Positions 1 to 16,585 of a DNA stretch of 16,585 nt are shown here, piece after piece (the stretch's first letter is position 1; every line of letters starts with the position of its first letter). Both the position numbers and the translations under genes were made by a program. The notes beneath the pieces are model-generated. The model saw only the letters and a program-made list of their open reading frames with translations. It made no database searches and was not told the origin of the DNA. Origin of the DNA: a virus; the IMG/VR virus record IMGVR_UViG_3300032038_003322; one strand, given 5' to 3'.

Positions 1-127
1 CGATACCTAGGTATCGAACCCGCTTGGTTCCTGCGCGCCCATAATGTCATGGGTGAGCCGGTGGGGCCTGTGGGGCTTGAACCCACGACCGGCGGATTAT
101 TACCATATGTGACTTCGTTATCGTTCT
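1..127. repeat. Terminal exact direct repeat, copy 1 (identical to 16459..16585)
   Basis: Base-by-base comparison of 1..127 with 16459..16585 shows no mismatch. Both copies are truncated only by the window ends. Confidence 0.97.
60..100 (-). other. tRNA 3' half fragment (variable loop, T-arm, acceptor 3' strand, discriminator); candidate attP core, not a complete tRNA
   Basis: The minus strand reads ATAA-TCCGC-CGGTC-GTGGG-TTCAAGC-CCCAC-AGGCCCC-A-CC. This gives T-stem GTGGG/CCCAC, T-loop TTCAAGC and acceptor 3' strand AGGCCCC. The matching 5' acceptor strand GGGGCCT and a D-arm are absent from 101..186. Confidence 0.7.
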
Positions 128-133
128 TCGCTG

Positions 134-167
134 AACGCCCCCGCATTCCGCGAGGGCGTTTGTGTTT
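134..167 (+). terminator. Candidate rho-independent terminator upstream of int, downstream of the CI-like gene and attP
   Basis: AACGCCC (134..140) pairs with GGGCGTT (154..160). An inner CGC/GCG extension and a 5-nt loop follow, then TGTGTTTG. Confidence 0.4.
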
Positions 168-186
168 GCGCACCTAGCTTCGTGAG

Positions 187-1014
187 ATGCCTAACAAACA
201 ATATCCCGCGCCGCTGTGGCGCGATGCAATCAATGGTTATCTGTCCTATCTGCGCGCGGCCGGTCAGCGGCCCGAGAGCGTGAAGACCCGATCACGGCAG
301 CTTGTGCGCCTGAGCCTCGATCTTGCCGGCACGGCCCCGGCCGATGTGACGGCGGCCGCGTTGCTGGAATGGTTCGAGTCGAAACAGTGGGCGCGCGAGA
401 CGCGCCGTAGCGCGCGCGACGCGGTGAACCTGTTCTATGAGTGGATGAAGCTCACGGGCCGCCGCTGCGATAATCCGGCGTGCGTCCTTCCGCGCGTGCG
501 GCGCACTTCGCCGTCGCCGCACCCGTGCCCCGACTCGGTGATACGCGCCGCCCTGCTGGATGCGAAGCCCGACGTGCGGCTGATGATACGCCTCGCTGCC
601 GAATGCGGCTTGAGGCGTAATGAGATCGCGCAGACGTCGGCGGCCGACGTGCTGGACGGCGGCGACGGCTATTCGCTTATCGTGCACGGCAAGGGCGGAA
701 AGCAGCGTATCGTGCCGATGCCCGACGATCTCGCGCGCGAGGTGATCGCCTATGACGGCCCGTGCTTCCGTGGCCGCTTCGGCGGCACGGTCGAAGCGTC
801 CTACGTCGGCAAGCGTGTCGGCGCGGCCTTGCCGAAGGGGTACAGCTGCCACTCGCTGCGCCATAGGTACGCGACGCGGTTGTACGCGGAAACGCGGGAC
901 ATCCTGCTTGTGTCGAAGATGCTGGGCCATACGAAGGTCGAGACGACTATGGCTTATGTCGCTTTGCCGTCCGTCGGATTGCAAGAGACGATGCGGGCGA
1001 TCTCCGTCGTGTGA
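187..1014 (+). CDS. int: Tyrosine recombinase / phage integrase (small XerC/D-like, 275 aa)
   Basis: C-terminal catalytic pattern: GLRRNEI (Arg), HGKGGKQR (Lys), HSLRHRYAT (His-x-x-Arg), LGHTKVETTMAYV (His and Tyr nucleophile). The N-terminal region is SAM-like (YLSYLRAAGQRPESVKTRSRQL). The gene sits beside the tRNA-like att fragment. Confidence 0.9.
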   Translation: MPNKQYPAPLWRDAINGYLSYLRAAGQRPESVKTRSRQLVRLSLDLAGTAPADVTAAALLEWFESKQWARETRRSARDAVNLFYEWMKLTGRRCDNPACVLPRVRRTSPSPHPCPDSVIRAALLDAKPDVRLMIRLAAECGLRRNEIAQTSAADVLDGGDGYSLIVHGKGGKQRIVPMPDDLAREVIAYDGPCFRGRFGGTVEASYVGKRVGAALPKGYSCHSLRHRYATRLYAETRDILLVSKMLGHTKVETTMAYVALPSVGLQETMRAISVV

Positions 1015-1024
1015 CCTAGAACAT

Positions 1025-1068
1025 GTTTTGGCCAAAGTTGTTGCATGTGCAACAACTTTGGCCAAAAC
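1025..1068. terminator. Bidirectional terminator hairpin between convergent int and holin genes
   Basis: GTTTTGGCCAAAGTTGTTGCA-TG-TGCAACAACTTTGGCCAAAAC forms 21-bp perfect arms. It lies 10 nt after the int stop and 3 nt after the holin stop, with a T-rich flank (TGTTTATT) on the + side. Confidence 0.7.
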
Positions 1069-1071
1069 TGT

Positions 1072-1434
1072 TTATTCCTTGTCGGGGTCTTCCGGTTCGT
1101 CCGAGGGGTGGGCGGGGAATCGGTTCATGATGCCGCCGATGTCGGGATTGATGTCGCGAAGGTTCTCAAGCACACTCACTAGCTCGGTGAGCACGATGTA
1201 CGCGCAGATCGCGCCGACGATCGGCACGTTCAGCTCGATTTCCGGCATCTTGTCGGCGGCGAGTTCGGTGAGCTGCGCGACGCCTATCAGCCCGAGGAAC
1301 GCGGCCTTGTGAAACAGGCCGTTACGCAGCGCCCGCGACTGCAAGTCGTTGTCGTGCCACGCCCTGATGAAGCCGCTGACGATGTCCGCGAGCATGAAAG
1401 CACAAGCGATGCCGATTATCCAGATGTTGGCCAC
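1072..1434 (-). CDS. Holin (120 aa)
   Basis: Lies directly downstream of the endolysin. GTG start with AAGGAG 7 nt upstream. Three hydrophobic segments (IWIIGIACAFMLADIVSGF, AAFLGLIGVAQL, VPIVGAICAYIVLTELV) and a charged acidic C-tail. Confidence 0.7.
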   Translation of the reverse strand: MANIWIIGIACAFMLADIVSGFIRAWHDNDLQSRALRNGLFHKAAFLGLIGVAQLTELAADKMPEIELNVPIVGAICAYIVLTELVSVLENLRDINPDIGGIMNRFPAHPSDEPEDPDKE

Positions 1435-1447
1435 GTCGTGAGTCTCC

Positions 1448-2392
1448 TTAGTCGATGCGGATGATCTGACCGGGGAAGATCAGGTTCGGGTTTCCGATGC
1501 CGTTCTTCCGCGCCAGCTCGATGTAGGTCGTCCCGTAGCGTGCGGCGATGCCGCTGAGCGTGTCGCCCGGCCTCACGGTGTAGGTGCGTGCCGGCGGTTT
1601 CATGCGCTCGTTGACCTTCGCCTGCACCTTTGCGGCGTCGTATCCGGCGGCGCGCAGACGGTTGACGCGGTCGGTTCCGTTGCCCCATTTGCCGGCGATG
1701 ACCTCGGCCGCGATCACGTCGAGGCTTTCCCTCGCGGGCTGCGCGGGCGCGGCCGGCAAGCCGTTCGGGTTCGCGTACTTCGCCCACTGTGCGGGCGTGA
1801 TGTACGCCTTGTCAAGATCGAGCGCGCCACCATAGCCGGGGACGCGGCCGTTGCTCGCGTACTGCCGGATGACACACGAGTACGCGCCTTCGTTCCACGG
1901 CTTGTCCTGCCATCCGGTCGCCGCGCCGCTCGCGTACTGCGCAACCCATAGACCGCAGTCGTGTCTCGCGGCGACGGGCGCGACACTGCCGAGCGCCGAC
2001 GCCATCGTGTACACGAGCGGCTTCACGCCGGACAGTCGGATGAACTCGCGCAGAAACTCGTCAAGATACGCCATGTTGCCCCATGCGGCATTGTCGTCGG
2101 CCTCCCAATCGACTGTCGCGACGCCATGACGAAAGTAGCCGCGATTGTGCTCGACGGCGAACGCGGCTTCGCGCGCCGCGCCCACACCGCGCACGTAATG
2201 GCAGAACCCGAACGGCTTGCCGCGCTTGATCGCGGCTTGAATCTTCGCGTCCGCGCCCGGCCACACACTCCTGACGATGCCGTTGGCCGTCAACTCACCG
2301 GCTCCCCACGTGGTCTGCACGATTAGGAAATCGTAATCGACCTTGTCGGCCGGGAAGTCCGCCTTCCAATTGCTGATGTCGATCCCTCTCAT
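1448..2392 (-). CDS. Endolysin: GH25 muramidase + CW_7 (Cpl-7) repeat + LysM
   Basis: The N-terminus GIDISNW..DFLIVQTTWG is GH25-like. The central VIAGKWGNGTDRVNRLRAAGYDAAKVQAKVNE matches the CW_7 motif. The C-terminal YTVRPGDTLSGIAARYG..LIFPGQIIRI is LysM. Confidence 0.9.
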   Translation of the reverse strand: MRGIDISNWKADFPADKVDYDFLIVQTTWGAGELTANGIVRSVWPGADAKIQAAIKRGKPFGFCHYVRGVGAAREAAFAVEHNRGYFRHGVATVDWEADDNAAWGNMAYLDEFLREFIRLSGVKPLVYTMASALGSVAPVAARHDCGLWVAQYASGAATGWQDKPWNEGAYSCVIRQYASNGRVPGYGGALDLDKAYITPAQWAKYANPNGLPAAPAQPARESLDVIAAEVIAGKWGNGTDRVNRLRAAGYDAAKVQAKVNERMKPPARTYTVRPGDTLSGIAARYGTTYIELARKNGIGNPNLIFPGQIIRID

Positions 2393-2417
2393 TGTCCCTT
2401 GTCCTTTCTCTTGTTGG

Positions 2418-3059
2418 TCACGATGTGACGTACTTGCGTATGTCCCCGATGTTCGCGCACGGCCATGTGAGCTGCGCGAACACGATATTGTTCTTCTTGA
2501 ACGTGAAGCCCGTCACGAAGGTTTCCAACGAAAAGCCTCGGTTCGATACCTGAAATCCGAAGTTCGCGGCGTGCTCCTCGTTCGTGTAGGCGGGGAGATG
2601 CACGAACGTAGGCGGGATGTATTCGTTCTGCGTAACCGTCCCTAGAATCCATTCGCAGTTCGATGCTGTGACCACGATGTCGCGCTTCGCCTTCGCACGG
2701 ATGTAGATGTATGGCTGCCCGAACGTTTGCCACTGCCACGATTCGACCGCCCAATCGTCATTGGTGGTCAAGTTGAAGATCACTGCGGGACGTGCGGGCC
2801 GTATCCATTTGCGCCCGTAGTACCAGTAGGGGCCGGCCTGCGCCATTTTCGTCTCGTCGCTTTCGTATACATACGCCTGCTGGCCGACGGTCGCGTTGTT
2901 CGTGTCGATGCTCGCGAGGTCGCCGCCGCTGCGCGGCCCCGCGCCGTACATCGTGGTGTCCACTGTCGTCGCCAATGCTTTCAGTTGGTCGGGTATGAGC
3001 TTGATCTGGTCGGACTTCTCGGGGTAGGGAATCGCGTAGTGGGATGTGGTCGCGCTCAT
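2418..3059 (-). CDS. Minor tail protein / putative receptor-binding protein (213 aa)
   Basis: AAGGAG RBS. It is the last structural gene before the lysis cassette. The N-terminus HYAIPYPEKSDQIKLIPDQLKALATTVD resembles conserved N-termini of actinophage minor tail/fibre proteins. Confidence 0.55.
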   Translation of the reverse strand: MSATTSHYAIPYPEKSDQIKLIPDQLKALATTVDTTMYGAGPRSGGDLASIDTNNATVGQQAYVYESDETKMAQAGPYWYYGRKWIRPARPAVIFNLTTNDDWAVESWQWQTFGQPYIYIRAKAKRDIVVTASNCEWILGTVTQNEYIPPTFVHLPAYTNEEHAANFGFQVSNRGFSLETFVTGFTFKKNNIVFAQLTWPCANIGDIRKYVTS

Positions 3060-3075
3060 GGTGGTCTCTCCTTAG

Positions 3076-4476
3076 TTATTGTGCGTTCGTGGTAAGAAAG
3101 CTCGTCGTACGGCATAGATGCCCTATGGTCGCCTCGGCCGTGAGGTATGCCGCTGTCCACGCGGATGGTATCTGCGCCCATGTGGTCGTGGCGCTCAGTG
3201 GTGTGGAGATGGGCGTGAGCGTGATGTCGTGCCTGACGTGTATCCGTTCGTGTCTCGCGTCGATGCTGAGCGTGCCGCCGATCATCGCGTACGGGCCGAT
3301 CGCGTCGAACGGTAGCTTGGTGTCGGCGAACATGATCGCGGCCAACGGGCGCGGCTGCATGTATTTCGGCTGTAGGCTTTCTGGCATGTCGTCGGCGTCC
3401 AGGGTGATGCCGGACGGTGTGAGCCGTGTGGCGATGTTGTCGATCAATGTCTTTAACGCGGTTTCGTCCGCCGTGAACGGGCTCCATGTCGTATAGTCGA
3501 TGGGCGCGGACGCGCTATGCCCGTACAACAGATCACTGTCCACGACGAGGTTCTTCACGTTGTCCCGTATCTCCTGCGGCAGCGTGTCCGATTTCACGTT
3601 GACCTCGACATCGGACACGCTCGCCGTGAACTCGACCGTATCGTTTTGGTTCCTGCGGCCCTCGGTGCGCATCGTCTTGAACTTGACTGTGACGCCGGTG
3701 TACGGCGGCAACAGCTGGAACTCGCGTGCCGAACGCGCATAGGCCGCGTCGAGCGGCTTGTACGCCTTGCCTTCTGACATCACGTAGACGCACGCGGTGG
3801 CGCGGGCGTCGAGGCATACCAGTGCTCCCGCGCCGACACGCAGCGCGCGCAGCGAATTGTCGTCCGGATGCTCGTACCACAATGGCAGCGAATAGTCCAT
3901 GAACGAATCGTGCAGCAATGTGAGCTGGGACGGGTATTCGCCCTTGAGCTGCGGCATGATGCAGTTTCGACTGCTGATGCCGAACGGCATGTCGTCCACA
4001 ATCGTCGGCGCTCCGATTGCCGTCGCGCGGCGATTCATCTCGGCTACGCGATCCGCCGGCGTCACGTTCCAGTGGAGCAGACCCTTGATGTTATTCGATA
4101 GGTCGCTCGTCGGCCCCTCGTCCCTCAACCGCTTCCACAACACCATGAGCGAGGTCGCCGTACACTGGATCTGCCAGCCGTCGCGTAGCGGCTTTACGGT
4201 CAGGCCGGCGGCGATCAGGCCGTTGAACACAACGGTGTGGCCGGGGCCGAACCATAGACGCACGCCGCGTCCGGTGAGCCATGTAGGGTTCGCGGCGAGC
4301 TCTCCGCGCAGATCGCGCAGCGTGAAGGTCATGACGCTGGGATCCGGCTGGCGCCCGACCTCGCTCGTGCCCCATTGGACGCTCGCGCCGGCGAGGGCGC
4401 ATAGGTCTGCGTGGGACGTGAGGTCGCGCCATGCACCGTTGACGTTGATTTCCAGATGCGGAATCAGGTAGGTCAT
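3076..4476 (-). CDS. Tail-tip protein in the distal-tail/baseplate position (466 aa)
   Basis: ATG at 4476 overlaps the tape-measure stop (TGATG). Its position immediately after the TMP fits this role. The upstream 587 codons of track ORF 3076..6237 are an Arg-rich out-of-frame overlap with the TMP and are excluded. Confidence 0.5.
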   Translation of the reverse strand: MTYLIPHLEINVNGAWRDLTSHADLCALAGASVQWGTSEVGRQPDPSVMTFTLRDLRGELAANPTWLTGRGVRLWFGPGHTVVFNGLIAAGLTVKPLRDGWQIQCTATSLMVLWKRLRDEGPTSDLSNNIKGLLHWNVTPADRVAEMNRRATAIGAPTIVDDMPFGISSRNCIMPQLKGEYPSQLTLLHDSFMDYSLPLWYEHPDDNSLRALRVGAGALVCLDARATACVYVMSEGKAYKPLDAAYARSAREFQLLPPYTGVTVKFKTMRTEGRRNQNDTVEFTASVSDVEVNVKSDTLPQEIRDNVKNLVVDSDLLYGHSASAPIDYTTWSPFTADETALKTLIDNIATRLTPSGITLDADDMPESLQPKYMQPRPLAAIMFADTKLPFDAIGPYAMIGGTLSIDARHERIHVRHDITLTPISTPLSATTTWAQIPSAWTAAYLTAEATIGHLCRTTSFLTTNAQ

Positions 4477-7133
4477 CAGCACCTCCTTGCCGAGTAGTCG
4501 TCGAGGATGCGGCGCAGTTCGGCGGCCGTGCCTTCCTCGTCGAGGATCTTGCCGTTGATGTTGACGGTGATGTTCGGCCGGTCGTCCTTCGTGTGGCCGA
4601 CGCCGGTCATGCTCATGTTCAACGGCATGGCGGCGAGGCTCGCGTTCGCTTTGGACACGGCGGCGCGCACGTCCGAGTCGAAGCCCTTTGTCAGGCCGCG
4701 TGCGAGGCCCTGCATGATCAGCCGTCCGTTGTTGACGAGCAGGATCTTGTCGTAGGCGGGCGGTCCTTTGTGGGCGGCGATCCAGTCGCCGAGGCCGCCG
4801 ACCCATCCGGTCACGTTGCCCCACGCGGATTTGAGGCCGTCCCATAGGCCGTTGATGATGTTCGAGCCTGCGTTCCACAGCCATTGGCCGGCGTTCGCGA
4901 AGATGTTCATGATGCTCTGCGGCAGGTTCCCGAACCAGTTGAGCACGTTGCCCCACGCGGATTTGACGCCCTCGCCCGCGTTCGTGAAGATCGTGCGGAT
5001 GCCGTTGCCGAGCCCGTTGAACGCGTTTCTGACGCCGTTGCACAGGCCGTTGAAGAAGTTCTGCACGGCCTGCCATATGGCGCGCACGCCGTTCGCGCAG
5101 CCGTCCCACGCGCCCCGGACGATGCCGACGACGTTCTGGAACATGGTCGCGATGCGCTGCCCGGTGCGCTCGAAGAAGCCGCGCACGGCGTCCCATATGC
5201 CCTTGACGGCGTCGCCGGCGGCCGACCAGTCGCCGCGTATGACGGCGCACACGGCGTCGAAGATGCCACGGATGACCTCGACGACGGTGCCGATGTAGTC
5301 CTTGACGGTCTCCCAGATCATGCGCACGTATTCGCCGGCCACGTCCCATGCGGCCGTGATCGCGGTGCACACGACCTCGAACGCCGCCTTGAGGCCGTCG
5401 AGTATCGGCTGGATCCAGTCCATGAACGTCTGCCATGCGGCCGTCACCCACTGGCATACCGCATCCCATGCCGTCTTGATCGCGTCGCACACGACTTGGA
5501 ACACGCCGGCCACGGCGTTCCATGCGTCCGTGAGGAACTGCGTGAACGCCGCCCACGCGGCGCGGCCGGTCTCGGTCTGCGTGAAGAAGTAGGTCAGGCC
5601 GGCCACGAGCGCGCCGATGGCGGTCACGACCACCATGACGGGATTCGCATTCATGACCACATTGAAGGCGGCCTGGGCGAGTTCGGCGGCCTTCGTCGCG
5701 GCCGAGAACCCTTGTATCGCGCCGACTGCGGTCTGCACGAGGCCGGCGACCTTGAACGCGGCGAAGCCGCCGCCGATCGCGGCGAGCGAGGCCACGACCG
5801 CGTCGGCGTGTGCGCCGAACCAGTCGGCGACGCGGCCGAGCGCGTCGGCGGCACCTTGGATGATGCCGGTCACGGTCTGCCATGCGCCGCCGAGCGCGGC
5901 GCCCACGCCCTCGCCTCCGGCCATGCCTTGCCAGACGCGTCCGACCGTCGCGGCGATCCTGCCGCACATGTCCCACAGGCTGCGCCCGGCCGACACGATC
6001 GCGTCCCATGCGGCGCGCGTGGCCTGAGCGGCGCCGGTGTCGCGCAGGCCGGCGGCGACCTGGCGGATCCAGTCGGTGACGTGCTGGAGTTGCACGCGTG
6101 CGCCGCCCACGAGTTCGGTGACGGTGTTGAACATCTCGCCGAAGCGGCTGCCGGCGTCGGCGGCGCCGTTGAACATGCCGTCGATGGGCAGGACGGCGGT
6201 GATCAGGTCCCATATGGCCGTGCCGACCGCCTTGCACGCGGCGGCGACGTCGGCGAGCATGACGCGGCCGGTCTTGATCGCGCCCGAGTCGGCGAACGCG
6301 GTGGCGAACGCCTTCAGGTCGCCGGTCGCCTTCGCGCTGAAGTCGGCGATCGCGTCGCCGGCCGAGCTGATCGCTCCCGTGACCATCGGCTTGAAGATGT
6401 TGAACGCGTCGGACAGGCCGCCGACGATCGCGGCCTCGAGGTTGCCGATGGCGCCCTCCATCGTCGCGGTGGAGGCGGCGGCCTCCTTCGCGACGTCGCT
6501 CATGCCCAGCTGCATGATCGCGTCGTTGAACTCGGCCGCGGTGATCTGGCCCTTCGCCATCGCGTCCCTGAAATCACCCGTGTAGGCGCCGTTCCTCTTC
6601 AGCGCCTCCTGAAGCTTGCCGGATGCGCCGGGAATCGCGTCCGACAACTGGTTCCAGTTCTCCGTGGTCAATTTTCCGGCGCCGGCGGTCTGGGTCATGA
6701 CCATCGCCACGCTTTTGAAGGTCTCGGCGTTGCCGCCGGCGACGGCGTTGAGGTTGCCGGCCGCTTCGGTCAGGCCCAGATAGTCCTTGATGCCGTTGGC
6801 GGCCAGCTGCGCGGTCATGGACTGGATGTCGTCGAGGCCGTACACCGTCGTGTCCGCGTATTTGCGGGTCGCTTTCGCGGCACGGTCGATCGCGGACGTG
6901 TCGAGGCCCGCGAATTGGAGTGTGGACTTGAACTTGTCGGTGCTGTCCGACATCGTGACCACGTCGCGGCTGAAGCCCTTGACGGTGTCCCACACCTTGC
7001 CGATGCCCTTGGTCGCGAGGTTGCCGAGCACGGTGCCGAACGCCGCCGCCTTCGTCGCGGTCTTCTCGAACGCCTTCTGGGCGTCCGCCGCGTTGCCGGT
7101 GATGCGCACCGACATGATCGCGCTATGCGCCAT
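4476..7133 (-). CDS. Tail tape measure protein (885 aa)
   Basis: GAAGGAGG RBS. The N-terminal region (TVYGLDDIQSMTAQLAANGI..TAGAGKLTTENWNQLSDAIPGA) is typical of phage TMPs. A long Trp/Phe-periodic helical repeat region follows (AWDAV, IWDAV, AWGNV). The gene follows the G/GT chaperone pair. Confidence 0.92.
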   Translation of the reverse strand: MAHSAIMSVRITGNAADAQKAFEKTATKAAAFGTVLGNLATKGIGKVWDTVKGFSRDVVTMSDSTDKFKSTLQFAGLDTSAIDRAAKATRKYADTTVYGLDDIQSMTAQLAANGIKDYLGLTEAAGNLNAVAGGNAETFKSVAMVMTQTAGAGKLTTENWNQLSDAIPGASGKLQEALKRNGAYTGDFRDAMAKGQITAAEFNDAIMQLGMSDVAKEAAASTATMEGAIGNLEAAIVGGLSDAFNIFKPMVTGAISSAGDAIADFSAKATGDLKAFATAFADSGAIKTGRVMLADVAAACKAVGTAIWDLITAVLPIDGMFNGAADAGSRFGEMFNTVTELVGGARVQLQHVTDWIRQVAAGLRDTGAAQATRAAWDAIVSAGRSLWDMCGRIAATVGRVWQGMAGGEGVGAALGGAWQTVTGIIQGAADALGRVADWFGAHADAVVASLAAIGGGFAAFKVAGLVQTAVGAIQGFSAATKAAELAQAAFNVVMNANPVMVVVTAIGALVAGLTYFFTQTETGRAAWAAFTQFLTDAWNAVAGVFQVVCDAIKTAWDAVCQWVTAAWQTFMDWIQPILDGLKAAFEVVCTAITAAWDVAGEYVRMIWETVKDYIGTVVEVIRGIFDAVCAVIRGDWSAAGDAVKGIWDAVRGFFERTGQRIATMFQNVVGIVRGAWDGCANGVRAIWQAVQNFFNGLCNGVRNAFNGLGNGIRTIFTNAGEGVKSAWGNVLNWFGNLPQSIMNIFANAGQWLWNAGSNIINGLWDGLKSAWGNVTGWVGGLGDWIAAHKGPPAYDKILLVNNGRLIMQGLARGLTKGFDSDVRAAVSKANASLAAMPLNMSMTGVGHTKDDRPNITVNINGKILDEEGTAAELRRILDDYSARRC

Positions 7134-7556
7134 ATCCGGCCTCCTTCATCCGTTCGTTCTCCTCGATCAGGGCGGCCATGCAGGTGCCCCAGTCCATTTC
7201 GTCGGCCTGCTCGCGCCATTGCCACGGCGTGCCGCCGTAGCGGGCGGCGAGCAGGCAGCTCATGCGCCCAAGGGACTCGTCGGGCCATTGGGCGAGGCCG
7301 TAGGGTTTGCGTCGGCGCCGGCCTCGACGTCCATCGCGTCCACGCGGTCGAGCCACACGTCGAACGGTTCGTCCACCTTGCCGGCGAGACGCAGCGACGC
7401 GTACGCGGCGTACAGGTTCAATCGCACGGGGGATTCGTTCATCGACCCCCAGTGCTCGCGGATCGCGTGCTCCTCCGCCATGCACAGGGCGCGCATGTTG
7501 ATACGCGTGGAGACGGCCGCGCCGTCCGTGTACGTGATCGTGATGATGGTAGCCAT
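7123..7556 (-). CDS. Tail assembly chaperone frameshift product (gpGT-like) via -1 slip at 7302..7308
   Basis: The -1 frame stays open from the slippery site to the TAG at 7123..7125 (..KPYGLAQWPDESLGRMSCLLAARYGGTPWQWREQADEMDWGTCMAALIEENERMKEAGYGA). It ends 11 nt inside the TMP start. Confidence 0.6.
7260..7556 (-). CDS. Tail assembly chaperone (gpG-like, 98 aa)
   Basis: A small acidic ORF directly upstream of the TMP, containing a slippery heptamer near its 3' end with an overlapping -1 ORF extension. Confidence 0.7.
   Translation of the reverse strand: MATIITITYTDGAAVSTRINMRALCMAEEHAIREHWGSMNESPVRLNLYAAYASLRLAGKVDEPFDVWLDRVDAMDVEAGADANPTASPNGPTSPLGA
7302..7308 (-). promoter_or_regulatory. 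-1 programmed ribosomal frameshift slippery heptamer A_AAC_CCT
   Basis: The minus strand reads gcA AAC CCT in the zero frame of the chaperone gene, fitting the X_XXY_YYZ rule. Confidence 0.6.
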
Positions 7557-7559
7557 GTC

Positions 7560-7940
7560 TTAGATGCCTTTCACTTGCTTCATGGTCTGTTCGACATACT
7601 CGGTGTAGACGCGCATCCACGCGTTCTCGCTCGCCGCGACGCCGTTGTTCACGAACAGGCGCGGCCGGATGTGGTGTGCGGGCCATCCGTAGTTGATGGG
7701 GCCGGCGTAGGGTACGGCCTTGCTGCCGGCGCGGATGACGCCGGCGCGGCGGGTCGCGCCCACGCGCACGCTGCGGCGCAGCCGGCCGGTCCTCGCCGGC
7801 GTGCGGCCGGTGACGGCGGGCAGCGCGATCTGCGCGGCCCGCCGGTTGACCTGCTTGAGCTCGTCGAGGTCGGCGCCGGCCTTGCGCATCGTGGCGACGA
7901 AACGACGGCCGCCGACGACATAGAGGGCCTTTGCGCTCAT
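7560..7940 (-). CDS. HK97 gp10-like head-tail/tail completion protein (126 aa)
   Basis: TGRLRRSVRV..AVPYAGPINYGWP..IRPRLFV matches the pattern I associate with the HK97-gp10-like family. The ATG overlaps the major tail protein stop (ATGA at 7937..7940). Confidence 0.6.
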   Translation of the reverse strand: MSAKALYVVGGRRFVATMRKAGADLDELKQVNRRAAQIALPAVTGRTPARTGRLRRSVRVGATRRAGVIRAGSKAVPYAGPINYGWPAHHIRPRLFVNNGVAASENAWMRVYTEYVEQTMKQVKGI

Positions 7941-8371
7941 GCCGTCTTCGTGCTGTGGGACAGGTCGGTGACCGGCAGGCTGATGTCCTGCTGGTTCTTG
8001 GCCTTGACGTCGCCTCCGATGCCGATCGGCGTGATCGTGGCCTTGCCCTTCCATTGCACCGCGCCGGCCGTGGCCGGGATGAACGTGAACTCGTAGGTAT
8101 TGCCGGCGTTGTCGAAGAACCATGTCGCCGCGCCGTCCTGGCTGAAATCGTCAACGATCGTGCCCTCGAGCGTCCATGTGGTATCAGTGTTCGTTTCCAC
8201 ACTGCCGTCGAGGTACGTGGTCGGGTCGTCGCTCGAGTTGCTGGGCACGAGCTGGACCTTGACGAGGTCGGCCGAAAAGTCCTTGGATGTGCCGCCCGAG
8301 CCCGAGCTGGTCGTGATCTTGAGGCTGCCGGGCCCGAGTGTGCGTACTTTGCCCGTTGTGGTTGTTGCCAT
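7937..8371 (-). CDS. Major tail protein (144 aa)
   Basis: AAGGAG RBS. Thr/Ser/Gly-rich, beta-type sequence (GPGSLKITT..DFSADLVKVQLVPS..TWTLEGTIVDDF). The gene lies upstream of the chaperones and TMP. Confidence 0.7.
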   Translation of the reverse strand: MATTTTGKVRTLGPGSLKITTSSGSGGTSKDFSADLVKVQLVPSNSSDDPTTYLDGSVETNTDTTWTLEGTIVDDFSQDGAATWFFDNAGNTYEFTFIPATAGAVQWKGKATITPIGIGGDVKAKNQQDISLPVTDLSHSTKTA

Positions 8372-8386
8372 TGTTGTCTCCTTTGC

Positions 8387-8758
8387 TTATGAGAGGTCGA
8401 GTGGGTTGAGTCTGACCTGATAGGCGAGCAGGTTACCGGCGCCGGCGAGGCTGAACGTGGCCGGCGACGCGGTCGCGATGTTCAGGCCCTTCGCGGCGAG
8501 CGTGTCGATTGCGTCGGCGATCAGGTCGAGGCTTGATGCCTGCGTGGCCGGCGTGCCGGCGACCACGTCGAGCGTCCACCGGATGGTCGGCGGCCCGACC
8601 CATGTGGTGTATTCGAGCTCCGGCGGTTCGATCACGATCGCGACCTTGCCGGGCGTGGGCTGCGCGAGCTGGGGGTCCACGCTCACGGACTGCACCTTGT
8701 CGCCCAGCATCTCCTCGAGCAGGCTCTGGAGCCTATGCTGTTCGTCGATGACGGTCAT
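8387..8758 (-). CDS. Tail terminator-like / head-tail joining protein (123 aa)
   Basis: ATGA overlap with the upstream gene and a position immediately before the major tail protein. The pattern LQSLLEEMLG..VSVDP..KVAIVIEPP..IRWTLDVVAG..IADAIDTLAAKGL resembles tail terminator (DUF3168-like) proteins. Confidence 0.45.
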   Translation of the reverse strand: MTVIDEQHRLQSLLEEMLGDKVQSVSVDPQLAQPTPGKVAIVIEPPELEYTTWVGPPTIRWTLDVVAGTPATQASSLDLIADAIDTLAAKGLNIATASPATFSLAGAGNLLAYQVRLNPLDLS

Positions 8759-9096
8759 GCGATCACGCTCCCGCCCGTGAGGATGCCGGCGGCGTTGAGC
8801 TTCGGCCAGACCGCGCGCAGCGGATCCGTGGGCACACGGAACGGTTCGACGCCGTCCGTGCCCGCATCCATGACGCCCAGACGCGCGTTGCGCATGTTGT
8901 ACAGGTCTACCGCGCACGCCACGACGCAATCGATGTACACGTTCAGCGACACGGTCGCATCGCCGATCGCCGGCGCGACGTAGCCGCGCGCATAATCGAT
9001 CGCGATGCTCAGACGGTCATCCTCGCCGGCCGGGATGCCGACCTCGGCGCGCATACGTTTGAGCAGTTCCTGCGTCGGGACTTCGGGCACTGCCAT
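8755..9096 (-). CDS. Head-tail connector (gp6-like, 113 aa)
   Basis: Starts 1 nt after the capsid gene stop. The N-terminal ELLKRMRAEVGIPAGEDDRLSIAIDYARGYV resembles the gp6-like connector signature. Confidence 0.62.
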   Translation of the reverse strand: MAVPEVPTQELLKRMRAEVGIPAGEDDRLSIAIDYARGYVAPAIGDATVSLNVYIDCVVACAVDLYNMRNARLGVMDAGTDGVEPFRVPTDPLRAVWPKLNAAGILTGGSVIA

Positions 9097-9097
9097 G

Positions 9098-10162
9098 TCA
9101 CGCCGTCTTGAACTTGATGGGCAGCAGGCCGTCGGTGTTCGTCGCGCCCATCGCCATGTAGCCGTAAACGCTGTAGTTTTCGGTGAGTTTGGTCGGGTCG
9201 CCGTCGGACAGCTGTGTCGGGCCGCCCGACTCCCAGACGGTGACGGCTTCGGGGTCGATGAAGCAGGCGGTGCCGGCGGTCGCGCCCGGCAGGATGTAGA
9301 CGGGGACGCGCATGAGGTCGCCGACCACACCGGTCAGGTCAAAGCTGCCGATGGTGTCCGAGCCCTTGCCGCTGATGTCCATGAACCGGTTGCCCGAGTC
9401 CTTGAGCTTGATGAGGGCGAGGGCGACGTCCTTGGACACGGCGAGACGCGTCAGCGAGGTGTTGCGGTCGTCCATGATCTCGGCGGCGTCGAGGATGATG
9501 CCGGCCCATTCGTCCGGCGTCATGGACGCGAGCACGCTCTTGGTCGTGATGTTGTTCGCGTCCGAGGACGCGTCCCTCTGCGCGGCGATCAGGTCGTACA
9601 GATACGTACGGACCGCGCTTTCGGTCGCCTTCGCATACGCATTGCGCAGCGCCTTCAGGGCGGTGTTGAGCATCGGCGTCGTCGATCGTTCGATGACTTG
9701 ACGGCTCAGGGTCGTGTAGCCGCCGTAGGTGGCGATGTCGGCGCTCTTGGTGCCGAACTTCACCTTGCCGAACGTCAGGGCGCTGCCTTCGCTCGTCTGC
9801 TTATCGGCCGACGTGGTGTCGGACGATACCACGTTGTATTCGAGCGTCATGCCGGTCGCGGGAAGCGTGTCGCGGGTCAGGATGTTCATGACCTTGCGGC
9901 GCTGTTCGATCAGCTTGAGGTCGTCGGCGATCCATGTGACGGTGTTGCCCGTGTCGCCGGTGGCGATCAGGTCGCGCGTGGCGAGCATGAGGTCGCGTGC
10001 CTCCGTGTCGCCCTTGGCGAGGGCCTTGAGATAGTCGCCCTCGCTGCGGTACGCCTCGCCGATCTTCGCCGGCGCGGCCGGTTCGTGTTCGGCGAGAGCG
10101 GTCTTGATGGCGCGGATCTCGTCGTCGATCGCGGCCATGCGCGTCTCGGTGCCGTTGTCCAT
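9098..10162 (-). CDS. Candidate nested in-frame product: major capsid protein alone (354 aa) from the internal ATG
   Basis: A consensus AAGGAGG (10168..10174, minus strand) lies 5 nt upstream of the in-frame ATG at 10162, exactly at the protease/capsid domain boundary. Confidence 0.45.
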   Translation of the reverse strand: MDNGTETRMAAIDDEIRAIKTALAEHEPAAPAKIGEAYRSEGDYLKALAKGDTEARDLMLATRDLIATGDTGNTVTWIADDLKLIEQRRKVMNILTRDTLPATGMTLEYNVVSSDTTSADKQTSEGSALTFGKVKFGTKSADIATYGGYTTLSRQVIERSTTPMLNTALKALRNAYAKATESAVRTYLYDLIAAQRDASSDANNITTKSVLASMTPDEWAGIILDAAEIMDDRNTSLTRLAVSKDVALALIKLKDSGNRFMDISGKGSDTIGSFDLTGVVGDLMRVPVYILPGATAGTACFIDPEAVTVWESGGPTQLSDGDPTKLTENYSVYGYMAMGATNTDGLLPIKFKTA

Positions 10163-10672
10163 TGGTTCCTCCTTAGTGGTGGTGTTTTCGATGTCCCTCT
10201 GTCCGGTGATTTTCGCGTCCACATACGCCGGGATCCCGGTGACCGAGACCTCGAACAGTTCGACGCTGCGGCGGTGGACCACGGTGCGTTCGTCGAGTGT
10301 TTCGACATGGTTCTCGATCGGGCGGAAGCCAATCGAGAAGGCGTCGTAGACGCCGGCGCGCACGAGGTCGGCGACCTCGCGGCCCTGTGCGGTGTCGGCG
10401 ATGCTGGCCGTGATGTGCAGGCCGTCCGCCTCGCGTGTCTGCGCGGTGACGCGGCCGATCAGCGCGCCGTGCTCGCGTGCCAATTTCACGTCGCGGCCGC
10501 CGAAGTCGCAGTCGTCGTCGATGACCTCGACGGTGCCGGGCCATATCTCGAGTTCGCGGCCGAAGGGGACGGCGATGCCCTCGAGGGTGAGGCCGTCGTC
10601 GTCCTGCGCGTCGCGCAGCCGGACGCCGCCGACGTCGATGTGCCGTGTCTGCATCAGGTCATGCTCGTTCAT
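9098..10672 (-). CDS. Prohead protease (HK97/S78-like) fused in frame to an HK97-fold major capsid protein (524 aa)
   Basis: Residues 1-165 carry protease motifs (LEGIAVPFG, KLAREHG, AFSIGF, VSVTGIPAY). Residues 171-524 carry a coiled-coil delta-like segment (RMAAIDDEIRAIKTALAE) followed by a capsid-like body. One ORF with no internal stop, and an AAGGAG RBS. Confidence 0.88.
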   Translation of the reverse strand: MNEHDLMQTRHIDVGGVRLRDAQDDDGLTLEGIAVPFGRELEIWPGTVEVIDDDCDFGGRDVKLAREHGALIGRVTAQTREADGLHITASIADTAQGREVADLVRAGVYDAFSIGFRPIENHVETLDERTVVHRRSVELFEVSVTGIPAYVDAKITGQRDIENTTTKEEPMDNGTETRMAAIDDEIRAIKTALAEHEPAAPAKIGEAYRSEGDYLKALAKGDTEARDLMLATRDLIATGDTGNTVTWIADDLKLIEQRRKVMNILTRDTLPATGMTLEYNVVSSDTTSADKQTSEGSALTFGKVKFGTKSADIATYGGYTTLSRQVIERSTTPMLNTALKALRNAYAKATESAVRTYLYDLIAAQRDASSDANNITTKSVLASMTPDEWAGIILDAAEIMDDRNTSLTRLAVSKDVALALIKLKDSGNRFMDISGKGSDTIGSFDLTGVVGDLMRVPVYILPGATAGTACFIDPEAVTVWESGGPTQLSDGDPTKLTENYSVYGYMAMGATNTDGLLPIKFKTA

Positions 10673-11771
10673 GTGTCTGCTCCTTGAGTGGTTCGAGGCC
10701 TTCGCGTTCGCGGACCTCGTCGATGGTCAGCCATCCGCTTTCGATCGCGGTGCGGTACGCCGAGTAGCGGGCCGACATGTCCGCTCTGCGCGTCGAGTCC
10801 CAGTCGAAGCGCACGCTCTGACCGGCCGGCAGCAGCTGCGTGAACGCCTCCTCGATTTCTCCCGTGTACGCGGCGAGCGTGTAGTCGGCGAACTCGAGCC
10901 ACGCCTGCTCGATGTTCGAGTAGGTCAGATTCGAGCCGTCCACGGCCGCGAGCATGATGCTCGCCGGAATGCCGAGCAACCTCGCGATCTGGGTCGTGTC
11001 GAACTTCTGCGTCTCCAAAAACTGCAAGTCCGCCGGCTTGAGCTCGAGGGGGACATACGAGAGGTTCGAGCCGAGGACCTTGATGTCGAGCGCGTCGCCG
11101 TTCGCCTTCCACGCCGCCTTAGCGCCCTTCGCCAGCTCCTCGGTCATACGCTGGTCGCTCTTGAGATAGCCCTTGATGTTCGAGCTATCCGTGTAGAACC
11201 GCGCCTTGTAGTCGCGGGCCATCGCCGCGCCCTCGACCTCCTCGCGCGCCGCGCTGATCGGACCCAAGCCGCGCAACTGGCCGGGGACGTTGAGGAACTT
11301 GAGGTGGATCACGTCACGGCTGGTGTAGCTCTTGCCGTCGTAGCTGTAGCGCAGGTCAGGCGCGGCGATGTCGTCGTTCGCCATCGACACGGTCACCAGA
11401 TGCGGCGGCAGCACCTCGCACGACACGGCCTCGTCGCCGAAACGCCTGACGCGAAGGAAAGCGTTGCCGTCGAGGCACATCGACGCGACGAGGTCGCTGA
11501 TGACGTCGCGGCGCGATCGGCGCGTGTCGGGCTGGCGGACGATCGCTGGCTGATGGGCGGCGCGCACACCGTCCACGTACACATCGATCGGCAGACCGGT
11601 GATCGCCGTCTGCAACACCTGCACGCCGCGAAAAACGGTCGAGATGCGCAGCGGGTCGGTCGCGGCGGTCCGCGACGGCGGGCGCACTCCGTCCGGCATG
11701 GCGTCGTCGCCGGCCGTGGCCGTGCGCCATGCGAGGCGGAAACGTGACATGAAGCTCATGGCCGCAATCAT
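10659..11771 (-). CDS. Portal protein, HK97 family (about 370 aa; start 11771, alternatives 11759/11750)
   Basis: The sequence from MIAAMSFMSRF onward is protein-like (DGNAFLRV, YTDSSNIKGYL, KFDTTQIARLLGIPASIM, RFDWDSTRRAD), and its position between terL and protease/capsid fits a portal. The upstream part of track ORF 10659..12386 overlaps terL and is Arg-rich junk. Confidence 0.86.
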   Translation of the reverse strand: MIAAMSFMSRFRLAWRTATAGDDAMPDGVRPPSRTAATDPLRISTVFRGVQVLQTAITGLPIDVYVDGVRAAHQPAIVRQPDTRRSRRDVISDLVASMCLDGNAFLRVRRFGDEAVSCEVLPPHLVTVSMANDDIAAPDLRYSYDGKSYTSRDVIHLKFLNVPGQLRGLGPISAAREEVEGAAMARDYKARFYTDSSNIKGYLKSDQRMTEELAKGAKAAWKANGDALDIKVLGSNLSYVPLELKPADLQFLETQKFDTTQIARLLGIPASIMLAAVDGSNLTYSNIEQAWLEFADYTLAAYTGEIEEAFTQLLPAGQSVRFDWDSTRRADMSARYSAYRTAIESGWLTIDEVREREGLEPLKEQTHERA

Positions 11772-11842
11772 GCCCGCCGCAGTCGTGCGTCGCAATTCTG
11801 CTGCGTCATGCGCGCTCAGGCGCGCGCAGCGGCGGTCAGGGG

Positions 11843-13261
11843 TCAGAAAATCTGCAATTCGCCGCTCTCGGCGTGATTGACCGCCCATGCGGCGACCATG
11901 ACGGACTCGATCGGCGAGGTCAGTCCGGTCGAGCCGCGCCGGGTCACATGCCACGAGTCGCCGGACCAGCTGCGCGCGCAGTTCGCGGCGGAATCGTCGA
12001 GCCTCGCGTCCGCCGCGTGCAGCGTGACGCCGTTCTGTAACCCGCTGAGATACGACTGGCCGACGGCCATGTAGTCGGCCGAGGTCAACGGCACGAGCCG
12101 CACATCGTCGGTGCGTTCGAGCAGGTCGTGCAATGGAGCGTTCGGCCCGCGCGAGTCCATGCACACCGGCGCGTCGTAGGTGCGGGCGAGCCGGCGCAGT
12201 TCGGCGACGGCGTCGCCCGTGCCGTCGAGCACCTTCAGCACCTGCGTGCGCGTCACACCGTCGTCTCCGCGTATGGCCACGCTGATGCTCGTGTGCGTCG
12301 CGTCCACGTCCACCGCCATGCCGAACGCCTTCGGCGCGTTCCTGGCTGCGGTCGGCGGCATCGGCTCGCACACGGTCGCCTCCCACAGGTCGGCCGGAAT
12401 GAACCGTTCGGCGATGCCGGTGTCGCGCCTATTGCCGAACGCGCGGGCCCAGCCGGCCGTGTTCTGGCCGAACTGCGCGCGGAAATCGGCGAGCTGTGAC
12501 TTGTTCCATAGCAGGCCGGCGGCGGGATGGTACGCCATGATGACGTCGAGATCCTCGGGGTCGGCGTCGTCGGGGATCCCGAAATCGAACCAGCAGGTGC
12601 GCCGCGACGCCTCGCCGGCACGGCACGCATCCAGTCTCGAGTTGAAAAAGGTTGACTCCGCAGTGCCTTCGGTCGATGTGATCCACAGTTGGGGCTGGAC
12701 GCCGGTGGCCTTGAAGCGCGTCGCGGTCGTCGGCAGGAAGCCGTCGATGATCGCGTCGCCGGTGTCTGCTGACAGCGAGAACGCCTCGTCGAGCGTGATC
12801 ATGTCGCCCTGCACGCCGTGGCCGGCGACCTTCGTGACGCTCATGGGACGGAACACGCTGCCGTTGAGAAACGGCTGGCGCAGGTCGCCGGCGCCCAGAT
12901 ACGGCCGGCGGCATATCGCCTGAAGCTCGCTGTCCTGCAACGCGGCGAGATACTTCTTGAAGTGCTCGGACGCGTCCTTGCCGGTCTGCGCCAGATAGTA
13001 GACGTAGCGGCGTGGTCCCCACAGGGCGTTGCGCGTCGAGGCCGTGTCGATCAGCGTTGACTTGCCGCACTGCCGCTGCGTGCTCAGGATCACCGTGTCG
13101 TAGTAGTAGCTGCCCGTGTCCGGGTCGATCTCGCCGGCCACGTCGGCGACGTAGCGCTGCCACGGCAGCAGCGGCGTATGCAGGAACGCAGCGAACGCGG
13201 CCACGTTGCCGCCGTCCGTCCGCCTTGACGTGTCACGGCGCGTGCCGCCGCGCATCCTCAC
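11843..13261 (-). CDS. terL: Terminase large subunit (472 aa; GTG 13261 or ATG 13255)
   Basis: Walker A-like STQRQCGKST, a later ITLDEAF (Walker B-like), and a C-terminal nuclease-size domain. GTGA overlap with the terS stop. Confidence 0.88.
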   Translation of the reverse strand: MRMRGGTRRDTSRRTDGGNVAAFAAFLHTPLLPWQRYVADVAGEIDPDTGSYYYDTVILSTQRQCGKSTLIDTASTRNALWGPRRYVYYLAQTGKDASEHFKKYLAALQDSELQAICRRPYLGAGDLRQPFLNGSVFRPMSVTKVAGHGVQGDMITLDEAFSLSADTGDAIIDGFLPTTATRFKATGVQPQLWITSTEGTAESTFFNSRLDACRAGEASRRTCWFDFGIPDDADPEDLDVIMAYHPAAGLLWNKSQLADFRAQFGQNTAGWARAFGNRRDTGIAERFIPADLWEATVCEPMPPTAARNAPKAFGMAVDVDATHTSISVAIRGDDGVTRTQVLKVLDGTGDAVAELRRLARTYDAPVCMDSRGPNAPLHDLLERTDDVRLVPLTSADYMAVGQSYLSGLQNGVTLHAADARLDDSAANCARSWSGDSWHVTRRGSTGLTSPIESVMVAAWAVNHAESGELQIF

Positions 13262-13572
13262 TTGGCGGCCTCCGCTAGCAGGTGCGTCAGGTCGTCGCTG
13301 AGTTCCACCGTCTCCGGGTACAGCGCGCGCAGCTCGCGCATAGTCGCGTTGTAGCTGTCCATGAGCGTCGAGATGTTCTTCGGCGTGGGCGCGGAATTGT
13401 ATCGGTCGATGTTGTAGGCGATGCAGATCAACGAGGCGGCGTAATCCAACGCCTCTGGCGTCGGCTCATGCGTCTCGAAGAAGCGGTCGAGCATGTTCCG
13501 CGTGCTTTTTTCCTTGAACCCGTTGTACTTTCCGATTTCCTCGAATCCCTCGAAGACGCCTTGCGTTTCCAT
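13258..13572 (-). CDS. Putative terminase small subunit (104 aa)
   Basis: GGAGGTG RBS and a position directly upstream of, and coupled to, terL and downstream of HNH plus the AT-rich spacer. The protein is small and helical. The call is mainly positional. Confidence 0.5.
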   Translation of the reverse strand: METQGVFEGFEEIGKYNGFKEKSTRNMLDRFFETHEPTPEALDYAASLICIAYNIDRYNSAPTPKNISTLMDSYNATMRELRALYPETVELSDDLTHLLAEAAK

Positions 13573-13685
13573 GTCTCACCTCCGTTTCGCGACTTTTTTA
13601 TTCTTGGTCGAGAGTGCAAAAAACTGGGCGCGGGGTCTTGGTGGCCGGCAGCCGTTTAAAAAAACAGCCATCGGCAAGCATCCGC

Positions 13686-13713
13686 ATTATAGCGCGTCGC
13701 GTCCGATTGTCAA
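13686..13713 (-). promoter_or_regulatory. Consensus sigma70-type promoter TTGACA-N16-TATAAT facing terS
   Basis: The minus strand reads TTGACA (13713..13708), a 16-nt spacer, then TATAAT (13691..13686). This lies about 110 nt upstream of the terS ATG. Confidence 0.6.
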
Positions 13714-13745
13714 TGTGCTAAGCGTCGAGCACGGACACAATCGTC

Positions 13746-14480
13746 TCACCATGCGAGACTATCGGCGATGGTCTCATTACGCAGCCCGAGCCGCACGAGC
13801 TGACGGCGGCGCTGTGCGAGGCGGGCGCGCACCGTCGCCTGCGTCACGCCCATCGCGTACCACTGGCGAGCCACCTGCTCGTCCGTCGCATTGCCCACTG
13901 TATCGAACACTTGTGCGGATCCCGGATCCACGACATGGATGTCGTAGTCGAACGCGATCCACTCGGCGAGCATGTCGGGATGCGAGCGGCTGCGCGGCAG
14001 CGTGCGGATCAGCCACACGTCGAGCGGCGAGGCCGTGCGCGCCAGCTGCCGGTAGGCCGCGTCCCACGCCATCGCTGCGGCCAGACGCACCGGCTTCGCC
14101 GCGGCGAGCTCGTCGTCGTCGCATGAGAGCACGCGGGCGAACTCGCTATGGGCGACCATGACGCTGTCCAGCGCCATGCGCTCGGTCGCATAGCCTATCA
14201 GATCGGCCGTGGGCGGCCCGATGACGCAATGGATCGTCGCGCCGTACCCACTCAGCACGCGGTCCTGTCGCACGCTGTTGCAATGCTTGCACGCGCGGCG
14301 GATGTTCGCGACGCTGTCCATGCCACGATGCGACCACGGCACGATATGGTCGTCCTCCTCGCCGACGCCCGTGCAGCCCGGCAGCCGTAGCCAACACTCG
14401 TTGCCCCATGTGGCGATGACCTCTGCGCGGATACGCGGGTCGATGACCTGACGCCGACGCTTCCTGTTCATGCGCTTCAT
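13746..14480 (-). CDS. HNH endonuclease with an extra C-terminal domain of about 170 aa (244 aa)
   Basis: HNH core CWLRLPGC..DDHIVPWSHRG..SVANIRRACKHCNSVR. ATG at 14480 overlaps the upstream stop (ATGA). The track ORF start at 14678 is an out-of-frame overlap with the Xis-like gene. Confidence 0.85.
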   Translation of the reverse strand: MKRMNRKRRRQVIDPRIRAEVIATWGNECWLRLPGCTGVGEEDDHIVPWSHRGMDSVANIRRACKHCNSVRQDRVLSGYGATIHCVIGPPTADLIGYATERMALDSVMVAHSEFARVLSCDDDELAAAKPVRLAAAMAWDAAYRQLARTASPLDVWLIRTLPRSRSHPDMLAEWIAFDYDIHVVDPGSAQVFDTVGNATDEQVARQWYAMGVTQATVRARLAQRRRQLVRLGLRNETIADSLAW

Positions 14481-14671
14481 TCGTGCCGTCCCTTCCACTT
14501 GTCCTTGTACGCCTCGAGCGCGGACACCTCGTAGCGGTAGACGCTGTCCTCGTACTTGATCCAGTCCGGGCCGCGCCTGTCGTCGCGCCACCGGCGCATC
14601 GTCGCCTCGCTCACGCCCAAATACTTCGCGGCCGCCCTCGTCGTCAACGGCGGTACGTACCTGGCACCCAC
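14477..14671 (-). CDS. Excisionase-family HTH DNA-binding protein (64 aa)
   Basis: LTTRAAAKYLGVSEATMRRWRDDRRGP..IKYEDSVYRYEVSALEAY is the MerR/excisionase-type (HTH_17-like) pattern. GTG start 3 nt after the upstream stop. Confidence 0.7.
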   Translation of the reverse strand: MGARYVPPLTTRAAAKYLGVSEATMRRWRDDRRGPDWIKYEDSVYRYEVSALEAYKDKWKGRHE

Positions 14672-14674
14672 CGC

Positions 14675-15001
14675 TCAAGCCCCCGCGTACTCGCGCAGCC
14701 GCCCGAGCAGATCGTCGCGGTCGAACACACGACGCCCGTCGACACGCTGAGGCGCCGGGATGCGCCCGTCATGAATGAGCTTCTGCAAAGCGTTGTCGCC
14801 TGCCGACCTGTACGAGGCCGTCTCGTACAGCCGCAGCAGACGGATCACCATGTCACGCTCAACCGTGGCCGTCCCCGTCGTGTCATGCTCCAGCCGGTCG
14901 AGATTCACGCGCACCGTCCGCCGTATCTCCCGGTCGTACAGCTTCTTGCCCGACTTCCTTGTACTGCGCTTCGTTGGTTTGTAATCGACTGCATATCCCA
15001 T
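14675..15001 (-). CDS. DNA-binding protein with a C-terminal excisionase-type HTH (108 aa)
   Basis: GAGG RBS. The N-terminus is basic (KPTKRSTRKSGKK). The C-terminal ALQKLIHDGRIPAPQRVDGRRVFDRDDL resembles excisionase/AlpA-type HTH. Confidence 0.55.
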   Translation of the reverse strand: MGYAVDYKPTKRSTRKSGKKLYDREIRRTVRVNLDRLEHDTTGTATVERDMVIRLLRLYETASYRSAGDNALQKLIHDGRIPAPQRVDGRRVFDRDDLLGRLREYAGA

Positions 15002-15022
15002 GACGACCTCGATTCTGATTGA

Positions 15023-15060
15023 TGTGGATAAGTGGATAAGTGGACAACTATTGTGGAAAA
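15023..15060 (-). repeat. Four head-to-tail DnaA-box-like 9-mers / iterons
   Basis: The minus strand reads TTTTCCACA (15060..15052), TTGTCCACT (15047..15039), TTATCCACT (15039..15031) and TTATCCACA (15031..15023). The last three have an 8-bp period. Confidence 0.8.
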
Positions 15061-15450
15061 GGTGACTTCGGTGGAGGGGGTTAGAGCGGGGGGAACCTTA
15101 AGAGGCCCAAACCCGAACCGAGCAAATCTCGATCGGGAAAGAGTCTCTTGAAGGTTCGCAAGCTAGGTGGCTTCGTCTGGAGCCGGGCCGTCGCATATCG
15201 TACGAAGCGGGCCGAAGCCCGCGCGGTTGGTCTCACGACGACGCCCGCCCGTAGACGGCGAAGCGGCTGACACGCCCTTACCCGCGCGCCGCCGTGATTC
15301 AGCACAAGCCCGCATAAGCCCTCCCCGAGAGCCGTCGTAACCACGCCACCACATGACGTGTGTTTGTAACGCGCTGAGCGAGGCGCGCCCGGATAATCTC
15401 ATACGTGCCGGCGCGGGCAGCCGAGGGGAACCCGCGCCATAGGCATGCAA

Positions 15451-15651
15451 TTATGAAACTTGGGCGTTACCTGCATCGCCACGCCTGCGAACACGCCCCA
15501 CACACCGGGCATCGTTCGCCGACGCGACGAGCGCCTGCAACAGCTTGTCGTCGAGGATGGCACGCGTCTCACAATCACCGGACGACATACAGAGCCTGTA
15601 GAAGCCCGGCCAATGCTCGATCGGTTCCACCCACGCACGCGTCTCATTCAC
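15451..15651 (-). CDS. Hypothetical protein (66 aa, GTG start)
   Basis: This frame has strong G/C at third codon positions and a protein-like sequence (NETRAWVEPIEHWPGFYRLC..ILDDKLLQALVASANDA). The start overlaps the upstream stop. Confidence 0.4.
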   Translation of the reverse strand: MNETRAWVEPIEHWPGFYRLCMSSGDCETRAILDDKLLQALVASANDARCVGRVRRRGDAGNAQVS

Positions 15652-15943
15652 GGCGCACCTCCGTATCGAACACGTGGATGAACTCGGCGATGGTCGGGCG
15701 GCGACGCGCGCCGAAATCGTCGAAGAACCTGTACGCAACGATGAACACGTCGCTGTCCTCATGCGTCTCGTACAGGGGAATGTAGTCGCTGACTTCCAGC
15801 TGCGCGCGCGGGCGTCGTCCGTGGCCGGTAATGAGCGCGTGCACGATCAGGCACAGTCGCGGCTTCATGTCGCTCGGATGCGCGAACACGGCCACATCGC
15901 CGCCGCGCAGATCGTCGAGTGAACAAATCAGCTTGTATTTCAT
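15644..15943 (-). CDS. Hypothetical protein (99 aa)
   Basis: GAGGAGG RBS. The ATG overlaps the Cro-like stop (ATGA at 15940..15943). High GC3. I recognise no motif. Confidence 0.6.
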   Translation of the reverse strand: MKYKLICSLDDLRGGDVAVFAHPSDMKPRLCLIVHALITGHGRRPRAQLEVSDYIPLYETHEDSDVFIVAYRFFDDFGARRRPTIAEFIHVFDTEVRRE

Positions 15944-16164
15944 CTCGCGGCCTCCTCGTCGCGCCCTAAGAGGTAATCCACGCTCACATCGAAGATGTCG
16001 GCAATGCTGCACACGTCCCTGAGCGTGAAACGATCATTCTTGAACTTCTGAGTGACTGCCGACGGCGTAATGCTCAGCTCTCGCGCAAGATCGGCGCGAT
16101 GGAAGCGGTTACGCCGCATAAGCGAGTCAATCCGCTTTGCTGTAGTCATAGTCTCTGTAGTCAC
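15940..16164 (-). CDS. XRE-family HTH regulator, Cro-like, first gene of the minus-strand operon (74 aa from GTG 16164; 69 aa if ATG 16149)
   Basis: RADLARELSITPSAVTQKFKNDR..TLRDVCSIADIFDVSVDYLLG is a classic HTH_3 fold signature. The GTG lies 7 nt after a -10-like box, suggesting a leaderless transcript. Confidence 0.8.
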   Translation of the reverse strand: MTTETMTTAKRIDSLMRRNRFHRADLARELSITPSAVTQKFKNDRFTLRDVCSIADIFDVSVDYLLGRDEEAAR

Positions 16165-16170
16165 GCTAAA

Positions 16171-16200
16171 ACCATAGCACAGACTGTAGTATGCCTACAA
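16171..16200 (-). promoter_or_regulatory. Candidate leftward (lytic) promoter
   Basis: The minus strand reads TTGTAG (16200..16195), an 18-nt spacer, then TGc-TATGGT (16179..16171). The GTG at 16164 sits at the expected transcription start. Confidence 0.45.
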
Positions 16201-16234
16201 CTACCATACTGACGTGTGATGTGTAGTATGCCTA
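16185..16234 (+). repeat. Two perfect 13-bp direct repeats TGTAGTATGCCTA (16185..16197 and 16222..16234); candidate operators
   Basis: Each copy overlaps the -35/spacer of one of the two divergent promoters. Extra TGTAGT hexamers lie at 16141 and 16156, and an inverted ACTACA at 16260. Confidence 0.6.
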
Positions 16235-16249
16235 AACTTGTGATATAGT
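16221..16249 (+). promoter_or_regulatory. Candidate rightward (lysogenic) promoter
   Basis: GTGTAG (16221..16226), a 17-nt spacer, then TGa-TATAGT (16241..16249). The ATG at 16257 lies 8 nt past the -10 box, suggesting a leaderless transcript. Confidence 0.45.
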
Positions 16250-16256
16250 GTTAAGC

Positions 16257-16502
16257 ATGACTACATACAATGAAAGCATTGAAAACATTGGCCTCACGCT
16301 TCAGCAGATCATTAGCGATAACATGCTTCTCGCTCTCGCTGCGCGACGCCTCAACCGCGCGCAACTCGCTGCGGGTATCGGCGTGTCGGGCGGTCTGATT
16401 TCCCAGAAACTCAATGGCCGGACGAACTGGACTATCGAGGATATGGAAAAAGCGGGTTCGATACCTAGGTATCGAACCCGCTTGGTTCCTGCGCGCCCAT
16501 AA
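16257..16502 (+). CDS. XRE-family HTH regulator, CI-like (81 aa; the track ORF starts at GTG 16248)
   Basis: RLNRAQLAAGIGVSGGLISQKLNGRTNWTIEDMEKA is an HTH_3 signature. The gene is divergent from the Cro-like gene and on the same strand as int across the junction. Its C-terminal tail is encoded by the palindrome and the terminal repeat. Confidence 0.78.
   Translation: MTTYNESIENIGLTLQQIISDNMLLALAARRLNRAQLAAGIGVSGGLISQKLNGRTNWTIEDMEKAGSIPRYRTRLVPARP
16451..16482. repeat. 32-bp perfect palindrome AGCGGGTTCGATACCT/AGGTATCGAACCCGCT
   Basis: The second half is the exact reverse complement of the first, with no spacer. It lies inside the 3' end of the CI-like ORF and spans the inner edge of the terminal repeat. 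Confidence 0.9.
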
Positions 16503-16585
16503 TGTCATGGGTGAGCCGGTGGGGCCTGTGGGGCTTGAACCCACGACCGGCGGATTATTACCATATGTGACTTCGTTATCGTTCT
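16459..16585. repeat. Terminal exact direct repeat, copy 2 (identical to 1..127)
   Basis: Same comparison as copy 1. The CI-like ORF 16257..16502 runs from unique sequence into this repeat. Confidence 0.97.
16518..16558 (-). other. Second copy of the tRNA 3' half fragment, inside terminal repeat copy 2
   Basis: Identical to 60..100 because it lies in the 127-bp repeat. Confidence 0.7.

Follow-up and report, generated by a model that had tools for sequence, protein, structure and literature searches.

On phages and plasmids, DnaA boxes are classically components of replication origins. In ColE1 and pBR322, the RNA II primer is followed downstream by a DnaA box that offers a dispensable helicase-loading route, an arrangement that the locus analysed here resembles in its long structured RNA, in the position of a DnaA box just past the 3' end of that RNA and in the lack of an initiator protein. 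At ori2 (oriS) of the F plasmid, a mobile element that depends on host DnaA, an abutting, 8-bp-phased, same-orientation pair of the form TTATCCAC-TTATCCAC(N) (sequence ggggTTATCCACTTATCCACgggg, read from NC_002483.1) is followed by GGGG, an AT-rich unwinding region of ~45 bp, four RepE iterons and repE. The accounts given in PMC10950094 (citing Schaefer and Messer) and in PMC10989985 further include precedents in which transcription is blocked or attenuated by DnaA, and for the his leader DnaA-dependent attenuation has been proposed (PMC10989985). In the cases those accounts describe, namely the asnC terminator, dnaA autoregulation and the proposed rDnaA boxes of the his leader, boxes lie in transcribed regions upstream of genes and in uniform orientation, as they appear to here; they are single or paired chromosomal boxes, whereas the phage family described below carries 1-5 or more copies directly after a large RNA. 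As for the phage as a whole, the cultured phages closest to it belong to Microbacterium cluster EE (Orlajensenviridae; 17.4 kb), which together with the bifidoprophages Bl-1, 689b-1 and Bb423phi2 share with the present phage a genome of ~17-18 kb and the lack of described replication genes (PMC7302621, PMC6109161). Bifidoprophages of ~18 kb are a known but little-studied size class (PMC6109161), and the cluster EE description (PMC7302621) makes no mention of replication functions or of the RNA and box region.

The window, that is, the whole 16,585-nt stretch of viral DNA that was analysed, is a temperate siphovirus of Bifidobacterium and kin to the cluster EE phages. Its genes, assigned by GC3 frame analysis together with Pfam and PHROG scans, form one strand-coherent small siphovirus, and since positions 1-127 recur as 16459-16585, a terminal direct repeat of 127 bp, the window represents a circularly closed genome of 16,458 bp. 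The same identity rules out a reading of the ends and the tmRNA-like match as prophage attL and attR; the tmRNA/tRNA-like 3' fragment at the contig end (Rfam 15) is attP-like. The capsid-protease fusion is the sole link to cluster EE in INPHARED (32% identity), and INPHARED nucleotide and protein searches with the locus and the 108-aa protein returned no matches. No replication protein was recognised when all sizeable ORFs were scanned against Pfam and PHROG, which is consistent with an earlier note on this DNA that described the genome as lacking replication genes, although an absence of matches is not proof. Likewise, we know of no recognisable replication or late-regulation proteins in the 14-18-kb actinophages (clusters EE, AN and CW; RRH1; Bl-1-like bifidoprophages). 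The features of the window are as follows.

187-1014, plus strand: integrase
after the integrase, minus strand: holin, endolysin and tail genes
4476-7133, minus strand: tape measure
between the tape measure and the capsid-protease fusion, minus strand: major tail protein
9098-10672, minus strand: capsid-protease fusion
between the capsid-protease fusion and the large terminase, minus strand: portal
11843-13261, minus strand: large terminase
between the large terminase and the HNH gene, minus strand: 104-aa gene
13686-13713, minus strand: sigma-70-type promoter TTGACA-16-TATAAT, 12/12 consensus, preceding the 104-aa, terminase and structural genes
13746-14480, minus strand: HNH endonuclease gene (Pfam PF01844, E 3.9e-7; phrog_333), at the end of the unit that the boxes head
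14477-14671, minus strand: 64-aa HTH_17 (MerR/excisionase-type) gene (Pfam PF12728, E 5.8e-9; phrog_66)
14675-15001, minus strand: 108-aa gene, weak HTH_17 match (E 8e-4)
15007-15010, minus strand: Shine-Dalgarno sequence GAGG of the 108-aa gene; an SD-like purine run stands at the same place in all relatives
15023-15031, minus strand: box 4, TTATCCACA (plus strand TGTGGATAA), exact consensus, starting at -30 from the ATG
15031-15039, minus strand: box 3, TTATCCACT (plus strand AGTGGATAA), read from the sequence
15039-15047, minus strand: box 2, TTGTCCACT (plus strand AGTGGACAA), its final T common to box 3
15052-15060, minus strand: box 1, TTTTCCACA (plus strand TGTGGAAAA), the distal box, 4 nt from box 2, with a homologous distal box in relatives
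15068-15429, minus strand: core of a structured RNA, ~360 nt, defined by covariation and closing 8 nt upstream of box 1
between the ~450-nt gap that holds the RNA and the Cro-like gene, minus strand: two small ORFs
15940-16164, minus strand: Cro-like XRE gene
16248-16502, plus strand: CI-like XRE gene, divergent

Because the promoter at 13713-13686 serves the structural genes, the unit headed by the boxes comprises only the 108-aa, HTH and HNH genes; this promoter is kept within the window's clade although its spacer changes.

The four boxes are packed in a single orientation into 38 bp (15023-15060) and constitute the only DnaA-box cluster of the genome. One is an exact match to the DnaA consensus TTATCCACA and three carry one mismatch each, and GTGGAYAA has no occurrence elsewhere in the window. 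When same-strand matches to T[TCA][ATG]TCCAC within 60 nt were counted in 1000 dinucleotide shuffles, at least three boxes were reached in none and at least two in 10. The earlier note had described four same-orientation DnaA-box-like 9-mers ahead of the 108-aa gene, the last of them an exact consensus and three of them abutting with an 8-bp period and shared end bases, and all of this is borne out by the sequence and by TRF (GTGGATAA x2.6, 100% identity). Other particulars fared less well. The array is indeed close to the start codon, but the gap to the ATG (15001-14999) is 21 nt rather than the 22 nt claimed; the array does not occupy the most AT-rich part of the early region, as its site (GC 0.38) ranks third among the AT-rich 60-nt windows of the genome and the cI/cro intergenic region is more AT-rich (GC 0.32); and the spacing, said to be tighter than in known DnaA arrays, has its exact counterpart in the abutting 8-bp pair of F ori2. 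Relative to the closest relative, L013, which has two abutting units only, box 2 is an extra 8-bp unit. Two further apparent boxes, although recurrent, were set aside as coding coincidences, namely TGATCCACA at +2300, which encodes LWIT in the terminase, and CGTGGATAA, ~265 nt upstream of the RNA core motif, which encodes CVDNY of the upstream ORF.

The neighbouring RNA is a more notable result than the boxes. Beyond its core, a further conserved 5' motif (GATAAY..GAAUA) extends it to about 15457; the ~450-nt 'non-coding gap' exceeds the flanking proteins in conservation, and within the family no other non-coding element is conserved as well as the RNA. From an alignment of 22 diverse relatives, RNAalifold yields a 60-pair consensus, in which compensatory changes occur at 32 of the pairs. 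Paired cells amount to 92.9%, against 42-47% when partners are slid by 1-3 columns, and the covariation score is 0.405 against 0.07-0.10 with slid partners, values that were matched in none of 500 shuffles. G-U pairs are frequent and compatible with the gene-sense strand alone. The RNA further displays invariant single-stranded blocks (for example GCGCGUUACAAACACAC), UUCG- and GNRA-type loops, a GGGG loop that pairs with CCCC further downstream, and a long 3' hairpin. Its core motif is found in prophages of B. biavatii, B. cebidarum, B. callitrichidarum and B. saguini and in 44 IMG/VR contigs, for the most part of 16-18 kb, and the hosts of the RNA-bearing phage family are Bifidobacterium. Searches of Rfam 15 gave no match at E<=1 over 13400-16585 except the tmRNA 3' fragment at the contig end, and chance-level matches only at E<=10 over 14980-15480; no description of the RNA was found in the literature. 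As predicted from covariation, the element is a new, previously undescribed family of large structured RNAs of small Bifidobacterium phages. We infer from the same covariation that transcription runs across the array, and no promoter-like site was found between the RNA and the ATG of the 108-aa gene. A hairpin with a U-run in the 3' domain was considered as an intrinsic terminator and rejected, since the U-run pairs with an upstream purine run to make one long stem. The earlier note had missed the large structured RNA encoded next to the boxes.

How the boxes behave among relatives was followed in 55 related loci, retrieved without use of the boxes, and in 50 distinct spacers. Boxes of the form TTATCCAC(A) lie between the same landmarks in 31 of the 55, with 1-5 copies each, and no reversed box occurs in the 50 distinct spacers, all being sense-oriented; the remaining 24 loci have no box here and no other cluster in the sequence examined. 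The earlier note had suggested a look at conservation in related elements, and there the boxes are indeed conserved, independently of their flanks and in one orientation, though not in the 24 loci, whose existence implies that the function of the boxes is dispensable or replaceable. Where boxes are present, the array is conserved in position and orientation. They form islands of identity in five or more clades, in spacers that defy alignment apart from the boxes (the mutually unalignable box-bearing spacers being those of the window clade, the L021 clade, the L023/L036 clade, the L027 clade and L055), a start of the last box at -30 is common to most box-positive clades and recurs in the window and in L001, L005, L021, L023, L035 and L043, and in independent clades the last box stands 7-12 nt from the Shine-Dalgarno sequence with differing intervening sequence. 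Copy number is by comparison fluid: L037, L043 and L054 have a single box, the near-identical phages L043 and L036 differ as one versus two, and the L021 clade has from 3 to at least 5 boxes, up to six if decayed copies are counted. Such decayed copies occur in several clades (for example TTACCCAC, TTAACCGC and TCACCTAC), and they are what a slippage-prone ancestral repeat, tolerated in a spacer and with no specific function, would leave behind, as would the different counts in near-identical phages and the 8-bp unit by which the window exceeds L013. That the array does nothing is nonetheless the least likely of the explanations considered, for the islands persist in spacers diverged past alignment and the TCCAC core, with its single orientation, is retained in 34 of the 50 distinct spacers.

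Which protein would bind these sites is suggested by their sequence. The predicted B. longum oriC box types given in PMC2430713 include TTATCCACA, TTGTCCACA, TTTTCCACA and TTACCCACA, with TTTTCCACA as type C, and the variants seen in the window and its relatives (TTATCCACA, TTGTCCACA, TTTTCCACA and TTACCCACA) match them. The abutting pair TTATCCACTTATCCAC has the same arrangement as in F ori2. Further, the 17-mer TTATCCACTTATCCACA is present in ~35 viral-contig stretches that lack the RNA core motif, and in at least 12 of these unrelated stretches it sits among further DnaA boxes, several of them adjoining AT-rich DNA. The four 9-mers are therefore probable, though by no means certain, candidate binding sites for host DnaA. 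A caution for any DnaA model is that the pairs favoured in vivo by E. coli DnaA have boxes 2-3 bp apart (PMC11317965), and the usual spacing here is a 4-bp gap or a 1-bp overlap.

The earlier note had offered, as an alternative, that the boxes are iterons for the adjacent 108-aa HTH protein, and more generally they might be iterons or operators for a phage protein (the 108-aa protein, the 64-aa HTH_17 protein or another early product), their likeness to DnaA boxes being incidental. Head-to-tail direct repeats just upstream of two HTH genes would suit such a role, excisionase/Cox-type winged-helix proteins typically bind direct repeats, and the different direct repeats that other clades carry at the position of the array (CATCGAACA x2, TCAATC x4 and ACAGACCRACTC x2) resemble a swapping of specificity. 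The 108-aa protein itself combines a disordered basic N-terminal tail with a winged-helix domain (AF2 model, pLDDT 78.5); a PDB profile search and Foldseek give only weak, generic winged-helix matches, and the protein has nine homologues, with 44-97% identity. Neither adjacent HTH protein, however, co-varies with the boxes. The 64-aa protein is near-identical in L021, which has 4 boxes, and in L063/L064, which have decayed copies only, and box-positive loci carry at least five different, unrelated-looking 64-aa types. Similarly, L055 retains boxes alongside a highly divergent 108-aa protein, and the 108-aa proteins of L021 (boxes) and L012 (none) are by eye about three quarters identical and have in common the putative recognition helix GDHxMQQLISxG. 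Given that the boxes are independent of both HTH types, a host factor is a simpler binder than a phage protein. In addition, no box-specific ORF cluster emerged when all ORFs from -2.6 to +1.5 kb were clustered across the 55 loci, the direct repeat of the CI/Cro operators (TGTAGTATGCCTAMAACT, at 16185-16203 and 16222-16240) has another sequence, and the box motif has no second genomic copy, for example near attP. Recognition by a phage protein is, in consequence, very unlikely.

If DnaA does bind, the question is what it does there, and the best reading, at a probability of roughly 0.3, is that of a DnaA-dependent gate between the structured RNA and the 108aa-HTH-HNH operon. The DnaA sites would act as duplex DNA within an early transcription unit in which the Cro-like gene, the two small ORFs, the ~360-nt RNA, 8 nt and the array follow one another on the minus strand, and in which the array is followed by 11 nt, the Shine-Dalgarno sequence and the 108-aa winged-helix, 64-aa HTH and HNH genes. 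DnaA on the array would form a roadblock or attenuator for RNA polymerase arriving from the RNA, so that transcripts would stop right after the folded RNA and the 108aa-HTH-HNH genes would stay silent. With DnaA scarce or titrated, for instance by accumulating phage copies bearing 3-4 boxes each, polymerase would read through and the genes would be expressed. The number of box copies could set the strength of such a gate, and slippage of the 8-nt and 13-nt units would change that number with ease. We infer DnaA binding, transcription across the array and the gating itself from sequence. As in a DnaA roadblock or attenuator, the boxes lie in a putative transcription unit, upstream of genes and in one orientation, and the gate draws further on the boundary of the RNA, the lack of an intervening promoter-like site, the anchoring of the last box to the Shine-Dalgarno sequence, and the presence in box-negative relatives of other repeats or hairpins at the same junction of RNA and gene. 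Against it, no replication gene is recognised in the genome, while DnaA boxes are classical origin parts. We know of no phage that uses DnaA as a transcriptional gate.

The same position within a leader invites a different explanation, in which the repeats act at the RNA level: single-stranded and poor in G, they would link the folded RNA to the ribosome-binding site. Such a linker could serve ribosomes as a standby or enhancer site, load Rho or be bound by an RNA-binding protein (one version being the proposed 'rDnaA box' mode, in which DnaA acts on boxes of leader RNA; PMC10989985), and in most versions the likeness to DnaA boxes would be coincidental. The array does fall within the transcript as the covariation-defined boundary of the RNA would have it, it is unpaired in the centroid fold, and it is strictly of one orientation and strongly strand-asymmetric (G 6% in the linker of the window; G 8% and C 32% in box-positive spacers). 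Likewise, its distance of 7-12 nt from the Shine-Dalgarno sequence is held while the sequence between them differs, and the corresponding position in cluster EE phages is taken by a C/A-rich repeat, ACCCCACA x2. Yet a 9/9 match to the DnaA consensus, the variants of the host and the arrangement of F ori2 would very improbably come together by chance. Box-negative spacers are not G-poor (22% G) and form hairpins, which shows that not every member of the family needs an unstructured linker. Pairing of the boxes with a complementary, conserved UGUGG hairpin loop of the RNA was also considered and ruled out, for loop and boxes do not co-occur: L021 has boxes without the loop, and L011 and L033 have the loop without boxes. 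An RNA-level role is on balance unlikely.

Ranked second, after the gate, is an origin-related docking site, a possibility we regard as doubtful but serious: host DnaA, drawn to the boxes, would bring in the DnaB helicase and thereby initiate replication or help it along, and in one variant, akin to ColE1/pBR322, the upstream RNA may be a transcriptional activator or a primer. Several features are in keeping with this. The 16.5-kb genome has no recognised replication gene; its sole DnaA-box cluster falls in a 60-nt window that only two others surpass in AT content; the F plasmid has this abutting pair as part of its ori2, and AT-rich DnaA-box clusters of other viral contigs contain it too; the top non-coding conservation of the RNA would suit an essential cis-acting function; and a winged-helix gene lies directly downstream, as rep genes adjoin origins. 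Were the boxes merely an accessory loading site, as in pBR322, their absence in some relatives would be tolerable.

A self-sufficient, classical phage origin at the boxes is a different matter and is not supported. The flanks of the array have neither an AT-rich unwinding element nor DnaA-trio-like repeats, only ~55 bp at 38% GC, of which the boxes form most, with no TAG/CTA-type trinucleotide repeats. Downstream, only 21 nt separate the array from coding sequence, and upstream comes the G+C-rich RNA, unlike F ori2, where the pair leads into the unwinding region, and the window has no iterons and no Rep-like initiator. The box cluster is there, but universal conservation is not: 24 of the 55 relatives are box-free here and elsewhere in the sequence examined, some have one box, near-identical phages differ in how many boxes they carry, and no box cluster is present in the cluster EE phages, whose architecture is the same. 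Cumulative GC skew, moreover, turns near 13,300 and 16,500 and not at 15,040. The earlier note had proposed recruitment of host DnaA to a phage ori or, as an alternative, DnaA-dependent control of the downstream operon; the DnaA-box character of the motifs probably stands, the origin in its self-sufficient form does not, and control of the operon is at least as likely as an origin. Because the array sits in what appears to be a transcribed leader just after the RNA, a classical origin seems a poorer description of it than an accessory DnaA-dependent gate or docking site.

A stronger version of the origin idea shifts the weight from the boxes to the RNA. In it, the RNA and the boxes just past its 3' end would together make a protein-free origin, RNA-primed or transcription-activated, in which the RNA rather than the boxes would be the invariant element, and minimal actinophages (~16-17 kb) would replicate with host RNA polymerase, DnaA and replisome only. 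To our knowledge, a ColE1-like replication strategy has not been described for tailed phages. The comparison with ColE1/pBR322 also has its differences: the 3' region of the window's RNA is C-rich, which would probably be unfavourable for a persistent RNA-DNA hybrid, with no sign of a G-rich hybrid-forming segment, of an antisense regulator or of RNase H processing, and the orientation of the box relative to the RNA appears to be opposite in pBR322. A protein-free origin is slightly less likely than an RNA-level linker.

The locus provides two handles on replication and on the timing of gene expression in small actinophages, a copy-variable array of putative host-initiator sites and a strongly covarying RNA absent from Rfam. 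If true, either of two readings would be a novelty among phages: transcriptional gating by DnaA, coupled to replication, or a protein-free origin made of RNA and boxes. Cluster EE offers the natural comparison among cultured phages. Its members share the synteny of a long non-coding region, a gene of ~110-130 aa (~127 aa), a small HTH gene, an HNH gene, cos and terminase; unlike the window they are lytic, and they have no DnaA-box cluster (none in BurtonThePup). Their non-coding region has only short motifs in common with the RNA (CGATAACCGAATA, GGCTCC and GTTCCC..CACC), and when it was aligned to the RNA and five EE sequences were folded, there was too little variation for homology or structure to be demonstrated. 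From the synteny and these short common motifs only, cluster EE phages may possess a counterpart of the RNA.

The supposedly 'non-coding' gap upstream of the DnaA-box-like boxes is filled by a conserved structured RNA, recognized by its covariation. This element and the other features of the window considered here are as follows.

Features of the window
15068-15457, minus strand: conserved structured RNA of ~360-390 nt
13686-13713, minus strand: perfect consensus promoter, TTGACA-16-TATAAT, between the HNH and 104-aa/terminase genes
16185-16203 and 16222-16240: direct repeats TGTAGTATGCCTA(C/A)AACT in the cI/cro intergenic region
16450-16483: perfect 34-bp palindrome, AAGCGGGTTCGATACCT/AGGTATCGAACCCGCTT, inside the CI-like gene at its 3' end
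1025-1068: hairpin with a 20-bp stem in the interval where the integrase and holin genes converge

Covariation in the RNA is strong, with compensatory changes in 32 of its 60 pairs and pairing retained in 92.9% of cells versus ~45% in slid controls. The element is found in more than 70 Bifidobacterium phage and prophage loci, and comparison with Rfam 15 returned no matching family. In six related loci that lack the boxes (L011, L017, L018, L020, L033, and L039), the junction upstream of the 108-aa homologue carries other clade-specific direct repeats or hairpins, namely CATCGAACA in two copies, TCAATC(A/G) in four, and ACAGACCRACTC in one or two; copy number differs here too.

A parallel is provided by the Microbacterium cluster EE phages (Orlajensenviridae), to which the window phage is linked by its capsid-protease fusion (9098-10672, minus strand) and by overall synteny. 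In cluster EE phages, a non-coding stretch of 500-700 nt precedes a ~127-aa gene, an HTH, and an HNH; this stretch has the short motifs CGATAACCGAATA and GGCTCC in common with the structured RNA of the window, and at its end, before the SD, lies a C/A-rich repeat, ACCCCACA, in two copies. The annotation of gene 23 in the cluster EE phage BurtonThePup is too short; starting instead from the in-frame GTG at position 16386 yields the 127-aa form.

As a circularly closed contig, the window represents a genome of 16,458 bp. A prophage with flanks is ruled out by the exact 127-bp direct repeat at the termini (1-127 = 16459-16585). At 16517-16585 on the minus strand, and again at 58-126, the sequence weakly matches the tmRNA 3' end (E 0.038); this T-arm/acceptor-like segment probably forms the attP core, with a tmRNA or tRNA gene as the integration target. 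The segment adjoins the CI-like gene at that gene's 3' end, the same placement as in integration-dependent immunity systems. The 34-bp palindrome is located immediately before the segment. The cI/cro intergenic repeats are likely CI/Cro operators and bear no relation to the DnaA-box-like boxes.

The consensus promoter, which is conserved within the clade, sits in a 173-nt gap where the cos site of an HNH-type packaging module would be expected. T-runs occur in the same gap.

The hairpin at the second most AT-rich spot is likely a bidirectional terminator. Cumulative GC skew in the window rises across the whole late region and falls across the early region (~13,300 and ~16,500), although one strand is transcribed for both.
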